The notes under the pieces: model-generated
What the model was told of the DNA's origin: nothing
The model's database searches: none
The model's input: only the letters and a program-made list of their open reading frames with translations
Shown here: in pieces, positions 1 to 64,000 of the stretch
Position numbering within the stretch: the stretch's first letter is position 1
How the letters are laid out: the number at the start of each line of letters is the position of its first letter
Source of the DNA: Candidatus Poribacteria bacterium
Lineage (GTDB): Bacteria > Poribacteria > WGA-4E > WGA-3G
DNA length: 64,000 nt
NCBI GenBank assembly: GCA_964291315.2
Contig: OZ219753.1
Location: 1,152,001-1,216,000 of the forward strand
Reading direction: 5' to 3'
Made by a program: the position numbers and the translations under genes

Positions 1-40
1 TCCATTATCTATGAGGTGTGTGATTACGCGGTGTTGGTGT

Positions 41-367
41 TTATAGTACGTCTAGGATTTTTTTCTTGAGGGTGTCTTTAGGCATCGCGCCGACAATCTG
101 TCCTGCAACTGCCCCGTCCTTGAATACAAGGAGCGTGGGGATACTCCGAACACCGTATTGCATTGCTGTCTGGCGGTTATCGTCGACATTCACTTTTCCA
201 ACTTTGAAAGTATCGGAATTCTCTTCGGCGAGTTCCTCCAAGATGGGTGCGATCATCTTGCAGGGCCCGCACCATTCCGCCCAGAAATCGACAACAACCG
301 GTGTGTCGGATGTAATCACCATTCCTTGAAACGTATCGTCAGTAATTTCAAACGTATTTGCAGCCAT
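41..367 (-). CDS. trxA: Thioredoxin
   Basis: 108 aa with DFWAEWCGPC active-site motif and a typical 'SIPTLLVFKDG' segment. Confidence 0.95.
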   Translation of the reverse strand: MAANTFEITDDTFQGMVITSDTPVVVDFWAEWCGPCKMIAPILEELAEENSDTFKVGKVNVDDNRQTAMQYGVRSIPTLLVFKDGAVAGQIVGAMPKDTLKKKILDVL

Positions 368-780
368 GATAGCTCCTTTTTGTTTAGAATTGAGGAGGCA
401 GAACCGCCCCTATAATAATTGGCAATACTTCGCTTGAGCAATTGCTCTTATGAATTCATGACATTAATATGATACTCTACTCACAGAGAAATTGCCAGTC
501 AATTTTTGATATTTATAACAGATTTAGTCTCGATAAAAAGGTGGTATGCCCGTTTTGCAATCATAAAGAGCCTTACTTACATAATTGTTCTCTTTACAGG
601 CCGTTTATGTTCTAAGCGAGAGGCGCTAAAGTCCGAGCCTTAATCGTTTCGTGCTGATTTTTTATTGATAAAAAAAGTCCGTTTTGTTATACTAAATAAT
701 GAGATCTAACGCTTTGCTCAACCAACGTGATGAATATGAACGTTAATTTGATTGTAAACGTACAATTAAGGAGACAACAG

Positions 781-1416
781 ATGTCCGATAAAGAAAAGAA
801 ACAAGGTACAAGCATCTCGCGACGGAGTTTCTTGAAGGGTGTTGGCACTGGTACTGTTGCCGCGACTGTCGTCCCTGGTGTCCTCATCGGCAGCGAGAAA
901 GCCGCCGAGGCCCAAGCGGGCGATGCTATCTCTACTGCGACAATTCAACTCAAGATCAACGAGAAGTCCTATGAAGTTGAAGTTGAAGCGCGCACAACAC
1001 TTTTGACAGTTTTACGGGATGGGATTGATACAGGTGGAAATACCATCGACTTGACAGGTGCTAAACTCATTTGTGATCGAGGGGAATGTGGCGGCTGTAC
1101 CGTTATGGTAGACGGGAAGGCGATCTACGCTTGTATGATGCTTGCGATGGATGCACAAGGTAAGGACATAACAACTATCGAAGGGCTGGCAACCGGAGAT
1201 GCCTTACATCCGGTCCAGGAAGCATTTGTCAAACACGATGCGCTCATGTGTGGGTTCTGCACGCCTGGTTTTGTCATCTCATCTGCGGCACTGTTAAACG
1301 AGAACAAAAAACCGACGCTTGAAGAAATTAAAACCGGTTTGTCTGGCAATACATGTCGCTGTGGAACTTATCCGTTCATCTTTGATGCTGTCAAGACCGC
1401 ATCACGGGACATGTGA
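781..1416 (+). CDS. Xanthine dehydrogenase/aldehyde oxidoreductase family 2Fe-2S subunit with Tat signal (PaoA/YagT-like)
   Basis: SRRSFLK twin-arginine motif; CDRGECGGC, CGFCTPG and CRC Fe-S motifs. AGGAG RBS before ATG 781 (the ORF track starts at 727). Confidence 0.9.
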   Translation: MSDKEKKQGTSISRRSFLKGVGTGTVAATVVPGVLIGSEKAAEAQAGDAISTATIQLKINEKSYEVEVEARTTLLTVLRDGIDTGGNTIDLTGAKLICDRGECGGCTVMVDGKAIYACMMLAMDAQGKDITTIEGLATGDALHPVQEAFVKHDALMCGFCTPGFVISSAALLNENKKPTLEEIKTGLSGNTCRCGTYPFIFDAVKTASRDM

Positions 1417-1507
1417 TCCCGACGGCTCTATTTGAAAGCTCACCTCGGCTTACTGCGCCGGGGAGGCTGCTGTTCCAAGCTAGCAGCCATTTATAGGAGA
1501 AAAAAGC

Positions 1508-3628
1508 ATGGGATCATGGAAAGAAGCGAGTGAATCACGTCTTATCGGCAAACGGATAAATCGTTTGTCCGGTAACGATAAGGTCACTGGCAAAGCGAAA
1601 TATACCTTTGACATCAACCGACCGGGCATGCTTTACGGACGGATTTTGCGTTCTGAAGTCGCGCATGCGACCGTTATCGGTTTGGATACAAGCGAGGCAG
1701 AAGCACTTCCGGGTGTCAAAGCAATTATACCGCTGATTGAAATTGGAAATAGGCTTCGCTACCAAGGTCAAGAAGTGGCAGCTGTTGCAGCAGAGACGGA
1801 TGACATCGCCAAAGACGCAATTCGGTTGATTCATGTCGATCTGGAAGAATTAGCGCATGTCGTCACGGAAGAAGGAGCTATGGCGGCAGGTGCGCCGCAA
1901 ATCCGGGAGGATTGGGCGGGCAACCAGAGTAATCCTAACATCAGAGAAGACGGTGATCTTGAAGCAGGATTCGCCGAAGCCGCTGTTGAGGTGGAGGCTA
2001 CCTACAAGACAGCAGTTCAAACACATGTCTGTTTGGAAACACACGGGCACGTTGCTGAGTGGGAAGATGAACAAAACTTGACTGTTTGGGCGTCAACACA
2101 AGCGGTTTTCGGGACTCGCAATGACTTTGCGCAACACTTTGAACTACCAGCCAACCAAGTCAGGGTCATCACAGAGCACATGGGTGGCGGGTTTGGCAGC
2201 AAATTCGGCCCTGGTGTAGAAGGACGGGCTGCCGCTGAGTTGGCACGGATTACTGGTAGAGCGGTGAAGCTAATGCTAACGCGTAAAGCGGAGCATCTCG
2301 TTGCCGGCAATCGTCCTTCAATGACACAAAATGTTCGGGCAGGTGCGACCCACGATGGACGTCTTATCGCTTATGATATGAAGGGCCATGGAACGGGAGG
2401 TATCAGCAGCGGTGCTGGCTTCCAGGCCCCCTATGTCTATCATGTCCCAAACTTGCGCACTGAAAAAGTGAATGTTGCTGTCAATGCTGGAAACCAACGT
2501 GCAATGCGCGCCCCAGGGCATCCACAAGCCTCATTCGCAATGGACTCACTGGTGGATGAGCTGGCAGAGAAGCTCGGGATGGACCCGTTAGAGTTTCGAC
2601 GTATCAACGATGCAAACGAAACGCGCCAAGCCCAGTACACGCTCGGTGCCCGAGAAATTGGTTGGCATCGTCGTAACAATGTGCCAGGCTCCAGCACAAA
2701 TGTGAAAAAGCGGGGCATGGGGGTTGGAAGCGGACAGTGGGGCGGCGGTGGTGGTCGCGGTACAGAGGCACGGGTTACTATCAACGCTGATGGCACTGTT
2801 GAAGCGGTCACTGGAACGCAGGACATCGGGACGGGTGTTCGTACTGTCATTGCAATTATTGTTGCTGAAGAACTTGGGCTCGCTCCAACCGATATTGTCG
2901 TAAAGGTTGGGGATAGTCAGCCCGGTTTACCCTCTGGGGGCAGCGGTGGTAGTCAAACAACACCGTCTGTCGCTCCGGTTATTAAGACTGCGGCTGAAGC
3001 GGCAAAACGGAAGTTGTTCGAGCGCATCGCCCCTATGCTTGAGGCCCCTATTGATGATCTCCGCGTTGGCCGTGAAACGATTTACGTCGTTTCTGATCGA
3101 ACCAAAACCATTACATGGAAACAAGCGACTGGACAGCTGGGTATGGAAAGTATAAGCGAAGGTGGATATTGGGATGAAGAACTCCGCCAAAACGGTGCAG
3201 CTGGTACGCAGTTCGCTGAGGTTGAAGTTGATACGGAAACGGGTATTGTCAAGGTTATTAAGATTGTGGCGGTGCAAGACTGTGGATTGGCGATTAACCG
3301 TCTGACCACGGAAAGCCAGATTAATGGTGGTGTTATCATGGGGTTGGGGCAGGCGCTGCTTGAGGAACGGTTCATGGACCCACAAACTGGGCGGATGCTC
3401 AACGCGAATCTTGAGGATTACAAAGTGCCTGGAACTTTTGAGATTCCTGAGATTAAATCCATTGTTTTCGATACTCATCGTAGAGTCACCGGAGTCGGTG
3501 AACCGCCATGTATCCCAACCCCCGGTGCTATTGCTAACGCTGTTCATAACGCGATCGGTGTGCGAATTCGAGAGTTGCCGATAACACCGGATCGGGTTCT
3601 TAACGCGCTTGCCGAGGAAAAGGTATAA
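1508..3628 (+). CDS. Xanthine dehydrogenase family molybdopterin-binding subunit
   Basis: Motifs KVTGKAKY, MGGGFGSK, MRAPG, QDIGTG, QINGG and GVGEP. Confidence 0.92.
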   Translation: MGSWKEASESRLIGKRINRLSGNDKVTGKAKYTFDINRPGMLYGRILRSEVAHATVIGLDTSEAEALPGVKAIIPLIEIGNRLRYQGQEVAAVAAETDDIAKDAIRLIHVDLEELAHVVTEEGAMAAGAPQIREDWAGNQSNPNIREDGDLEAGFAEAAVEVEATYKTAVQTHVCLETHGHVAEWEDEQNLTVWASTQAVFGTRNDFAQHFELPANQVRVITEHMGGGFGSKFGPGVEGRAAAELARITGRAVKLMLTRKAEHLVAGNRPSMTQNVRAGATHDGRLIAYDMKGHGTGGISSGAGFQAPYVYHVPNLRTEKVNVAVNAGNQRAMRAPGHPQASFAMDSLVDELAEKLGMDPLEFRRINDANETRQAQYTLGAREIGWHRRNNVPGSSTNVKKRGMGVGSGQWGGGGGRGTEARVTINADGTVEAVTGTQDIGTGVRTVIAIIVAEELGLAPTDIVVKVGDSQPGLPSGGSGGSQTTPSVAPVIKTAAEAAKRKLFERIAPMLEAPIDDLRVGRETIYVVSDRTKTITWKQATGQLGMESISEGGYWDEELRQNGAAGTQFAEVEVDTETGIVKVIKIVAVQDCGLAINRLTTESQINGGVIMGLGQALLEERFMDPQTGRMLNANLEDYKVPGTFEIPEIKSIVFDTHRRVTGVGEPPCIPTPGAIANAVHNAIGVRIRELPITPDRVLNALAEEKV

Positions 3629-3639
3629 GGAGCTAAGGA

Positions 3640-4620
3640 ATGGAAAAATTTAGTTATATTAACGCCACTAGTCTTGAGCAGGTCACTTCGCTTCTGAGTG
3701 AGAGCAGCTGGGGGGAAGTTATGCTTATTGCTGGCGGTACAGACCTCCTTGGGGAGCTCAAAGAATATGTTGAGACTCCCAAAACGCTCATTAATCTTAA
3801 GACGTTGCCCGGTATGGACGGTATTACAGCTGACGCTTCGGGTTTAAGAATTGGGGCGTTAGCCACTGTCGACGACATTGCACAGCATTTGACGATCCAA
3901 CAGGGTTACACTGTGTTGGCAGAGGCGGCAGCCTCCGTCGCGACGCCACAGATACGGAACGTTGGCACATTGGGTGGTAACCTCTGCCAACGCCCGCGGT
4001 GCTGGTATTACCGCGATGAATCGATTAACTGCCTCAAAAAAACGGGTGACACCTGCTATGCAGTCGATGGTTTGAGCAAATATCACGCTATTCTCGGAGG
4101 CGACCCGGTCTACATCGTGCATCCTTCAGACTTGGCGCCGGCGCTCATAGCCTTGGGGGCTTCTGTCAAAATTGTTGGACCCGAGGGGGAAAAGATGATG
4201 CCTCTTGAGCAATTTTTTACCTTGCCTGCAACGAATCCGTTCCGTGAAAATGTGCTTGAACCTAACGAAATTGTTGTTGAGGTTACGGTGCCAGCTGCGA
4301 AACCAGATACGAAAAGCTTCTACTTGAAGGCGCGCGAAAAAGGTGCCCCGGACTTTGCGCTGGCAAGTGTTGCGGGGGTTTTCGAGATGGATGGGAAAAC
4401 TTGCAAAACTGCCAGCGTTGTACTCGGAGGTGTTGCCCCGGCACCTTGGCGCTCTAAGGAGGCTGAAGCTGCACTGACAGGCATGAGAATCAACGAAGCG
4501 GTTGGCAAGAAGGCGGGAGCAGATGCTGTCATGGACGCGCGACCGTTGAACGACAACGCCTATAAAGTAAAGTTAACACAGAACCTCATCAGTCGCGCGG
4601 CGATGATGGCTGCAGGCTAA
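3640..4620 (+). CDS. Xanthine dehydrogenase family FAD-binding subunit
   Basis: Motifs IAGGTDL, TPQIRNVGTLGGNLCQRPRCWYYR and HPSD, as in YagS/PaoB-type subunits. Confidence 0.92.
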   Translation: MEKFSYINATSLEQVTSLLSESSWGEVMLIAGGTDLLGELKEYVETPKTLINLKTLPGMDGITADASGLRIGALATVDDIAQHLTIQQGYTVLAEAAASVATPQIRNVGTLGGNLCQRPRCWYYRDESINCLKKTGDTCYAVDGLSKYHAILGGDPVYIVHPSDLAPALIALGASVKIVGPEGEKMMPLEQFFTLPATNPFRENVLEPNEIVVEVTVPAAKPDTKSFYLKAREKGAPDFALASVAGVFEMDGKTCKTASVVLGGVAPAPWRSKEAEAALTGMRINEAVGKKAGADAVMDARPLNDNAYKVKLTQNLISRAAMMAAG

Positions 4621-4632
4621 AGGAGCATAGAC

Positions 4633-4872
4633 ATGTTACAAGGAAAAGCACTTCCACTTTTTAATCGCCCGATATGTCAATACCTGCGGTCAAAGGCGAT
4701 TTATATTCCGGGCGGTAACTTGCAGAATCTCGTTGAAAATAACCCCGGTTCCCACTATTGGTGCAATTGTACAATGCAAGTTGTTGGCCCCGACGATCAA
4801 TTCGTGTCTCCGGACGCTTGCAAACAGGCGCGGCCCTGTTTCAAACCTGTCGGTGGCAAACCGGTCGTTTAA
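4633..4872 (+). CDS. Small Cys-rich hypothetical protein at the end of the XDH-family operon
   Basis: AGGAG RBS directly after the FAD-subunit stop; 79 aa with C..LRSK, HYWCxCT, GPD, C...RPC. Confidence 0.6.
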   Translation: MLQGKALPLFNRPICQYLRSKAIYIPGGNLQNLVENNPGSHYWCNCTMQVVGPDDQFVSPDACKQARPCFKPVGGKPVV

Positions 4873-5132
4873 CTTGGGAACCGCAGAAAACGGGAAGGGG
4901 AATTGGTATATCAGACCGGCTCCCCTTTTGCCCGTCGTTGTTGCGCCTTTGGTAGTAGATATTACAATTACTGACATGCGATCGATTGGTGATGTTAGAC
5001 AATCTCGCCTCCTAGGGTGTAAAGACAATTAGGGGGTTTACTGTAATTATATCTAATATTTTCAGTCTGGATCGAAAACCCAATTTTGATAACGGTAAGT
5101 AAAGTCTGCGCGAAAACCGGATCATTAGAGAA

Positions 5133-5591
5133 ATGTTTCTGAAAGTGTTGATGCAATGGACACATGTCGGTTCCGTCGTCCTAATAATAGGCGGTTTCTT
5201 TTTCTTTCGTGTTGTTCTTCTTCCAGTTGCCAATCTTTCGTCTGATCCCGCGGCATTGATCTCAGCAGCGCTGCGCCGTTTCGGTGGTATTGTCTGGGCA
5301 TCATTGCTAACAGTGCTTATTTCAGGCCTGTACAATTTCATAACTTTTTTTCGGACCGCCCGTGCCGGTGCTGCTGTTGCGCCTATTGCCTCAGATTACT
5401 CGACTTATATCTTCGTCTTAGGTATCAAATTCTTTATCGTTTTTCTGATGTTCACACTAGCAATTTTTCTAACATTCCCGTATCCGGTGTTTGAAGTGTA
5501 TCAGAAGCGTCCTGCGCCGTGGATGAATATTACCGTGGTTTTGGGGTTAGTAGTGATTTTTCTATCGGCATATTTACGTCGATTGGGATAG
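5133..5591 (+). CDS. Four-TM membrane protein (CopD-like)
   Basis: Four hydrophobic segments, 'W.H.......GG.FF' start and an 'ISGLYN' motif. Confidence 0.7.
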   Translation: MFLKVLMQWTHVGSVVLIIGGFFFFRVVLLPVANLSSDPAALISAALRRFGGIVWASLLTVLISGLYNFITFFRTARAGAAVAPIASDYSTYIFVLGIKFFIVFLMFTLAIFLTFPYPVFEVYQKRPAPWMNITVVLGLVVIFLSAYLRRLG

Positions 5592-5611
5592 ATATAATTA
5601 GATAAAAAAAC

Positions 5612-5641
5612 TTGACATTGAGGTGCGTTTTAAGATATATT
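5612..5641 (+). promoter_or_regulatory. Sigma70-type promoter of lamin-tail cassette 1
   Basis: TTGACA-18 nt-TATATT; near-identical to 50580-50608. Confidence 0.75.
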
Positions 5642-5695
5642 TAATATATCGTAGAAAAGAGAGGGCGAAATAGTCCGAAAATGAATTTGTAATCT

Positions 5696-6205
5696 ATGCG
5701 ACATATGAAAGCTGTAGACACTTCCCCCAGAATCATGAAGTCAGCGAGGCTTAGCCACCTCTTGGATATTCAGGGCCCGTTATATCGCCTAAGCTTTGCT
5801 GTTGTTGTGGTTGTTAGCCCCCCCCCCGCTCCACACACAATAAGTACTTTATCCCCTCTATCACAAAATATCCTCTCGCTCCACCGCACTACCCGCTTTG
5901 CGCCTGCTTGCCAGCTGACCCAACAGCACGGGATCTCACACCGACTAAAGAGCCTCCCGCAGCGGAAGAGAGGCACGAGCCAACCCCATTCTATAGCAAA
6001 AGAAGCAGTAGTTCTATTCTTTTCATATGTTTTTGTTTTATTCTGTTGTTCTGTTTGCACACAGTTTAGGGAGTTTTGGCACTGCTATTTAACGCGCGAG
6101 AACAAGGAGGTTGAAATCAGGAGGTTTCCAGCAGAATCTCCGTTACGCCTTAACATCAATAGATCTGAGGGGGGTTCCCTCAGGATAAAGTTGACGTGTA
6201 AGTAA
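5696..6205 (+). other. Leader ORF (169 aa) in the conserved 5' leader, spanning a C10 tract
   Basis: Open frame homologous to the frameshifted leader ORF at 50670-51166. No clear SD, so translation is unproven. Confidence 0.5.
5818..5827 (+). repeat. Poly-C10 homopolymer tract
   Basis: Read directly; equivalent position to C9 at 50798-50806. Confidence 0.9.
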
Positions 6206-6288
6206 GCGAGAATGGGGCCGCTATCTCTGCGGTCATCTCTCATTATGTCTATATTTAACCAATATCAATAACAGAGGAGAATGAAGTA

Positions 6289-9123
6289 ATGTTATGGAAT
6301 AAAATCAGAATTTTCGTGGTCTTAGCACTCGTATCTATTTTTGCAACCACACACGCTTTTGGTATCCTTCGCACTTTAACTGTCTCGAACTATGAGAATT
6401 GGCCTAAACTCAAGAACGCCAAGAGCTTTTCGCTCATTATGAAAAATCTCAGTTTAATTGTGGGTGCTCCTTACGTCGGCGTTGTCGCTGACGTTCGTAT
6501 AAGTAACGAGGTACAAGGGCGGCAGATCGATGATTTGGTAGACCTGAAGGATTTACTGGTGCGCGGCGGCGCCATCACAATTTCAATGCGGGTGCCGCTA
6601 GCAGCCGAAATTACCAGCGATGGCGCTGCCAACCATACCCTAAAAGCCGACGCCTCAGATGCGGATCTGATGGCGATGAAGCACCGCATCGTCATCACCG
6701 AGGTGAATTGGGGGACGGATACCCCGCACAGAACCGGTGCGCAATGGTTTGAACTCTATAACGCTGGCGCCGCTTTGAAAACCAACGATTATATCAGATG
6801 GCGCACGCATCCCCGTTTAGACAAAGCCGCTGTCCCCGAACCGGGTAAGACGTTCATGTGGGACGATGACGGTAATGGGGAGCGCAAGTTTGTTGTTTTG
6901 GATCGTGTCGCCACGATCGATCGTTTTGGTAACCCGTGGGAGCTGAAAGGTGCGGATGGCGATACTGCCGATGGTGAGCCCGATGCTGATCCTTCTACCA
7001 CTGAGATTGATCTACCTACCGATAGGGATACCGGGGATCCTGACAATGCGATGGCCTCTATGTATCGGAAGATCGATCTAGATGCCACGGGTATGGCGTA
7101 TGCCTATGAAAATGGAAAACTGAAGGGCCTCGGAGAAGGCAACGAAGCCAGCTCCTGGGAGGCATCTAAATATAAGAGTAAGTATCTCATGAGAGGTAAT
7201 TACATAGCGAGTCCCGGGGCTGTTCACTCGCTTAATCCGGATGGACCGGGTGCAGTCCAGTTCACTATGACCCCCGCCTCTATCTCTCCTACCGGCATTA
7301 TCATTAACGAGGTGCGCAATGATCCCTCAAGTGCGAACTTGGATTGGATAGAGCTGCTCTATAACAGTGATGATCCCGAAGCCAAGCCCGTGAATATAGA
7401 GAACTATAAGCTGAGCCTGGTGATGGGGAAGATGAAGTCTGATGGGAGCTATCACGAGTCGGGCGATGCCAACTTCACGGAAACCAAACTCGCGGTGCTG
7501 CCGAAATACGAGATGACACCGGGCGAGTATGTCGTGATCTATAACCGGGAGCCTGGGAAGAGTGTTGGGTTTGCTGGCGGTGAAAAACTTCAGGATCTCT
7601 CTGCGAAAACGCACATCAAAAAGGGTGCCACGCACAAGTATGTGGTAGAGACAGACCTGAAGCTGCCCGCTGAAGGGAAGTTCTTGATCCTGCTGCGCAC
7701 GCGGAATAGTGCGGATGACGTTGGCAAGCCGTCAAATGTCAAAGATTATGCCGGCAACGGTTTCTTTAAGCGCATGGAAGATAAGAAGTTCGATACGAGT
7801 GTGTGGCCGTTTGTGGCGTGGTCTGCCCCGGGAGACGTTGAGGACTTCGGTAGCATGAACACCTTCGCCTCTACAAGTATGTCGTTTGGTCGGGGGGCTC
7901 AGTTGAGCGCGAAGGGCATGTATTGGGCGAAGTCTCGTGCCAACCGTGTTCACAAAGACGATTGGATGACCTTCGGTTTCATGGGTGCTGGCTACGATCG
8001 CGGGCGCGATAAAACGGTTGACACAGCGAGTGCCCCTGGCACGCCGGGGTATCCGAACATAGGGGTGAGTATGATCGCGGATGACAAAAACACCGCATCC
8101 ACTGACGATGACTACGCCTTCGATGGCAAAGTGAGCATCAGCGAGATTATGTATGATGCGGGGCCGCGCTCAAACTTGGCGCAGTGGATAGAACTCTACA
8201 ACAGCTCTATGACGGAGACGCTAGACCTTGCGGGCTGGGAGTTAGAGGTCCGCAATGAGCGGACAGTGACAGGTTCGTATGTCAATGCGAAGTTCACATT
8301 TGATGCGGACACGTATCTGCCGCCGAATCAGACGTTGCTGCTGGTGTCGAACAATGGTGCGAACGACGTTGCAGAGAACTACGTCTATAACTTGCAGGAG
8401 AATCACGGGAGTGCTCTGGGTTTGACAGTGCGGGGTCGGCAGCTGCTGAGTGCGGCGGGCTTCCATCTGGAGCTGCGTGCGAAGGTCAACAAAGCCGGTG
8501 ACTCGGCGTTGATGGTAGTAGACACAGCCGGCAACATTGAGATATCGGGGACGGTGCGCACCCACGCCTGGGATTTGCCCGAGCGCGGTGAGATGCGGAT
8601 GTCTATCACCCGCACGTATAAAGGCGGTTCGAATCCCGATAACGGGTTGATGCAAGCCTCTTGGCGGCAGGCAAACCTAGCAGGTGCCTCGCTGACGTAT
8701 TACGGACACCGCGACGATATCAGTTCCCCCGGCTACCGGGTCGGTGGTCCGCTACCCGTTTCGCTCTCAAGTTTCCGCCCGGTGCGCGATGCCTCGACGG
8801 GCCACGTTGAGATTAGCTGGGTAACGCAGTCCGAGCTCAACAACGCCGGGTTCAATATCCTACGCAGTGAGAGCAAGACGGGTGAGTTTGCGGTTATCAA
8901 CACCAAGGGGCTGATTGCGGGACACGGCACCACCTCCGAGAAGCACGTGTATACCTACACAGATACCGCTGCGAAACCCAACGCCGTCTATTACTACCAG
9001 ATAGAAGACGTCTCTATGGACGGGGTGCGCACAACGTTACGGACGACGCATCTGCGGGGCGATGTCTCTGCGAGGGGTAAACTCACGACGCGGTGGGGAG
9101 AGCTCAAATCGTCTGACAAATAG
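6289..9123 (+). CDS. Secreted lamin-tail-domain protein, paralog 1 (C-terminal PLPVSLSSF Ig-like domain + GKLTTRWGELK tail)
   Basis: Signal peptide MLWNK...AFG; three 'I(I/S/V)xE(V/I)...WxELY' LTD-type motifs with SPG/TPG ends; RBS AACAGAGGAG. Confidence 0.85.
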   Translation: MLWNKIRIFVVLALVSIFATTHAFGILRTLTVSNYENWPKLKNAKSFSLIMKNLSLIVGAPYVGVVADVRISNEVQGRQIDDLVDLKDLLVRGGAITISMRVPLAAEITSDGAANHTLKADASDADLMAMKHRIVITEVNWGTDTPHRTGAQWFELYNAGAALKTNDYIRWRTHPRLDKAAVPEPGKTFMWDDDGNGERKFVVLDRVATIDRFGNPWELKGADGDTADGEPDADPSTTEIDLPTDRDTGDPDNAMASMYRKIDLDATGMAYAYENGKLKGLGEGNEASSWEASKYKSKYLMRGNYIASPGAVHSLNPDGPGAVQFTMTPASISPTGIIINEVRNDPSSANLDWIELLYNSDDPEAKPVNIENYKLSLVMGKMKSDGSYHESGDANFTETKLAVLPKYEMTPGEYVVIYNREPGKSVGFAGGEKLQDLSAKTHIKKGATHKYVVETDLKLPAEGKFLILLRTRNSADDVGKPSNVKDYAGNGFFKRMEDKKFDTSVWPFVAWSAPGDVEDFGSMNTFASTSMSFGRGAQLSAKGMYWAKSRANRVHKDDWMTFGFMGAGYDRGRDKTVDTASAPGTPGYPNIGVSMIADDKNTASTDDDYAFDGKVSISEIMYDAGPRSNLAQWIELYNSSMTETLDLAGWELEVRNERTVTGSYVNAKFTFDADTYLPPNQTLLLVSNNGANDVAENYVYNLQENHGSALGLTVRGRQLLSAAGFHLELRAKVNKAGDSALMVVDTAGNIEISGTVRTHAWDLPERGEMRMSITRTYKGGSNPDNGLMQASWRQANLAGASLTYYGHRDDISSPGYRVGGPLPVSLSSFRPVRDASTGHVEISWVTQSELNNAGFNILRSESKTGEFAVINTKGLIAGHGTTSEKHVYTYTDTAAKPNAVYYYQIEDVSMDGVRTTLRTTHLRGDVSARGKLTTRWGELKSSDK

Positions 9124-9138
9124 CAGACACAACGTATA

Positions 9139-9184
9139 ACGCAAGCTCGATACATATTCATGCAAATATGTGTCAAGCTTGCGT
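9139..9184 (+). other. Intergenic stem-loop between paralogs 1 and 2
   Basis: ACGCAAGCT-C-GATACATATT ... AATATGTGTC-A-AGCTTGCGT; no U-tract. Confidence 0.7.
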
Positions 9185-9211
9185 CACCAATAACAGAGGA
9201 GAACAAACGTA

Positions 9212-11974
9212 ATGTTATGGAATAAAATGAAACTTTTGGTAGTATTAGGGCTTGTGTGTTTCTTCGCAACACCCCAGGCTTCCGCGCTTAACATTGTGAC
9301 GGGAGGTTCCCAAACCCACCTGCTTAAAGCCAAAACGTTCCTTATCTGGGCGAAAGCTACCGCGGATGCATCGGTCTCTGCTAATAACGGCATCACGGAC
9401 GCAGCAACAGGGAAGGTGTACGGCACAAGTACAAACAAGTATAACACACTTTGGGGTGACCTACGGAGTAGACTCGAAGGCGGTCATGGGCTTCTCCTTA
9501 CAGTGAAAGCGCCGTCACAGACTGATTTTGATAACGAGGACAAGGAGTATAGCTTGAAACCTAATCCGACAGCCGAGGAGGCGATGAAGCTCAAGCACCA
9601 TCTCGTTATCACCGAAATAATGTGGGGGACAGATGTGCCTTCAAGAGCATTTACCGCAGATAATCCGCAGTGGATAGAACTCTACAGCCAAGGCGCTATG
9701 AAAAAGGACGATGGCATCGGCCTGCACGATACTAGAGCATTTCCTGACCGTCTAGCGTATCGCGCAGGGGAGCTGTTTGAGCGTACTGAAAATGGTACCC
9801 TGAACAAGTATGTCGTTCTGGATCGTGTACACACGGTCGATCGCTTTGGCCGGCAGTGGCGTCTGAAAGGCAGCAACGGGGATACCGACGGCAACACAGA
9901 GAAGGGCATAGCTCCGACACCCATGGTCTCTATGTATCGGAAGATCGAACTGGATGCCACAGGCAAGGCGTATGCGTATGAAAACGGAAAACTGAAGGGA
10001 CTCGGAGAGGGCGATGACCCCGGGTCCTGGGAGGCTTCCGTCGGCTCGATTAACATCGAGGGTCAGTATATCGGCTCCCCCGGCAGCGTTCACGTGCCTG
10101 TGGGCGGTCCCTCTGTCGTCAAGTTTGATATGAAACCTGCGACTATCTCCCCTACCGGGATTATCATCAACGAGGTGCGAAACGACTCTTCAGATGAGAA
10201 CTTGGACTGGATAGAGTTGTTCTATAATAGCGATAGTGCCTCGGATGCCTCCGTGAATATAGAAAACTATCAGCTGAGCCTGGTGATGGGCAAGATGATG
10301 ACGGACGGCAGCGGCTATCACCAGTCCGGGGATGCCAACTTCACGGACACCAGCCTCGCGGTGCTGCCGAAATACAGGATGAAGCCGGGCGAGTATCTAG
10401 TGGTCTATAACCGAGACCCGGGGCGCGGTACTGCGTTCGCTGGGGGTACGAACCTTCAGAGTCTCTTGGACGACTCGGATGTCAACACGGGTGCCTCACA
10501 CAAGTATGTGGTTGCGGAATCCCTAAAACTTCCCGCTGAAGGCAAGTTCCTGATCCTGCTGCGCAACGCAAAAGAGAAGCTGAAAACGGCGGATAATGTC
10601 ATAGACTATGCGGGCAACGGGTTCTTCACACGGATAGAAGATAGGAAGTTCAATACAGATGTCTGGCCGTTCGTGGGATGGATGTCCCCGGGAGACGTTG
10701 AGGACTTCGGTAGCATGAATACCTTCGCCTCTACAAGTATGTCGTTCGGTCGGGGTGTGCAGATCAATTCGCAGGGCATGTACGGCGCGAAGTCTCGTGC
10801 GAACCGCGTCCACAAAGACGACTGGCAGTCGTTCGGGTTCATCGGCACTGGCTACGACCGCGGCAAAGACAAATCTCTTGACACAGCGACCTCCCCCGGC
10901 ACGCCGGGGTATCCGAACATGGCGGTGAACAACGTCTCCGAGGGCGACTACACGTTTGATGGCAAAGTGAGCATCAGCGAGATTATGTATGATGCGGGTC
11001 CCCGCTCGAACTTGGTGCAGTGGATAGAGCTCTACAACAGCTCTATGATGGATACGGTGAACCTTGAGGGGTGGGAGTTAGATATCCGCAACCAGGCAGG
11101 CAGCTTGTATGTCGACGCAACCCTCACCTTTAAGGCAGGGGCGTATATCCCGCCGAATCAGACGCTGCTGCTCGTCTCAAGCAGCGCTGCGAACGATGTT
11201 GCGGATAACTATGTCTACAACTTGTTGGAGAAGCACCGCAGCGATCTCAGGTTGACAACGTCTGGTCGGCAGCTGCTGAATGCGGAAGGTTTCTATTTGG
11301 AGCTGCGGGCGAAGGTCAGCGGTGGCGATCCGATGCTTATGGACGCAGCCGGCAACCTTGAGGTAGACGGCACTTCACGCACGAAGATGTGGGATTTCCC
11401 CGGAAGCGGTGAGCTGCGTACCTCTATTGTGCGGACCTATGGCGGTGTGTTCAACGACATGACAGAGGGTTCTGGACCGCACAATGCAGATAATGGCACG
11501 ATGGAAGCCTCTTGGCGACACTCGGATCTGGCAGGTGCCTCGCTCACCTTCTACGGGCAGCGGAGCGATATCGGCACGCCCGGCTACCGTCTCGGCGGAC
11601 CGCTACCCGTCTCACTCTCAAGTTTCCGCCCGGTGCGCAACGTCTCGACAGGACACGTTGAAATTACGTGGGTAACGCAGTCCGAGCTCAACAACGCCGG
11701 GTTCAATATCCTGCGCAGCGAGAGCAAGACCGGCGAGTTCAAGGCTATCAACGCCGAGGGTCTGATTGCGGGGCACGGCACGACCTCCGAGAAGCACGTG
11801 TATACCTACACAGATACGACTGCGAAGCCGAATGTGGTGTATTACTACCAGATAGAAGATGTCTCTATGGACGGGGTGCGTACGACGCTACGGACGACGC
11901 ATCTGCGGGGGGATGTCTCTGCGAGGGGTAAGCTCACAACCCGTTGGGGAGAGCTCAAATCGTCTGACAAATAG
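9212..11974 (+). CDS. Secreted lamin-tail-domain protein, paralog 2
   Basis: Same architecture as 6289-9123; C-terminal ~120 aa near-identical. Confidence 0.85.
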   Translation: MLWNKMKLLVVLGLVCFFATPQASALNIVTGGSQTHLLKAKTFLIWAKATADASVSANNGITDAATGKVYGTSTNKYNTLWGDLRSRLEGGHGLLLTVKAPSQTDFDNEDKEYSLKPNPTAEEAMKLKHHLVITEIMWGTDVPSRAFTADNPQWIELYSQGAMKKDDGIGLHDTRAFPDRLAYRAGELFERTENGTLNKYVVLDRVHTVDRFGRQWRLKGSNGDTDGNTEKGIAPTPMVSMYRKIELDATGKAYAYENGKLKGLGEGDDPGSWEASVGSINIEGQYIGSPGSVHVPVGGPSVVKFDMKPATISPTGIIINEVRNDSSDENLDWIELFYNSDSASDASVNIENYQLSLVMGKMMTDGSGYHQSGDANFTDTSLAVLPKYRMKPGEYLVVYNRDPGRGTAFAGGTNLQSLLDDSDVNTGASHKYVVAESLKLPAEGKFLILLRNAKEKLKTADNVIDYAGNGFFTRIEDRKFNTDVWPFVGWMSPGDVEDFGSMNTFASTSMSFGRGVQINSQGMYGAKSRANRVHKDDWQSFGFIGTGYDRGKDKSLDTATSPGTPGYPNMAVNNVSEGDYTFDGKVSISEIMYDAGPRSNLVQWIELYNSSMMDTVNLEGWELDIRNQAGSLYVDATLTFKAGAYIPPNQTLLLVSSSAANDVADNYVYNLLEKHRSDLRLTTSGRQLLNAEGFYLELRAKVSGGDPMLMDAAGNLEVDGTSRTKMWDFPGSGELRTSIVRTYGGVFNDMTEGSGPHNADNGTMEASWRHSDLAGASLTFYGQRSDIGTPGYRLGGPLPVSLSSFRPVRNVSTGHVEITWVTQSELNNAGFNILRSESKTGEFKAINAEGLIAGHGTTSEKHVYTYTDTTAKPNVVYYYQIEDVSMDGVRTTLRTTHLRGDVSARGKLTTRWGELKSSDK

Positions 11975-12029
11975 CAGACACGGTGGTTAGAAATAGACAA
12001 GCTAACCTTACTACAGATCAACTAACAAA

Positions 12030-12067
12030 ACGTTGGGGGGTGGAACGTATGTTTCACCCCCCAACGT
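12030..12067 (+). terminator. Strong hairpin, probable terminator after cassette 1
   Basis: ACGTTGGGGGGTGGAA-loop-TTTCACCCCCCAACGT followed by CTTTT; homolog at 54179-54210. Confidence 0.7.
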
Positions 12068-12174
12068 CTTTTAACCCCAGGCGCTCTCTGTTTCTTTTTT
12101 CTTTTTTCCATGTGAGAAATTCACAGTAAAACTGGCCGCTCCGCGCATCAAATCGGCAATGATACGTTTGCTGG

Positions 12175-13182
12175 CTAATCCTCCGTTACCCGTCCTAGTA
12201 TTGGATATGCTGGGTCGTTATATCCTTTGCCGGTGTGTTCACCAGGCGGTACTAATGCATTGATGGCTGTTTCGTCGTCTGCCGTTAGTGTGCAATCTAG
12301 ACACCCTAAATTGTCTTCAAGTTGTTCCATAGTTCGCGGTCCAATGATAATAGAAGTGATGACCGGATTTGCCAGTACCCACGCCAGTGAGAATTGCGTC
12401 AAAGTTTTCCCGTGTGCTTCCGCTAGTGGTTTGAGCTGCTGTGCGACTTCATAACTTTCGGTGCGCAGCTCGGTCTGCGAAATCCGTCTATCTTGTCGTG
12501 CTGCTCTGGAATCTTTGGGCGGTTTTTTATCTGGCAAGTATTTACCGGACAATACCCCGCGTGCCAATGGGCTATAGGGTACAACTCCGATTCCGTATTT
12601 CTGGCAAAAAGGTAGCAGTTCCACTTCGATATCCCGATTGACGATGTTATAAAGGGGTTGGACACACACGAATTCTTCCAATCGATATTTTTCGCTGGTC
12701 CAGAGTGCTTCACAGATGTGCCACGCCTGAAAATTGGAACAGGCGATATAGCGTACCTTGCCCTGCCTCACGCAATCATCTAAAGCCCGGATCGATTCCA
12801 GAATACGTGTCGAGGTATCCGAGCGATGCAGGTAATAAACATCGATGTGATCGGTGCCGAGGCGTTTAAGACTTGCCTCCACTGCCGACATAATATGGAA
12901 TCGGTGTGAGCCTGCTGCATTTACGTCATCTCCCATCGAACCGTGTACTTTTGTCGCGACCACCCATTTTTCTCGGTTGGAGCGGATCGCTTTCCCGGTA
13001 ATCCGTTCTGATTCGCCGGCATTGTAGACATTGGCGGTATCCAAAAAATTGATCCCTGCCTCCATTGCCTGGTGAATAATCCGAATTGAATCCTTTTCAT
13101 TTGTTGGTCCACCGAACATCATTGTGCCGAGGCAGAGTGGTGCTACCTGTACCCCGGCTCGTCCAAGTGTTCTATGGTCCAT
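12175..13182 (-). CDS. Aldo/keto reductase
   Basis: Motifs LGTMMFG, DTANVY, SLKRLGTDHIDVYYLH, GKVRYI and YSPLARG. Confidence 0.93.
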   Translation of the reverse strand: MDHRTLGRAGVQVAPLCLGTMMFGGPTNEKDSIRIIHQAMEAGINFLDTANVYNAGESERITGKAIRSNREKWVVATKVHGSMGDDVNAAGSHRFHIMSAVEASLKRLGTDHIDVYYLHRSDTSTRILESIRALDDCVRQGKVRYIACSNFQAWHICEALWTSEKYRLEEFVCVQPLYNIVNRDIEVELLPFCQKYGIGVVPYSPLARGVLSGKYLPDKKPPKDSRAARQDRRISQTELRTESYEVAQQLKPLAEAHGKTLTQFSLAWVLANPVITSIIIGPRTMEQLEDNLGCLDCTLTADDETAINALVPPGEHTGKGYNDPAYPILGRVTED

Positions 13183-13207
13183 ATATTTTTACTCCTTTTA
13201 AATAGGT

Positions 13208-13939
13208 TTATGCCATCCGTATGCCGCCATTGACATCGAGCGTCGCGCCTGTCACATAACGTCCTTCTTCTGAGGCAAGGAAGAGGATAGTAGTTGCGAT
13301 CTCTGCGGCATCAGCGATCCGTCCGAGTGGGATCTGATCTGTCATATCAGGGTGATTTTTTGCCATTTCGGTTGCAGCGATGCCTGGGGCGACGGAGTTT
13401 ACGGTAATCCCGTATTCTCCAAGCACGCGCGCCAACGATTTGGTCAGACACATCACGCCGGCTTTGGAGGCGGAATAAGCTGCGGAGGCGACTAGTCCGC
13501 CAACCTGGCCTGCTAACGAGCCGAGGTTGATAATGCGGCCGGATCGTTGTGTCTTCATTGTCTTCATCACCGCTTGTGAACAGAGAAACGTTCCTTTGAG
13601 GTTGACGGCCATCATCCGATCCCACTCGGCTTCTGTACATGCTTCTATACGGGTATAGCTAAAAATACCGGCATTGTTGACCAAAATATCGATTCGCCCG
13701 AAGGTGTCAAGTGTTTCTTGAACCATTTTACGGACCGAATCGCCGTCCGCGACATCTGTTTCGATCACTTTGCATGTTCTATTGAGTGCTGCGATTTCTG
13801 CTTCTGCCGCTGCCGCGTTCGCCATGTTGATTTCGGGGAGTACGACATCTGCCCCTTCTTTGGCGAATGCAAGACATGTGGCTTTTCCAATGCCGCCGCC
13901 GCCCCCTGTAACGATTGCAACCTGCCCTTCTAAACGCAT
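13208..13939 (-). CDS. Short-chain dehydrogenase/reductase (FabG-like)
   Basis: Motifs TGGGGGIG, NNAG and YSASK. Confidence 0.93.
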   Translation of the reverse strand: MRLEGQVAIVTGGGGGIGKATCLAFAKEGADVVLPEINMANAAAAEAEIAALNRTCKVIETDVADGDSVRKMVQETLDTFGRIDILVNNAGIFSYTRIEACTEAEWDRMMAVNLKGTFLCSQAVMKTMKTQRSGRIINLGSLAGQVGGLVASAAYSASKAGVMCLTKSLARVLGEYGITVNSVAPGIAATEMAKNHPDMTDQIPLGRIADAAEIATTILFLASEEGRYVTGATLDVNGGIRMA

Positions 13940-14144
13940 CTATGCTTCTCCTTTTGCCACTTTATAGTTCGGCGGAGCGGAGCCCGTGACATCCGCGACG
14001 CACTTTTTTCTTGCAAAATACAATAAATCATGATAATATATCCGTATTATCATACGAAGTCCGGAGAAAGTCAAGCACGAAAAACATGCACTGTTGTCAT
14101 ATCACTAATTCGTTGCTGCTAATAGATATAAGGAGAATTGAAGT

Positions 14145-15041
14145 ATGAAAAAAACGGTACCGCTGCGTTGGATCAAGTCAGTTCTAGTCTTAAGTTTTGC
14201 TTGTTTTTCCTCGTTCACAGCCACAGCACAGAATTATTATCCGGCGGATATTGGCAATATGTGGATTTTGGAGAGCAGCGATGGTGAACGAAGAAGCATC
14301 TATACGCTTGAGGGCCCTGAAGTTATAAATGGCGAAGAACATATCCTCCTAAAAATTAAGACTGAGGAACTCAGCACTGGCAAGGCTGAGACTGATCAAT
14401 ATTATTTAACTCTCGACACAGAAGTTATCAAGCTCCACAGAATTATCTTGGAGGACACACTTGCTACTCTGACTGCGGATTTCCGGAAACCTGCTACTTT
14501 TTTCCCACGCCGGTTACTACTAGGCGACAAATGGGAAATAGAAACAGCTGTAAAAGCAGAATTGATGCAACTAACGATATCAGGAGAGAGTATTACGGAC
14601 TTAGAAGTGGTTGGATTTGAAGACGTGATCACGTCTGTTGGAACGTTTGAGAATTGTGCCAAGATCCGATTAGAGATGCGGCTCCAAGCTGGTGGGTTTC
14701 TTAGTCTTAACTCTGTTACCTACCAATGGTTTGCGCCAGAGGTAGGTCCTGTCCAATACCAAAACAGCGACGGTTTACGATTCACCCTAACAAGCTATAA
14801 CCTGCTAACGCCGCCTGAGGTACCTGACACGCTAAAGGCAGATACCGTTGTAAAAGAAGATGTTCACATCGAACCACCACCTTTACCTTACGATGTAACA
14901 GGGGATGGTGTTGTGAACATTTTGGACCTTACCTTTGTGGCAGTTCGCTTCGGTAGCGCTGATTTCGAAGCGGATGTGACAGGTGATGGCATCGTTAACA
15001 TTTTGGATTTGGTTCATATCGCACAGAACCTCAGCAACTAA
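14145..15041 (+). CDS. Secreted beta-rich domain protein with C-terminal dockerin
   Basis: Signal peptide ending A-QNYYP; 'V.T..GTFENC' and 'W.AP.VGP' motifs; duplicated DVTGDG.VNILDL dockerin repeats. Confidence 0.85.
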   Translation: MKKTVPLRWIKSVLVLSFACFSSFTATAQNYYPADIGNMWILESSDGERRSIYTLEGPEVINGEEHILLKIKTEELSTGKAETDQYYLTLDTEVIKLHRIILEDTLATLTADFRKPATFFPRRLLLGDKWEIETAVKAELMQLTISGESITDLEVVGFEDVITSVGTFENCAKIRLEMRLQAGGFLSLNSVTYQWFAPEVGPVQYQNSDGLRFTLTSYNLLTPPEVPDTLKADTVVKEDVHIEPPPLPYDVTGDGVVNILDLTFVAVRFGSADFEADVTGDGIVNILDLVHIAQNLSN

Positions 15042-15150
15042 TTTAAAAAGCTCGTAATAATTGAAGTGCCAAAGTCTCCGATTTCTTATTGAAAACCTTT
15101 GACAAATACGGTAGTATTTAGTCATTATTTCGTAGATTCTGGAAATTAAT

Positions 15151-15243
15151 ATGGTGAGTTGGAAAATTGCATTGGTTGTGATTGGCATCGCTATTCTCGC
15201 TATCGTAATCGGAATGTGGTTTGGATATCAATATGTTTCGTAA
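15151..15243 (+). CDS. Putative 30-aa single-pass membrane peptide
   Basis: MVSWKIALVVIGIAILAIVIGMWFGYQYVS; TTGACA about 50 nt upstream; below the ORF-track cutoff. Confidence 0.45.
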   Translation: MVSWKIALVVIGIAILAIVIGMWFGYQYVS

Positions 15244-15395
15244 CAGGATAGCATTACCTCAGCGGGGGACGTGAGCTCTGCTTTTTGATGAGGTTTGTGC
15301 TTACATCTGTCCTTGCACAGGTTTCATAGGAATGGTATCCGTTCTTGTGAAGATTATTCAAGTTTGTATTTTTTTGAAAAAAGGAGATTTAAGTT

Positions 15396-17192
15396 ATGAA
15401 GACTTCCCAATTTGTGTTTTGGCTGATGCCGCTTTTGGTATTGGGCCTTGTTTGTAGTTCCGCGCTCACAGCAGCACAAAACTATTATCCGACAGAGATC
15501 GGTAATACTTGGACTTTAAACACTGCTGACGGCACCGAGGAACGCCGGTACGCGATCACGGGTACCGAAAATTTTAACGGTGTAGAGGTTCTCGTCCTTA
15601 AGATTGACACTGAGGCGCTCGGTACAGGTGTGATTGTTAGCGATCAATATTTTATTTCGGCTGACGACACAGGACTTACATTGCATCAATCTATCACAGA
15701 TGAAGGGACATTCGGGATCGCCGAGGTTAACTATGAGCCGCCTACCTTCTTTTTTCCGGCATCGCCATCGCTCGGTCAAAAGTGGCAGATTTCTGGGGAA
15801 ACAGAACTCCTCCTAGTAGGTGCCTCCTCCAACACCACGAGTGCAGAAGTAGTCGCGATAGAGTCTGTTGTGACCCCGGCTGGCACATTTGAGAACTGTG
15901 CTAAGATTGAATTAGCCTACAAGATAACTACAGCATTGGTAACCCTACGGCCGGTAGAATACATTTGGCTTGCACCTGAGGTCGGCCCAATCAAATTTCA
16001 GACTGATCAAGAGATTGTTTTTGAATTAGAGAGTTACAACTTAGTCAAACCGACGGCTGCTGGAGAAGTCTCCGGTGGGGAGACGCCTCACGCCGAACAA
16101 GTGCCTGCTGTAGAAGAGGTACCCACAGTCGAAGAACAACCGTCTACTGAGGAAGTGCCACCGGGTGAGGTCACACCTCCGGCTGAAGAGGTTCCTGCCG
16201 ATGAAACGGTGGTCTCTGGTGCTGCTTTCGATTTAACGCTCAATCCGGGTTTGAATATGATTTCTGTTCCATTAATGCCAACAGCCTCATATACCGCGAA
16301 ATCGTTGTCAGAAATGCTTGGTGCAACAGCTGTTATCAAACTTAATGCGGTTAACCAGCATTTCCTGGGCTACACGATTGCTGATAATGACGCCGGTTTT
16401 AGTATCGAGGGGGGTAAAGGTTATATTGTCAACACGCCGACTGGCGGGATGGTAACGTTTATAGGGACGGCATGGGACAACCAACCTGAAACCGTTGCTG
16501 AGGAGACTCCCGCCGGGAAACAAATGGGTGAAGAAGGGACGGATCCCCAAGAAGTTCCTGCTGCTCCTGCTCTCTCCAGATTCAAGAGTGCATGGGCGTT
16601 CATCGTCACGAGCGATATTCAGGGCATGGAGACCGGCACGGGTTACACACTCATCGCTGAGAATCTCCGCACTGGCAGTATCGCAACACAGAACGTCACA
16701 GACGTTATGAGACGATCTACTGCCATCTGGGCAGACCTTAACCGCAATAGCGTCATTGAAGCCGGCGATAGACTCACCATCGCGCTCTACGACGACCGCG
16801 GTCAACTCGTCTCAGGTCCCTTCCAACGCACAATAACCACGGCTGACCTTCGCAACGCATTCCTGAGCTTGGACATGACGGTTGGGGACGTGCGTCCACA
16901 GGAAACCGTTCTGGCACAGAACTTCCCGAATCCGTTCAACCCGGAAACGTGGATACCGTATCAGTTGAGTGCCTCGACAGAGGTGTCAATAAAGATCTAT
17001 GATGTCTCGGGTGGTTTGGTTCGGCGTTTAGACTTAGGATGGCAGGCGGTAGGTTCGTATACGAGTCCGTCGCGTGCTGCGTATTGGGATGGTCGGAATG
17101 CGGTAGGTGAGCGTGTAGCGAGTGGTATCTACTTCTACACGTTGCAGACATCGGATTTTGCTGCAACCCGACGGATGGTTATCCTCAAGTAG
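15396..17192 (+). CDS. Secreted protein: QNYYP beta domain, EEVP linker, C-terminal FlgD-Ig/T9SS-CTD-like domain
   Basis: AAQNYYP N-domain paralogous to its neighbours; acidic Pro-rich repeats; NFPNPFNPETWIPYQL...WDGRN..GE.VASGIYFY...RMVILK. Confidence 0.85.
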   Translation: MKTSQFVFWLMPLLVLGLVCSSALTAAQNYYPTEIGNTWTLNTADGTEERRYAITGTENFNGVEVLVLKIDTEALGTGVIVSDQYFISADDTGLTLHQSITDEGTFGIAEVNYEPPTFFFPASPSLGQKWQISGETELLLVGASSNTTSAEVVAIESVVTPAGTFENCAKIELAYKITTALVTLRPVEYIWLAPEVGPIKFQTDQEIVFELESYNLVKPTAAGEVSGGETPHAEQVPAVEEVPTVEEQPSTEEVPPGEVTPPAEEVPADETVVSGAAFDLTLNPGLNMISVPLMPTASYTAKSLSEMLGATAVIKLNAVNQHFLGYTIADNDAGFSIEGGKGYIVNTPTGGMVTFIGTAWDNQPETVAEETPAGKQMGEEGTDPQEVPAAPALSRFKSAWAFIVTSDIQGMETGTGYTLIAENLRTGSIATQNVTDVMRRSTAIWADLNRNSVIEAGDRLTIALYDDRGQLVSGPFQRTITTADLRNAFLSLDMTVGDVRPQETVLAQNFPNPFNPETWIPYQLSASTEVSIKIYDVSGGLVRRLDLGWQAVGSYTSPSRAAYWDGRNAVGERVASGIYFYTLQTSDFAATRRMVILK

Positions 17193-17311
17193 GAGAGAGA
17201 GCAAAGCTCGTTTGTGCAAACGTCTTGGTGTTTACACCAAGACGTTTTTTTCAGAGCACCGAAGTCCGGCTTTGTAGACTCGTCGCTCTAAAAACAGAAA
17301 GGAAGAAAAAA

Positions 17312-18118
17312 ATGATCAGAAACACGCTACTGCTCATTGGACTGCTCTGTACCTTCGTCAGCACAGCAAGTGCACAAAACTATTATCCTGTTGACGTTGG
17401 AAACATATGGATTTTGGAAAGCCAGGATGGTACTGAAAGAATCACTTATACAATTGGAACAACCGGCGAACGTTTTAACGGAGAACAGGCGCGGATTCTT
17501 GAAATCACAACGGCTGTCTTAGGTACAAACACAGCGGATGTCAGTATCTTCTTTATGCAGGTAGGCGGAGAAGGCATAAAGATTCATAAGTTGGTCACCG
17601 TATTTGGAGATATCTTCGGTACGGCGACTTTAGAATTCTCACCGCCAGCTACTTTATTTCCGGCAAAACTTGGGCTTACAGAAACATGGGAGTTCCAGGG
17701 TGAAACGGAGGTCGATCTAATAGGGGCAACTACAGTTTCTAGTGTGAGCAAAGTTGTAGCGATTGAGGACGTAGATACACCGGCGGGAACCTTCGAGAAC
17801 TGTGTGAAAATTGAGATACGCGCAAAAACTGTTGCAGCGTTAGGAATCGCCCGTTCCACCTCTTACCAGTGGCTTGCTCCGAATCTTGGCCCCGTTAAAT
17901 TTAAAACCGATCAGGATATCGTCTTTGAACTAGTCAAGTCCAATCTAATCGCGTCTGCGTTATCTTACGACGTAAACGCGGACGGCGTTGTGAACGTTTT
18001 GGACCTCACCCTTGTGGCTGCCAGCTTCGGTCAGACGGATCCGAAGGCTGATGTAAACGCAGACGGCACTGTCAATATTCTGGATCTGACGCTCGTTGCC
18101 CAGAATTTTGGGGGTTAA
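17312..18118 (+). CDS. Secreted beta-rich domain protein with C-terminal dockerin
   Basis: Start MIRNTLL after AAGGAAG; SAQNYYP; two DVNADG.VN.LDL repeats. Confidence 0.85.
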   Translation: MIRNTLLLIGLLCTFVSTASAQNYYPVDVGNIWILESQDGTERITYTIGTTGERFNGEQARILEITTAVLGTNTADVSIFFMQVGGEGIKIHKLVTVFGDIFGTATLEFSPPATLFPAKLGLTETWEFQGETEVDLIGATTVSSVSKVVAIEDVDTPAGTFENCVKIEIRAKTVAALGIARSTSYQWLAPNLGPVKFKTDQDIVFELVKSNLIASALSYDVNADGVVNVLDLTLVAASFGQTDPKADVNADGTVNILDLTLVAQNFGG

Positions 18119-18137
18119 GCTTGTAAGGAAGGGCTCT

Positions 18138-18361
18138 ATGAGAGGCATTTTTGCTTTGATTTCTGTATCGGCATTAATGGCGGGCGGTATGCGGGGCCCG
18201 ACCGTCTTTGCCAGTCCCGTAACAGGGAAATTCCGTTTACTCCATCCGTGACGGCAACCCGGAACCTATAATTTGTATAATAACTTTCTCATAGATTATG
18301 CGACAGTCCAAGTAGTAAGCTCACGACGCGTTGGGGAGAGCTGAAACCGTCTGATAAATAG
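18138..18361 (+). pseudogene. Remnant of a secreted GKLTTRWG-tail protein gene
   Basis: RBS plus signal-peptide-like 37-aa ORF (18138-18251). Then 18317-18361 encodes KLTTRWGELKPSDK*, nearly identical in DNA to the 3' ends of the lamin-tail genes. Confidence 0.65.
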
Positions 18362-18398
18362 TAGACGCTACAGTCTAGCAAGTTAGGGGACGGACGCC

Positions 18399-18483
18399 CA
18401 GACTGACAGTCTATGCTACAAGGCACTGCGCGGACTGACAGTCTATGCTACTCCTACTGTGCAACCTAACAGGTTATGCTACA
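18399..18483 (-). repeat. Three tandem REP-like palindromes (GTAG-type)
   Basis: CAGACTGACAGTCTATGCTACA (18399-18420), CGGACTGACAGTCTATGCTACT (18431-18452), CAACCTAACAGGTTATGCTACA (18462-18483). On the minus strand each reads GTAG + hairpin. Confidence 0.75.
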
Positions 18484-18614
18484 AAGGAGCCTACCCACTC
18501 TTTTTCTAAAACGGCGTGTGGGCTCGCTGAGAAACTTGAGGATGCGAACCTGAAAGCTAAAATTGACGAGGCTCTTGATGGCCTGGTTAGATGAACAGTT
18601 GATACAGTATCTGT

Positions 18615-20183
18615 TTAAAGCGAATATTGTCGCATTTCAGCAACACCAAGGGTTATTGTGTTCCATGCGGTGGGTTCATTGGTTCGTAGTCGCCACAAGA
18701 GCGTGAGAGGTGAATCACCACCGTTGTAGAAAGTTACTTCTGTGTGTTTTTCTGAACTGAGCAGAGGTCGCACTAGAGAGAGAAGAGACGATGGGTGATT
18801 CTGTTTGTCTCCGTGGCGGAGTTCCAGAAGTTGTGTTACCTTGCTTTGAACCTCGCGCGTTCCCAAAAGTAGGGGGCCGTAGCATGCAGTGACGGCACCT
18901 TGCCCCCAATTCCGGCCGTGTCCGGCTGCAATTGAACACACAGCACCGCCCATGTCTGCATGTTCGCGTCCGCCGCGTAACACCCGTCTTGCTATGTGTA
19001 GGCGCGTTGCGGCACTACGCAATGCCCGCATCGCGTAGGTAATCTCTCCTGTTACCTGATACGCCAATGTCAATGTAGCTGTTGAGGGTTCCCGGATGGG
19101 TTTTACGGAGCCGTCATCTGACCATTCCCCCCAGTACGCCATATCTGCTCGTTTTCCAACTCCGGGTTCTCGGCGGCGTATCTCTTGGGGGAAAATTAAC
19201 GCTAGCAGTTCAGGCGGTTTATCAGGAAGTTCCACTAATCCGGCACGGATTTCGTCGTCAAAACCGATGTCATGGAATGTCCAACGATAATAACTGAGTG
19301 CTGCCGCTGCTGGATCGTTATACGGGTCACACAACGATGTCACTAACGGTTCAACAATCCGTTTTGCTGCTGTTTTGAAGATGTCCTCGCCAGACAGCAG
19401 ATAGAGATCCCCCAAGGCATAAACAGCGCCAGAAGCCAGCAAAACCTCAATTCCAGCCAGCGGGTCACCCGGAACATGATGTGTACTAGCGACGAGTCTA
19501 TGCAAATTTTTTGTATGGACGGCGGTTTCATCAAGGCCTTCTCCGTTGAGTGTCCAGAGGAGCGGTATCGGGTCGGTGGCGGCAATCAGTCGTTCAGCTC
19601 GTTTTCTGCCGTATCGCAGCGCCCATGTCAGATAGCGTTTTTCGCCGGTCACCCGGTATGCGGCAATGGCGATGTGGATAAATCGAAAATGCTCCGCCAT
19701 TTCATAAGCGTTTTTTTCATCGTTTGCCACGAAGTGGCTCCCGATGTTGTAGCCGATGAATGTATCCTTTGTATAATCGTACCAGGGCGGGACTTCTGGT
19801 GCCCAATTCCCGATGTGTTCGGCAGCGTCTGTCAAGAGATGAATGGCTTCGGTATCTTCGGGTTTCAATCCGATGTAACGTGGCAGGAAAAACAGGAAAG
19901 GTTCGGGACCATGATGTGCTTCGGCTTTCGGTTCGTAGCCGTGGATGCAATAACGTTCCACCCATCCTTGCAGTGCCTCTTTCAGTGTATGGAAGTGCTG
20001 CAGAATAGTTGTATCGCCGGTGATTAGATAATGCGGAAACCATGCAAGGGCGTAGTTGGCCTCATCCTCACCGCCATCGTTGGGTCCCGGCGGATCAAGT
20101 AGCGTGCTCTGTTTGAGCCAGCGGCTCATTTCTGTCCTGAGCATGCTATAGGCGTCATAACATTCGTGAATAAGGCTGTTCAT
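18615..20183 (-). CDS. Hypothetical protein, probable alpha/alpha-toroid enzyme
   Basis: 522 aa with recurring helix-pair motifs (YLITGD, YRVTGEKRYL, YLLSGEDIF, YQVTGE) typical of six-hairpin folds; GGAGAGG RBS. Confidence 0.65.
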   Translation of the reverse strand: MNSLIHECYDAYSMLRTEMSRWLKQSTLLDPPGPNDGGEDEANYALAWFPHYLITGDTTILQHFHTLKEALQGWVERYCIHGYEPKAEAHHGPEPFLFFLPRYIGLKPEDTEAIHLLTDAAEHIGNWAPEVPPWYDYTKDTFIGYNIGSHFVANDEKNAYEMAEHFRFIHIAIAAYRVTGEKRYLTWALRYGRKRAERLIAATDPIPLLWTLNGEGLDETAVHTKNLHRLVASTHHVPGDPLAGIEVLLASGAVYALGDLYLLSGEDIFKTAAKRIVEPLVTSLCDPYNDPAAAALSYYRWTFHDIGFDDEIRAGLVELPDKPPELLALIFPQEIRRREPGVGKRADMAYWGEWSDDGSVKPIREPSTATLTLAYQVTGEITYAMRALRSAATRLHIARRVLRGGREHADMGGAVCSIAAGHGRNWGQGAVTACYGPLLLGTREVQSKVTQLLELRHGDKQNHPSSLLSLVRPLLSSEKHTEVTFYNGGDSPLTLLWRLRTNEPTAWNTITLGVAEMRQYSL

Positions 20184-20191
20184 GTCCTCTC

Positions 20192-21001
20192 CTACAAGAG
20201 CGATTTGAGGAACTCGATACTCTTTTTTGCGATGGTCGGCGGGTCTGGTTTGAAATCGAAAACTTCTGTTGAGACATAACCGCTATAGTTGATTTCTTTC
20301 AATGCTTCGATGATTGGTGGATAGTCCACATTGCCGGAACCTGGTAGGTAACCGTTGTCGTCGTTAGAGTGGAAGTGTGCGAGGTGCGTGGCGCAGTTAC
20401 GGATCTGCATGGGCATATCCAAACCTTCTTTGGCAGTGCTACAAACGTCTAGGATCATTTGGAAGTTAGGGTGATTCACAGCGTTTACCATTTCAACGGC
20501 ATTCTCGGGGTTCGTGATAAAATTTGTTTGGTCGCTTGACAATGGTTCCATACACAATATCACGTCCCTTTCACCGGCGATCAGTGCTCCTTGTGAAAAT
20601 GTATCTTGTGCGTAGCCCCATGCCTCGTCAAAAGAGAGCGGGTCGATTACGTTCCGTTGTTGTGGTGAGCCGATTACCATGACGCGTCCGCCTAAATCTG
20701 CACATAAGTGAATGAGCGCGAGAAAATAGTCGCGGGTTTCCTGACGGATTTCTGCCTCTGGGTGATTGATGTAAAGACCGGGCGGCGAGACAAGCAGCCA
20801 ATGGAGCCCGGCGATCTCTATTTTCGCCTTGTCGGCGGCTTTGCGGATGCGCGAACGTTCAGCGTCGCTGATGTCGGACACTGAGTCTGCTATCGTAAAG
20901 GGGGCGATCTCAACAGCCTCGTATCCCAATTCGGCGGCATAGGTGAAAACATCCTCTATTTTCCAATTTTCAAACATCTCGTTGCATATTGCTAGTTTCA
21001 T
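20192..21001 (-). CDS. Sugar phosphate isomerase/epimerase (D-tagatose 3-epimerase-like TIM barrel)
   Basis: Motifs MKLAICNEMF, GYEAVEI, GSP.QR, EPL, HFHSND, PGSG..DY and YVSTEVF. Confidence 0.85.
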   Translation of the reverse strand: MKLAICNEMFENWKIEDVFTYAAELGYEAVEIAPFTIADSVSDISDAERSRIRKAADKAKIEIAGLHWLLVSPPGLYINHPEAEIRQETRDYFLALIHLCADLGGRVMVIGSPQQRNVIDPLSFDEAWGYAQDTFSQGALIAGERDVILCMEPLSSDQTNFITNPENAVEMVNAVNHPNFQMILDVCSTAKEGLDMPMQIRNCATHLAHFHSNDDNGYLPGSGNVDYPPIIEALKEINYSGYVSTEVFDFKPDPPTIAKKSIEFLKSLL

Positions 21002-21240
21002 TTTGTTCCTCGTATTCATTTTTTCATTTATTTTATAAGGCTTTCTGTTTTTTGTCAAATTTTCACGCTCTAGCGCTATTCTTCCATTTTCTTATAGGGG
21101 CGGTATCGGTGCAAACTTCGTCAGCAGTAACGTATAGCGGATGAGGGCAGAAAATCATTTCGCAAACAGAAGGCGAACATGATATAATTATTTGCAACAA
21201 AGAGATTATACTATTTTTCGGCACCTAAGCGGGGGAAAAG

Positions 21241-22587
21241 ATGCATACCATTTTAGATCGTTATCACAAAACTTTTGTAAAAGACAAAGAGATGTCCGAT
21301 GCAGCAAATCAACTGTTTCCGGATGGCGTAACACACGATGGACGTTACATGTCCCCCTTTCCGATCTATATCACTGGTGCCCAAGGCTCGAAAAAATGGG
21401 GACTTACTGGTAAAGCGTTCGTCGATTATTGGGCGGGTCATGGTGCCCTCCTTCTCGGTCACAATCCGCGAGAGATCGTAGAAGCGGTGACAACACAGAT
21501 GCATCAAGGCACACACTACGGTGCTTGCCATCCGCTGGAATTGGAATGGGGTTCACTTGTGACGCAACTGGTTCCGTCGGCGGAGCGTGTTCGCTTTGTT
21601 AGTTCTGGTACGGAGGCGACGCTGATGGCGATCCGTCTTGCACGTACCTACACTGGAAAAAATAGAGTCTTAAAATTCGCTGGGCATTTCCACGGTTGGC
21701 ACGATAGTCTGATCTTAGGGGCGTATCCACCTTTTGATATGAGCGTTCCTGGTATTCCTAAGGGCGTGCGAGACACAACACTTTTATGCCCGCCAAACGA
21801 CCTGGATGCTGTCGAAACGTGGCTGAAAAAGGACAGAGACATCGCGTGTGTCATACTTGAACCGACGGGTGCCTCCTTTGGTGTTGTCCCGACCAATGGT
21901 ATATTTCTAAAGCAGCTTCGCGAGTTAACGGAAGCATACGGTGTCCTTCTGATTTTCGACGAAGTCATCACCGGTTTCCGCGTCGCGCCAGGTGGGGCGC
22001 AAGCGTATTATAACGTCACGCCTGATTTGACAACACTTGCGAAAATTGTAGCGGGTGGACTTCCGGGGGGTGCGCTTGTCGGTAAGAGGGAAATTCTTGA
22101 TCTGATTGCTATGAAGTCAGAGGCTGATGGTTTGAAAATGCCTCATCCTGGCACTTTTAACGCGAATCCGCTTTCCGCCTCTGCTGGCATTGCGATGCTC
22201 AATTTAGTTAAAACAGGTGATCCGAACAATCGTGCGAACGACACGGCGGCGCGGCTCCGCGCTGAACTGAACGCAGTTATAGACAGTTACAAGCTTGACT
22301 GGGTCGTTTATGGTGAATTTTCGGGGCTGAAGCTGCTTGTCGGGCACGGTGAAAAAGAGATGCGTACCTCCGACTTCGATCCGTATGCATGGGACTATCG
22401 GAAGTTGAAGGGCAGTGGTCATACGGATATGTTGACGCGTCTCCGATGTGGCTTGTTGCTCAACGGTGTTGATTTTCCTATTAATGGTGGGATGACAACC
22501 GCGGCCCATACAGCGGAAGACGTTACGGAAACGGTGGCAGCATTTGCGCGTACTCTTGAATGGTTGAAGGTAGAGGACGCGTTTTAA
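21241..22587 (+). CDS. Class III aminotransferase (glutamate-1-semialdehyde aminomutase-like)
   Basis: Motifs SGTEATL.AIRLAR, FHG, LIFDEVITGFR, PDLTTLAK and GTFNANP. Confidence 0.9.
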   Translation: MHTILDRYHKTFVKDKEMSDAANQLFPDGVTHDGRYMSPFPIYITGAQGSKKWGLTGKAFVDYWAGHGALLLGHNPREIVEAVTTQMHQGTHYGACHPLELEWGSLVTQLVPSAERVRFVSSGTEATLMAIRLARTYTGKNRVLKFAGHFHGWHDSLILGAYPPFDMSVPGIPKGVRDTTLLCPPNDLDAVETWLKKDRDIACVILEPTGASFGVVPTNGIFLKQLRELTEAYGVLLIFDEVITGFRVAPGGAQAYYNVTPDLTTLAKIVAGGLPGGALVGKREILDLIAMKSEADGLKMPHPGTFNANPLSASAGIAMLNLVKTGDPNNRANDTAARLRAELNAVIDSYKLDWVVYGEFSGLKLLVGHGEKEMRTSDFDPYAWDYRKLKGSGHTDMLTRLRCGLLLNGVDFPINGGMTTAAHTAEDVTETVAAFARTLEWLKVEDAF

Positions 22588-22603
22588 CAGAAAGGGATAC
22601 TGA

Positions 22604-23587
22604 ATGAAAACGATTACGTATCGCGATGCCCTCAAAGAAGCGTTGGCAGAGGAGATGCAGCGCGATGACACCGTGTTTATAATGGGTGAGGATATTGCTG
22701 AATACGGTGGTGCTTATAAAGTAACGGATGGACTTTTCCGGGAATTTGGGAAGGAGCGTGTCCGAAACACTCCTATTTCGGAGGCGGCTATCATCGGGAC
22801 GGCTCTGGGTGCAGCGGTTACAGGGATGCGGCCTGTTGCTGAGCTGATGTATATCGACTTCACGGCAGTGGGTATGGACCAAATCGTGAACCAAGTTGCA
22901 AAGATCCGCTATATGGTAGGTGGCCAACTCAATGTGCCCCTTGTCATCCGGACGCAAGGCGGTGCTGGTCGCTCCTCTGCTGCGCAGCATGCCCAGAGTC
23001 TGGAGGCGTGGTTTGTGCATATTCCGGGGTTACTCGTTATTATGCCTTCGACGCCCTATGATGCGAAAGGGCTCCTGAAGACGGCAATCCGGGATGACAA
23101 CCCGATCATGTTTATTGAGCACAAACTTCTGTATACTGAAGAAGGGGAGATTCCGGATGAAGAATACACAATTCCGTTGGGAGTTGCCGACATCAAGCGC
23201 GAGGGTAAGGATATAACGATTCTCGCGACCTCACGGATGGTCTTGCATGCGCTCGCCGCCGCGGATACACTTGCTGATGAGGGTATATCTGCTGAAATCA
23301 TTGATCCGAGAACACTGATGCCGCTCGATAAAGCGTGTATCCTCGACTCTGTCCGGAAAACGAATAGGCTGCTGATTGCCCATGAAGCGGTGGGTAGAGC
23401 GGGTTTCGGTGCAGAAATTGCCGCGCTCGTTGTGCGGGAAGCTTTTGATTATCTAGATGCCCCGATTGAGCGTGTAGCTGCGGAGCCAGTACCTGTTCCC
23501 TTCGCTCCGGTGATGGAGGATTTTGTTATTCCGGATGCCGATCAAATTTCTGATGCGGCCCGGAAGCTCGTCCGTTATGAAATCTAG
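22604..23587 (+). CDS. 2-oxoacid/acetoin dehydrogenase E1 beta subunit
   Basis: Motifs GEDI..YGG, RVRNTPISE, GMRPVAE, AAQHAQSLE and FDYLDAPI.RV. Confidence 0.92.
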   Translation: MKTITYRDALKEALAEEMQRDDTVFIMGEDIAEYGGAYKVTDGLFREFGKERVRNTPISEAAIIGTALGAAVTGMRPVAELMYIDFTAVGMDQIVNQVAKIRYMVGGQLNVPLVIRTQGGAGRSSAAQHAQSLEAWFVHIPGLLVIMPSTPYDAKGLLKTAIRDDNPIMFIEHKLLYTEEGEIPDEEYTIPLGVADIKREGKDITILATSRMVLHALAAADTLADEGISAEIIDPRTLMPLDKACILDSVRKTNRLLIAHEAVGRAGFGAEIAALVVREAFDYLDAPIERVAAEPVPVPFAPVMEDFVIPDADQISDAARKLVRYEI

Positions 23588-23658
23588 CCAATAAATTGTC
23601 CTGCCAAGACAGTGGTTCCGGGGTCCGTTGGCGATAGGGCATGGAATTTCTCCGAGAT

Positions 23659-24909
23659 CTACTCTGCTTCTGGCTTGTGCAGTTTCCGGTACATACGTGC
23701 CAAGTTGAAAGCTAGCGGTGCCCAGACGGTCGCCATCACTGTAGCCGTGATTGAGAAGGCGGCTCCCGGTATTGTCTTCACAGCTAGTTTCACTAATTCG
23801 ATAAGTGCAGCACTGCCACCTTTTGAGAAGCGATATCCGAAGGAGTCAATAATCTGTTTCACACGGTACCGAGAATCATAAGATAGCGGCATATAAAACA
23901 GTTCTTTGCCTGCCCGAAAAATCGAGTAATCTAGGGCTTTAAAAAGCGTATATGCTGCTGTTCCGGTCCGAAGTGAGGGTGATGCCGTTAGAGCGCAGCT
24001 GCTGACGAAGTGAACTATCGGAATACTGAGGTGAATGTACGGGAGGGCGACAAACCTGAGTGCGAGCGGTACAAGCAGCAGTTGCAAAACACCTGATGCC
24101 AACCCGAGATTCCCGTAGACGCCGCCGAAAAATGCGGTCCGCATATCTTTGTCAGATATTTCCGATTCAGCTAATCCGTTGAACCGGAGATCCAGTACAG
24201 TAGAGACCAGTTGTGTAGTTAATATGAGTAGCCCGATAAGAACCAAGTATCTGGAACGAAAGAGTGTTTTTACGCCGATATGCCCGAGTTGTCCTCCTGC
24301 CTCCTTTACGGTTGGTTTAGGCTCGCCCCCGAGCTTGTAAGCGGCAACACCGAGTATGGCTGTTGGGACGAGGGATGCTGCTGTGAACAACAGTAAGACT
24401 TCAGAACCTAACTTGGTTGCTAACCTATGTACAGACGTTCCACCGAGAAACGCTCCGATAGATCCAACAGCGCAAAAGGGACCATTAATTCGCTTTGCCT
24501 GCTCGGTTGTCAGTACACTGTTCACAAAGGACCAGAATTGTTCGATAACTATCACGATATATGCTTCACGAAACACGTAGATGATAGCTGCGGCGAAATG
24601 CAGTCCGCGTGCAAGTGCTGCGTAACATCCGAGAATTAAAATACCGGAAAAGAGGGAGGTTATTGCCAATGCCCGCGTGGCACCCTGCCATGAAAGGAGG
24701 CGGCCGTATCCGTACAGCATCACGATCATACTCGGTGGAACTGCTACCATCCCACGTGGCAGATTTTCTGCGCCATACGCTTCAATGAATAGAGAGGAAG
24801 ACACGGAACGGATGAATTCGTAGCCGAATAATACAAAACCTGCGGCTGCACTAATCGAGATAGCAGCAAAGATAAGGTCTCTTCGAAACATAGACTGAAT
24901 TGCCCTCAA
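23659..24909 (-). CDS. Npt1/Npt2 (TLC, ATP/ADP-translocase-related) nucleotide transporter family MFS protein
   Basis: About 12 TM segments; 'QFWSFVN...QAKR' and 'DYSI...KELFYMPL...RYRVK..ID.F.YRF.K' signatures. Exact start uncertain. Confidence 0.75.
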   Translation of the reverse strand: MRAIQSMFRRDLIFAAISISAAAGFVLFGYEFIRSVSSSLFIEAYGAENLPRGMVAVPPSMIVMLYGYGRLLSWQGATRALAITSLFSGILILGCYAALARGLHFAAAIIYVFREAYIVIVIEQFWSFVNSVLTTEQAKRINGPFCAVGSIGAFLGGTSVHRLATKLGSEVLLLFTAASLVPTAILGVAAYKLGGEPKPTVKEAGGQLGHIGVKTLFRSRYLVLIGLLILTTQLVSTVLDLRFNGLAESEISDKDMRTAFFGGVYGNLGLASGVLQLLLVPLALRFVALPYIHLSIPIVHFVSSCALTASPSLRTGTAAYTLFKALDYSIFRAGKELFYMPLSYDSRYRVKQIIDSFGYRFSKGGSAALIELVKLAVKTIPGAAFSITATVMATVWAPLAFNLARMYRKLHKPEAE

Positions 24910-24918
24910 TAAATCTAT

Positions 24919-25746
24919 CTAGCGTTCTGGAAGGTTATCCTCGGTTGGGCGTGGGTTATGCACCCAATGCCCACTTGGATCGCTGCCTCTGGCAACGATT
25001 GCGCGCTGGTTCCAATTGTTTGCGGCGCGCACATCGGGCGGCACAAAGCGCATGGTTAGTCCACAACGTCGGCGGTCGGACGTGTTTGGTTCAGAACCGT
25101 GCAATAGCAGGTCCGAATGCAGCGACATCTGACCGGCTTTCATCTCGAACGGCACAGGAGCCTCCCCGTATTGCAAGGGGTCATGTACGGTCTGACCGAG
25201 AACATTCTTTTCCGCAGCGGTGCTGCGTTCAAACGAGATTTGCCCGTGCAAATGCGATTTGGGAATAACGGTCATTGCGCCATTCTCAACTGCAGCATCG
25301 TCAATAGCAAGCCACACGGTCACAGTCTTGCTGGGTGATAGGGGCCAATACGAAGCGTCTTGATGCCAACTGACCTGCTTAACATCGCCTGGCATTTTGC
25401 AGAAGTAGTGTGTTCCCCAACAAATCAGTGTTTCACCGATCAGGTCTTGCACATAGTCCAGAATCCTGCTGTCTGTAACTAGATCGTGGAGCCCTGGGCA
25501 ACGGGTGTGCCACCCGTTAATGGCGTAGCTATTCATTCCCGCTGCCAACGCTTTTTCCATGAGTTGATCGAAGTAGGCTCGGTGTTTTGACATCTCGGCT
25601 TCAGAAAAGACATCTAACGGTGAAATAAATCCTCTTTCATTGAAGTGGTTGATGTGAGCAGGTGTTAAAGTCAACGGATTTTTGTTTTTAACCGGAAAGA
25701 ACTGTAGGGTTCTATGAAGTTCCGGCATCGCGTCGGTAATTGGCAT
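24919..25746 (-). CDS. Phytanoyl-CoA dioxygenase (PhyH) family protein
   Basis: Motifs WHQDASYW, VWLAIDD, ENGAM..IP.SH and HGS.PN.S..RR. Confidence 0.92.
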   Translation of the reverse strand: MPITDAMPELHRTLQFFPVKNKNPLTLTPAHINHFNERGFISPLDVFSEAEMSKHRAYFDQLMEKALAAGMNSYAINGWHTRCPGLHDLVTDSRILDYVQDLIGETLICWGTHYFCKMPGDVKQVSWHQDASYWPLSPSKTVTVWLAIDDAAVENGAMTVIPKSHLHGQISFERSTAAEKNVLGQTVHDPLQYGEAPVPFEMKAGQMSLHSDLLLHGSEPNTSDRRRCGLTMRFVPPDVRAANNWNQRAIVARGSDPSGHWVHNPRPTEDNLPER

Positions 25747-25839
25747 CGGCGTATCCTTGTTTTTTTTGCATAGATCAGAAATTTGTAGTATAGAGATAAT
25801 CCCAAATGTTCAGTGTTGAATATGTTCTTGTCCCCAAAA

Positions 25840-26217
25840 TTAGTCAAGTAATAAAACTCCAGATGCTAATAGGGAGCTAAATGCCAGGAACAGGTACGCT
25901 ATATTTGAATTCGAATGTTTTCCCGCAGTCGGGGCTTCCGATGCAGAATGACTCTGCTGAGCCTCTTCTTTAAAGATTGAGTATGTGGTAGTCGTAGATT
26001 CACTAAGTTTTACCCAAACTTTCTCTGTTTTTCCCGTTTCGGGGTTTTTTTGCGAATCCCATCCGCAACTTATCGACGTTGTTTCCGTTGCAGTCGGGAC
26101 ACCGGAAATAACATTTTCTGTTGCTTTTATTTTTGGGGGACCGGAACAACCCTGAAGCATGATGAACGATACAACGAAAATGGTGTAGTAGCAAACGATG
26201 AAAATCCCCTTTTTCAT
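25840..26217 (-). CDS. Hypothetical lipoprotein with hydrophobic C-terminus
   Basis: MKKGIF...LQGC lipobox; GGAG RBS. Confidence 0.55.
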   Translation of the reverse strand: MKKGIFIVCYYTIFVVSFIMLQGCSGPPKIKATENVISGVPTATETTSISCGWDSQKNPETGKTEKVWVKLSESTTTTYSIFKEEAQQSHSASEAPTAGKHSNSNIAYLFLAFSSLLASGVLLLD

Positions 26218-26549
26218 CTTCAACTCCTTTTTCATAGTGTGCTCTTGTTGAGAGTTTGGCCTGCGGCAACCCTCTCAGCAAGGACGTTGATGTGCTATGA
26301 TTGGTAAGCGACTAATGATACCTTCGGTATTGTAACAAAATTTAACTAGGAGGTCAAGTTGAATTTGTGGGGTTGGTAGAACATCTATCCCAGTCAGACG
26401 AAAAATTCGACTTGACATTTTAGGGCAAATAAGTTTATATTAATCAGATAGTGCATGAATGAACAAATTTCCACTCTTTCTGGCGTAAGGCGTACACGTG
26501 TACCTATGGCGACTTGTCTATTAGAAAAGGCGGAGAAAACAGGGAGAAC

Positions 26550-27533
26550 ATGGACGAAAAGCGAGCGAGTGGTCGTTACTACACGCGCGGGAACCCGTTT
26601 CGGCTAAACCCTTTCCGGGCGTGGGCAAAAGAGCTTGACTTAGAACGACAGATAATTTTAGAACCGTTCGCGGGTGCTGGGGACATTCCACGGCTGATTG
26701 AGGCATCACACTTGTGGTGTCGAGATTGGGCATTTTTTGATATTGAGCCCGGGGCAAAAGAGGTTGTGCGCCGCGACACACTTGCAGCCTTTCCTAAGGG
26801 GTTCGATGTGTGTATTACCAACCCGCCCTGGTTGGCACGTAATTCTGCAACTCGCCGCGGGTTGCCCTTTCCAGCGTCAACCGTTTATGACGATCTCTAC
26901 AAATATGCGCTTGAGCAGTGTTTGACACATTGTGGATGGGTGGCAGCGATTATTCCGGAGGCGTTCATCCGGAGCGGTCTGTTTCTGAAACGACTCCGCG
27001 ATTTTATCTCCTTAGTCCCGAAAATGCAACGGTCAGAAAGAGGAGAAATAAACAAAAGAGAGCTCTTGCCTATGTTTGAAGACACGGAGCATCCGGTTGG
27101 TCTTGCCCTCTTTACCCCGGACGCGATGCCGGATGTTAGGATATGGCGTAATAATCGGTTTCTTGGTGAGCTTAACGATTTGCGCAGACATCTTCCAACC
27201 CCATCTTCCAACCGCAGTATTGTATTCAATGAACGCAACGGAAACCTCGGTCTCATTGCAATAGATAATACTGTTTCTGCCTCTATCCGTTTTTGTCTGC
27301 CAGCAGAGTTGGGAAACTATCCTATCCGGTACCAGGGTCGCTTGATTACAAAAATTGGCGTGCCCTGGGGCGTGGATATAGATATACTCAATATGCGTTT
27401 AACAACAATTCGTGAAAAAACCCACGATGTTTTCCTGACAGCATTCATGGGGTTACGCCGTGATGGAAACTATCGACGGCGCTTAGATTGGGCGCTAGCG
27501 CGCTCAATTATCGCTAAGAGAGCTTCATTATAG
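26550..27533 (+). CDS. Orphan amino-DNA-methyltransferase-like protein
   Basis: YYT, LEPFAGAG (motif I), ITNPPW (motif IV), DLY; TTGACA promoter at 26412. Confidence 0.75.
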   Translation: MDEKRASGRYYTRGNPFRLNPFRAWAKELDLERQIILEPFAGAGDIPRLIEASHLWCRDWAFFDIEPGAKEVVRRDTLAAFPKGFDVCITNPPWLARNSATRRGLPFPASTVYDDLYKYALEQCLTHCGWVAAIIPEAFIRSGLFLKRLRDFISLVPKMQRSERGEINKRELLPMFEDTEHPVGLALFTPDAMPDVRIWRNNRFLGELNDLRRHLPTPSSNRSIVFNERNGNLGLIAIDNTVSASIRFCLPAELGNYPIRYQGRLITKIGVPWGVDIDILNMRLTTIREKTHDVFLTAFMGLRRDGNYRRRLDWALARSIIAKRASL

Positions 27534-27613
27534 CTTTGCTTGTCCTATTGATGACGTTCCGAAAAATGTTGAGAGGGTTCTAAAGATTTGAGGATGCAAG
27601 GCCTAAGATTTTA

Positions 27614-27973
27614 ATGATTAGACAGATGGTGATATCATCAATAGAGAGAAAGCAGGTGGGCAAAAGACTGGTTTGCCTGCTGCTCCTGCTGGCGCTCATC
27701 AGTGCCACAGGGTGCATACCCGGCGATGGAAAGCACACGCTTGAGAAACCTGCGGGGTTTTTCTGGGGCATTTGGCATGGATGGATTGCCCCCGTAGCAT
27801 TAATATGGGGGTTGCTGTTTAATCCAGATATCCGCCTCTACGAGCCCAACAACAGTGGTTGGGCTTACGACTTCGGGTTTTATATCGCTATCATCAGCGG
27901 TTTTGGTGGGATATCCTTCACACGCAACAAACGAAAACAGGCGAGTGTGAAAGCGAGCAGTGATTCTGAGTAG
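27614..27973 (+). CDS. Small membrane lipoprotein (AGFFWGIWHG...YEPNN.GWAYDFGF type)
   Basis: Lipobox ATGC and aromatic-rich motifs; start uncertain. Confidence 0.7.
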   Translation: MIRQMVISSIERKQVGKRLVCLLLLLALISATGCIPGDGKHTLEKPAGFFWGIWHGWIAPVALIWGLLFNPDIRLYEPNNSGWAYDFGFYIAIISGFGGISFTRNKRKQASVKASSDSE

Positions 27974-28200
27974 CAATTATTAGAAAACACTTGAAGCATT
28001 TTCCTACAACAGGCAGGTATTGTCTTGAGAAAAGAAGAAAATTTTTGAGCTGTGAGGTATTTGGGAGAGTGCTTGTTCTTAAATACGGACACGCTATACA
28101 GCGGTGTATTGTCCTTATACGAAACTCAGGCTAATATAATATAGGAAAGCTTGAAGACACCTAAATTCACATAATAGGGCAAACGAAGGAGAAAATTGGT

Positions 28201-29619
28201 ATGTCGAAAATAACACGAGATGATCTTCAAAGCGTCAGCGATGTCAATACGTTGATGCGCTTTTTGGACGAAAAACTGAATTTGCCAATTCCGGAAAAGG
28301 CGGTGCTTGAGGAGGTAGCTCTTCCTTTGCCGCTTCCTTATCTTGGGCTTGAAAAAAGTATTGCTGAACAAATTATAGATTGTCATGACTTTTGCGGGCT
28401 CCCGCAGAGCATCTTAGATAAGCAGAGGCCTTTTCTCATCAGGTTTAAGTCCGGGTCGCGGTATCCAGAGATTCTTCGTCAGATCGCGGACAGTTTATCA
28501 CAGAAAAACATCAGGCCCACTGAGGTTTTCTTTATCTGTACAGCTGAAAACTTCCAACCTTTCGCTTTTGCTCGCTTCAGCGATTCAGGGGCGAGCGCCT
28601 GGAACAGTGAAGAGTTGGACATCTGGACCTGGGTACAAGACAACACACGTATTAACGCAGGCTTTGGACATGAACGTTCTATTTTCTTTTCGTCTCAGGT
28701 TAAGTCTGATCAGGCTAAACCTGTACAAGAGTCTGCCGTTTCCCGTGCAACTAAACCTGTGCGTACAGGTCGCAGAAGTGCTTCAACACGAGCTGAAGAC
28801 TTACTAATCAAGCTGCAAAACAGTGGAAAACCGCTGGGTAAGTATGCGGATATCCGTCTGGGTGTTTCCCCCGGTTATAACGATGCCTTCGTCATAGATG
28901 AAGACACCCGTGCACAATTGCTGGATGAAGACCCTGCGAGTATAGAGATTATAAAGCCTTTGCTTGTGGCGCAAAAATGGACAGGCGAGTTAAAATATAT
29001 AATTTGCCTCCGAAGCAGCTCAGATATGGAGTGGCCATGGTCCCGCATATCAGATACATCGGAGGCGAAGCAAATTTTTAAAGAGACCTATCCGGCAATT
29101 AGTGCTCACCTGGATCCGTATCGGGGTGCCTTACAGGCTCGGAGTTTTCATAAGAACGGTTCGGCGGTTTTCTATTGGGAATTACCGAATTATAGGTCTT
29201 ATGCTATGCTGGAGGCCTCTAAGATTTTCTATTCATACCGAACTATTTCTCTGAAGGCAGCCTACGATCCGTACCAGAGCATACTTTTGGGCAGTGTTGC
29301 GTTTTTCCCGACGAATGATATTTCTCTGCTCACAATTCTAAACAGCAAACTCTTCGGTTGGTATGCTTATAAAAAACATTGGGTCTCAGAGCTGAAATGT
29401 CTATTTCTTTTAAATCGAGATATGAGCAGGGTTCCAATAGCCGCGCGGTCGGAAGCCCACAAAGATCAGCTTTCAGAGCTAGTCCAGCTGATCCTCGATG
29501 CACCTGATAGTCCTAGCGTCCACGACCTAGAGCAGGAGATAGATGAGTTAGTGTATGAGCTGTACAATTTAACGGCCCCAGAAATCACTTTGATAGAGAG
29601 AGGATATAATCACTCATGA
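28201..29619 (+). CDS. Type IIG/TaqI-C-like specificity-domain protein lacking methyltransferase motifs
   Basis: 'G..PG.NDAFVID...L..EDP.S.EIIKP.L', 'YPAI..HL', 'ILNSKL..W', 'IDELVYELYNLT..EI..IE'. No FxGxG or NPPY seen. Confidence 0.7.
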   Translation: MSKITRDDLQSVSDVNTLMRFLDEKLNLPIPEKAVLEEVALPLPLPYLGLEKSIAEQIIDCHDFCGLPQSILDKQRPFLIRFKSGSRYPEILRQIADSLSQKNIRPTEVFFICTAENFQPFAFARFSDSGASAWNSEELDIWTWVQDNTRINAGFGHERSIFFSSQVKSDQAKPVQESAVSRATKPVRTGRRSASTRAEDLLIKLQNSGKPLGKYADIRLGVSPGYNDAFVIDEDTRAQLLDEDPASIEIIKPLLVAQKWTGELKYIICLRSSSDMEWPWSRISDTSEAKQIFKETYPAISAHLDPYRGALQARSFHKNGSAVFYWELPNYRSYAMLEASKIFYSYRTISLKAAYDPYQSILLGSVAFFPTNDISLLTILNSKLFGWYAYKKHWVSELKCLFLLNRDMSRVPIAARSEAHKDQLSELVQLILDAPDSPSVHDLEQEIDELVYELYNLTAPEITLIERGYNHS

Positions 29620-30608
29620 AGGTCTTAGTTATTGGTGGGACAGGCAACATCAGTCGCGGCATTGTTGCGGCGCTGCAAAGCCGAAACCATGAAGTTGCCT
29701 TGTTCAACCGCGGGCAACATGTAGATGCGCCGCTGCCCGATGTTCGTGTTATCCACGGTGATCGGAAGCATCGTGAAGATTTCGAGGCGAAAGTTAGTGC
29801 GGAAAACTGGGATGCTGTCATTGACATGATTAGTTTCGATGCAGATGATGCTGCTTCTGCGATCCGCGCGTGCCGGGGCCGCGTTGGACACTTTGTCCAC
29901 TGTTCAACTGTTATGACATATGGCCCGCCCTTCAGTGGGATTAATCTTCCAGAAACGGCATCTTTGCGAGGCACCTCCGGCTATGGGCTCGGGAAAATTG
30001 CAGCCGATGATCTCCTCTTGGGGGCGCACGCTCGTGAAGCTTTCCCTGTAACTATCTTCAAACCTTCTTACACACATGGTCCTGGTATAAACCTCCATCG
30101 ACAAGTAGGCGGGGACGGTGGTTGGATTGACCGATTACGTAAAGGGAAGCCTATTCTTTCTGCGGGTGACGGTCTCAACTATTTTCAGTTTCTGTCCTCT
30201 CGCGATGCAGGAGTTGCGTTTGCAGATATACTCGGAAGATCCGACTGTTTGGGTGAAATTTATAACATCGTTCACCCACGCGCGCGCACATGGGACGAAT
30301 GGCACCGGGCGGCAGCGGAGGCACTCGGTGTCGCTATAGAGCTTGTACATGTCTCCCAAGAGACGCTCATCGCAATGGCGCCTGAAAGGTTCGGCGGGTT
30401 GCGTGGGAACTTTGGGCACACCCAAATATTCAGTCACAAGAAGCTTGCCTCAGTATTGCCTGAATTTACGCCGCAGATTCCGGTTACAGAGAGTGTTGCG
30501 GAGAATATTGCCTGGATGGATAGACACAATCTGGTTCCCGATAGTGATGCCGACAATTTGGAGGATCGGGTTATTGAGGCGGTTCGCAATCTACCGCGTA
30601 TTCGGTAG
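29616..30608 (+). CDS. NAD-dependent epimerase/dehydratase family protein
   Basis: Motifs IGGTGNIS, FNRG and YGLGK. Confidence 0.88.
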   Translation: MKVLVIGGTGNISRGIVAALQSRNHEVALFNRGQHVDAPLPDVRVIHGDRKHREDFEAKVSAENWDAVIDMISFDADDAASAIRACRGRVGHFVHCSTVMTYGPPFSGINLPETASLRGTSGYGLGKIAADDLLLGAHAREAFPVTIFKPSYTHGPGINLHRQVGGDGGWIDRLRKGKPILSAGDGLNYFQFLSSRDAGVAFADILGRSDCLGEIYNIVHPRARTWDEWHRAAAEALGVAIELVHVSQETLIAMAPERFGGLRGNFGHTQIFSHKKLASVLPEFTPQIPVTESVAENIAWMDRHNLVPDSDADNLEDRVIEAVRNLPRIR

Positions 30609-30623
30609 TCTAGAGGTGCGGAT

Positions 30624-31436
30624 ATGTTAAAAATCAAATCGGCGTTAGATTCTGAAAGGCTCGATCGCGTTGAACACGATCTCCGTGAGGTTGGCTTTCA
30701 TATCATTGAAAACGTGATTCCTGTCGCGGAGGCAGATGAAGTCTGCAAAGTGGTCTGGAAATTGGTTGAAGAAGACCTTGCAAATGGGCATGACCATAGT
30801 TATGGAGATGGTAAAATCCGCCGTGTTTGGGCAATTGTCCGGAAAGCGCCCATCTTCCGCTCGCTTATCCAGCATCCGACTGTTGTAAGTGTGTGGAAAC
30901 GGCTGTTGGGTGAAGATGTGATTGCGTCCACGTTTACAGCGAACATTGTCGATCCCGGTGCCCCCTCAGGTGGCTGGCACATCGACTATCCGTATTGGGC
31001 GATGCAGCCGCCTTTTCCGTCGGGTGCGCTGACTGGACAAACCGTTTGGATGTTAGACGACTTCACTGTAGAGAATGGGGCAACGGCGTGTATACCGGGT
31101 TCACATAAAACGTTGCGCCGCCCGGAATTAGGAGAGGCGGATGGACTGGAAATGTGTATTGCTGCTGCGCCGAAAGGTTCTATCCTCTTCACAAATGGTG
31201 CGATCTGGCATCAATCTCGGCCAAACCTAACCGCTACGCCGCGCGTTGGACTCCTCGGTATGTATAATAGGGCGGTTGTTTATCCGCAAGAGGATATGCC
31301 TCGTCAGTTGACTGATGCTGAGTTGGCGGGTGAGAGCGCTCTTCTAAAACAGCTGTTGGGTAGGAATATACCGTTCCGCGATCCAGATCAGGCGCAGAAT
31401 TGGCACCGTACAGATACGGGTTTTCGCGAAGCATAA
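30624..31436 (+). CDS. Phytanoyl-CoA dioxygenase (PhyH) family protein
   Basis: Motifs WHID, WMLDDFTVENGAT..IPGSH and WH...PN.T..PR. Confidence 0.9.
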   Translation: MLKIKSALDSERLDRVEHDLREVGFHIIENVIPVAEADEVCKVVWKLVEEDLANGHDHSYGDGKIRRVWAIVRKAPIFRSLIQHPTVVSVWKRLLGEDVIASTFTANIVDPGAPSGGWHIDYPYWAMQPPFPSGALTGQTVWMLDDFTVENGATACIPGSHKTLRRPELGEADGLEMCIAAAPKGSILFTNGAIWHQSRPNLTATPRVGLLGMYNRAVVYPQEDMPRQLTDAELAGESALLKQLLGRNIPFRDPDQAQNWHRTDTGFREA

Positions 31437-31552
31437 AGCATGAGACATGAAAAGCATCTATTCATCGGGTTAATGCGTTTTATGTTTTGTTGCAAATTCT
31501 GCGAAACGTCTGGATGCATTTCGTAAATCCTGAATTCAGATAGGGGGCATTT

Positions 31553-32599
31553 ATGCCAGTTGTATCTCACGATGTGTTAAGGGAATTTGTATATAATATT
31601 TATCGCGGTGCTGGTGGCACGGAGGAGGACGCTCGTATCGTCAGCGATCACGTTGTTGACTCTAATCTCGTTGGGCATGATTCACACGGTGTCATCAACG
31701 CCCCGAACTACATAGGCGGTATGGAGGGGGGGGCCGCCGCAGATAAGATGGAGGTTGTCAGGAATGGTGGTGCAGCAACCGTCATCAATGCCAATGGTGC
31801 GCTTGGGATGGTTGCTGCGCGTAAGGCGATGGAAATGGCTGTTGAAAGGGCGCGGTGTTGCACCATCGGCGCTGTCGGCTTACACCGGTGTGGGCATGCG
31901 GGGCGCATGGGCGAATACCCGCCCATTGCTGCGCGAGCGGGGATGATTGGTATTGTGTTACTCAACGGCGGTGGACGCTTTATGCACCCGCACGGTGGCA
32001 CCTCTCGAAGACTGCCCCCGAACCCGATTGCGATCTCCGTGCCGCGAAAAGAGGGTGCCCCGCTTCTCCTCGATATGACACTGAGTGTCGTTGCGGGCGG
32101 AAAACTGCTGGTTCACACTGCCCGCGGTGAGTCGATACCGGAAGGGTGGATGATAGATTCGGAGGGGAAGGCGCTCACTGATCCAAATGCGTTTCGCCAA
32201 CGTCCACAAGATACAGCCGTTATGCCGCTGGGTGGTTTCCAATTTGGGCACAAAGGGTTCGGGCTTGGTGTGATGATAGATGCGATCGCGGGCGGGCTTT
32301 CTTGGGCGGGGTGTAGTCGTGAAGCTCCGACGCGTGGGGCAAGTGGTATCGTAATGTTTGCGATCAAAATTGCGGATTTTATAGAGTTAGCCGATTATGA
32401 ACGCGAAATCGAACATCTCGTAAAGTGGGTGAAGTCATCTGCGCGGCTTCCAGGTGTCGACGAGATCTACGTTCCCGGAGAGTTTGAGGAACGGAGTCGC
32501 GAAAAACGTTTGCGGGAGGGTATCCCGATTGAAGAGCCGACTTGGGACCGCCTTGTTGAAGCTGCGAAACGTTTCCATGTCGCTGTCCCGAGTCTCTAA
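31553..32599 (+). CDS. Ldh_2 family (malate/L-lactate/ureidoglycolate dehydrogenase-like) oxidoreductase
   Basis: Motifs GHDSHG, H.GR.G.Y, NPIA, LDM, PLGG...HKGFGL and PGE.E. Confidence 0.9.
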   Translation: MPVVSHDVLREFVYNIYRGAGGTEEDARIVSDHVVDSNLVGHDSHGVINAPNYIGGMEGGAAADKMEVVRNGGAATVINANGALGMVAARKAMEMAVERARCCTIGAVGLHRCGHAGRMGEYPPIAARAGMIGIVLLNGGGRFMHPHGGTSRRLPPNPIAISVPRKEGAPLLLDMTLSVVAGGKLLVHTARGESIPEGWMIDSEGKALTDPNAFRQRPQDTAVMPLGGFQFGHKGFGLGVMIDAIAGGLSWAGCSREAPTRGASGIVMFAIKIADFIELADYEREIEHLVKWVKSSARLPGVDEIYVPGEFEERSREKRLREGIPIEEPTWDRLVEAAKRFHVAVPSL

Positions 32600-32745
32600 C
32601 ATAAATCTGCTGGATTGGCTAGCGGGGTGTGGCCTCTAAAACGGTTATAATTGCCATAAATTGGTAGCTGCCTCGCTCATCGAAGACCTGCTATCCAGTT
32701 TTCCGTTCGGATGGCAGGCTGCTAACAACTAATAGGAGAGAGAAA

Positions 32746-33339
32746 ATGCGCATCTACGGTCTGTTTATTTTGCTTATCGGCATTATCGGGTGTGCCGCCC
32801 TGAATCAACCGGTCAATGAGATGATGGCGTCGCGCCTGACTTGTGCGTCTAACCCGGAATTTGTGGATGGCAATATAGAGACGGAAGGCGCCTTTGTAGT
32901 GAACGGGTTTGTTCGAAAGGCGTACCACCTTGATGAAGGGGAGGGTCGGCGGCTTGCGTATGCGCAACGTCGTTATTTAACGCAGGTTGAGGGGCAGCGT
33001 CGCACAGAAGCAATTATCAAGCTCAATGCCCCGACGTATGTTTCCTATGTAGTAGTATATCCGGCGTCGCGTCGGATTCCGAATTTTGCAATGATGACAA
33101 CGACTGATGATCCGCCTCGTTTCGATGTTGCTTTCGAACGGGTAGCCGACAAACAACACAAGGATATTGAGGGGTTGAATCCGGTGCGTTTTCGAATTGA
33201 ACGCGAGGTGCTTTATCTACGCATGAGTGCAGACGGCATTGAGGACAGGGAAAATTCTGTGCGCGGTGCAAATGCGATTGTTGAAATTCCTCTTAAGGGG
33301 GCTTCGATCCGTGAAGTTAAATTCTATGGATACGAATAA
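32746..33339 (+). CDS. Hypothetical lipoprotein
   Basis: IIGC lipobox; AGGAG RBS; discoidin-like ends (VDGN.ET ... IREVKFYG). Confidence 0.65.
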   Translation: MRIYGLFILLIGIIGCAALNQPVNEMMASRLTCASNPEFVDGNIETEGAFVVNGFVRKAYHLDEGEGRRLAYAQRRYLTQVEGQRRTEAIIKLNAPTYVSYVVVYPASRRIPNFAMMTTTDDPPRFDVAFERVADKQHKDIEGLNPVRFRIEREVLYLRMSADGIEDRENSVRGANAIVEIPLKGASIREVKFYGYE

Positions 33340-33345
33340 AATCAC

Positions 33346-33375
33346 TTGACTTCTGTTTTAAGAACGTTATAGAAT
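33346..33375 (+). promoter_or_regulatory. Sigma70-type promoter upstream of phoH
   Basis: TTGACT-18 nt-TAGAAT. Confidence 0.5.
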
Positions 33376-33578
33376 AAAATAAGCGAGGGGCCTATGCAAA
33401 CAGCTCGGAGAGTGAGTGATCTAACAAATCGGGCGTTTGAAAAGGTACCTAGCAGCGGACTTAAACTAGGGTAGCGTCTAATATTGATTTTTCTAGGGAT
33501 GTATGGTAAGTTAAACGAAATACTTAATTAGGGCAGAACTTATAGGTTTCTTATATCAAACGGAGGATTAGAATCCGA

Positions 33579-34595
33579 TTGGAAAAACAAGCATTGAAGA
33601 GGGTTCCCATACAGGGTAACGCTGAGGTGCAAGCTCTTTTTGGGCACAGCGATGCCTTCTTAAAGATCATCGAAAACGATTTCGATGTACGCGTTGTTTT
33701 GAAGAGCGACAGTCTGGCTGTTGTCGGTGAAAATGTGAGTGAGGTTAAGCGTGTGACGACGGTCCTAGAGTCGCTGCTACATCGCATCCGGAAAGGAGAG
33801 CGGATTCAGGTAACTGATGTCAACTATGTTATCCGGGCATCAGGTGCCGGTGAGACAGACGATTTAGGTGAAACTGGTGCTGAGTCTATTCCGGTTTTCT
33901 CAAAGCGCGGGGTTATTCGTCCTAAAACCGCGGGGCAGAAAAGGTATGTTGGGGCGATTAAGTGCAACGATCTTGTTTTCGGCATTGGACCGGCTGGGAC
34001 TGGAAAGACGTATCTTGCGATGGCAATGGCCGTTTCTGCTCTTAAAAGCGGGCAGGTGAGTCGGATTATCTTAACACGGCCTGCTGTTGAAGCGGGTGAG
34101 AGGCTGGGGTTTCTACCCGGGGATATTGCGGACAAGGTACACCCGTATCTTCGTCCTTTATACGATGCGCTTTACGATATGATGCCGCCAGAAACGTTGG
34201 ATAACTATATTGAGCGCAATGTCATTGAGGTTGCCCCTATCGCTTTCATGCGTGGGAGAACCCTTAACAATTCTTTCGTTGTCTTGGATGAGGCACAAAA
34301 TGCTACGATTGAACAGATGAAAATGTTCTTAACGCGCCTCGGGTTTGATTCGAAAGCGGTTGTCACGGGCGATATTACACAGACAGACCTGCCGACCCAC
34401 AAAGTGTCAGGGCTTGCAGACGCGCAAGAGGTGCTTTCAGGTATCGACGGGATCCAATTCATCTATTTCTCAAGAGTCGATGTTGTACGGCACGAGTTGG
34501 TCCAGCGTATCGTAGAGGCTTATGAACAGGCATCACCGCACAATACTAGCCGGAACGGTACAAATCCATCATCTCTGCCCGCCGAAGAAGGGTAA
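33579..34595 (+). CDS. phoH: PhoH family ATPase
   Basis: Motifs GPAGTGKT, RPAVEAGERLGFLPG, MRGRTL, DEAQN and GD.TQ.D. Confidence 0.95.
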   Translation: MEKQALKRVPIQGNAEVQALFGHSDAFLKIIENDFDVRVVLKSDSLAVVGENVSEVKRVTTVLESLLHRIRKGERIQVTDVNYVIRASGAGETDDLGETGAESIPVFSKRGVIRPKTAGQKRYVGAIKCNDLVFGIGPAGTGKTYLAMAMAVSALKSGQVSRIILTRPAVEAGERLGFLPGDIADKVHPYLRPLYDALYDMMPPETLDNYIERNVIEVAPIAFMRGRTLNNSFVVLDEAQNATIEQMKMFLTRLGFDSKAVVTGDITQTDLPTHKVSGLADAQEVLSGIDGIQFIYFSRVDVVRHELVQRIVEAYEQASPHNTSRNGTNPSSLPAEEG

Positions 34596-34600
34596 CCGCT

Positions 34601-35050
34601 TTGATTAATATCAGGAATATGAGTTGTCATACTGGCTTTGACGTGGAAGTTGTCTATGCTGCAGTGAGCGCCACCTTAAAGGCACACGACGCTGAAGACT
34701 ATGAAGTTAGCGTTCTGTTGACGGATGATGCGGGTATAAGATATCTCAACCGGGAATATCGGGGTATTGATGCGCCGACAGATGTGTTAGCGTTTGCTAT
34801 GCGTGAGGGGGCAGATAGTGATATAAATTCTGTCCTGCTTGGGGATCTAGTTATATCGCTTGAGACAGCGGCGCGCCAAGCGTCAAGCGAAGGTGGTCTC
34901 AGCGGAGTTCGCGGTACTTTTGAAACCGAGGCTGCAGTGCTTGCAGTACACGGGATGCTGCACTTGCTGGGTTACGACCATCGGACAGAGCGTGAAGCTA
35001 GGGTTATGTTTGAAAAGCAGCGCGCTATCTTCGGCTCGTTGCAGGTCTGA
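34601..35050 (+). CDS. ybeY: rRNA maturation endoribonuclease YbeY
   Basis: Motifs LNREYRG.D.PTDVLAF and HGMLHLLGYDH. Confidence 0.95.
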   Translation: MINIRNMSCHTGFDVEVVYAAVSATLKAHDAEDYEVSVLLTDDAGIRYLNREYRGIDAPTDVLAFAMREGADSDINSVLLGDLVISLETAARQASSEGGLSGVRGTFETEAAVLAVHGMLHLLGYDHRTEREARVMFEKQRAIFGSLQV

Positions 35051-35110
35051 TAACACGATTGTTTGCCGTTTTTTGAAAAATGTAAAAAAAATGGGTGTAT
35101 TATAAGGAGC

Positions 35111-36391
35111 GTGATTTTAGGTTTGGACGACCTATCCTTAGCCATCAAACTTGTTAGCTTAGGTATACTTTTGATTATTAATGCGCTATTCTCAGCTGCT
35201 GAGGTTCTGCTGACTCGTTTAACGCGGGACGATATCCTCAAGTTCGCTGAGGAAGGCGGGAGACGTTATGAGGTGCTTACCTCGCTGTTGCGCAATCCGC
35301 GTCGTTACTCGCTCACTATTATTACGGCAAAAACGATACTGATCGTTGCAAGTGTAAGGTTGTTCATGACCTTTTGGTCCTATCCTGTTGCGAATGCTGC
35401 GCTTGCTGTTGTGTGTTTTGTAATTTTTACTGAGTTGTTCCCGAAGAATTATGTTCAAGGCAGCACTGGTGAGGCGACGATTCGGGCGCTTAGCGTTCTG
35501 CGGGCTATCTATTGGGGCGGTTTCATTGTTTTAATTCCGCTGAATTTTGTTGCGAATCTCCTCGTCCGTGTGTGCGGTGGCAAGGTGACTTGGGCGCAAG
35601 ACAGTTTGGTTTCGCCCGAGGTTTTAGAGACGCTTGACAATGTTGCCGACAGCCAAGAGATTTTAGAGCCTGATGATCGAGAGATGATCGCTCGAATTTT
35701 AGACTTGCCGGACAAAGTGGCGCGTGAGATCATGGTTGCGCGAACGGATATGGTCTGTCTTGAAGTTAGCACCTCGGCGGCAGAGGTTTTACAGACAACG
35801 ATCACGTGCCGACATACGCGGATTCCCATTTATGAAGAGACTATTGACCGTATTATTGGGGTTTTGCATGCTAAAGATATGCTGGATTGCTGGGCAACAG
35901 GCGAGCCTATCAACCTCAGGGAGCTTATCGTTGATCGGTCACCTTTCTTCACGCCGGAAAGCAAAAACATTTCCGAGCTTTTTCGAGAACTCCGCGCCCA
36001 TAAACAGCATATTGCGATAGTGGTGGATGAATACGGCGGCACTGCGGGGATTGTGACATTAGAAAACATCATCGAAGAAATTGTGGGGGAGATTCACGAC
36101 GAAGATGAAATCAATGAACAAGATACCTATGTTCAGATAGATGCAGACACTCATTCGGTTGACGCGAGGATGAATCTGGTAGAATTAAACGAAAGACTCG
36201 GCACGGAGCTCGAAGCAGAAAATATTGATACTATCGGTGGATTTGTCGTGGACCACCTCGGGCGTGTTCCGGAACAGAGTCTGCAGTTCACATACCGCGG
36301 TATCCAATTCACTATATTCGAGGCAGATGAACGGCGCATCCACAGAATCCATATCCGGATGCCAAATATTAATAACAGTGAGGATGCTTAA
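35111..36391 (+). CDS. HlyC/CorC family CNNM-CBS transporter (hemolysin family)
   Basis: FSAAE N-terminal TM domain, CBS pair (HTRIPIY, VVDEYGGTAGIVTLE.IIEEIVGEI.DE) and CorC C-domain. Start uncertain. Confidence 0.9.
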   Translation: MILGLDDLSLAIKLVSLGILLIINALFSAAEVLLTRLTRDDILKFAEEGGRRYEVLTSLLRNPRRYSLTIITAKTILIVASVRLFMTFWSYPVANAALAVVCFVIFTELFPKNYVQGSTGEATIRALSVLRAIYWGGFIVLIPLNFVANLLVRVCGGKVTWAQDSLVSPEVLETLDNVADSQEILEPDDREMIARILDLPDKVAREIMVARTDMVCLEVSTSAAEVLQTTITCRHTRIPIYEETIDRIIGVLHAKDMLDCWATGEPINLRELIVDRSPFFTPESKNISELFRELRAHKQHIAIVVDEYGGTAGIVTLENIIEEIVGEIHDEDEINEQDTYVQIDADTHSVDARMNLVELNERLGTELEAENIDTIGGFVVDHLGRVPEQSLQFTYRGIQFTIFEADERRIHRIHIRMPNINNSEDA

Positions 36392-36481
36392 AGAGTATAC
36401 GGGCCGACAAGAAGCTTGCAGACGCCGCATCTACAAAAAGAGTAACACACATGGCACTTTGTAGATAAATTGGAAATTAAT

Positions 36482-36510
36482 TTGACAACGGCTAAAAATA
36501 AAGGTATAAT
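36482..36510 (+). promoter_or_regulatory. Consensus sigma70 promoter upstream of tRNA-Pro
   Basis: TTGACA-17 nt-TATAAT. Confidence 0.8.
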
Positions 36511-36712
36511 TGTTACAGTATACTTCATTATCTTATAGGAGCACCTTTATAGTTCTTCTATTCCTTTTGTTGGTGTGGTAGCGGTTGCAAGGCTGCTATT
36601 GTGTTCTTGTTGGATTAGGTCTCCTGACCGCCCCTATTTCACCTCTTGTAGGGGCGGCTAGGAGGGTGCTACCAGTTTGATAGTGGATGGAAAGAGGCAA
36701 GACAGTAAAAAA

Positions 36713-36791
<79 letters not shown>

Positions 36792-36902
36792 ATCCCCTCA
36801 AACATAATAAAACTCACAAATTAATCTTGTCCACTTTTGGATGAGCTGCCTACAGAAAATAATTTAAAATGCCCGTTTATGGACATTTTAGGGAGTAGTA
36901 TT

Positions 36903-37199
36903 ATGGCAACTATTAAGATTAACGCTGATGCGAGTGCTATGCATAGAACGCTTAATAGATTGGAGAAGGCGTTTGAGGTTATAGCGCAAAGGTATGGCTT
37001 AACTAGAGATGATATTGATGCTATATTTCAAGAGGCTGATCGGGAGTTTGATGCCAATAAGACTGTAGGGAAGTCAGAGACTGCAAGTCGCAGAGTAGCG
37101 CAGGAGGCTAATAAAGCGGGAGCTGCGGCGAAGGGTGCTGGCGATACTATAGAAAAGGAGTCTCAGCAGGGCGAGACGGCGGTTGAGGAAACTACTTAG
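36903..37199 (+). CDS. Hypothetical helical protein, possible phage tape-measure N-terminal remnant
   Basis: AGGGAG RBS; MATIKINADAS... Ala/Glu/Lys-rich; immediately after the tRNA. Confidence 0.5.
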   Translation: MATIKINADASAMHRTLNRLEKAFEVIAQRYGLTRDDIDAIFQEADREFDANKTVGKSETASRRVAQEANKAGAAAKGAGDTIEKESQQGETAVEETT

Positions 37200-37231
37200 C
37201 GGGAAGCAGAGACAGGGTTCACACTAAAACC

Positions 37232-37996
37232 ATGGCAGCCCGAAAAACGCAAGCGATCGTCATACGCGCCATACCGCTTCAAGAATTTCACAAAATTATT
37301 ACCTTTTACACCCATGATTTCGGCAAGATCAAAGCGGTCGCTTACGGCATAAAGAGTCCGAAAAGTCGGCTCGGCGGCAGCTTAGAACTCCTTAACTACG
37401 GCACGCTCCTCTTCCAACATCGCGAAAACCGGGAGTTACAGAACCTCACCGACTTCAATCTGCTTAACGGATTTGATGCAATCCGTTCCGACTTTACCCG
37501 CATCACGTACGGTTGTTATCTCGCTGAATTAGTAGACAGCATCACAGCAGAAGGTATTGCCCACCCCGAAGTTTTCGCTCTTCTCCGATCCACTTATCGA
37601 TTTTTGACAGACGCTGACGATGTTCCGCTGCTTGCAAGAGGGTTCGAGATCAAGTTATTGGATTGTGCAGGCTACGGTCCCGAACTTGTGCGGTGCGTTA
37701 ATTGTCGTTCAACTGCAGGAGGCGGTGTGCTAGGCAAAGTGGGTGTGACGTTCAGCGTCCGCTATGGCGGTGTGCTTTGTAGGGATTGTGAAAGTAGAGA
37801 CGGGGCGGCTCTCACAATTGCCCCCGGTAGTTGTGAATTGCTAAAGACCCTCCGGAAGTCGGAATGGGAACGGTTTAACCGAATCCGTGCCTCTACCCGA
37901 AATCATCAAGAACTCAAACGTTTATTGGGTAGCTTCATCGAATACCATACAGAGCGGAGTTTAAAGAGTCTCCGGTTCATTGAGAATGTTTTGTAG
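37232..37996 (+). CDS. recO: DNA repair protein RecO
   Basis: OB-fold start (GKIKAVAYG..SPKSR), FEIKLL...GY.P, CxxC...GG..CxxC; phoH-ybeY context. Confidence 0.93.
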   Translation: MAARKTQAIVIRAIPLQEFHKIITFYTHDFGKIKAVAYGIKSPKSRLGGSLELLNYGTLLFQHRENRELQNLTDFNLLNGFDAIRSDFTRITYGCYLAELVDSITAEGIAHPEVFALLRSTYRFLTDADDVPLLARGFEIKLLDCAGYGPELVRCVNCRSTAGGGVLGKVGVTFSVRYGGVLCRDCESRDGAALTIAPGSCELLKTLRKSEWERFNRIRASTRNHQELKRLLGSFIEYHTERSLKSLRFIENVL

Positions 37997-38031
37997 GCAT
38001 TCAAGCAGCCACCTCCTAGCAATAGAGTCCA

Positions 38032-39837
38032 ATGAACTTTGCTGATACCAGTTTAAGAAACGAATCGACGCGCGTAAAAATTATCCTAATCGCTATCTTG
38101 ATTGTTTCCGGGTTTTTGGTGCTAAGACATGTCGGGCACAGTGGGATTACCTATTGGGATGAAGGGTTTCACGCGGTTGTTGCGCGGAATCTGACGAAAC
38201 ACCCGCTCAAATTCACGCTCTACGATCAACCGTGGCTTTCTTACGACTATAAAAACTGGGGGGAGAACCACATCTGGCTCCATAAGCCGCCTGTGGCTAT
38301 GTGGAGCATTTGGCTTTCACATCTTGTTTTTGGCATCAATACGTTCGCCCTCCGTTTGCCTGCTGCCGTGAGTCTTGTTATCGCAACGTGGGTCACGTTC
38401 CGCATTGCTGCCGACCTTTTCGACAAACGGACGGCACTTATCGTTGCCTTTCTGCATGGATTCAACCCGTTCCTCTTTGAATCTGTGCACGGCTATCGCT
38501 ATTCAGATCACATTGACATCGCACTGCTCCTCTGGGTACAGATCTCCTGTTGGTTCTTACTTCGAGCCGTTCGCACTGGAAAACCGAGAAATTATATTTT
38601 ATCGGGCGTTACGATGGGGATCGCCTATCTGTCTAAAAGCTACCTCGCTTTAATCACTTTCGGCATCGCACTCGTCGTTTGGACTTTTGCGCAAGGGAAA
38701 CGGATCTATGAGAGCAGGCGTGCCTCATGTGAAGATATGCCGGGCGAGACGTTAGGCGTGAAAATCCGTCTCAGGGACATCGGGCTGCAACTCTTCGCAG
38801 CGCTTGTGACGGTCGCTCCGTGGACGGTCTATTGTCTGATCTACTACCGAAAAGAATTCTTGTGGGAACACAAGCGTGTTATTGATCATCTGAATACGGA
38901 TGTTGAAAACTGGGGGGCAAGCTGGGACCGCCCGCTCTTTGACTATATGCCGTTGTTCTACCCGCTCTTCTACGCTGCCCTTTTCGCGGCTGTGCTATCT
39001 CTGTTGGTGGTACTGTTCAAACGTCGGCGTTTAGCCGAGCTCTTTGTATTGGCATGGGGCATCGGTGTCATCGTTCCGCATACGTTTGCTCAGACGAAAA
39101 CGCCCTCGGCAACGATGATCGCCGTGCCGCCGCTGCTGATGTGTTTGGCAGCTGTCATCAGTCGTGCATGGCAAAAACGGGATTGGCTCTATACATCTAT
39201 CTGGAGTGCGGGTATGCTTGCCGTCACTATCATTTCTGGTGGACGCACCTTGGTCAAGGCACGGGACCAGTTCGACGGTCTCAAGAAATTCGCGCCGTTT
39301 ATTGAGACGAACTTCTGGATTGTCGAACAGCTCATCGGTTTTGGTATCATACTCTCGGTTCTTATAGGCGTATATCTGTTGGTGCGCCGGTACGAGTTTC
39401 AAAAATGGTTGTGGCTTGCGCTGCGGGGTGTAGCGCTGATCATCGCTTTGTTCTATGCAGGAAAGTATGTGAACGCTGCATACAAGGTGACAGAGCGGAA
39501 CACACAGACTCCGCTCTATGTAGCTAGCGGTCAACGTCTTCAACGTGAGTTGCCAGAGAACGCTTGCTTTTTTCTCGACGATGAACGCGTCGGGGCACAT
39601 TTCGATTTGATGTACTATGCGGATAGGTCAACCTATCAGATTTACAACAGGCACATGAAAGAGCCCCGAGACTTCGAGGAACAAGCGAAGGAAGCACATG
39701 AAGCCGGCGCGATTCCGTATCTCTTTTCTGTCAAAGATATTGCGTATGACTACCCGTTGTTGCTTGAAGGTGAGGTAGGCACGGCAAACGGGAAAACGCG
39801 ACGTTATCGGGTTTATCGAATGACCGAAACGCCATGA
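38032..39837 (+). CDS. GT-C membrane glycosyltransferase (ArnT/PMT, GT39/83-like)
   Basis: WDE near the N-terminus, HKPP..W, ALRLP.A, LSK; many TM segments. Confidence 0.85.
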   Translation: MNFADTSLRNESTRVKIILIAILIVSGFLVLRHVGHSGITYWDEGFHAVVARNLTKHPLKFTLYDQPWLSYDYKNWGENHIWLHKPPVAMWSIWLSHLVFGINTFALRLPAAVSLVIATWVTFRIAADLFDKRTALIVAFLHGFNPFLFESVHGYRYSDHIDIALLLWVQISCWFLLRAVRTGKPRNYILSGVTMGIAYLSKSYLALITFGIALVVWTFAQGKRIYESRRASCEDMPGETLGVKIRLRDIGLQLFAALVTVAPWTVYCLIYYRKEFLWEHKRVIDHLNTDVENWGASWDRPLFDYMPLFYPLFYAALFAAVLSLLVVLFKRRRLAELFVLAWGIGVIVPHTFAQTKTPSATMIAVPPLLMCLAAVISRAWQKRDWLYTSIWSAGMLAVTIISGGRTLVKARDQFDGLKKFAPFIETNFWIVEQLIGFGIILSVLIGVYLLVRRYEFQKWLWLALRGVALIIALFYAGKYVNAAYKVTERNTQTPLYVASGQRLQRELPENACFFLDDERVGAHFDLMYYADRSTYQIYNRHMKEPRDFEEQAKEAHEAGAIPYLFSVKDIAYDYPLLLEGEVGTANGKTRRYRVYRMTETP

Positions 39838-39955
39838 CAGAACAGCACGCAAATTCCAGATTCTGATAGAATACGCATCACTCGGTTCGTTCTAGCAACA
39901 GAAATACCTCTCGGAGATCCAAAAGACCCACCCGATGGATCGCTGCTAAAATGAG

Positions 39956-39984
39956 TTGACAGACGCGCCAAAATACAGTACAAT
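39956..39984 (+). promoter_or_regulatory. Sigma70 promoter at the start of the defence island
   Basis: TTGACA-17 nt-TACAAT. Confidence 0.7.
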
Positions 39985-40080
39985 GCCATCAACCTTAGCA
40001 AACCTCTTAAATAAGAGATATATCGTAGGTATCTATACCGATGAGTCTCCCATCTTGAAACTTTTTAGTGAATAGCATTA

Positions 40081-40536
40081 ATGAATATAAAATACACCGA
40101 TCAACAAATAGTAGATTTAATTAATGAACCTAAAGTTTTGCCAGATGACTGGCGTGCACGACTATGTAAGGAAAATAGTTTGTATATCATGGGAGAAAAC
40201 GGTAACCGATTCCGTATCATAACCAACCTGAACGAAAAATATCCATCATACTTTTCGGTGATATTAACGGTCATAAACCCTAAGATTGGGGCAGCCTTTC
40301 GGATCCTCCGCTATAACGGTATACCTAAGCGTCTACACCGGAACAAAATTGAAAAACAAAAAATTTTCGGTTATCATATACATTTAGCGACGGAACGATA
40401 TCAGGAGAGAGGTTACGATGAGGAAGGTTATGCAGAAAAAACGGACCGCTACAATAACCTCGAAGGGGCCCTACAGTGTCTTATACAAGACGCTAATTTT
40501 GAACTGCCAGCACAGCTAGAATTAAAACTTCTCTAG
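40081..40536 (+). CDS. Hypothetical protein with RYNG...H.N...HIH motif (partner of the DUF1828-like gene)
   Basis: AT-rich 151-aa ORF, operonic with 40549. Confidence 0.7.
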   Translation: MNIKYTDQQIVDLINEPKVLPDDWRARLCKENSLYIMGENGNRFRIITNLNEKYPSYFSVILTVINPKIGAAFRILRYNGIPKRLHRNKIEKQKIFGYHIHLATERYQERGYDEEGYAEKTDRYNNLEGALQCLIQDANFELPAQLELKLL

Positions 40537-40548
40537 GAGATAAAACCA

Positions 40549-41331
40549 ATGTCAATTACAACTATAGAGAAAGAGTTCATGGCTAAGGTTTCCGCAGAGA
40601 TACAACTTTCAGCAGACGGCAAAGACCGTTTTCTTGTCTTCACTCCTTTCCATTTCAATGATGGAGATGAATTGGTTATCGTATTGAAGAAGATGGGGGA
40701 TAGGTGGGTCCTATCAGACGAGGCGCACACCTACATGCACCTTTCATACTATATGGAGAAACACAGCCTCCATCATGGAAAACGCCGGGAGCTCATTTTA
40801 AAGGCACTCTCCATGTTTCAAGTCGAAGACTCTGAGGGAGAATTAATTATGGATGTATCTGACGGCTGTTATGGAGAAGCTCTCTATGACTTTGTCCAAG
40901 CGCTGCTGAAAATAATCGACGTTACATATCTATCAAAAGAGACGGTTAGGTCAACGTTTCTCCATGATTTCCGAGAGCTTTTGTATCAACAGGTAGAACC
41001 GCAACATATTACATTCAACTGGCAGCACCCGACCAACGATCCCCATGGGATTTACAAAGTAGATTGTAGAATAAATGGAAGGTTCCCGCCTTTATTCGTG
41101 TTTGCACTAAATAGTAATACCAAAACGCAAGCGGCAGCGCTCACATTGCACCAGTTCAAGGCATGGGGGATGAATTACCAGCCTCTCGGTATTTTTGAAA
41201 GAGCCAAGACAACTACTCATGATATATTTTTGCGTTTCAAGGATGTTTGTGAAATACATTTCACTGACATAAGCGAAAATAGTCGAGAAATTGGGCAATA
41301 TTTGCAAAATTATATGTCAGATGAAGCATAA
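40549..41331 (+). CDS. DUF1828/DUF1829-like protein
   Basis: 'TPF....GD....L......W.LSD...T' N-domain; C-terminal restriction-endonuclease-like 'Y.VD..I' segment. Confidence 0.7.
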   Translation: MSITTIEKEFMAKVSAEIQLSADGKDRFLVFTPFHFNDGDELVIVLKKMGDRWVLSDEAHTYMHLSYYMEKHSLHHGKRRELILKALSMFQVEDSEGELIMDVSDGCYGEALYDFVQALLKIIDVTYLSKETVRSTFLHDFRELLYQQVEPQHITFNWQHPTNDPHGIYKVDCRINGRFPPLFVFALNSNTKTQAAALTLHQFKAWGMNYQPLGIFERAKTTTHDIFLRFKDVCEIHFTDISENSREIGQYLQNYMSDEA

Positions 41332-41504
41332 TAATTGCCCTCATCCTGCTAACTTCCGAAAGCCCGCTCGGCAAAATGGAGAACCTGATGAAGGACTTTG
41401 GGATTTACGCTCCCGATATTTAACACTTGACATACTATATCAGGTGTGAAATGATACTTATCAGAAAAGTTGGATTTAGCGCAAAAGGGAGTTAGGAGAA
41501 GACA

Positions 41505-42419
41505 ATGCCCACCAAATCCGTTGCCGAAATAAGACAACTCCTTGAAAAGCTCTACCCGGAACGAACACTCCGTTTGCGGTGCTTGTCTCTGTTCGCGGAG
41601 AGCATCAAACATGCCCACTCTCATGCACCAGATAACTGGGTTGTTGTTGTTCCTTCGAACCAATCAAGAATCCGACTCACAGTTGGGCACTTAGTGCCTT
41701 TTACACTAGAACGTGGCAAGGTTTGGATGGCGCTTGATCTAGAAGCATTGGAAGAGCTGCCGCAGGCTATGATGCTCCTCAATGAAGCACAGGGTTGGCA
41801 GTGGCAGACTGGACTCTATTCAGAGTACAAACCTGTTCCATCTCGGAACGGCTACTATTTTCCAGATGCTGATCCTTCGGAAAAACTATTCCCCACAGTT
41901 TGGGAGCTAAATTGTGCTTATGTCAAACGGATCGGAATCTTAAAATATAAACTTCATCCTCAGAGTCGAAGGGCATACCAACCGGCTATCTTGGAATTTT
42001 TACGGCAAGAGTTGAAATGCTCCCTACTAGAACCCGGAACACAACCCCAAATTGATATAGAACTGCCGGAAGAAGTTAGTGAAAATGAAGTTTTCCCTGA
42101 AGGCACGCGTAAGCAGATCTCGGTAAATGCTTACGAGCGCAATCCGACTGCCCGGCGTAAGTGCTTGGAATACTACGGCACCTGTTGTGCGGTATGCACA
42201 CAAGATATGTCGGAAATCTATGGGCCCGCAGCCGCGGGTTTGATTCACGTTCACCACCTTAAACCGTTGAGTAAGGTTCGAGAAGGGTATTGTGTAGATC
42301 CGATTGACGATCTGCGGCCGGTCTGTCCGAATTGTCATGCTGTCATTCACCGTCGCAAACGGCCATACACAATAGAAGAGGTAAAGAAATTTTTGGAAAA
42401 GGCGAAACGGGATACATAG
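41505..42419 (+). CDS. McrA-like HNH endonuclease (putative type IV restriction)
   Basis: EG...VNAYERN..AR..C, CAVC, HVHH..PL, VCPNCH..IH. Confidence 0.88.
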   Translation: MPTKSVAEIRQLLEKLYPERTLRLRCLSLFAESIKHAHSHAPDNWVVVVPSNQSRIRLTVGHLVPFTLERGKVWMALDLEALEELPQAMMLLNEAQGWQWQTGLYSEYKPVPSRNGYYFPDADPSEKLFPTVWELNCAYVKRIGILKYKLHPQSRRAYQPAILEFLRQELKCSLLEPGTQPQIDIELPEEVSENEVFPEGTRKQISVNAYERNPTARRKCLEYYGTCCAVCTQDMSEIYGPAAAGLIHVHHLKPLSKVREGYCVDPIDDLRPVCPNCHAVIHRRKRPYTIEEVKKFLEKAKRDT

Positions 42420-42469
42420 AGCAATAGAGATAATAACTGTTAGCGAAATAAAAACAACACGGAGAACCT

Positions 42470-44560
42470 ATGACCGAACCCAGCATCATCGAAACTGTCC
42501 TCAAAGACAGCAAATATCACCTCGACCTATTCAATACATCCGAAATTCAGGATTTATCCGAAAAGATCCAAGGCACGGAAAAACCTATTATCTACTGCCC
42601 CATCCGTAGAAAAGCGATCCAGCTAAAACCCGAGGAGCTCATCCGCCAACTCTACCTCGAACGACTGCTGACGCAATACCGCTATCCGCAAGATCGCGTG
42701 CGGTTTGAATACGTTGTGAATTTTGGGAGAGAGCGAAAACGCGCCGATATTGTTATCCTCGACAGAGATAGACCGGATACCCCGTATATTATCATCGAGG
42801 TAAAGAAGCCTAAGCTCCAAGATGGGAAGGATCAACTCCGATCCTATTGCAACGCCACGGGTGCCCCTATTGCTGTATGGACAAACGGACAACAGATCTC
42901 ACACTACCACCGAAAAGACCCGAATTACTTCGAAGATATTACCGATATCCCCAACGCCGAGCAAACCCTCGCCGACGTACTCAACGAACGTTTTACGCTC
43001 AAGGACCTTATCCTCAATGATAAGCTCACAACTGATCGGAAATCCTTAAAGGATATCATTTTGGAATTAGAGGACGAAGTCCTCGCCAACGCAGGTGTCG
43101 ACGTTTTTGAGGAGGTGTTCAAACTCATCTTTACCAAACTCTATGATGAATTCAAGAGCCAAAACGACAAGATGTTTATCAATCATCACTTACAGCAAAG
43201 CATCAACACCGCTATCCAAGAAACAGATCACGCTTACGAGGGCGAAAACTCAGATTATGAGACTCTTAGGAAAGCGGTCGAAAAGATTCCAGATGAAAAC
43301 ATAGTCCGCAAGATGGCGTTTAGGAACACAGGACAAACTGATTCGGAACTGAAGACTAAAATTCAGAGACTTTTTGACGACGCGAAAAATCAGTGGACAG
43401 GTGTCTTTCCGGAGTACTCAACTTTTAAACTTTCTGACAGTCATCTTGCGGTTTGTGTGTCTAGTTTACAAAACATAAAATTGTTTAACTCCAATCTGCG
43501 GGTCATTGATGAGGCGTTTGAATACCTTGTCAGTAAATCAGCTAAGGGGGAAAAGGGGCAATACTTCACACCTCGCCACGTCATAGACATGTGCGTGAAG
43601 ATGCTCAATCCGCAGCCAGGTGAATATATGATCGACACTGCCGCAGGCAGTTGCGGATTTCCAGTACATACCGTTTTCAAACTTACAGGGCGGAATTTTA
43701 CAAATGCTGAAATCCCGCCGGAGCACAAAGAACACGTCCTCAAAGTCTTCGGCATCGACTTTGATGAAAAAGCCGTTAGGATTTCAAGAACACTCAACCT
43801 AATTGCTGGAGACGGTGAGACCAACGTCTTACACCTCAATACGTTAGACTACCAACGTTGGAGTGACAGAGCTGAGAAAGATAGGATATGGATAATGACG
43901 TACGGTAGAGGATTTGATAGACTTAAAACGCTAAGCGTCGAACCGGAGAATAACAAAATGTTTAATTTTGATGTTCTGATGGCAAATCCGCCCTTTGCCG
44001 GAGATATCAAAGAACGCCGCATCCTCCACCAATACAACCTCGGTTTTAAGAGGGATGGCAAAGCACAAAACAGAGTCGGACGCGATATTCTGTTTATTGA
44101 ACGCAACCTCGATTTCCTCAAACCCGGGGGACGCATGGCGATTGTTCTGCCTCAAGGTAGGTTTAACAATACGTCTGACAAGTACGTCCGTGATTTCATC
44201 GCAGAGAACGCCCGCATCTTAGCCATAGTCGGTTTGCATACCAATACCTTCAAACCGCACACCGGCACCAAAACCAGCGTCCTCTTCGTGCAAAAGTGGA
44301 ACGATGATCCATCTAAAGGCCCCCTGTGTCCCAGGGTCGAGGACTATCCTATCTTCTTTTCAGTAAGCGATAAGGGTGGCAAAGATACCTCCGGTGATTA
44401 TATTTACTTGAAAAATTCCAATGGGCAACCCAAATTGGATAAGAATGGGCATCTGATTATCGAACACGACCTGCACAACCACGATGGCGAACTACCAAAC
44501 GGTATTGCTGAAGAATTTATTCAGTGGGCCAAGAGTGAAGGATTAAGTTTTTGGAGGTAG
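42470..44560 (+). CDS. Fused restriction nuclease (HsdR-N-like PD-(D/E)xK) + N6-adenine methyltransferase (type IIB/IIG-like)
   Basis: PEE.IRQ, RADIV, IEVK, QL.SY, WTNG; GQYFTPR, D.AAGSCGF, NPPF. Confidence 0.92.
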   Translation: MTEPSIIETVLKDSKYHLDLFNTSEIQDLSEKIQGTEKPIIYCPIRRKAIQLKPEELIRQLYLERLLTQYRYPQDRVRFEYVVNFGRERKRADIVILDRDRPDTPYIIIEVKKPKLQDGKDQLRSYCNATGAPIAVWTNGQQISHYHRKDPNYFEDITDIPNAEQTLADVLNERFTLKDLILNDKLTTDRKSLKDIILELEDEVLANAGVDVFEEVFKLIFTKLYDEFKSQNDKMFINHHLQQSINTAIQETDHAYEGENSDYETLRKAVEKIPDENIVRKMAFRNTGQTDSELKTKIQRLFDDAKNQWTGVFPEYSTFKLSDSHLAVCVSSLQNIKLFNSNLRVIDEAFEYLVSKSAKGEKGQYFTPRHVIDMCVKMLNPQPGEYMIDTAAGSCGFPVHTVFKLTGRNFTNAEIPPEHKEHVLKVFGIDFDEKAVRISRTLNLIAGDGETNVLHLNTLDYQRWSDRAEKDRIWIMTYGRGFDRLKTLSVEPENNKMFNFDVLMANPPFAGDIKERRILHQYNLGFKRDGKAQNRVGRDILFIERNLDFLKPGGRMAIVLPQGRFNNTSDKYVRDFIAENARILAIVGLHTNTFKPHTGTKTSVLFVQKWNDDPSKGPLCPRVEDYPIFFSVSDKGGKDTSGDYIYLKNSNGQPKLDKNGHLIIEHDLHNHDGELPNGIAEEFIQWAKSEGLSFWR

Positions 44561-44561
44561 A

Positions 44562-45185
44562 ATGCCCAATTCTGACAATATCGAACTTTGGAAGGAAAAA
44601 GCGGAAATCGATTATATTCCACCTTTTATGGCTTTATGGCTTTCCTTAAATGCATGGATGAAAAAGCATTTTGGACCTAAGACTGATAGAGTTAAATTGG
44701 AGCAGTTAAAAGGGGGTGGTGGCTCACTTCATGACAAATTTTCGGACTTAATCAGGAGCGAGGGTTTCAACGGTATTCTTTTTAGAGGATACTTCGGAGA
44801 ACTACACAGAGCATTGGTAAACGCCCACATTCCTTACAGTTACGGGCGGAGGAGCTCTGATAAAACAATTAGTTTCGAATCCTGTATTATTGAATGGAAC
44901 AACGGACGCCCCCAGTTTGATTCTATCCTAGTCGAAAAAGAACACAATCACTTGTCATTTGAAACTCCATCGATGTTTGATGAAAACGATGAAGAAAAAA
45001 TAAAATTAGATGATGAACTGTGGGTCGAAAACGCCCCTGAGCGTTTGTTTGTGGCTTATATAGAGATCGTCTATCAAGTTCGCTGTGCTCTTTTTCATGC
45101 AGATTTAGCACCAAACTCCGATGAAAACAAACGTGTCATTAAGCAGCTCTACTTAACACTCTCAATGATCATGGAGAACATTTGA
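44562..45185 (+). CDS. HEPN-superfamily protein (putative RNase)
   Basis: N-terminal F..LW...NAW helix and C-terminal RCALFH (Rx4H) motif; tightly coupled to both neighbours. Confidence 0.7.
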   Translation: MPNSDNIELWKEKAEIDYIPPFMALWLSLNAWMKKHFGPKTDRVKLEQLKGGGGSLHDKFSDLIRSEGFNGILFRGYFGELHRALVNAHIPYSYGRRSSDKTISFESCIIEWNNGRPQFDSILVEKEHNHLSFETPSMFDENDEEKIKLDDELWVENAPERLFVAYIEIVYQVRCALFHADLAPNSDENKRVIKQLYLTLSMIMENI

Positions 45186-46564
45186 TGCAGTATTCAATTG
45201 TTAATTTTTCAGACGTTAAATCTGTCTATGACTTCAGGATTGATGCACAATACTGGCATCCCGTTTTCATTCGAAATAGTGCCCTTGTTCCCGTGCATCA
45301 AAAATTGAGGGATTTTGTATGTCAAAACATAACAAACATCAAATCATCCCCTATAAATCGGGGCTTTGAATATCTCGAGATTTCTCAAATTTCAGTGAAC
45401 AGTTTTGAATATCAAACGACAAAAGTAAAATTAGGTCAGGAGCCGGACCGAGCTCGTTCTCTTTTAAAAAAAGGGGATGTTGTCGTTTCTACCGTCAGAC
45501 CTAATAGAAACGCGATTGCCCTCATTAAAGCCGATGGTATTGTCGGTAGCAGCGGGTTAGCAGTTCTCAGACCTAACAACATAGAGACGGAGTATCTACT
45601 TGCTTTCTGCAAAACCAACTACTTTATAAACTGTTTGATGAGGGCAGATAAGGCGAGCATGTATCCTGCTGTTTCAATCAGTCAGGTTTTGGATACGCCT
45701 CTGTTTGTTCCTACTAAATTTTTTCGATTGCTGATTGTGGACACTGTTAGAAATTCTATTTCCGCTCTCGACAAATCCAAACAGACTTATACCGAAGCAG
45801 AGACGCTCCTTCTTACTGAACTCGGGCTCGCAAACTGGCAACCGAGGCAGCGGTTAACCTTCGTCAAAAGCTTTTCAGATATCCAAAGTGCGGGGAGAAT
45901 TGATGCAGACTATTTCCAGCCCAAATATGATGACATCATCAACGCTATCAAAAATTATTCAGGTGGTTGGGACACTTTGGGAAATTTGACAACGCTTAAA
46001 AAATGTGTTGAGGTGGGTAGTAAAGAATACCTTGAGGCCGGCATTCCGTTCATTCGGGTGAGTAATCTCAGTCCGTTCGAAATTACACAAGAGAAGTACA
46101 TTTCAGAAGAATTGTACGTAAAAATCAAGGAACATCAACCAAAACAGGGAGAGATCCTTCTCAGCAAGGATGCAACCCCCGGCATAGCCTATTATCTGCG
46201 CAAAACCCCGAAGAAGATGATTCCATCAAGTGGGATACTCCGATTAAAAAGCAAAACGGATAAAATTGGAAAAGAATACCTGACGCTGCTACTTAATTCT
46301 ATCCTGACTCAAGAACAGGTCAATCGAGATGTCGGGGGATCGGTAATTTCCCATTGGAGAGCGGAGCAGGTAGCAGAAACAGCCATACCCATTCTGTACC
46401 AAGAAAAACAGACTGAGATTGAACAAAAGGTCCTTGAATCTTTCAGTTTACGTCAGCGTGCGAAAGTCCTCTTAGAGCAAGCCAAGTGCGCTGTCGAGAT
46501 CGCAATTGAGCAAGACGAACAAGCTGCTATTGATTGGTTGGAATCTGCTGGGGAAGTGGATTGA
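45185..46564 (+). CDS. Restriction-modification specificity (S) subunit with two TRDs
   Basis: Two RIDA.Y repeats, two TRD cores (GDVVVSTVRP; GEILLSKD.TPG), coiled-coil spacers; TGATG overlap with the upstream stop. Confidence 0.88.
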   Translation: MQYSIVNFSDVKSVYDFRIDAQYWHPVFIRNSALVPVHQKLRDFVCQNITNIKSSPINRGFEYLEISQISVNSFEYQTTKVKLGQEPDRARSLLKKGDVVVSTVRPNRNAIALIKADGIVGSSGLAVLRPNNIETEYLLAFCKTNYFINCLMRADKASMYPAVSISQVLDTPLFVPTKFFRLLIVDTVRNSISALDKSKQTYTEAETLLLTELGLANWQPRQRLTFVKSFSDIQSAGRIDADYFQPKYDDIINAIKNYSGGWDTLGNLTTLKKCVEVGSKEYLEAGIPFIRVSNLSPFEITQEKYISEELYVKIKEHQPKQGEILLSKDATPGIAYYLRKTPKKMIPSSGILRLKSKTDKIGKEYLTLLLNSILTQEQVNRDVGGSVISHWRAEQVAETAIPILYQEKQTEIEQKVLESFSLRQRAKVLLEQAKCAVEIAIEQDEQAAIDWLESAGEVD

Positions 46565-46771
46565 GGAAGGGCATATCTTTCAATGGAGGAACGGCGGCCT
46601 CCAAACTAGTACCAGCAAATCCCAAAAAATGACTTGCCGATTTTACGCCAACCTGCTACACTGTTTAAATGGGTTTAGGGTGATACAGCTACGAATTGGT
46701 GGAGACTTTCTCCGTTTCTGCCCATCCTGCTAGAGTTAAAGGATAAAACGGACTAGCACTTGGAGTACCTC

Positions 46772-47209
46772 ATGAAAACGATACTTGCTCTCTTGACGCT
46801 ATTTTCGACGATTGCTTTACCCGCTTTTGGTGAGTTAACCAACGCGGACCTCAATCAGATGCGCTTGATTGTTCAAGAAGAAATCAGGCCTATAAAAGCC
46901 GACATCATAACGCTAAAAACTGATTTGGCGGTCGTAAAATTGGAAGTTGCAAATCTAAAAGAGAAAGTGGCAGATTTAAAAGATACTGTCAATAACGACT
47001 TCGGTGCCATTCAAAAGAATTTTGACAGACAAAATAACATCATTATTGCCTGCATCGGTATCCCTTTGGCAATTCTCGCCATCGCTGCAACGGTGTGGGG
47101 CATCTTAGCAAATAGGCGCAGCAGAAAAGATCAAGCACTTGAAAAGCAGATTGAGACGCTTACACAAGAAATCGAAACACTCAAGCAACAGCGAATTGTG
47201 AATCCCTAG
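46772..47209 (+). CDS. Hypothetical protein: signal peptide, coiled coil, TM, coiled-coil tail
   Basis: GGAG RBS; MKTIL...PAFG-ELT; heptad region; one TM segment. Confidence 0.7.
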   Translation: MKTILALLTLFSTIALPAFGELTNADLNQMRLIVQEEIRPIKADIITLKTDLAVVKLEVANLKEKVADLKDTVNNDFGAIQKNFDRQNNIIIACIGIPLAILAIAATVWGILANRRSRKDQALEKQIETLTQEIETLKQQRIVNP

Positions 47210-47403
47210 ACTTAATAAGGAAGGATCCCAATTTAGATGAATAAACCCAGCATTCATAGTTCCTTCTCACATAAGTAGACTGCCCTCTTAAAACTAATAC
47301 GCCCCACACATTTTGAAAATGCTTTGCTTAAAAATGCCCGTTGTGTTAGAATAGGGGTGCATTAATCAGACTAAAATGGAGCAGGTTACGGAAAAATATA
47401 GAT

Positions 47404-50400
47404 ATGACCCTTCAAGAAATAATTTTGGCGTTAGAAAAATTTTGGGCAGACCAAGGCTGCATCATCCAACATCCGTGTGATATAGAAGTAGGTGCAGGCA
47501 CATTTAACCCCGCGACCTTTTTACGGTGCCTCGGACCGGAGCCGTGGAAGGTTGCCTATGTAGAACCGGTCCGGCGTCCAACCGATGGTAGATACGGTGA
47601 AAACCCTTTTCGGGTTGGCGCGTACTATCAATATCAGGTCATTCTCAAGCCGGCCCCGGAGAACGTTCTTCCGCTCTACCTTGAAAGTCTTTATCATCTC
47701 GGTATCTCGCCCCGCAAGAACGATATCCGATTTGTGGAAGACGACTGGGAGTCCCCAACCCTGGGTGCGTCTGGATTGGGTTGGGAGGTTTGGTGGAACG
47801 GCGCGGAGGTCACGCAATTCACCTATTTTCAGCAGATGGGGAGTATTGACCTTGCGCCCGTCTGTGCTGAGATTACCTACGGGCTTGAACGCATCGCGCT
47901 CTACCTACAAGATGTGGATAACTTCTTCGACATCCGCTGGAACGAACACGTTAACTACGGGGATGTACATCGGCAGAGCGAAGTCGAATATTCAACTTAC
48001 AATTTTGAGCGTGCCGATGTAGAGATGCTTTTTGAGCTGTTCGGCACCTACGAGAAGGAGACGCACGCCTGCCTAGATGCTGGGTTAGTGCTACCGGCTA
48101 CTGATCACGTTCTGAAGTGTTCCCACACCTTCAACATGCTTGATGCCCGCGGTGTTATCAGCGTCACAGAGCGGGTCAGTTACATTGAACGTGTGCGGCG
48201 GCTCGCCCAACGGATTGCCCGGGCTTACGTCAAACAACGTGAAGAGATGGCACACCCGCTTGTGGGGCGTTTCGGCACGGGAACTCAACCTATCGGAGAT
48301 AGCGGCTTCGTTCCGGTAACCGACAGCGCCGTATCACCGTCTCAAGAGACTGCTGATTTTCTTTTTGAAATCGGCACGGAAGAGATACCTGCGAGCTATG
48401 TTCCGCCTGTGCTTGCGCAGCTTCGCGAGATCGCAACTGAGTCACTTACAGATCAGAGGATCCCGTTCGGTGCCATCGAGACGCTCGGTACTCCGCGTCG
48501 GGTTACGGTCAGTATCAAGCGCGTAAAGACGTTTCAAGAAAGTCGAGAGACAGAGGTGGTGGGACCGCCAAAGCGTGTGGCTTATGACGAGAGGGGCGAG
48601 CCGACAAAAGCTGCTATCGGCTTCGCGCGGACGCAAGGGGTTGAGCTCGCCGCCCTCCGCATCGTCGAAACCGAGCGGGGCGAATATGTTGCTGCCTCTA
48701 AACTTGAAACGGGCGAACCGACGCGGGCGGTTTTGAAAAAACTCCTGCCCGAATGGGTCCAAGCCCTTCGCTTTCCGAAAACGATGCGCTGGGAAACAGA
48801 GTCTGGGGATGCAGGCACTTTCGCTCGTTTCGCGCGCCCGATCCGATGGCTTGTGGCACTATTGGGCGCTGATGTCGTCAGCTGCACCTACGGTGCCGTG
48901 GAGGCGGGACGCGTCACCTATGGACATAGGTCCTTGCATCCTGAGCCGATAGCCCTGGCATCCGCGGACTTAGAGGTCTATGCTGAGAGGCTGCGCGCCG
49001 CAGGTGTGATTGTTTGTCAAAATGAGCGCCGTGAAACGATCAAAAAACAGGTTGCAACCCTTTTAAAAGCGGAAGGTTGTCTGCCTATACTCGACGACGA
49101 ATTGCTTGACACAGTAAATTATCTCGTAGAGAACCCGCAGCCCGTCGTTGGCAATTTTAGCGAGTCGCATCTGAAAATACCGTCTGAGGTGCTAATCACG
49201 GCTATGAAGAAGCATCAGCGTTATTTTCCGATGTGGATGTCGGAGACTGCTCTTGCTGCGAAATTTATTACGATTTCCAACGGTACAGATGGCAATATTG
49301 AGGGTGTTCGGCATGGAAACGAACGGGTGCTCCATGCTCGCCTCAACGATGCTGCGTTTTTCTATCGGGAGGATCAGAAAACCGGGCTTGCCGATAAGGT
49401 GGAACGTTTAGGTGCGGTCGTTTTCCATGCCAAACTGGGTTCGCTTTTAGAAAAGGTGGAACGACTTAAGACCCTTGTTTCATATATCGGCGGCCACCTG
49501 CGGCTTTCGGAAACGTCTGTGCATCATGCGGCGCGCGCGGCGTGGTTGTGTAAGGCAGACTTGACGACGCAAATGGTTATAGAATTTCCATCACTGCAGG
49601 GCATCACAGGGCGACATTACGCGCGCAACTCGGGCGAGGTGGCATCTGTTGCTGCGGCTATTGCGGAACACTACCAACCGCTTGGTGCGGATACGCCGCT
49701 GCCTGAAACTGAGATCGGTGCGATCGTTTCTATCGCTGATAAGATCGACACGATTGTCGGCTATTTCGGAATAGGAGAGCGTCCGACAGGTTCGCAAGAC
49801 CCGTACTCGTTACGGCGAAACGCCCTCGGCACAATTCGTATAGTTCAAGAGCTGCAGCTGTCACTCTCTTTAGGGGCGGTTGTCCAAAAGGCACACTCAC
49901 TTTACGGAGTCGCGTTGGCGGGCGATACGGAGACGAGCGTTCTTAACTTCATCAAAGAACGTCTACGCGTCATCTTGCTGCAAACGCAGCGGTTCGCTCC
50001 GGATCTTGCCGATGCTGTGTTAGCGGTGGGTGAGGTTGACGTTATTGATGTTTTCAGCCGCGCCACCGCGCTTGCCGAATTTCGCTTGACACCGAGTTTC
50101 GAGGCAGTCTATAATGCCTTGAATCGGGTGCTGCGAATTTTACCGCAGCGTCCCCCGGAGACGGTAGAGACTACGTTGCTCCGTGAAGTGGCTGAAAAGC
50201 GATTGTCTGACGTTATCACTGAATTAGAGCCGGGCTTTAAGCGGAGTCTTCGGGAAGGTGACTACGGTAAGCTCTTAGCGCAACTGGCTGCTTTACAGCC
50301 AACTATCGACAAATTCTTTGATGAAGTGCTGGTTATGGCGAAAGAACCAGCCCTGCGCGCCAACCGGTTGGCGCTGTTGAATCGAATTGGACAGAATGTT

Positions 50401-50445
50401 TATGCGGTTGCTGATCTCACAAAGCTCGTAATCGCTGGGAACTGA
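47404..50445 (+). CDS. glyQS: Glycine-tRNA ligase, fused alpha+beta subunits
   Basis: Alpha motifs [34 protein letters not shown]; beta motifs [28 protein letters not shown]; single 1013-aa frame. Confidence 0.95.
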
Positions 50446-50579
50446 TAAAATAGTCATCAGCTATGAACTATAAGGTGGTTACACCTTCACCAAAAGGCGT
50501 TCTCTCATGTGTGTATTATATGACTCTTCTGCAAAATAGGTGACTTTTTTCTTGTATATCAGAGAAACTGAAAAAAGAC

Positions 50580-50608
50580 TTGACATGAGGTGCGTTTTAA
50601 GATATACT
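50580..50608 (+). promoter_or_regulatory. Sigma70 promoter of lamin-tail cassette 2
   Basis: TTGACA-17 nt-TATACT; spacer nearly identical to 5612-5641. Confidence 0.8.
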
Positions 50609-50669
50609 TAATAAATAATATATTGTAGAAGATGCAGCATGAAATAGTCCGAAAGTGAATTTGTAATCT

Positions 50670-51166
50670 ATGCGACATATGAAAGCTTTAGACACAGGCT
50701 CCAGAATTAGCACGTCAGATCGGCTTAGCCCCCTCTTGGGTATTCAGTGCCTATTATATCGTCTAATCCGTGCATTTAGTTGGCTTTTTAGCGATTACCC
50801 CCCCCCTTACCTTTACACACAGTAAGTGTTTTATCCCCTTTATCACAAAACATACCGGCGCACCGCGGCTCTACCCACTTTGCGCCTGCTCGCCAGCTGA
50901 CCCAACAGCACAAGATCGCACACCGGCCACAGAGCGTCCGGCAGCCGAAGATAGGCAGGAGCAAAGCCGATCCTATAGCAAAAGAGACAGCCGCTCTATT
51001 CTTTTCATATGTTTTATGCTGGCGTTCCGTTTTCACGCCCTTTAGGGACACTTGGTGCCGCCATTCAAAATACGCAAGGACAAGGCGGACTGAAATTTGG
51101 AGGCTGCCCCCGTTCCCTCTTCCTATGGAGAGCTGGAGGGTTCTTCACATAAAGTTGATTTCGTAA
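50670..51166 (+). other. Leader ORF frameshifted at the C9 tract (51 aa as read; 165 aa if C10)
   Basis: ATG 50670 reads MRHMKALDT... to TAA 50823-50825. The frame starting at 50807 is stop-free to TAA 51164-51166 and aligns with 5696-6205. Confidence 0.55.
50798..50806 (+). repeat. Poly-C9 homopolymer tract
   Basis: Read directly; equivalent to C10 at 5818-5827. Confidence 0.9.
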
Positions 51167-51256
51167 GCAGAGCGAATGGATCTGTCATCCGTGATTCCAT
51201 TCTTATTTGATTTATGTTTAATATATGAATAACAGAGGAGGATGAGACTAATGTCA

Positions 51257-54127
51257 ATGTTATGGAATAAAATGAGACTATTTGTGGTGTTGGGCCTGGT
51301 GTGTTTCTTCTCAACATCCCAGGCTTCCGCTCTTCAGCAGGATAACGCATGGCAATCGAAGAAAGGTAGCTTTTATGTTTTCACAGCCGGAGCATTGAGC
51401 CCTGCGAGCGAAACACCCACACTCGCTGACAACGGCATCGTGGACACGGTAAAAGGGAGCCCGAAGGAAATTGTTTCTGAGACTTATTTTCCGGTGGAGT
51501 GGCAGGAAATGCAGGAGATATTCCGCGGAGGCGGCGGGTTTGCCGTTGCAGCGGCGATTCCGTCTCCAGGCGACACGGGCCAGTTCACGTTTGCTAAGCA
51601 TAAAAGTTGGGCTGCTACAAAGGCGGGTGCGGACGCGTTAGAGCCTACCGAAGAGGCAAAAGCCTTGGCGCAGACGCTCAAGCAGGCAATTGTTTTCAGC
51701 GAGGTCATGTGGGGTCGGGATTTCGCTGCGAGAACTGATGGTCCCGGCGAGTTTGGGGCCCAATGGGTTGAATTTTACGTCAATAAACCTTTGAAAAGCA
51801 ACGATGTGGTGGTATTCAGATCATATAGTAATGCGACCGAGATGCCTGCTCCGGGTGATATAGTATCAGTAACTCAGGGCGGTGGTTCTAATTTTTATCG
51901 CCATCATTATGTCTTTTTGGATCGTATATCAACGATCGATCGTTGGGGTAGGAATTGGTTCCCGGATGCGCCGGGTAAAGACGGTGATACCGATGGCAAC
52001 ACAAATGCCGGCCTGCCTCCGACGCCTGTGGTCTCTATGTATCGGGATATCAAACTTGATAGCACAGGGAAGGCGTATGCGGTCAAAGATGGTAACCTGG
52101 ATGGACTCGGTGATGGCAGCGAACCCAGCTCCTGGAAGGAGTCCGTCGGCCGCGTGAACATGGCGGGGCATTTCATCGGTTCCCCGGGCAGCGTTCACGT
52201 GCTTCATCCTGGCGGTCCCCATGTAACAAGGTTTGATAAGGCGCCTAAGGATGAAGATATCACGGCTACCGGCATCATCATCAATGAGGTGTACAACGAC
52301 CCGTCAAGTGCGAACTTGGATTGGGTAGAGTTGTTCTATAATACCGATGATGCGGCAGCTGCATCTATAAGCATAGAGAACTATAAGTTGAGCTTGGTGA
52401 TGGGGAAGATGAAGACTGATGGCAGCGGCTACCACGAGTCTGGGGATGCCAACTTCACGGAGACGAGCCTTGCGGTGCTGCCGAAATACAAGATGCGGCC
52501 GGGGGAGTATCTGGTGGTCTATAATCGGGAGCCTGGGAAGAGCGTTAAGCTCGCTGGGGGTGTGAACGTTAGCAACCTGTTGGACAGAACGGACATCAAT
52601 ATGGGTGCGACGCACAAGTATGCGGTTGCGAAGGATCTGAGTCTGCCTGCTACGGGCAAGTTCTTGATCCTGTTGCGCACGCGGAATAGTGCGGATGACG
52701 TTGGCAAGCCGACGAACATCAAAGACTACGCTGGCAACGGGTTCTTCAAGCGCATGGAAGATGGAAAGTTCAACACGTACCTCTGGCCGTTCGTGGGCTG
52801 GTCGAAGCCGGGAGATGTGGATGAGAGCGACTTCGGTGGTATGAACAGCTTCTCTTCTCGGAGCATGTCGTTCGGTCGGGGTGTGCACTTAAACGCGAAG
52901 GGGATGTATTGGGCGAAGTCTCGTGCGAATCGTGTCCACAAAGACGACTGGCAGTCGTTTGGTTTCATGGGTGCTGGCTACGATCGCGGCAAAGATAAAA
53001 CGATTGACAAGGCGAGTTCCCCTGGCACGCCGGGGTATCCGAACATGGTAGTGGGCGTGATCGCTGATGACAAAGACACCGCATCGACTGAAGACGACTA
53101 TGCGTTTGATGGAACAGTGACGATCAGCGAGATTATGTATGATGCGGGACCGCGCTGGGACTTGGTGCAGTGGATAGAGCTCTACAATAGTTCTATGACG
53201 GAGACGCTAAACCTTGAAGGGTGGGAGTTTGAGATCCGCAACGCCGACACAAACGTAGATGCGTATGTGGATGCGTCTTTCACGTTTGCTGCGGGGACGT
53301 ATCTGCCGCCGAATCAGACGTTGCTGCTGGTGTCGAAGAACGGTGTGAACGATGTGCCGGAGAACTACGTATACAATCTGCAACAGAAGCATCGTAGCGA
53401 TTTAGGGTTGGCGGCGAACGGTCGCCGGTTGCTGAGTGCGGAGGGTTTCCGTCTGGAGCTGCGTGCAAAGGTCAACATAGGTGGTCAGTCCCGGTTGCGG
53501 GTGATGGACACGGCTGGCAACGTTGAGATAGTGGAGGGTCTGCGCAAGCGTGCGTGGGAGCTGCCGAAGCGTGGGGATGTGCGGATGTCTATTGTGCGCA
53601 AGTCTGGAGGCATCTTCAATAACATGACAGAGGGTTCTGGTCCGCATGCTGCGGATGACGGTCTGATGAAAACCTCTTGGCGGAAGGGTTCCTCGCTGAC
53701 GTACTACGGACATCGTGACGATATCGGCACGCCGGGTCATCGTGCTGGGGGACCGCTGCCCGTGTCGCTCTCGAGTTTCCGTCCTGTGCGCGATGTCTCG
53801 ACGGGCCACGTTGAGATTACGTGGGTAACGCAGTCGGAGCTGAACAATGCGGGGTTCAATATCCTACGCAGTGAGAGCAAGACCGGTGAGTTTGCGGTTA
53901 TCAACGCCGAGGGTCTGATTGCTGGCCACGGCACGACGTCTGAGAGGCATGTGTATCGCTACACAGATACGACTGCGAAGCCGAGTGTGGTGTATTATTA
54001 CCAGATAGAAGATGTTTCTATGGATGGGGTGCGCACGACGTTACGGACGACGCATCTGCGTGGGGATGTCTCTGCGAATGGTAAACTCACAACGCGTTGG
54101 GGAGAGCTGAAATCGTCTGATAAATAA
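51257..54127 (+). CDS. Secreted lamin-tail-domain protein, paralog 3
   Basis: MLWNK signal peptide, same domain series and GKLTTRWGELKSSDK end; alternative starts at 51242/51251. Confidence 0.85.
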   Translation: MLWNKMRLFVVLGLVCFFSTSQASALQQDNAWQSKKGSFYVFTAGALSPASETPTLADNGIVDTVKGSPKEIVSETYFPVEWQEMQEIFRGGGGFAVAAAIPSPGDTGQFTFAKHKSWAATKAGADALEPTEEAKALAQTLKQAIVFSEVMWGRDFAARTDGPGEFGAQWVEFYVNKPLKSNDVVVFRSYSNATEMPAPGDIVSVTQGGGSNFYRHHYVFLDRISTIDRWGRNWFPDAPGKDGDTDGNTNAGLPPTPVVSMYRDIKLDSTGKAYAVKDGNLDGLGDGSEPSSWKESVGRVNMAGHFIGSPGSVHVLHPGGPHVTRFDKAPKDEDITATGIIINEVYNDPSSANLDWVELFYNTDDAAAASISIENYKLSLVMGKMKTDGSGYHESGDANFTETSLAVLPKYKMRPGEYLVVYNREPGKSVKLAGGVNVSNLLDRTDINMGATHKYAVAKDLSLPATGKFLILLRTRNSADDVGKPTNIKDYAGNGFFKRMEDGKFNTYLWPFVGWSKPGDVDESDFGGMNSFSSRSMSFGRGVHLNAKGMYWAKSRANRVHKDDWQSFGFMGAGYDRGKDKTIDKASSPGTPGYPNMVVGVIADDKDTASTEDDYAFDGTVTISEIMYDAGPRWDLVQWIELYNSSMTETLNLEGWEFEIRNADTNVDAYVDASFTFAAGTYLPPNQTLLLVSKNGVNDVPENYVYNLQQKHRSDLGLAANGRRLLSAEGFRLELRAKVNIGGQSRLRVMDTAGNVEIVEGLRKRAWELPKRGDVRMSIVRKSGGIFNNMTEGSGPHAADDGLMKTSWRKGSSLTYYGHRDDIGTPGHRAGGPLPVSLSSFRPVRDVSTGHVEITWVTQSELNNAGFNILRSESKTGEFAVINAEGLIAGHGTTSERHVYRYTDTTAKPSVVYYYQIEDVSMDGVRTTLRTTHLRGDVSANGKLTTRWGELKSSDK

Positions 54128-54178
54128 CAGACAAGAAGGTTAGACAGAGATAGACAACTCTGAATCCGACTAACCAAA

Positions 54179-54210
54179 GTTGGGGGTGGAATGCCTGTTT
54201 CACCCCCAAC
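54179..54210 (+). terminator. Hairpin, probable terminator after cassette 2
   Basis: GTTGGGGGTGGAA-loop-TTTCACCCCCAAC; homolog of 12030-12067. Confidence 0.7.
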
Positions 54211-54642
54211 GTTCTTAACCGCATTCTCTTCCTGGTCTCTTTTCCCCTCCGTAAGCACAGAATACCGCACCTCCTGTCTGATTCTGCCGACACTTGATCG
54301 CTGCCGCCTCAAAACGAAGTGCCCCGGAATCCGTCCTTGCCCACTTCGTCTTTCTAATCAAAGAGAAGTTAACTATAAAGCTCGGATTAGAGAAAAAAAT
54401 AGGTTGACATTTCATGGCGATCAGGTTAAAATAAATGACACTATTCACTTAAATCGTTTGGTTGATACGGAGCGACCGACATTCCCTTTTTATATTAACC
54501 TCCTTTTGACTTTATTTGTTAAGGGAAATTACAGGGTCCGCTTAGGCACAATATCCGCAAGTGTTATGTATATGCTTTAGTCCTCTTTTCGGATAAAACT
54601 GTCGATCGCCCCTGCAAAGTTTTTGAGAATATAGGAAAAGAA

Positions 54643-54672
54643 TTGACCTTTACGCGCGAAATGTGATATATT
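54643..54672 (+). promoter_or_regulatory. Sigma70 promoter (extended -10) upstream of the murQ leader
   Basis: TTGACC-18 nt-TATATT with TG at -15/-14. Confidence 0.55.
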
Positions 54673-54695
54673 ACTTTAAACTTGAACAGCTAGGG

Positions 54696-54862
54696 TCTGG
54701 TGTGCTGTTTGATATTATTTTCAGTGGTGGTCATTCCACCTATCAACCGATGTTCACTGACAAACTCCGCCACCACCGGTTTGCGGGATCAACCGGTGGC
54801 CTCGGTACATCTTCCGAGACGTGCCTCGCTTATGAGACAGTATCAGCACAAGCGACATTAGA
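54696..54862 (+). ncRNA. Candidate structured RNA / leader upstream of murQ (family not identified)
   Basis: Long 5'/3' closing stem with G-U pairs enclosing three hairpins. Confidence 0.4.
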
Positions 54863-54891
54863 GTGGGGAAGTGTTGCTGTCAAAGGAACAC

Positions 54892-55800
54892 ATGCAAACG
54901 CCAACAGAGCAGCGAAACCTGAATGCTACCGAGATTGACCTAAAACCGATCTCAGAAATCGTCCGGGTTTTTCACGAAGAAGACCGAAAAGCTGTTGCAG
55001 CAGTAGAGGCAGAATCTGATGCAATTGTACACGCCATTGAATTATGTGTTGCAGCGTTTCGTAATGGAGGTCGTCTCTTTTATGTTGGTGCGGGTACGAG
55101 TGGTAGACTTGGCGTGTTAGATGCCTCCGAATGTCCGCCAACCTTTAGTACACCTCCTGAAATGGTGCAAGGAATTATCGCAGGTGGTGATGTGGCTTTG
55201 CGCCGCTCTGTGGAAGGCGAAGAGGACAAACCGCAACGAGGTGCAGAAGCTGTCCGAAAACGTGAACTCGCGCCACAAGATGTCCTCCTCGGAATTGCGA
55301 GTAGTGGGCGAACGCCTTACGTCATCGGGGCTTTGAAGGAAGCACACTGCATTGGGGCAACAACAATTTTTCTCTGTTGTGCACAACCACCTAACCGACT
55401 TAAGGAGTGGGTCACCCATTTTATCGTTCCAATTGTCGGTCCAGAGATCATCACGGGCTCGACCCGATTAAAGGCAGGTACAGCAACCAAACTCGTCTTG
55501 AACATGCTAACCACAGTTTCTATGATAAAGTTAGGAAAAGTCTACGACAATCTGATGGTGGATGTTCGAGTTTCTAACGCGAAGTTGACTGCGCGGAGCA
55601 TCCACATCATTCAAGCTGTTACCGGTGTTGAGGCTGCTGTTGCCGAAGCCGCATTGGCACAAGCGAATGGTCGCACGAAGCTGGCCATTGTAATGCTTGC
55701 AAATGGATTGAACCCCACAGACGCAGAAGCTTTATTGGAAAGACACGCTGGGTTTCTAAGAAAAATTCTTGATACAGAACACGAAGATTTTCCTAGCTGA
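54892..55800 (+). CDS. murQ: N-acetylmuramic acid 6-phosphate etherase
   Basis: Motifs TEQRN, GAGTSGRLGVLDASECPPTF, GSTRLKAGTATKLVLNM and NLMVDV...N.KL. Confidence 0.95.
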   Translation: MQTPTEQRNLNATEIDLKPISEIVRVFHEEDRKAVAAVEAESDAIVHAIELCVAAFRNGGRLFYVGAGTSGRLGVLDASECPPTFSTPPEMVQGIIAGGDVALRRSVEGEEDKPQRGAEAVRKRELAPQDVLLGIASSGRTPYVIGALKEAHCIGATTIFLCCAQPPNRLKEWVTHFIVPIVGPEIITGSTRLKAGTATKLVLNMLTTVSMIKLGKVYDNLMVDVRVSNAKLTARSIHIIQAVTGVEAAVAEAALAQANGRTKLAIVMLANGLNPTDAEALLERHAGFLRKILDTEHEDFPS

Positions 55801-55840
55801 CGCGTTTTCAGGCGCAGAATATATTATAAGGAGGAATTCT

Positions 55841-56791
55841 ATGGGTACGAAAGTGGGACTTGCAAAAACCGGGAGGCGACGATCGAATGTTTTTGAGGCA
55901 CTTAACAGTATACGCGCGGAACTTATACCAAAGGTCAGTGAACGGGTATTGTTGAAACCGAATTTTCTCTCCAGCACGAATCAGCTCGCTTCATCGCATC
56001 CGGATGCGATACGCGGTGCCCTTGATTTCCTGATCAGTACGCCGCAGCCTCCTAAAGAGGTAATTATCGCGGAAGGTGCGAACGAGAAATTTTCCGGTGA
56101 GGCGTTCCAAATCTTCGGATATGAAGCACTCCAAGCTGAATACGACCTCCCTATCCGACTCGTGGATTTACATCAAGAAACCGAGTGGCTAAAAGCTAAG
56201 GTTTTTCTTGCTGAACGCAAGGAGGATACCGTGCGAATGCCGAAAATAGTACTGGATTGTCCGTGCACGATCTCCGTTGCTATTGCTAAAACCCATGATG
56301 TTGGGGTCGTGACCCTTGCTATGAAGAATCTGATTATGGGCACCTTGCACAAAGCAGATCGGATTAAAATTCACGGCTACCACAGTCACGCCGACCGTGT
56401 GCTGCCGCGCGAGGCACAGACGCTCAATATTAACCTACTTCGCCTCTCACGCCACCTTAAACCTGATATTGCCATCGTTGATGGCACTGTCGGTTTGCAG
56501 GGCAACGGCCCCGGCGGGACTGACTCTGTACCGCTCGGTATCGCTGTTGCCAGTGATGATGTCTTCGCAGCGGACGCTGCTGCAGCGAAGACAATGGGAT
56601 TTGAACCGTTAGAGATTGGACTTTTTCATTACGCAAACGAAATGGGCTACGGTGTCGCGGACCTGAGCAAAATTGATATCCTTGGCCCCGCCTTGGAAAC
56701 AGTAGCGATGTCCTTTAAACCGCATGAAATGGCCGAACTTCAGTTCCAATGGCAGGAATCGAACGCTACAGAATATCTGGCAGCTGACTAA
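55841..56791 (+). CDS. DUF362 family protein
   Basis: VLLKPN, HPD, KTH....TLAMKN, IVDG..G..GNGP, D..A.D. Confidence 0.85.
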   Translation: MGTKVGLAKTGRRRSNVFEALNSIRAELIPKVSERVLLKPNFLSSTNQLASSHPDAIRGALDFLISTPQPPKEVIIAEGANEKFSGEAFQIFGYEALQAEYDLPIRLVDLHQETEWLKAKVFLAERKEDTVRMPKIVLDCPCTISVAIAKTHDVGVVTLAMKNLIMGTLHKADRIKIHGYHSHADRVLPREAQTLNINLLRLSRHLKPDIAIVDGTVGLQGNGPGGTDSVPLGIAVASDDVFAADAAAAKTMGFEPLEIGLFHYANEMGYGVADLSKIDILGPALETVAMSFKPHEMAELQFQWQESNATEYLAAD

Positions 56792-56804
56792 CGAAGGGAG
56801 AAAT

Positions 56805-57689
56805 ATGAAACGCTTTTATTATAAAATCCTGATTCTGTTTTCTATACTCTACACTGCCCCTGTATGGGCGTGGTGGGGCGGCGGACATGATATCCTCACG
56901 CGCGGAGCCGTTAAGGCGCTTCCCGAAGAGATGCCTGATTTTTTTCAGGCCGCCGAGAAAATGGTGGCGCACTGTGCCTACGACCCGGATATATCAAAAG
57001 GACCGGAAACACCACATGCACGACAGGCAGAATACGGAGAACATTATATCGATGTAGAACTGCTAAAAGAACACCCCATTCCAGAGGGACGCGAGGCACA
57101 TATTGAGCTTTGTGCTGATTTAGGACTCACCCCGCGGAAGGTTGGGACGCTCCCGTACGCACTTGCAGAATGGACAGAGCGACTTGCGGTCGCTTTCTCA
57201 GAATATCGCAAGTGGCCCGATAATCCTATGATTCAACATAAGTGTTTTCTCTACGCAGGATTTCTAGCACACTACGCACAAGATATGTGCCAACCGTTGC
57301 ATCTGACAATTCATTTTAACGGTATTGTTCAAGAAGACGGGACACGCCTGCATGACGGGATCCATGAGAAGGTGGATTCGGCAGTTGAAATTTTGAAGCT
57401 TAATCCAGCGAAACTCGCCGAAGCACAAGACATTAAAGCGGTCGACAGGCTCATGCCGGCAATAATAGAGCAGATTAAGGCAGGACACGGATTGGTAGAT
57501 AGTGTTTATGCACTTGCAGAAGACTTTCAGAATCTCGACGATCCGACACCGGCATTGCTCAATTTCACAAACGACCGAGCACGCGAAGCTGTCCGTTGGA
57601 CGGCTTCACTTTATTTAACTGCATGGAGACTTTCTGAGAACATTAAACTACCCGGTTGGCTTGACCGCACACAAAACGATAAAAGATAG
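56805..57689 (+). CDS. Secreted S1/P1 nuclease / Zn-dependent phospholipase C fold protein
   Basis: Signal peptide then W-W-G-G-G-H; HYID, HYAQD..QPLH, H...D. Confidence 0.85.
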   Translation: MKRFYYKILILFSILYTAPVWAWWGGGHDILTRGAVKALPEEMPDFFQAAEKMVAHCAYDPDISKGPETPHARQAEYGEHYIDVELLKEHPIPEGREAHIELCADLGLTPRKVGTLPYALAEWTERLAVAFSEYRKWPDNPMIQHKCFLYAGFLAHYAQDMCQPLHLTIHFNGIVQEDGTRLHDGIHEKVDSAVEILKLNPAKLAEAQDIKAVDRLMPAIIEQIKAGHGLVDSVYALAEDFQNLDDPTPALLNFTNDRAREAVRWTASLYLTAWRLSENIKLPGWLDRTQNDKR

Positions 57690-57847
57690 CGGTCAGTGGT
57701 TAAGTGTCAACTGTCTACTCAGAATAATAACCTCTGTTTTTAATCTATCCAAACCCCGAGGATCCCGGAGTGGAATGATGTGTTAGAGGGGCCCTCTTTA
57801 TCCGACAACTGATAACCGAAGATAATTATTAATAAGGAGAAATAACT

Positions 57848-59236
57848 TTGTTACAACAGTGGAAACCTGATCCGACTTTTTATCCATCGCCGAAGATGGC
57901 GATCGGAGCCCCTATTGAAGAGCTCGCTTACGTTGCCGCTCCTCGCGATGACGGCAAACCGGATGCTATGTGTGTTGTTGACCTCAATGAAACATCTGAT
58001 ACCTATGGGCAAATTGTCAATAGATTGGAGCTCGGCGTTCGCGACGAGATCCACCACTTTGGGTGGAATGCTTGTAGTGCTGCGCTCTGTCCTTATGCAC
58101 CGCACCCTTACGTAGAACGCCGCTATCTCGTTGTACCAGCGCTACGGGGGTCTCATATTTACATTCTTGATGTGAAACCCGACCCGAAGGCACCACAACT
58201 TGTTAAGACTTTGACAGCTGATGAAGTTGAAGATCGATCCGGGTATACGCGTCCACATACGGTACATTGTGGGCCCGAGGGTATCTACGTCAGTGCACTC
58301 GCCTCAGCTGGTTCTGAAGAGGGACCTGGTGGTATATTCCTCATGGACCACTACAACTTCAATATCCTCGGGCAGTGGGAAGTTGAGCGTGGTTCTCAAT
58401 CCCTCTCTTACGATTTCTGGTGGCACTTGGGCTACGACATCGCCGTTACCAGTGAATGGGGATATCCTGCAATGATTGAAAATGGGGTCAGCCTTGAAGA
58501 TCTAGGGGCGCGCAAATTTGGACATAAAATTCACATCTGGGACATCCGACACCGTAAAAACATCCAAACCTTAGATTTGGGGGACGACTACCAGATGATC
58601 TTAGAACTGCGTCCCGCGCACGACCCAACCAAAGCTTATGGTTTTGTCAATGCCGTGCTGAATATGAACGACCTCTCTAGTTCTATTTGGACATGGTACA
58701 AAGATGGCGACAATTGGGGCATTCAAAAGATTATTGATATTCCCGCACGAGCCCCTGAAAATCCGGAGGATTTACCGCCTGCCTTGAAGGATATTGGTAT
58801 GATACCGCCCCTGGTTACCGACCATATCCTCTCTTTGGACGACCGATTCCTTTATGTCTCCTGTTGGGGAACCGGTGAACTGTTACAATACGACGTATCT
58901 GATCCTTTCAATCCCAAGCATACCGGTACGCTCAAAATAGGCGGTATTACAACATCCTATCCACATCCGGCAGCTGGTCCCGTCAGCGGGGGCCCGCAGA
59001 TGGTTGAACTGAGCAGAGATGGAAAACGTCTCTATTTCACGAATTCGCTCTACGTCGCCTGGGATAACCAATTCTACCCCGATGGCGCGAACGGATGGAT
59101 GGTAAAAGCGGATATACATCCGGACGGCGGGCTCGAATTGGACCCCAACTTTTTCGTCGGTTTTGGAGACGGGCGTGCCCATCAGATTCGCTTACAAGGT
59201 GGCGATAGCTCATCGGACACTTTCTGTTATTCGTAA
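57848..59236 (+). CDS. Selenium-binding protein SBP56 family (methanethiol oxidase-like)
   Basis: DPTFYPSP, E.HHFGWNACS, PHTVHC, YDFWW, SEWG, GGPQMVELS.DG.R.Y.TNSLY..WD.QFYP, GGDSSSD. Confidence 0.93.
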   Translation: MLQQWKPDPTFYPSPKMAIGAPIEELAYVAAPRDDGKPDAMCVVDLNETSDTYGQIVNRLELGVRDEIHHFGWNACSAALCPYAPHPYVERRYLVVPALRGSHIYILDVKPDPKAPQLVKTLTADEVEDRSGYTRPHTVHCGPEGIYVSALASAGSEEGPGGIFLMDHYNFNILGQWEVERGSQSLSYDFWWHLGYDIAVTSEWGYPAMIENGVSLEDLGARKFGHKIHIWDIRHRKNIQTLDLGDDYQMILELRPAHDPTKAYGFVNAVLNMNDLSSSIWTWYKDGDNWGIQKIIDIPARAPENPEDLPPALKDIGMIPPLVTDHILSLDDRFLYVSCWGTGELLQYDVSDPFNPKHTGTLKIGGITTSYPHPAAGPVSGGPQMVELSRDGKRLYFTNSLYVAWDNQFYPDGANGWMVKADIHPDGGLELDPNFFVGFGDGRAHQIRLQGGDSSSDTFCYS

Positions 59237-59387
59237 GAATTAATAACAGCTTAATAGACTAGGCATACAGCCGGGGTGTTTTTAACCTCGTGCTCTAAAG
59301 GGTGTTTGCCCTTACAATACCTGTTTGAAAAGAGGGTGCGCGAATTCTCTTGCCGCACCCTCATATTATAGATGGAAATATATTTTT

Positions 59388-60029
59388 ATGGATACTGTCT
59401 CATGGTTAAGCTACACACTTCTTGGCGTATTTCACGGCATTAACCCGGGTATGGGATGGCTTTTCGCGGTGGCCCTAGGCATGCAAGAAAAACGGAGAAC
59501 TGCGGTTATCGCTGCTCTGTTTCCAATGGCACTCGGACATGCGATCTCCATCGGAGTCGTCGTTCTACTGATAGCATTAGCACAACAGCAGATCCCGGAG
59601 GCTGTACTTCGCATCGCTTGCGCAGTTGTCCTGTTCGGCTTTGGCGTATACAAATTATTTCGAGCACGGCATCCGAAATGGGTGGGAATGCGTGTTAACT
59701 TCAAGGACTTAACCATCTGGTCTTTCCTAATGGCTTCCGCCCATGGTGCAGGTTTGATGCTTGCCCCACTTTTGTTACGGATGCCTACAGCGGGACATTC
59801 TGGACACATGCACCATGGACCATCGAGTATGACAGATAGTGCTGCGATGTTGTTGTCCGCCGTTGGCGTACATACACTCAGTTTTTTCTTGGTCACCGGG
59901 ATTGTCGCAATCGTTGTTTACGAGGTTGTAGGACTTGCCTTACTTCGCAAGGCGTGGTTTAATTTAGACATGTTGTGGTCCATTGCTTTGATGATTGCCG
60001 GTATTGTCACCCTCTTCTGGAGCCATTAG
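59388..60029 (+). CDS. Membrane protein adjacent to SBP56 (His-containing TM motifs)
   Basis: LGVFHGINPGMGWLFAVA, GH, SAHGAG, His-rich loop. Confidence 0.8.
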   Translation: MDTVSWLSYTLLGVFHGINPGMGWLFAVALGMQEKRRTAVIAALFPMALGHAISIGVVVLLIALAQQQIPEAVLRIACAVVLFGFGVYKLFRARHPKWVGMRVNFKDLTIWSFLMASAHGAGLMLAPLLLRMPTAGHSGHMHHGPSSMTDSAAMLLSAVGVHTLSFFLVTGIVAIVVYEVVGLALLRKAWFNLDMLWSIALMIAGIVTLFWSH

Positions 60030-60292
60030 GAAAGATTCGGTCTCCTTTTGAAATTTTGAGCGCTGTAGTTGCTTGTAGGAGGAATTTCCAACCCCCCCTC
60101 TCTTCTTGTAGGTTTGTTTCCATCTTTGTGCCTCTACTGCGAAAAACTTGCCTTTTTTTCTCGCTTATGCTATAATTATTTTCCAGCAATACGAAAAATC
60201 TCAATCTGCCTTCGTACTCTCGACTTACACTTACAAAGAAACGTCCTTAAATTTGAAATGCTCAAGCCGCACCCAAAAAAGGAGAACCTAGC

Positions 60293-61381
60293 TTGATAAA
60301 TCTATATGGTGCAACGTATGATAGAACACAGCTGCTTCGCCATGTCGGAGATGTGTCACAAATTGCCCACGCCAAGATGTATCAATTGACAGATGGCAAT
60401 GAAAAGGGCGTCGATGCAATTGATTTCCGAACCGGCAGCGGTCTCAACTTCACTGTACTACCGAGCCGAGGGTTAGACATATCTTACGCCGAATATCAAG
60501 GGGTACCACTCTGTTGGCGCTCTAGCACCGGCGATGTCAATCCCGCACATTACGAACCGATGGAACTCGGTTGGCTGCGGAATTTTTATGGCGGTTTACT
60601 GACAACCTGCGGAATGCAGCAAGTCGGTGTACCTTGTAAAGATGACGGTGAAGCGTTAGGACTTCACGGTAGAGTTTCCAATATTCCAGCGAAAAACGTC
60701 TGGGTCGACAGCCGTTGGGAAGGGCACCGTTATATGTTGTGGGCGCAAGGCAAGGTTAAAGAGACCACAGCTTTAGGCGAACACCTCGCTCGCACTCGCA
60801 GAATTTGGACGGAGCTAGGATCTCGTACATTACATATCGAAGATATTGTTGAAAACCTCGGATACCAAGATTCACCCCACATGTACCTCTTCCATATTAA
60901 CGTTGGATTTCCGATCCTCACCGAGCACAGCGAGCTACTCGCCCCCTCTTCACAGATCACACCTCGAGATGAAACCGCTGCCGCTGACTTGAATAACTAC
61001 ACCCTCTGCCAACCGCCGACCATTGATTTCCAAGAACAAGCATTCTATCACGAAATGGAACCTGATGTTGATAACCACATTCGTGTTGCTCTCGTGAATC
61101 GCAATTTTAACAACGGTCAAGGCATCGGTATATCTGTCCGCTACCATAAAACACAGTTCCCTAACTTCGTTCAATGGAAGATGTGTGGCGAAGGCACCTA
61201 TGTTGTCGGCCTAGAACCATCCAACTGTGGCGTGGAAGGCAGGGCAAAAGAACGTCAACGCGGTACCCTACAGCATATTGAACCTGGCGGCAGACGGCAC
61301 TATGAGGTCGAAATCGGGGTCTTAACCTCCAATGAAGAAATTGATGAGCTCCAAGAAAGAATCACAAAAACCCAAAATTAA
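60293..61381 (+). CDS. Aldose 1-epimerase-like (DUF4432) protein
   Basis: RGLDI, F.GGLLTTCG, LHGR.SN.PA, H.N.GFP, YVVGLEP. Confidence 0.88.
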   Translation: MINLYGATYDRTQLLRHVGDVSQIAHAKMYQLTDGNEKGVDAIDFRTGSGLNFTVLPSRGLDISYAEYQGVPLCWRSSTGDVNPAHYEPMELGWLRNFYGGLLTTCGMQQVGVPCKDDGEALGLHGRVSNIPAKNVWVDSRWEGHRYMLWAQGKVKETTALGEHLARTRRIWTELGSRTLHIEDIVENLGYQDSPHMYLFHINVGFPILTEHSELLAPSSQITPRDETAAADLNNYTLCQPPTIDFQEQAFYHEMEPDVDNHIRVALVNRNFNNGQGIGISVRYHKTQFPNFVQWKMCGEGTYVVGLEPSNCGVEGRAKERQRGTLQHIEPGGRRHYEVEIGVLTSNEEIDELQERITKTQN

Positions 61382-61443
61382 CGCTACACATTTCAATGGA
61401 CCCGCAATTAACGCAATTTAAATTAATTAAAAGGGAGCAACCC

Positions 61444-63417
61444 ATGAAAAAATATTTGCCTTTACACGGTATCGCGTTACTACTACTAACGGTGTTTGTA
61501 TTCATCGGTTGTAGCGCTAAACAGACAGCGCCTCCGGAAACCGCGGAAATACCTTTAACTCAGAAAACAGAAGAGACAGGCAAATCGTCCTCTCCTGAGG
61601 CAGCCCTGACAGATAAACCACATTCATCTGAACAAGAAACACTCGCTGAAACTAAAGCCGAAGACACACTAAAGGTAGAGGTTCCGAGTGGCAGTGTCCT
61701 GCATCTGATTCCAGCGCATGTATTAGGAGTCATCTACTGCCCCAGTCTCGCTGAATTGGATGACCGAATTAATACCCTGGCAGCAGATCTACTACCGATA
61801 GCTGAGCCACCTGAGGTCCTCGCTGGAATTTTAGCAGATGCTTTCGGCGCAGGATTTGAGAGCCTTGCCGAATTAGAGGAAATCGGGTTGGATATGAATC
61901 AAGACTTTGCAATCTTCATGACCGCTTTGAGCCCGCCCGATCTTTCTGCAACAGTACATCTCACTGCACCCGATGCCATGAAACAGGTGATTGCAGACGA
62001 AAGCGAAGGAACAGCACCTGTTGAATATAAGGGTGTAACCTATTGGAACGCAGCTGGCGGCGGCGGGAGTTTCGCTATTCTAGAGGACGTTCTCGTTTTT
62101 GCTCGAGCCCCTGAAATCTGTGAAAGCGTCATTGATACGTATCATAAAACAAAACCCGCTATCATAACCAAGCCAAACTATGACTCGTTCCTTGCTGACG
62201 TTTCTGAAGGAACAGCACAGCTGGCCCTCCATTTTGATCTTGAGTCGGTCACCCCTGACATCACTGAATCAATTAACAAAGAATTAGAAGCGGCCAGAGA
62301 CAATCTTGAGAGCGATCCCTCTGCAATGCAAGCTGTACCTTTCCTTAACTCTGTATCCAAGAATGTTAGAGATATCCTGAATCAACTAAGATCTCTAAGT
62401 GTCACGCTTGAACTGAAGGGAACCGATGTACAACTTGCACAATTCCTGACATTCAAAACGGGCAGCAAGATTCAGAACTTGTTAAGAGAGATAGGTTCCG
62501 ATCAATTAGCACTTCTCAACAAGCTTCCAAAGCAAGCATTTATAAACGGTGGCTTTCAAGGCGAACCAGAATTCCTGATTGAAATGAATGTCTTCGGGCT
62601 AAGAATGTTTGGGGCAGATACCCCAGAACAGTCGGCTCTACTCAAAACAATTATTGAACAAACGGAAATATTTTACGGTTCTCTTGCCGGCGAAGCGGCA
62701 TTCAGCGTTGATTATAACAACGGTGTTCTTCCTGATTCTATGGTTATCTATAGATTGAAGGATGAACAGCAGGTGAGAACCTATATGGCTGAGACCTTCC
62801 TTGAACAGATCCAAAATACAATGCAACTCATGCAAGCCAAGCTTGGTGATATGTCGCAATTGAATATGTATGATGGGGCCCACTTGGCCGCGCCCATTAT
62901 GCATAACGGTGTCGAGATTCAAACGTTTGTTTTTCCTAATATCGGCTCTGTTTTTGAAGACATGCCGTCAACTGCTTCTAGTATAATGCCGCAGGCATGG
63001 AAGTGGTCCTATGCCTTTCATGAGAACCAACTTTTGCTCGCTATGGGCGGCCCCGAAATCATTAAGGCAGCTTTGGACCGACAGACTGAGACCGGTGAGA
63101 CGCTTGCTGAGGATCAGAGCTATCAGAAACTTTCTGAAATGTTAGGAACTGACAATAACCTGCTTTTAGCTATTTCCCCAATAACTGCTGCTAATAGCAT
63201 TTTACCTATTATTGCACAAGTAGATCCGGATTCTGCCGCGCCGATGCAGATGTTTTCTGGAGCGCTGCTGAATATGCCAGAGACTTATAGTCTCGGGTTT
63301 TCCGCTAAAGCCGAAGAAAACGGCATTCGCACCAAAATCCTGCTCGTTTTAGGCGATTTTAAGCAACTCGTCCAAATGATCGCAATGATAATGCAGGGTG
63401 CAGGACAGATGCAATAA
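61444..63417 (+). CDS. Hypothetical lipoprotein
   Basis: MKK...FIGC lipobox; GGGAG RBS; acidic protein of about 650 aa. Confidence 0.7.
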   Translation: MKKYLPLHGIALLLLTVFVFIGCSAKQTAPPETAEIPLTQKTEETGKSSSPEAALTDKPHSSEQETLAETKAEDTLKVEVPSGSVLHLIPAHVLGVIYCPSLAELDDRINTLAADLLPIAEPPEVLAGILADAFGAGFESLAELEEIGLDMNQDFAIFMTALSPPDLSATVHLTAPDAMKQVIADESEGTAPVEYKGVTYWNAAGGGGSFAILEDVLVFARAPEICESVIDTYHKTKPAIITKPNYDSFLADVSEGTAQLALHFDLESVTPDITESINKELEAARDNLESDPSAMQAVPFLNSVSKNVRDILNQLRSLSVTLELKGTDVQLAQFLTFKTGSKIQNLLREIGSDQLALLNKLPKQAFINGGFQGEPEFLIEMNVFGLRMFGADTPEQSALLKTIIEQTEIFYGSLAGEAAFSVDYNNGVLPDSMVIYRLKDEQQVRTYMAETFLEQIQNTMQLMQAKLGDMSQLNMYDGAHLAAPIMHNGVEIQTFVFPNIGSVFEDMPSTASSIMPQAWKWSYAFHENQLLLAMGGPEIIKAALDRQTETGETLAEDQSYQKLSEMLGTDNNLLLAISPITAANSILPIIAQVDPDSAAPMQMFSGALLNMPETYSLGFSAKAEENGIRTKILLVLGDFKQLVQMIAMIMQGAGQMQ

Positions 63418-63613
63418 ATCCACTTTCTGTTTTGTTATAGGCACGGTTTCTCGCTTGTGATTTTATTTACTTGACGCGCCTGATTAACCGCTACGACATC
63501 CCCGACACAGAGGTACACGCTTTTGTAGCGGAAGATTTGATAGATGAAATAGTCTTGTAAAGTTTAGATTTCGTTTTGATTTACTCCTTGAATCATGCTA
63601 TCATTACCATATT

Positions 63614-64000
63614 ATGAACACAGCAGAACTTGAGTTTGAGAAACCGCTCATCGAATTAGAACGGCATCTTGCACAGTTAGAAACTTTCGCGCAAGCACAT
63701 CCTGAATTGGATATCGCGGAAGGGATGAACGCCCTAAAACAGAACGCGGATACACTTACAAAGCAGACTTTTCAAAAGCTAAGTCGCTGGGATAAAGTGA
63801 GATTGGCACGCCATGCACAACGTCCCCAAGCCCCTTTTTATATTAATGCTCTTCTTGATGAATTTACTGAGCTTCATGGGGATAAGTTATACGGCGACGA
63901 TCGCGCCCTGATCGGGGGACTGGCGTGGTTCGATGGGCAACCGCTTGTCTGTCTTGCACAGCAAAAAGGGACGAATCTTGAGGAACGGCAAGAAATGAAT
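63614..64000 (+). CDS. accA: Acetyl-CoA carboxylase carboxyltransferase alpha subunit (partial, runs off the window)
   Basis: LEFEKPLIEL, LSRWDKVRLARHAQRP, FTELHGD...GDD.ALIGG, QKG. Confidence 0.92.
   Translation, partial: MNTAELEFEKPLIELERHLAQLETFAQAHPELDIAEGMNALKQNADTLTKQTFQKLSRWDKVRLARHAQRPQAPFYINALLDEFTELHGDKLYGDDRALIGGLAWFDGQPLVCLAQQKGTNLEERQEMN

What the first reader, a model, noticed from the sequence alone, without database searches (positions are those of the whole stretch)
5696..6205. Candidate phase-variable leader-ORF switch (poly-C) upstream of lamin-tail surface-protein genes; copy 1 is in frame
Seen: between a near-consensus promoter and the gene lies a ~650-nt leader, duplicated at 50580-51256. 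Both copies start an ORF at the same ATG (MRHMKA.DT...) that crosses a poly-C tract. Here C10 (5818-5827) keeps the frame open for 169 aa, ending IKLTCK* 83 nt before the gene. Losing one C would reach the conserved TAA in ACACAATAAG within five codons. Gaining one C gives an intermediate frame ending at the conserved TTTAG near 6069. The conserved TAA, TGA and TAG of the central segment all fall in the C9 frame. The segment right after the tract is C-rich and G-poor, like a Rho-loading site. The two copies differ by many non-synonymous changes and by compensating indels, yet keep the frame, so openness rather than protein sequence appears conserved. Established: homopolymer slippage drives phase variation, and untranslated C-rich leaders permit Rho termination. 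Inference: tract length sets ribosome coverage of the leader and so switches or tunes the surface protein without altering its CDS. Caveat: the leader ATG has no clear SD.
Basis: partly seen in the sequence, partly recalled or inferred. Interest (0 to 1): 0.9.

Follow-up and report, generated by a model that had tools for sequence, protein, structure and literature searches.

The report
Phase-variable leader-ORF attenuator in Poribacteria
A slippery run of C's inside a short upstream reading frame looks like a heritable random on/off switch placed in front of about two dozen surface and defence genes of a sponge symbiont. It resembles a pilus switch known from one Streptococcus.

Summary
ATG 5696, C10 at 5818-5827, a 169-aa ORF ending at 6205, a near-consensus promoter and a second leader copy at about 50580 are all present.

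It is not a two-copy curiosity. This Candidatus Poribacteria genome holds 27 matches to the module. The module is also found in 50 of 64 other genomes searched in the genus, and in two sister genera.

The shared design has five parts:
- a sigma-70-type promoter;
- a roughly 40-codon upstream ORF with no stop in 49 of 49 loci, against 91 and 132 stops in the other two frames;
- a poly-C tract of 8 to 17;
- stops in two frames within 36 nt or less;
- one long frame.

In 23 of 29 loci from other species a hairpin plus T-run terminator lies inside the long frame, just past the two short-frame stops. The peptide sequence is not conserved; only the open frame is.

This matches the Streptococcus gallolyticus pil1 switch, a repeat-variable leader peptide combined with attenuation. 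I rate it a new variant of a known kind.

For copy 1 no canonical terminator was found. Tract heterogeneity within a population could not be tested, because only contigs were available.

The parts
5612..5641 (+). Sigma-70-type promoter of leader copy 1 (TTGACA-18-TATATT)
   Evidence: 11 of 12 positions match. A promoter scoring at least 10 of 12 lies upstream of the upstream ORF in 42 of 49 family loci.
5696..5817 (+). Upstream (leader) ORF from the ATG to the tract. A second in-frame ATG at 5705 is the one conserved across the family (ATGAAAG).
   Evidence: This frame has no stop in 49 of 49 loci; the other two forward frames have 91 and 132 stops. Substitutions show no codon-position bias. 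No SD motif.
5818..5827 (+). Poly-C tract, C10. It puts the leader ORF in the long frame.
   Evidence: X1 contig record 5 bridges it without a gap. Tracts are 8-10 in the 20 copies studied in this genome and 8-17 in 29 other species.
5841..5843 (+). TAA that ends the leader ORF if the tract is C9 or C12 (short frame). It is part of the conserved post-tract element CACACARTAAGT.
5998..6058 (+). Weak A/U-rich hairpin followed by a U-rich run in mid-leader. Candidate first attenuator, poorly supported.
   Evidence: Python RNAalifold on six copies shows the helix, with AGAA/UUCU changing to AGAG/CUCU. The fold is no better than shuffles (z -0.11).
6067..6069 (+). TAG that ends the leader ORF if the tract is C8 or C11 (intermediate frame)
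6165..6183 (+). Hairpin 1 (CTGAGGGGGGTTCCCTCAG). The long frame reads through it.
   Evidence: -12.6 kcal/mol, z -2.09. Present in 3' modules of other copies.
6203..6205 (+). TAA that ends the 169-aa long-frame leader ORF. It lies 2 nt before hairpin 2 and 83 nt before the gene.
6208..6239 (+). Hairpin 2 (GAGAATGG..GGCCGC..GCGGTC..CATCTC) followed by a U-rich stretch. Candidate attenuator or RBS-masking element.
   Evidence: -15 kcal/mol, z -1.91. The outer stem pairs in 85.7% of cells over 12 copies but shows no real covariation. Two terminator scans did not call it.
6289..9123 (+). Regulated gene: 944-aa exported protein with a lamin-tail domain. SD motif AGAGGAG at 6273-6279.
   Evidence: PF00932, E 5.5e-24.
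50580..50608 (+). Promoter of leader copy 2 (TTGACA-17-TATACT)
   Evidence: 11 of 12 positions match.
50670..50825 (+). Leader ORF of copy 2 in its present short frame (51 aa). It crosses the C9 tract at 50798-50806 and stops at the conserved TAA.
51164..51202 (+). Copy 2: TAA of the long frame (51164-51166), which would be used with C10 or C7. Hairpin 2 follows (GAATGGA..TCCATTC, 51174-51202) with a U-rich tail.
   Evidence: hairpin from +361 to +403, -10.2 kcal/mol, starting 1 nt after the long-frame stop..
51242..54127 (+). Regulated gene of copy 2: 961-aa lamin-tail-domain protein

Best explanation
Copy 1 is one member of a family of portable phase-variable leader-ORF attenuators.

Proposed mechanism:
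1. A strong promoter makes an mRNA whose first reading frame, about 40 codons long, has a peptide sequence that does not matter. This frame runs into a poly-C tract.
2. Slipped-strand gain or loss of a C during replication decides which of three frames the ribosome follows after the tract.
3. Two frames stop early. In copy 1 they stop at 5841-43, 14-16 nt after the tract, and at 6067-69, 240-242 nt after it. In most family members both stop within 36 nt.
4. The third frame carries the ribosome on towards the gene. In copy 1 it reaches 6203-05, directly in front of hairpin 2.
5. A ribosome following the polymerase through the leader prevents premature transcription termination and may also open the gene's ribosome-binding site. 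The downstream exported protein is then made only, or mainly, in cells whose tract is in the long phase (C10, C7 or C13 for copy 1).

In most family members the terminator is an intrinsic hairpin plus T-run. In the copy-1 subfamily it is either hairpin 2 or Rho acting on the C-rich untranslated leader.

Shown here: the anatomy, its conservation and the variability of tract length between paralogues and between species.
Inferred: that the upstream ORF is translated, that the tract slips within populations, and that the long frame means ON.
For: Family size and spread:
- A sequence model of the module gives 27 matches in this genome. It matches in 50 of 64 other genomes of the genus.
- In the order-wide sample it matches 3 of 24 and 2 of 2 genomes of two sister genera, and 0 of 47 genomes of three other families.

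Upstream ORF:
- No stop in 49 of 49 loci over the 35 codons before the tract. The other forward frames have 91 and 132 stops; the reverse frames have 130, 35 and 117.
- The peptide is not conserved. Variable sites by codon position are 12/11/11 and 42/36/39 among six copies in this genome. In six cross-species groups they are 56/48/59 and 108/101/110.

Tract:
- Present in 29 of 29 loci fetched from other species, with lengths 8-17.
- Near-identical flanks carry different lengths: C8, C10 and C11 in L050, L051 and L059; C14, C10 and C13 in L052, L069 and L077; C13 and C9 in L062 and L068.
- The genome has a surplus of C and G runs of 8-9. Counts for run lengths 6, 7, 8 and 9 are 257, 18, 22 and 11 for C, and 253, 29, 23 and 7 for G.

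After the tract:
- The conserved GATAAGTAA-type element puts TAA in two frames.
- A pattern of two short frames plus one long frame as extreme as observed occurs in under 5% of shuffles for 40 of 49 loci.

Terminator:
- A terminator-like hairpin plus T-run starts 40-150 nt after the tract in 23 of 29 loci from other species. Controls: 5 of 215 windows, and 0 of 29 on the opposite strand.
- In 24 of 29 it lies inside the long frame, and in 20 of those 24 it also lies beyond both short stops.

Long-frame end near the gene start:
- In DUF4007 loci the long-frame TAA overlaps the gene's SD and TTG start, as TTGAGTAA.
- In two copies with decayed tracts (C4:772686 and C4:2164375) I read the printed sequence by eye. 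The frame appears fixed in the long phase and ends at a TAA directly before the SD.

Copy 1:
- The long frame is open in the five sister copies (285-439 nt) despite indels. It ends 2 nt before hairpin 2.

Regulated genes are exported or defence proteins: LTD, FGE-sulfatase, TonB_C, TonB-dependent receptor plug, Laminin_G_3 and DUF4007.

The same logic was shown experimentally for S. gallolyticus pil1 (PMC3894217; abstract and section 13 read).
Against: - No read-level evidence of tract heterogeneity. Only Logan contigs could be laid, and in X1 they show a single C10 form.
- The upstream-ORF start has an SD-like 4-mer in only 11 of 49 loci, and copy 1 has none.
- Copy 1 has no canonical terminator in either scan. 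In this genome only 6 of the 20 copies studied have a terminator-like site in or directly after the long frame.
- Hairpin 2 folds only moderately better than shuffles (z -1.91) and shows no covariation.
- The long frame alone is individually unusual (p<0.05) in only 15 of 49 loci.
- In copy 1 the long-frame stop lies 83 nt before the gene. In 8 of the 20 copies in this genome the gap exceeds 100 nt.
- The present frame is the long one in only 10 of 49 loci: 6 of 20 in this genome and 4 of 29 elsewhere. Frame calls in long-read assembled genomes could be off by one C.
- The sign of the switch (long frame means ON) is inferred only from analogy and from my by-eye reading of two decayed copies. 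Another locked copy, C1:544k, where a 168-nt deletion removed the tract, sits in the intermediate frame.
Confidence: 0.6

Rival explanations
1. The same phase-variable leader ORF acts purely through Rho. In short frames the C-rich, G-poor leader is left untranslated, Rho loads there and terminates before the gene. No intrinsic terminator or hairpin is involved, at least in the lamin-tail-domain leader subfamily.
For: - A rho gene is present (444-aa frame, PF07497 at 96.8 bits).
- The 150 nt after the tract are 33-38% C and 18-20% G in the six long lamin-tail-domain leaders.
- No canonical intrinsic terminator was found in copy 1.
- Attenuation by Rho that depends on an upstream ORF is established for tnaC and speFL (review PMC12360218, passages read).
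Against: - Most family members carry a clear hairpin plus T-run exactly where it is needed (23 of 29).
- The C over G bias is weak across the family, 26% against 19%.
- In copy 2 the long-frame stop is 1 nt, and in copy 1 2 nt, before hairpin 2, which suggests a steric mechanism.
- Rho dependence cannot be computed.
Confidence: 0.22
2. There is no heritable switch. The tract works at the level of transcription or translation. One option is RNA polymerase slippage on the C run, giving a fixed mixture of frames. The other is ribosome stalling on the encoded polyproline (SPPPA in copy 1), which would tune termination according to elongation factor P or growth state.
For: - The tract always encodes at least two prolines inside the upstream ORF.
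- Of the 20 tracts studied in this genome, 18 are 8 or 9 long.
- 19 identical G8 motifs in methyltransferase genes show no length variation.
- X1 shows one length only.
Against: - Lengths of 8-17 between near-identical flanks in other species are what DNA slippage gives.
- Two-frame stops directly after the tract make sense only if the frame varies.
- Decayed tracts, which by my reading are fixed in one frame, fit a DNA-level switch that can be locked.
Confidence: 0.1
3. The poly-C tract is an RNA-level binding site for a G-rich small RNA or a protein, with tract length tuning the binding. It could alternatively pair with the G-rich SD. In either case the upstream ORF is irrelevant.
For: - Homopolymeric G repeats in 5' UTRs that are targeted by small RNAs in a length-dependent way are mentioned in PMC12721329 (one passage read).
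- Main-gene SD motifs in DUF4007 loci are G-rich, GGGGG or GGAGGG.
Against: - This does not explain 0 stops in the upstream-ORF frame of 49 loci or the two-frame stops after the tract.
- RNAalifold finds no consensus structure in the 5' module.
- No Rfam family matches the leader.
Confidence: 0.05
4. The leader is only a duplicated 5' UTR of a paralogous gene family. On this view the 169-aa ORF and the tract are chance features without function.
For: - Substitutions show no codon-position bias.
- No Pfam family matches the ORF.
- No SD motif.
Against: - The module stands in front of unrelated genes and in other genera.
- The tract is kept in 29 of 29 loci fetched from other species.
- The frame-specific lack of stops and the placement of the terminator are far from chance.
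Confidence: 0.03

Closest known systems
Streptococcus gallolyticus pil1 (and pil3) pilus switch: phase-variable leader peptide plus transcription attenuation (Danne et al. 2014, PMC3894217; abstract and section 13 read)
   Same: [quoted passage not shown]
- Out-of-frame changes move the leader stop from upstream of a premature hairpin terminator to within or beyond it.
- The translating ribosome then prevents the terminator from forming.
- The regulated products are surface structures.
- In pil1 the short leader ends 39 bp before the terminator. Here the short stops end 11-36 nt after the tract and the hairpins begin 48-148 nt after it.
   Different: - Here the repeat is a C homopolymer of 8-17, not 21-23 GCAGA units.
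- The cassette is multiplied to about 20-27 loci per genome, in front of unrelated genes, and is conserved across a bacterial family.
- Two of three frames are closed by a dedicated overlapping-stop element.
- In some loci the long-frame stop overlaps the start of the main gene.
- Copy 1 lacks a canonical terminator.
- Nothing here has been tested experimentally.
Poly-G/C contingency loci of Campylobacter, Helicobacter, Neisseria and Haemophilus (recalled; one Campylobacter paper seen only as a search listing)
   Same: - Homopolymeric G/C tracts of about 8 or more.
- A genome-wide surplus of such tracts.
- Targets are surface proteins and restriction-modification methyltransferases.
   Different: In the classical cases the tract lies inside the regulated coding sequence or in the promoter spacer. 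Here it lies in a separate, non-conserved upstream ORF, so the regulated protein itself is never truncated.
Attenuation by Rho that depends on an upstream ORF (tnaC, speFL), and Rho-linked phase variation by invertible DNA (fim, C. difficile flgB). Review PMC12360218, passages read.
   Same: Ribosome occupancy of a leader decides whether transcription reaches the gene. The stochastic ON/OFF output is linked to termination.
   Different: - Those upstream ORFs sense a metabolite through stalling.
- Those phase switches use recombinases, not slippage.
- Rho involvement here is untested.
Neisseria meningitidis siaD: a poly-C frameshift coupled to Rho-dependent termination inside the gene
   Same: A poly-C frameshift leads to premature translation stop, which leads to premature transcription termination.
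   Different: In siaD the tract lies inside the structural gene itself, not in a dedicated leader ORF.

Membership tests
Simple-sequence-repeat contingency locus (phase variation by slipped-strand mispairing) | Homopolymer tract long enough to slip (about 8 or more) | tested here: met
   C10 at 5818-5827. Tracts of 8-17 in 49 family loci.
Simple-sequence-repeat contingency locus (phase variation by slipped-strand mispairing) | Tract length varies while flanks stay conserved | tested here: met
   Shown between paralogues and between species (C8/C10/C11, C14/C10/C13 and C13/C9 with near-identical flanks). Not shown within one population.
Simple-sequence-repeat contingency locus (phase variation by slipped-strand mispairing) | Length heterogeneity and reversible switching within a population | not testable with these tools
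   Only Logan contigs were available. X1 shows one C10 contig. No raw reads could be laid.
Leader-peptide phase variation with attenuation (S. gallolyticus pil1 type) | Repeat tract inside a leader ORF upstream of the regulated gene, with frame changes moving the leader stop | tested here: met
Leader-peptide phase variation with attenuation (S. gallolyticus pil1 type) | Premature terminator placed beyond the short-frame stops and within or next to the long frame | tested here: inconclusive
   Met in 23 of 29 loci of other species and in 6 of the 20 copies studied in this genome. For copy 1 two scans found none. Only hairpin 2 is a candidate (-15 kcal/mol, z -1.91), and it shows no covariation.
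Leader-peptide phase variation with attenuation (S. gallolyticus pil1 type) | Regulation requires translation of the leader | not testable with these tools
   Indirect support only: 0 stops in the upstream-ORF frame of 49 loci. An SD-like motif is present in only 11 of 49.
Rho-dependent leader attenuation or polarity | Rho factor present | tested here: met
   PF07497 at 96.8 bits in a 444-aa open frame.
Rho-dependent leader attenuation or polarity | C-rich, G-poor unstructured RNA downstream of the early stop | tested here: inconclusive
   Copy 1 has 38% C and 18% G. The family mean is 26% and 19%, against 24% and 24% for the genome.
Rho-dependent leader attenuation or polarity | Termination depends on Rho activity | not testable with these tools
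   Needs bicyclomycin treatment or an in vitro assay.
Described structured RNA leader (riboswitch or other Rfam family) | Match to a curated covariance model, or a conserved fold | tested here: not met
   At gathering scores Rfam gives only one tRNA in the window, at 36713-36787. RNAalifold predicts 0 pairs on the 20-copy 5' module.

The most novel reading that the evidence does not exclude
The promoter, upstream ORF, poly-C tract, two-frame stop and terminator together form a self-contained, transplantable switch cassette. Poribacteria have copied it in front of some 20-27 unrelated surface, uptake and defence genes per genome. Each cell would therefore display a random combination of them.

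In the long lamin-tail-domain leaders such as copy 1, the three reading frames end at three successive checkpoints: 14-16, 240-242 and 376-378 nt after the tract. One tract would then encode three expression levels rather than a simple on/off state.
Probability: 0.3. Interest if true: 0.85.

Novelty: new variant of a known kind. Interest (0 to 1): 0.74.

Why it matters
Poribacteria are uncultivated sponge symbionts. How they vary their surface towards the host and towards phages is unknown. My search for Poribacteria together with phase variation found one paper, an unrelated review listed by title only.

If the reading is right, three things follow:
- A mechanism so far shown in a single Streptococcus locus would be a general, modular regulatory device. 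It would act without damaging the regulated protein.
- Symbiont genomes could be scanned for their stochastic regulon by sequence alone, using the model built here.
- The cassette would be a compact natural part for engineering heritable random switches.

Tried and rejected
- Rfam at gathering scores: nothing in either leader.
- Plain DNA search of 40 relatives with the copy-1 leader: one weak hit only. A strict motif search over 60 other genomes of the genus found one genome. The profile model was needed.
- My first promoter regular expression was too narrow and found nothing useful.
- RNAalifold on the 5' module: 0 pairs, so I dropped the idea of a structured RNA.
- fold_alignment on the 3' module proposed a different helix that I did not use. 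My own hairpin-2 stem pairs in 85.7% of cells but is almost invariant, so covariation gives no support.
- The mid-leader hairpin at 5998-6023 folds no better than shuffles (z -0.11).
- Test for a conserved peptide: no third-position excess, so I rejected a conserved small protein.
- Opposite-strand coding: no reverse frame is open in all loci.
- Sequencing runs: no RNA holder was listed. The four runs laid are contigs only, so tract heterogeneity, RNA ends and expression could not be read. The X2 contig with a GATTA insertion at 5818 may be an allele or the paralogue at C4:692k; I could not decide which.
- Metagenome scan with the conserved flanks: one contig only (L179, C14).
- One search stopped with a script error after 5 of 7 loci. 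Only those 5 are used.
- The supplements of the papers cited were not looked at.

Full report
**1. Observation**

- A promoter TTGACA-18-TATATT lies at 5612-5641 and matches 11 of 12 positions.
- An ATG at 5696 opens a 169-aa frame that ends at 6205.
- The frame crosses a C10 tract at 5818-5827.
- It stops 83 nt before a 944-aa gene with a lamin-tail domain.

I changed the tract length in silico. C9 gives 48 aa, stopping at 5841-43. C11 gives 124 aa, stopping at 6067-69. C10 gives 169 aa.

The second copy in the window (50560-51290) is 73% identical over 744 columns. It has C9 and a 51-aa ORF, and would give 164-165 aa with C10 or C7.

A frame open for at least 375 nt from the tract occurred in 24 of 5000 dinucleotide shuffles.

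A contig of public run X1 bridges 5746-5919 without a gap, so C10 is real in that run.

**2. It is a family**

- A DNA search of this genome gave 20 matches.
- I aligned 20 copies that have an intact tract and built a sequence-only model from them.
- The model finds 27 matches in this genome and matches in 50 of 64 other genomes of the genus.
- In a sample of the order it matches 3 of 24 and 2 of 2 genomes of two sister genera. It matches none of 47 genomes of three other families.
- Record titles of related loci name the organisms as Candidatus Poribacteria.

The genes behind the module are varied:
- lamin-tail-domain proteins;
- FGE-sulfatase-domain proteins;
- a TonB_C protein;
- a TonB-dependent receptor;
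- Laminin_G_3 proteins;
- DUF4007.

Most of their N-termini look like signal peptides (my reading of the sequences printed; no predictor was run). The DUF4007 protein is the exception.

**3. Shared anatomy**

*Promoter.* A promoter scoring at least 10 of 12 lies upstream in 42 of 49 loci.

*Upstream ORF.*
- A start lies about 110-145 nt before the tract in most loci.
- Over the 35 codons before the tract this frame has no stop in 49 of 49 loci.
- The other forward frames have 91 and 132 stops. The reverse frames have 130, 35 and 117.
- Counts for this genome alone are 0/65/51. Counts for the 29 loci of other species are 0/79/87.
- The peptide is not under selection. Variable columns are even over codon positions, both in this genome and across species.
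- RNAalifold predicts no conserved fold for this part.

*Tract.*
- Lengths are 8-10 in the 20 copies studied in this genome and 8-17 in loci from 29 other species.
- Near-identical flanks carry different lengths.

*After the tract.*
- A conserved element (CACACARTAAGT here, ACTTTACAAACGATAAGTAA in most other species) puts TAA in two frames.
- The three frames therefore end at, for example, 16, 20 and 135-267 nt.
- A pattern of two short frames and one long frame as extreme as observed arises in under 5% of shuffles for 40 of 49 loci.
- The long frame alone is individually unusual in only 15 of 49 loci.

**4. Terminator and coupling**

- In 23 of 29 loci of other species a G+C-rich hairpin followed by a T-run starts 40-150 nt after the tract.
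- The same scan hits 5 of 215 control windows further downstream in the same loci, and 0 of 29 on the opposite strand.
- In 24 of 29 loci the hairpin lies inside the long frame. In 20 of those it also lies beyond both short stops.
- In five DUF4007 loci the long-frame TAA overlaps the SD and TTG start of the gene, as TTGAGTAA.
- I read two copies in this genome whose tracts have decayed (C4:772686 and C4:2164375) from the sequences printed. By that reading they are fixed in the long frame, which ends at a TAA directly before the SD.
- Together this is the arrangement shown by experiment for S. gallolyticus pil1. There the short leader peptide ends 39 bp before a premature terminator, and longer out-of-frame versions end within or beyond it and prevent it from forming (PMC3894217).

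**5. Copy 1 in particular**

The lamin-tail-domain leaders are the longest, about 460 nt from tract to gene.
- In five of the six long copies the frames end 13-19, 239-242 and 285-378 nt after the tract. The sixth (C4:2059k) ends at 18, 92 and 439 nt.
- Neither scan finds a canonical terminator in copy 1.
- The long-frame stop at 6203-05 lies 2 nt before hairpin 2 (6208-6239; -15 kcal/mol, z -1.91). In copy 2 the hairpin starts 1 nt after the long-frame stop.
- The outer stem of hairpin 2 pairs in 85.7% of cells over 12 copies but hardly varies, so covariation is silent.
- A ribosome at the stop would cover the 5' arm of the hairpin.
- The 150 nt after the tract are 38% C and 18% G, and a rho gene is present.
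- For this subfamily I therefore cannot choose between Rho acting on the bare leader and a steric effect on hairpin 2. A mid-leader A/U hairpin with a U-rich run (5998-6058) is a weak third candidate.

**6. What speaks against the switch**

- No reads show tract heterogeneity. Only contigs were available.
- An SD-like motif precedes the start in only 11 of 49 loci. In four loci (L052, L054, L069, L077) the -10 box ends 6-8 nt before the ATG, which would give a leaderless message.
- Only 6 of the 20 copies in this genome have a terminator-like site in or directly after the long frame.
- The present frame is the long one in 6 of 20 copies in this genome and 4 of 29 loci elsewhere. Frame calls in long-read assemblies may be off by one C.
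- A locked copy at C1:544k has lost the tract through a 168-nt deletion. That deletion is also seen as a joint in X1 and X2 contigs. The copy sits in the intermediate frame.
- That the long frame means ON is an inference.

**7. Genome context**

- C and G runs show a surplus at lengths 8-9.
- Besides the leaders, about 30 methyltransferase genes carry such tracts. They fall into four paralogous families, 72-98% identical, with segments that BLAST does not align.
- 19 of these genes share the exact motif GC-G8-TAATC(T/A)(G/C)TGATAAG, in either orientation relative to the gene. No other genome of the genus has this motif (0 of 64).
- All the methyltransferase tracts are out of frame at the present length and would need 7 or 10. 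I did not resolve what this means.

**8. Comparison and novelty**

- The logic of a phase-variable leader peptide plus attenuation is known from one Streptococcus system.
- Rho-linked leader control and Rho-linked phase variation by DNA inversion are reviewed in PMC12360218 (passages read).
- Searches for Poribacteria with phase variation, for phase-variable upstream ORFs with homopolymers, and for phase variation with Rho or leader peptides turned up no description of a homopolymer-based, multi-locus leader cassette.
- New here are the homopolymer, the dedicated two-frame stop, and the multiplication to about two dozen loci across a family of uncultivated symbionts. A possible three-level output in the long leaders would also be new.
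- I rate it a new variant of a known kind, with interest 0.74.

Noticed in passing
G000 genome-wide, e.g. C1:431346-431369, C4:277478-277501, C4:461865-461888 (outside the window): 19 exact copies of the motif GC-G8-TAATC(T/A)(G/C)TGATAAG sit inside paralogous DNA methyltransferase genes (DPPY/NPPY motifs), in either orientation relative to the gene. All have G8 and all are out of frame (they need 7 or 10). The flank gives stops in both wrong frames. The motif is absent from 64 other genomes of the genus.
   Followed up: partly
G000 whole genome: Homopolymer census. For run lengths 6, 7, 8, 9 and 10 the counts are 257, 18, 22, 11 and 1 for C, and 253, 29, 23, 7 and 1 for G. The bump at 8-9 is typical of selected hypermutable tracts. 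Nearly all tracts follow (G)ATTA or TTA.
   Followed up: partly
G000 C4:772686-772864, C4:2164375-2164570, C4:1000153-1000332, C4:851795-851936, C4:1413885-1413989, C1:544548-545093: These leader copies have an interrupted, decayed or deleted tract (locked versions). By my reading of the printed sequences, two are fixed in the long frame, which ends at a TAA just before the SD. The 168-nt deletion of the C1:544k copy appears as a joint 5744>5913 in contigs of runs X1 and X2.
   Followed up: partly
G000 C1:9495, C4:2402822, C4:3144572, C4:939127, C4:3159100, C3:37342: These are further intergenic poly-C tracts (C8-C9) followed by GCTTTATGTAAGTTAAGT-like elements. One has a hairpin plus T-run about 80 nt downstream. 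They look like a more distant branch of the same cassette and were not analysed.
   Followed up: no
L052, L054, L069, L077 (other Poribacteria species): The -10 box (TAAAAT) ends only 6-8 nt before the upstream-ORF ATG. These leader ORFs may therefore be translated from leaderless mRNAs, which would explain the missing SD.
   Followed up: no
window about 9090-9211, and G000 C1:548024, C4:1029082, C4:2842727, C4:689164: The spacer between the first and second lamin-tail-domain genes of each pair is itself a conserved repeat of about 120 nt (..AAATCGTCTGACAAATAGCAGACACAAC..TGCAAATATGTGTCAAGCTTGCGTCACC..). It is found at five or more loci.
   Followed up: no
G000 C4:2515578-2515721, C4:1026093, C4:852007 (leader variants): Some leader variants carry what looks by eye like a second internal promoter (for example TTGACT-17-TATACT) in mid-leader. 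They lack the tract module, so the leaders are mosaics of exchangeable modules.
   Followed up: no
window 31726-31733: A G8 run lies in frame inside an apparently intact 348-aa ORF (31553-32599). It would serve as a control homopolymer for read-level tests.
   Followed up: no
window 47404-50445: Glycyl-tRNA synthetase alpha and beta subunits are fused in one 1013-aa ORF.
   Followed up: no
L078-L156: Lamin-tail-domain proteins of this type are greatly expanded in some Poribacteria genomes. One chromosome record supplies 22 of the 79 loci kept and another supplies 12.
   Followed up: no

Follow-up and report, generated by a model that had tools for sequence, protein, structure and literature searches.

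A homopolymeric C tract in the leader open reading frame of a Poribacteria Lamin Tail Domain gene as a candidate phase-variation switch

Results

Layout of the leader upstream of LTD paralog 3

The window, that is, the whole stretch of 64,000 nucleotides analyzed here, contains two related leaders that precede genes of the Lamin Tail Domain (LTD) family. The leader under study, copy E (the second copy of an earlier note on this DNA), lies upstream of LTD paralog 3, while copy A (its first copy) lies upstream of LTD paralogs 1 and 2. Hereafter, Cn denotes a run of n cytosines, and n, n+1 and n+2 denote the tract as assembled and with one or two further Cs. The features at copy E are:

47404-50445: fused glycyl-tRNA synthetase gene (glyQS)
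50446-51241: intergenic gap of 796 nt between glyQS and LTD paralog 3
50580-50608, + strand: leader sigma-70-type promoter (TTGACA, 17 nt, TATACT), matching the consensus at 11 of 12 positions
50670-50825, + strand: leader ORF of 51 codons as presently assembled (short state), TAA at 50823-50825
50793-50806, + strand: GATTA flank (50793-50797) and C9 tract (50798-50806), candidate slipped-strand site
50807-50826, + strand: post-tract conserved box of the ACTTYACAnAnAGTAAG type, defined from alignments, which holds the short-state stop
50807-51166, + strand: long open frame of 119 codons, entered at n+1, stop at 51164-51166
50770-51045, + strand: second long frame through the tract, entered at n+2, stop at 51043-51045
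50936-50952, + strand: small hairpin with a compensatory swap (CGG..CCG here, CCG..CGG at 5955-5971 in copy A)
51174-51222, + strand: imperfect hairpin (51174-51202) and U-rich stretch (51203-51222), candidate attenuator or masking element
51235-54127, + strand: Shine-Dalgarno sequence GAGGAGG (51235-51241) and LTD paralog 3

The corresponding features at copy A are:

5612-6205, + strand: leader copy A, with promoter at 5612-5641, C10 tract at 5818-5827 and leader ORF at 5696-6205
6289-11974, + strand: LTD paralogs 1 (6289-9123) and 2 (9212-11974), 3' of copy A

LTD paralog 3 encodes a secreted protein of 961 aa (ORF 51242-54127, with likelier starts at 51251 or 51257) in which Pfam recognizes a Lamin Tail Domain with E = 1.9e-20. 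The tract lies 435 nt upstream of this gene. According to the alignments, the sigma-70-type promoter is kept in the leader copies whose sequence extends to the -35 box. The family-wide conserved leader start is the second ATG, at 50679 in copy E. No recognizable Shine-Dalgarno sequence precedes the leader ORF of copy E; copies Q, S, U, W and X carry one.

The reading frames described in the earlier note were borne out by our check of the sequence. The frame from ATG 50670 encodes 51 aa and ends at TAA 50823-50825, and the frame resuming at 50807 runs for 119 codons to the stop at 51164-51166. A change from C9 to C10 fuses the two into 165 codons (46+119), with the stop 357 nt past the tract. 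The long frames of the two copies also end at the same aligned position, as had been proposed; the alignment of copy A (5600-6290) with copy E spans approximately 700 nt. The statement that copy E is one C short was only partly right: the tracts do differ as C9 and C10, but around the tract copy E is a net 8 nt longer. Copy A is without the GATTA flank, and its conserved ATG-to-tract segment measures 113 nt, compared with 119 nt in copy E. In copy E the stops past the tract lie at 16 nt (n), 357 nt (n+1) and 236 nt (n+2), whereas the distances in copy A are 375, 239 and 13 nt respectively. The leader ORF of copy A (5696-6205) is thus in the long state, an uninterrupted frame of 169 aa.

A family of 24 leaders with tracts of different length

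The genome is a metagenome-assembled genome (MAG) of 4.4 Mb in 4 contigs, and we searched it for further leader copies with profiles. The earlier note had treated the leaders as a pair. Instead, a 5' leader core is common to 24 loci. From 5' to 3', the core consists of a TTGACA-17/18-TATAnT promoter, a purine-rich stretch, the conserved ATG followed by about 40 open codons, a small hairpin-like T-rich stretch, (GAT)TA, the C run and a box of type ACTTCACAnAnAGTAAG with TAA. The genes 3' of the core are LTD paralogs (about 920-960 aa), members of a second secreted family (about 600-1200 aa) and a few others. Six full leaders are of the LTD type (A to F), and copy G has an internal deletion.

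A pure C run of C6 to C10 is kept in 21 of the 24 copies and is broken in copies N, R and X. The segments from ATG to tract diverge at approximately 42-45% of aligned positions on average, yet the C run is kept. C10, which the earlier note took as the reference length, occurs in only two of the 21 tract-bearing copies (A and L). Nine copies carry C9 (C, D, E, F, I, K, M, O and V), nine carry C8 (B, H, J, P, Q, S, T, U and Y), and copy W carries C6. At nine Cs, the tract of copy E is long enough to slip (at least about 7-8), as is the case for contingency loci.

The tract-bearing copies are spread over the exit frames. The short state, with a stop no more than 17 nt past the tract, is seen in nine of the 21 copies (E, F, I, J, L, Q, S, U and Y). 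This is the commonest state, so there is nothing odd or aberrant about copy E. The six LTD leaders are distributed 2:2:2 over the three frames, with A and D in the long, B and C in the middle and E and F in the short frame; copy D owes its long frame to two single-base deletions and not to tract length. The frame now used in copies H, V, W and T stops 0-16 nt before the start codon of the main gene, and in copies Q, S and U one extra C would let the leader frame run in frame into the main ORF.

When we compared the leader DNA with 100 other genomes of the family, only three matches of 40-55 nt (E of about 1e-4) were returned, which we treated as noise. A scan of a database of genome contigs for the pattern of start box plus tract gave 0 matches. 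We also considered whether the flanked tract could be a recombination site. Homology between the copies extends to either side of the tract, and in the sole mosaic leader (copy H) the break lies about 60 nt past the tract and not at the tract, so this candidate was rejected.

One frame is kept open up to the tract

Between the ATG and the tract, the stop codons summed over 20 copies numbered 1, 59 and 49 in frames 0, 1 and 2 respectively. Frame 0 was open in 19 of the 20 copies, and frames 1 and 2 were open in none of them (0/20). In 2000 column shuffles, the number of open copies averaged 2.9 and reached a maximum of 14, compared with the 19 observed. Past the tract, the stop distances follow a pattern of one short and two long frames. 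The lengths of the two long frames were equalled in just 0.03% (copy E) and 0.07% (copy A) of 3000 dinucleotide shuffles.

The substitutions, on the other hand, showed nothing protein-like. Among the six close copies, the substitutions at the three codon positions were 0.185, 0.165 and 0.142 before the tract and 0.205, 0.166 and 0.172 after it, and for the 18 more diverged copies (without G, N and I) the values were 0.449, 0.418 and 0.416. The downstream LTD genes at the same loci served as a control and gave 0.202, 0.153 and 0.325. The 165-169 aa frame thus lacks the third-position excess and with it a protein-like substitution pattern, and its 169-aa product matched no Pfam family. By these comparisons, no conserved protein is encoded by the 165-169 aa frame. 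The idea of a conserved leader ORF therefore holds for the frame, which is kept open in 19 of 20 copies, and not for the peptide of 165-169 aa.

One open frame together with flat substitutions over the codon positions suggests that translation is kept and not a particular peptide. The simplest reading of these sequences is that the leader would be an upstream ORF for which the act of translation matters and the peptide does not. For RNA, the Rfam search of the window returned only a tRNA elsewhere and a chance match at E = 1.6, and RNAalifold predicted 0 pairs on the 24-copy core. Because of these 0 pairs on the core and the stop avoidance in one frame only, a purely structured non-coding leader was set aside.

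RNA elements and Rho in the distal leader

Some signs of RNA structure were found further downstream. Of the 91 pairs predicted for the distal leader in the six close copies, 12 changed on both sides. The small hairpin at 50936-50952 is an example: its pair 143/149 is CG in three copies, GC in three and broken in none. These compensatory pairs suggest that an RNA component is likely to belong to the switch proposed below.

The imperfect hairpin at 51174-51202 begins 8 nt past the long-frame stop of copy E, and its 3' arm could instead pair with the Shine-Dalgarno sequence. Its fold energy did not differ significantly from that of shuffled sequences (z = -0.83 and -0.21), and for the 3' module RNAalifold found no consensus structure. 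Column pair counts in a 14-sequence alignment amounted to 60.9%, compared with 59.4% in shuffles. A scan of 50446-51300 for intrinsic terminators returned 0 sites.

Over the tract and roughly the next 100 nt, 80-nt windows in the six copies had a C content of 0.31-0.44 and a G content of 0.10-0.17. The genome encodes Rho (an ORF of 444 aa with Rho_RNA_bind). The prerequisites of Rho-dependent polarity, a C-rich and G-poor stretch past the leader stop and Rho itself, are therefore both present. MutS and MutL are also present in the genome, and with them slippage need not be very frequent.

Long C/G runs and split methyltransferase genes across the genome

We counted the C/G runs of the whole genome and found 510 of length 6, 47 of length 7, 45 of length 8, 18 of length 9 and 2 of length 10, which is an excess of long runs. 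The 65 runs of at least 8 share their flanks: A stands at -1 in 58 and T at -2 in 53, GATTA precedes 36, and GCT follows 34. The resulting TTA-Cn-GCT flank consensus is seen in both gene orientations. Counts of the pattern ATTA-C8 are 40 in this genome and 0-13 in each of 111 others of the family, while the reversed control pattern occurs 0-3 times per genome.

Twenty of the 65 runs lie in the 24-copy leader family, and at least nine more belong to comparable leaders, made up of promoter, ORF and tract, that precede other genes. A further 28 lie inside restriction-modification methyltransferase genes of four multi-copy families, assigned by Pfam to the Eco57I/MmeI-type, Type III mod and N6_N4_Mtase groups. 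These 28 genes (7 Type III mod paralogs and 21 others) are otherwise intact, and each is interrupted exactly at the C/G run, on either strand. Contingency loci classically involve surface proteins and methyltransferases, and judging from the sequence the genome-wide context of the runs is typical of such loci.

None of the 28 methyltransferase genes is in frame at present (0/28). The frame needs n = 7, 10 or 13, and the assembly gives 8 in 21 genes and 9 in 7 genes. Candidate readings of this result are a mostly-OFF population, programmed slippage, or a true C10 that was under-called. If a true C10 was under-called in the methyltransferases, then the difference between C9 and C10 at the leaders would be within error. 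In most species of the genus, the Type III mod site has no tract and the gene is a single uninterrupted ORF. In five genomes including this one, the site carries G7, G8, G8, G9 and G11. Upstream of the DPPY motif, the G7 copy is open for 126 codons. The remaining copies with a tract have 51-76 open codons there, and the tract-free ones about 212-240.

The same layout in other Poribacteria

Close relatives of the LTD proteins are nearly all in 'Candidatus Poribacteria' MAGs (79 loci), and on this ground we regard the host as a Poribacteria-like sponge symbiont. On the coding strand, within 900 nt upstream of the LTD-family genes, a C run of at least 7 is present at 24 of the 79 loci and a G run of at least 7 at 1 of the 79. 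We examined 23 tract loci, of which one was without upstream sequence, leaving 22 usable loci. In all 22, an ATG ORF of about 35-55 codons enters the tract, although these ORFs have no recognizable similarity to the family of copy E. The leader-core profile gave only four weak partial matches on the 79 loci, suggesting that the layout, not the sequence, is common to the lineages.

The tracts are C8-C9 in two of the Poribacteria genomes and C10-C22 in a third. The upstream-ATG ORF stops 14-16 nt past the tract in 11 of the 22 loci, at +5 in one, and at +98 to +424 in 10. The pattern of one short and two long frames reached P<=0.007 in 12 of the 22, and at several loci the long frame terminates 10-22 nt before the main start. 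Two paralog pairs differ in their tracts, with C21 (L057) and C12 (L064) in one pair and C12 (L067) and C10 (L070) in the other. The flanks within these pairs are nearly identical as judged by eye from the printed sequences, which suggests that the poly-C tracts change faster than their flanks.

Discussion

A three-state switch in a leader mini-gene

The architecture of the leader, the constraint to keep its frame open and the diversity of tract length across paralogs and species are established by the comparisons above. The open leader frame, the tract-length diversity and the recurrence of the layout in other lineages together support the idea of a switch. We consider it a little better than an even bet that C9 is a hypermutable homopolymer within a translated leader mini-gene, acting as a three-state slipped-strand phase-variation device.

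From these features we infer the translation of the leader ORF, the slippage at copy E, the coupling mechanism and its polarity. The mRNA of the LTD protein would be transcribed from the promoter at 50580-50608. Ribosomes would initiate at ATG 50670 or 50679 and translate about 40 codons into the tract, whose length would fix the frame in which they exit. With C9, they would exit to the conserved TAA 16 nt past the tract. One extra C would lead to a read-through of 119 codons that stops 8 nt before the hairpin and U-rich stretch and about 75-90 nt before the main start, and two extra Cs to a read-through of 79 codons. The main gene may be expressed only when a ribosome is carried down the leader, where it would shield the C-rich, G-poor stretch from Rho and/or remodel the hairpin beside the ribosome-binding site. 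Copy E would then be low or OFF at present and copy A ON.

The opposite polarity was also considered. During reading of the long frame, the 3' arm of the hairpin could equally well mask the ribosome-binding site, and ON and OFF would then be exchanged. A coupling that depends on ribosomes is supported by the many members of the leader family in which the long frame terminates at the ribosome-binding site of the main gene. We consider it somewhat more likely that the long frame is the ON state, with copy E low or OFF, than that the polarity is reversed.

Alternative explanations

The most immediate concern is the accuracy of the tract itself, since long homopolymers are a classic residual error in long-read assemblies and the genome is a 4-contig MAG. 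If the tract was miscalled, its true length might be equal in the two leaders or not known, and the leader ORF might still be real. The split methyltransferases point in this direction, because 0 of 28 are in frame and all of them would be at n = 10, while the assembly gives 8 or 9. At 50798-50806, the Logan contigs (runs X1-X4) are short unitigs broken at the repeat; among those listed none spans the tract, and no indel rows were returned, so that they point neither way on its length. Pattern scans of metagenome contigs gave 0 matches. For two sister leaders, however, the Logan contigs match the assembly, as read from loose ends at 50805 and 50810: copy H with C8 (X1 and X2) and copy D with C9 (X2), although these runs may be the source data. 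C10 was also called twice in the assembly, tracts of C10 to C22 occur in another MAG, and the mod site carries G7, G8, G9 and G11 elsewhere, with the frame upstream of DPPY longest in the G7 copy among the tract-bearing ones. We therefore regard a miscall as unlikely. A different possibility accepts the lengths and denies that they matter. Here the poly-C would load Rho, be recognized by a protein or small RNA, or cause a poly-proline pause, PPP being encoded in every frame; the length differences would be neutral and the leader a conventional regulatory upstream ORF. It would account for pure C being kept when any CCN encodes proline, for the flanks being conserved in both orientations, and for the C-rich, G-poor surroundings in a genome with Rho. 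Homopolymeric G repeats in 5'-UTRs can also be sRNA targets, as stated in the excerpted text of PMC12721329. Nevertheless, the flanked tract lies within the coding regions of 28 methyltransferases on either strand, where a role at the RNA level is improbable, and the recurrence of one short and two long frames in independent lineages would be needless if the frame were irrelevant. A role that is independent of length is thus rather unlikely in our estimation.

Two further explanations change the nature of the leader itself. It could be a structured non-coding RNA of about 650 nt, of the riboswitch or antiterminator type, with the open frames as by-products. This would agree with conservation at the nucleotide level without a codon pattern, and with the 12 of 91 predicted pairs changed on both sides in the six close copies, such as the CCG/CGG hairpin. 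However, no Rfam family was matched, RNAalifold gave no consensus for either the 24-copy core or the 3' module, the fold energies were no better than those of shuffles, and it would stay unexplained why stops are strictly absent from just one frame, which makes this explanation very unlikely. Least probable, and to our minds extremely so, is a real gene for a protein of 165-169 aa that is frameshifted in copy E, either pseudogenized or phase-variable. The intact 169-aa ORF of copy A and an ORF of 188 aa in copy D are what such a gene would look like. But the frame has no third-position excess, unlike the control LTD genes, and no Pfam family; only two of the six close copies use it; the remaining leader subfamilies, whose main genes begin 45-280 nt past the tract, do not keep it; and a search of 100 other genomes of the family did not find the leader DNA.

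A possible genome-wide system and its significance

Several results speak against the proposed three-state switch in the leader mini-gene: the leader ORF of copy E has no recognizable Shine-Dalgarno sequence, the scan of 50446-51300 returned no intrinsic terminator, the hairpin near the long-frame stop is not significant, and simple slippage leaves the conserved TTA/GCT flanks in both gene orientations unexplained. To our knowledge, conserved flanks of this TTA-Cn-GCT-like kind are no feature of the tracts in Campylobacter, Neisseria or Haemophilus. It is conceivable, though doubtful, that a genome-wide contingency system is built on one TTA-Cn-GCT cassette. Such a system would comprise dozens of surface-protein leaders, each a three-state translational switch, together with the 28 methyltransferases, all of them kept out of frame in the consensus of the population, and the flanks would point to a directed mechanism in the form of programmed slippage or a dedicated factor instead of passive replication slippage.

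As far as we know, phase variation has been described almost solely in pathogens and commensals of animals. We found nothing in the literature on Poribacteria about phase variation, such homopolymers or Lamin-Tail-Domain proteins (supplementary files were outside the scope of this search), and nothing in that on sponge symbionts about phase-variable genes of this kind. If the proposal is true, a mutualistic, uncultured sponge symbiont would possess a very large set of switches, which would act on secreted Lamin-Tail-Domain proteins via upstream mini-genes and on DNA methyltransferases directly. This would offer a testable route to cell-to-cell heterogeneity of the surface and of the epigenome within the sponge. 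There is a practical side as well, because annotation pipelines will label the split methyltransferases pseudogenes and overlook the leader ORFs, and the ON/OFF reading hinges on the homopolymer accuracy of long-read MAGs.

Comparison with known systems

Phase-variable Type III mod genes, or phasevarions, are known from Haemophilus, Neisseria and Helicobacter. The 7 Type III mod and 21 other methyltransferase genes interrupted at a G/C run in the present genome resemble them, except that none of the 28 is in frame in the consensus; this likeness concerns the genome context and not the leader locus. Leader ORFs that control Rho-dependent polarity are also known, in the manner of tnaC and mgtL.

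The following comparisons rest on excerpts of the cited papers. Classical homopolymer contingency loci are known from Campylobacter, Neisseria and Haemophilus (see also PMC5084427 and PMC6321876), and poly-G ON/OFF genes of Campylobacter are described in bioRxiv 10.1101/2022.11.09.515450. As in those excerpted accounts, C/G runs of at least 8 are found here at surface-protein and restriction-modification genes, close copies differ in length, and the frame would decide expression. The tract of the Poribacteria leaders differs in lying within a separate upstream ORF, and not in the structural gene or the promoter spacer. Repeats in 5'-UTRs that act through RNA, such as the hmw 5'-UTR element of H. 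influenzae and sRNA-targeted G repeats (PMC12721329, in the excerpted text), are similar in that the repeat lies 3' of the promoter in the long leader of an adhesin-type gene. Where those excerpts speak of RNA structure, processing or sRNA pairing, the conserved feature here is an open frame through the tract.

Our literature searches found no homopolymer placed within a leader ORF, and the nearest case is repeat-based: the closest solved precedent, by analogy and as far as the excerpted account goes, is the leader-peptide attenuator of pil1 in Streptococcus gallolyticus. There, GCAGA repeats alter the length of a leader peptide, and with the longer peptide the ribosomes destabilize a premature terminator, resulting in stochastic expression of a surface-structure operon (Danne et al. 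2014, PMC3894217). Set against this excerpted description, the two devices share a repeat inside an upstream leader ORF whose number alters the length of that ORF, which in the Poribacteria leaders would be translated. They differ in several respects. The repeat is a homopolymer of C6-C22 instead of GCAGA units, and the host is an uncultured Poribacteria-like symbiont, whereas S. gallolyticus is a Gram-positive coccus. The leaders offer three exit frames, of which two are long, the Poribacteria leader has no clear intrinsic terminator, and dozens of paralogous leaders per genome use the device. If our reading of the leaders is true, the logic of the S. gallolyticus leader-peptide switch would extend to homopolymers and to a distant phylum.

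Long C/G runs share their flanks

Nearly all C/G runs of at least 8 (65 sites in the genome to which the window belongs) share the flanks TTA on the 5' side and GCT on the 3' side, and the extended form CTTATCAnAGATTA-Cn-GCTT is frequent among them. Examples in the window are the runs of two leader copies:

5818-5827, C run, copy A
50798-50806, C run, copy E, the copy under study

The flanks are independent of the strand of the gene, and simple slippage does not account for their being shared on either gene strand. ATTA-C8 occurs 40 times in this genome, versus 0 to 13 times in 111 related genomes. The window also holds a G8 run (31726-31733), in frame within a 348-aa ORF (31553-32599), which is without the usual TTA/GCT flanks.

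Methyltransferase genes are split at the runs

In the same genome, 28 otherwise intact restriction-modification methyltransferase genes, which fall into four multi-copy families, are each interrupted precisely at a G/C run 8 or 9 nt long. For all 28, the reading frame is restored only at a run length of 7, 10 or 13, and none is in frame at the assembled length. Four examples (loci L118-L121; G000 denotes this genome, C1-C4 its contigs) are:

G000:C4:275129-278369, split methyltransferase gene
G000:C1:317891-319871, split methyltransferase gene
G000:C3:59342-62621, split methyltransferase gene
G000:C4:460147-463108, split methyltransferase gene

The leader and its surroundings

Pairing in a small mid-leader hairpin (window 5955-5971 and 50936-50952) is kept through a CCG/CGG swap between two leader subgroups, and the predicted pairing of the distal leader has several more compensatory pairs (12 of 91). 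Because N-terminal peptides similar to M-x-N-R-V-V-N-F/V... are found in the leader ORFs of L057-L076, loci of another Poribacteria genome (OZ241845.1), and of two loci in the present genome (C4:1500959 and C2:77313), some leader ORFs may be conserved beyond mere openness.

Copy G (G000:C1:544513-545091), upstream of a 960-aa paralog, is a natural tract-less variant: an internal deletion has taken out the last part of its leader ORF together with the tract and post-tract box. Its promoter, start and distal leader are retained. Upstream of the studied leader, a single 1013-aa ORF (window 47404-50445) encodes fused alpha and beta subunits of glycyl-tRNA synthetase, and no terminator-like site was found between its stop (50445) and the leader promoter.

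The Lamin Tail Domain (LTD) paralogs

LTD paralogs frequently stand in tandem, as around the window gap 9124-9211 and in other pairs. The long leader precedes the first gene of a tandem pair only; the second has only the conserved ribosome-binding region. Downstream of copies A-F, the LTD genes diverge by 0.20 and 0.15 at the first and second codon positions, versus 0.33 at the third. Such rapid non-synonymous divergence is consistent with diversifying surface proteins.
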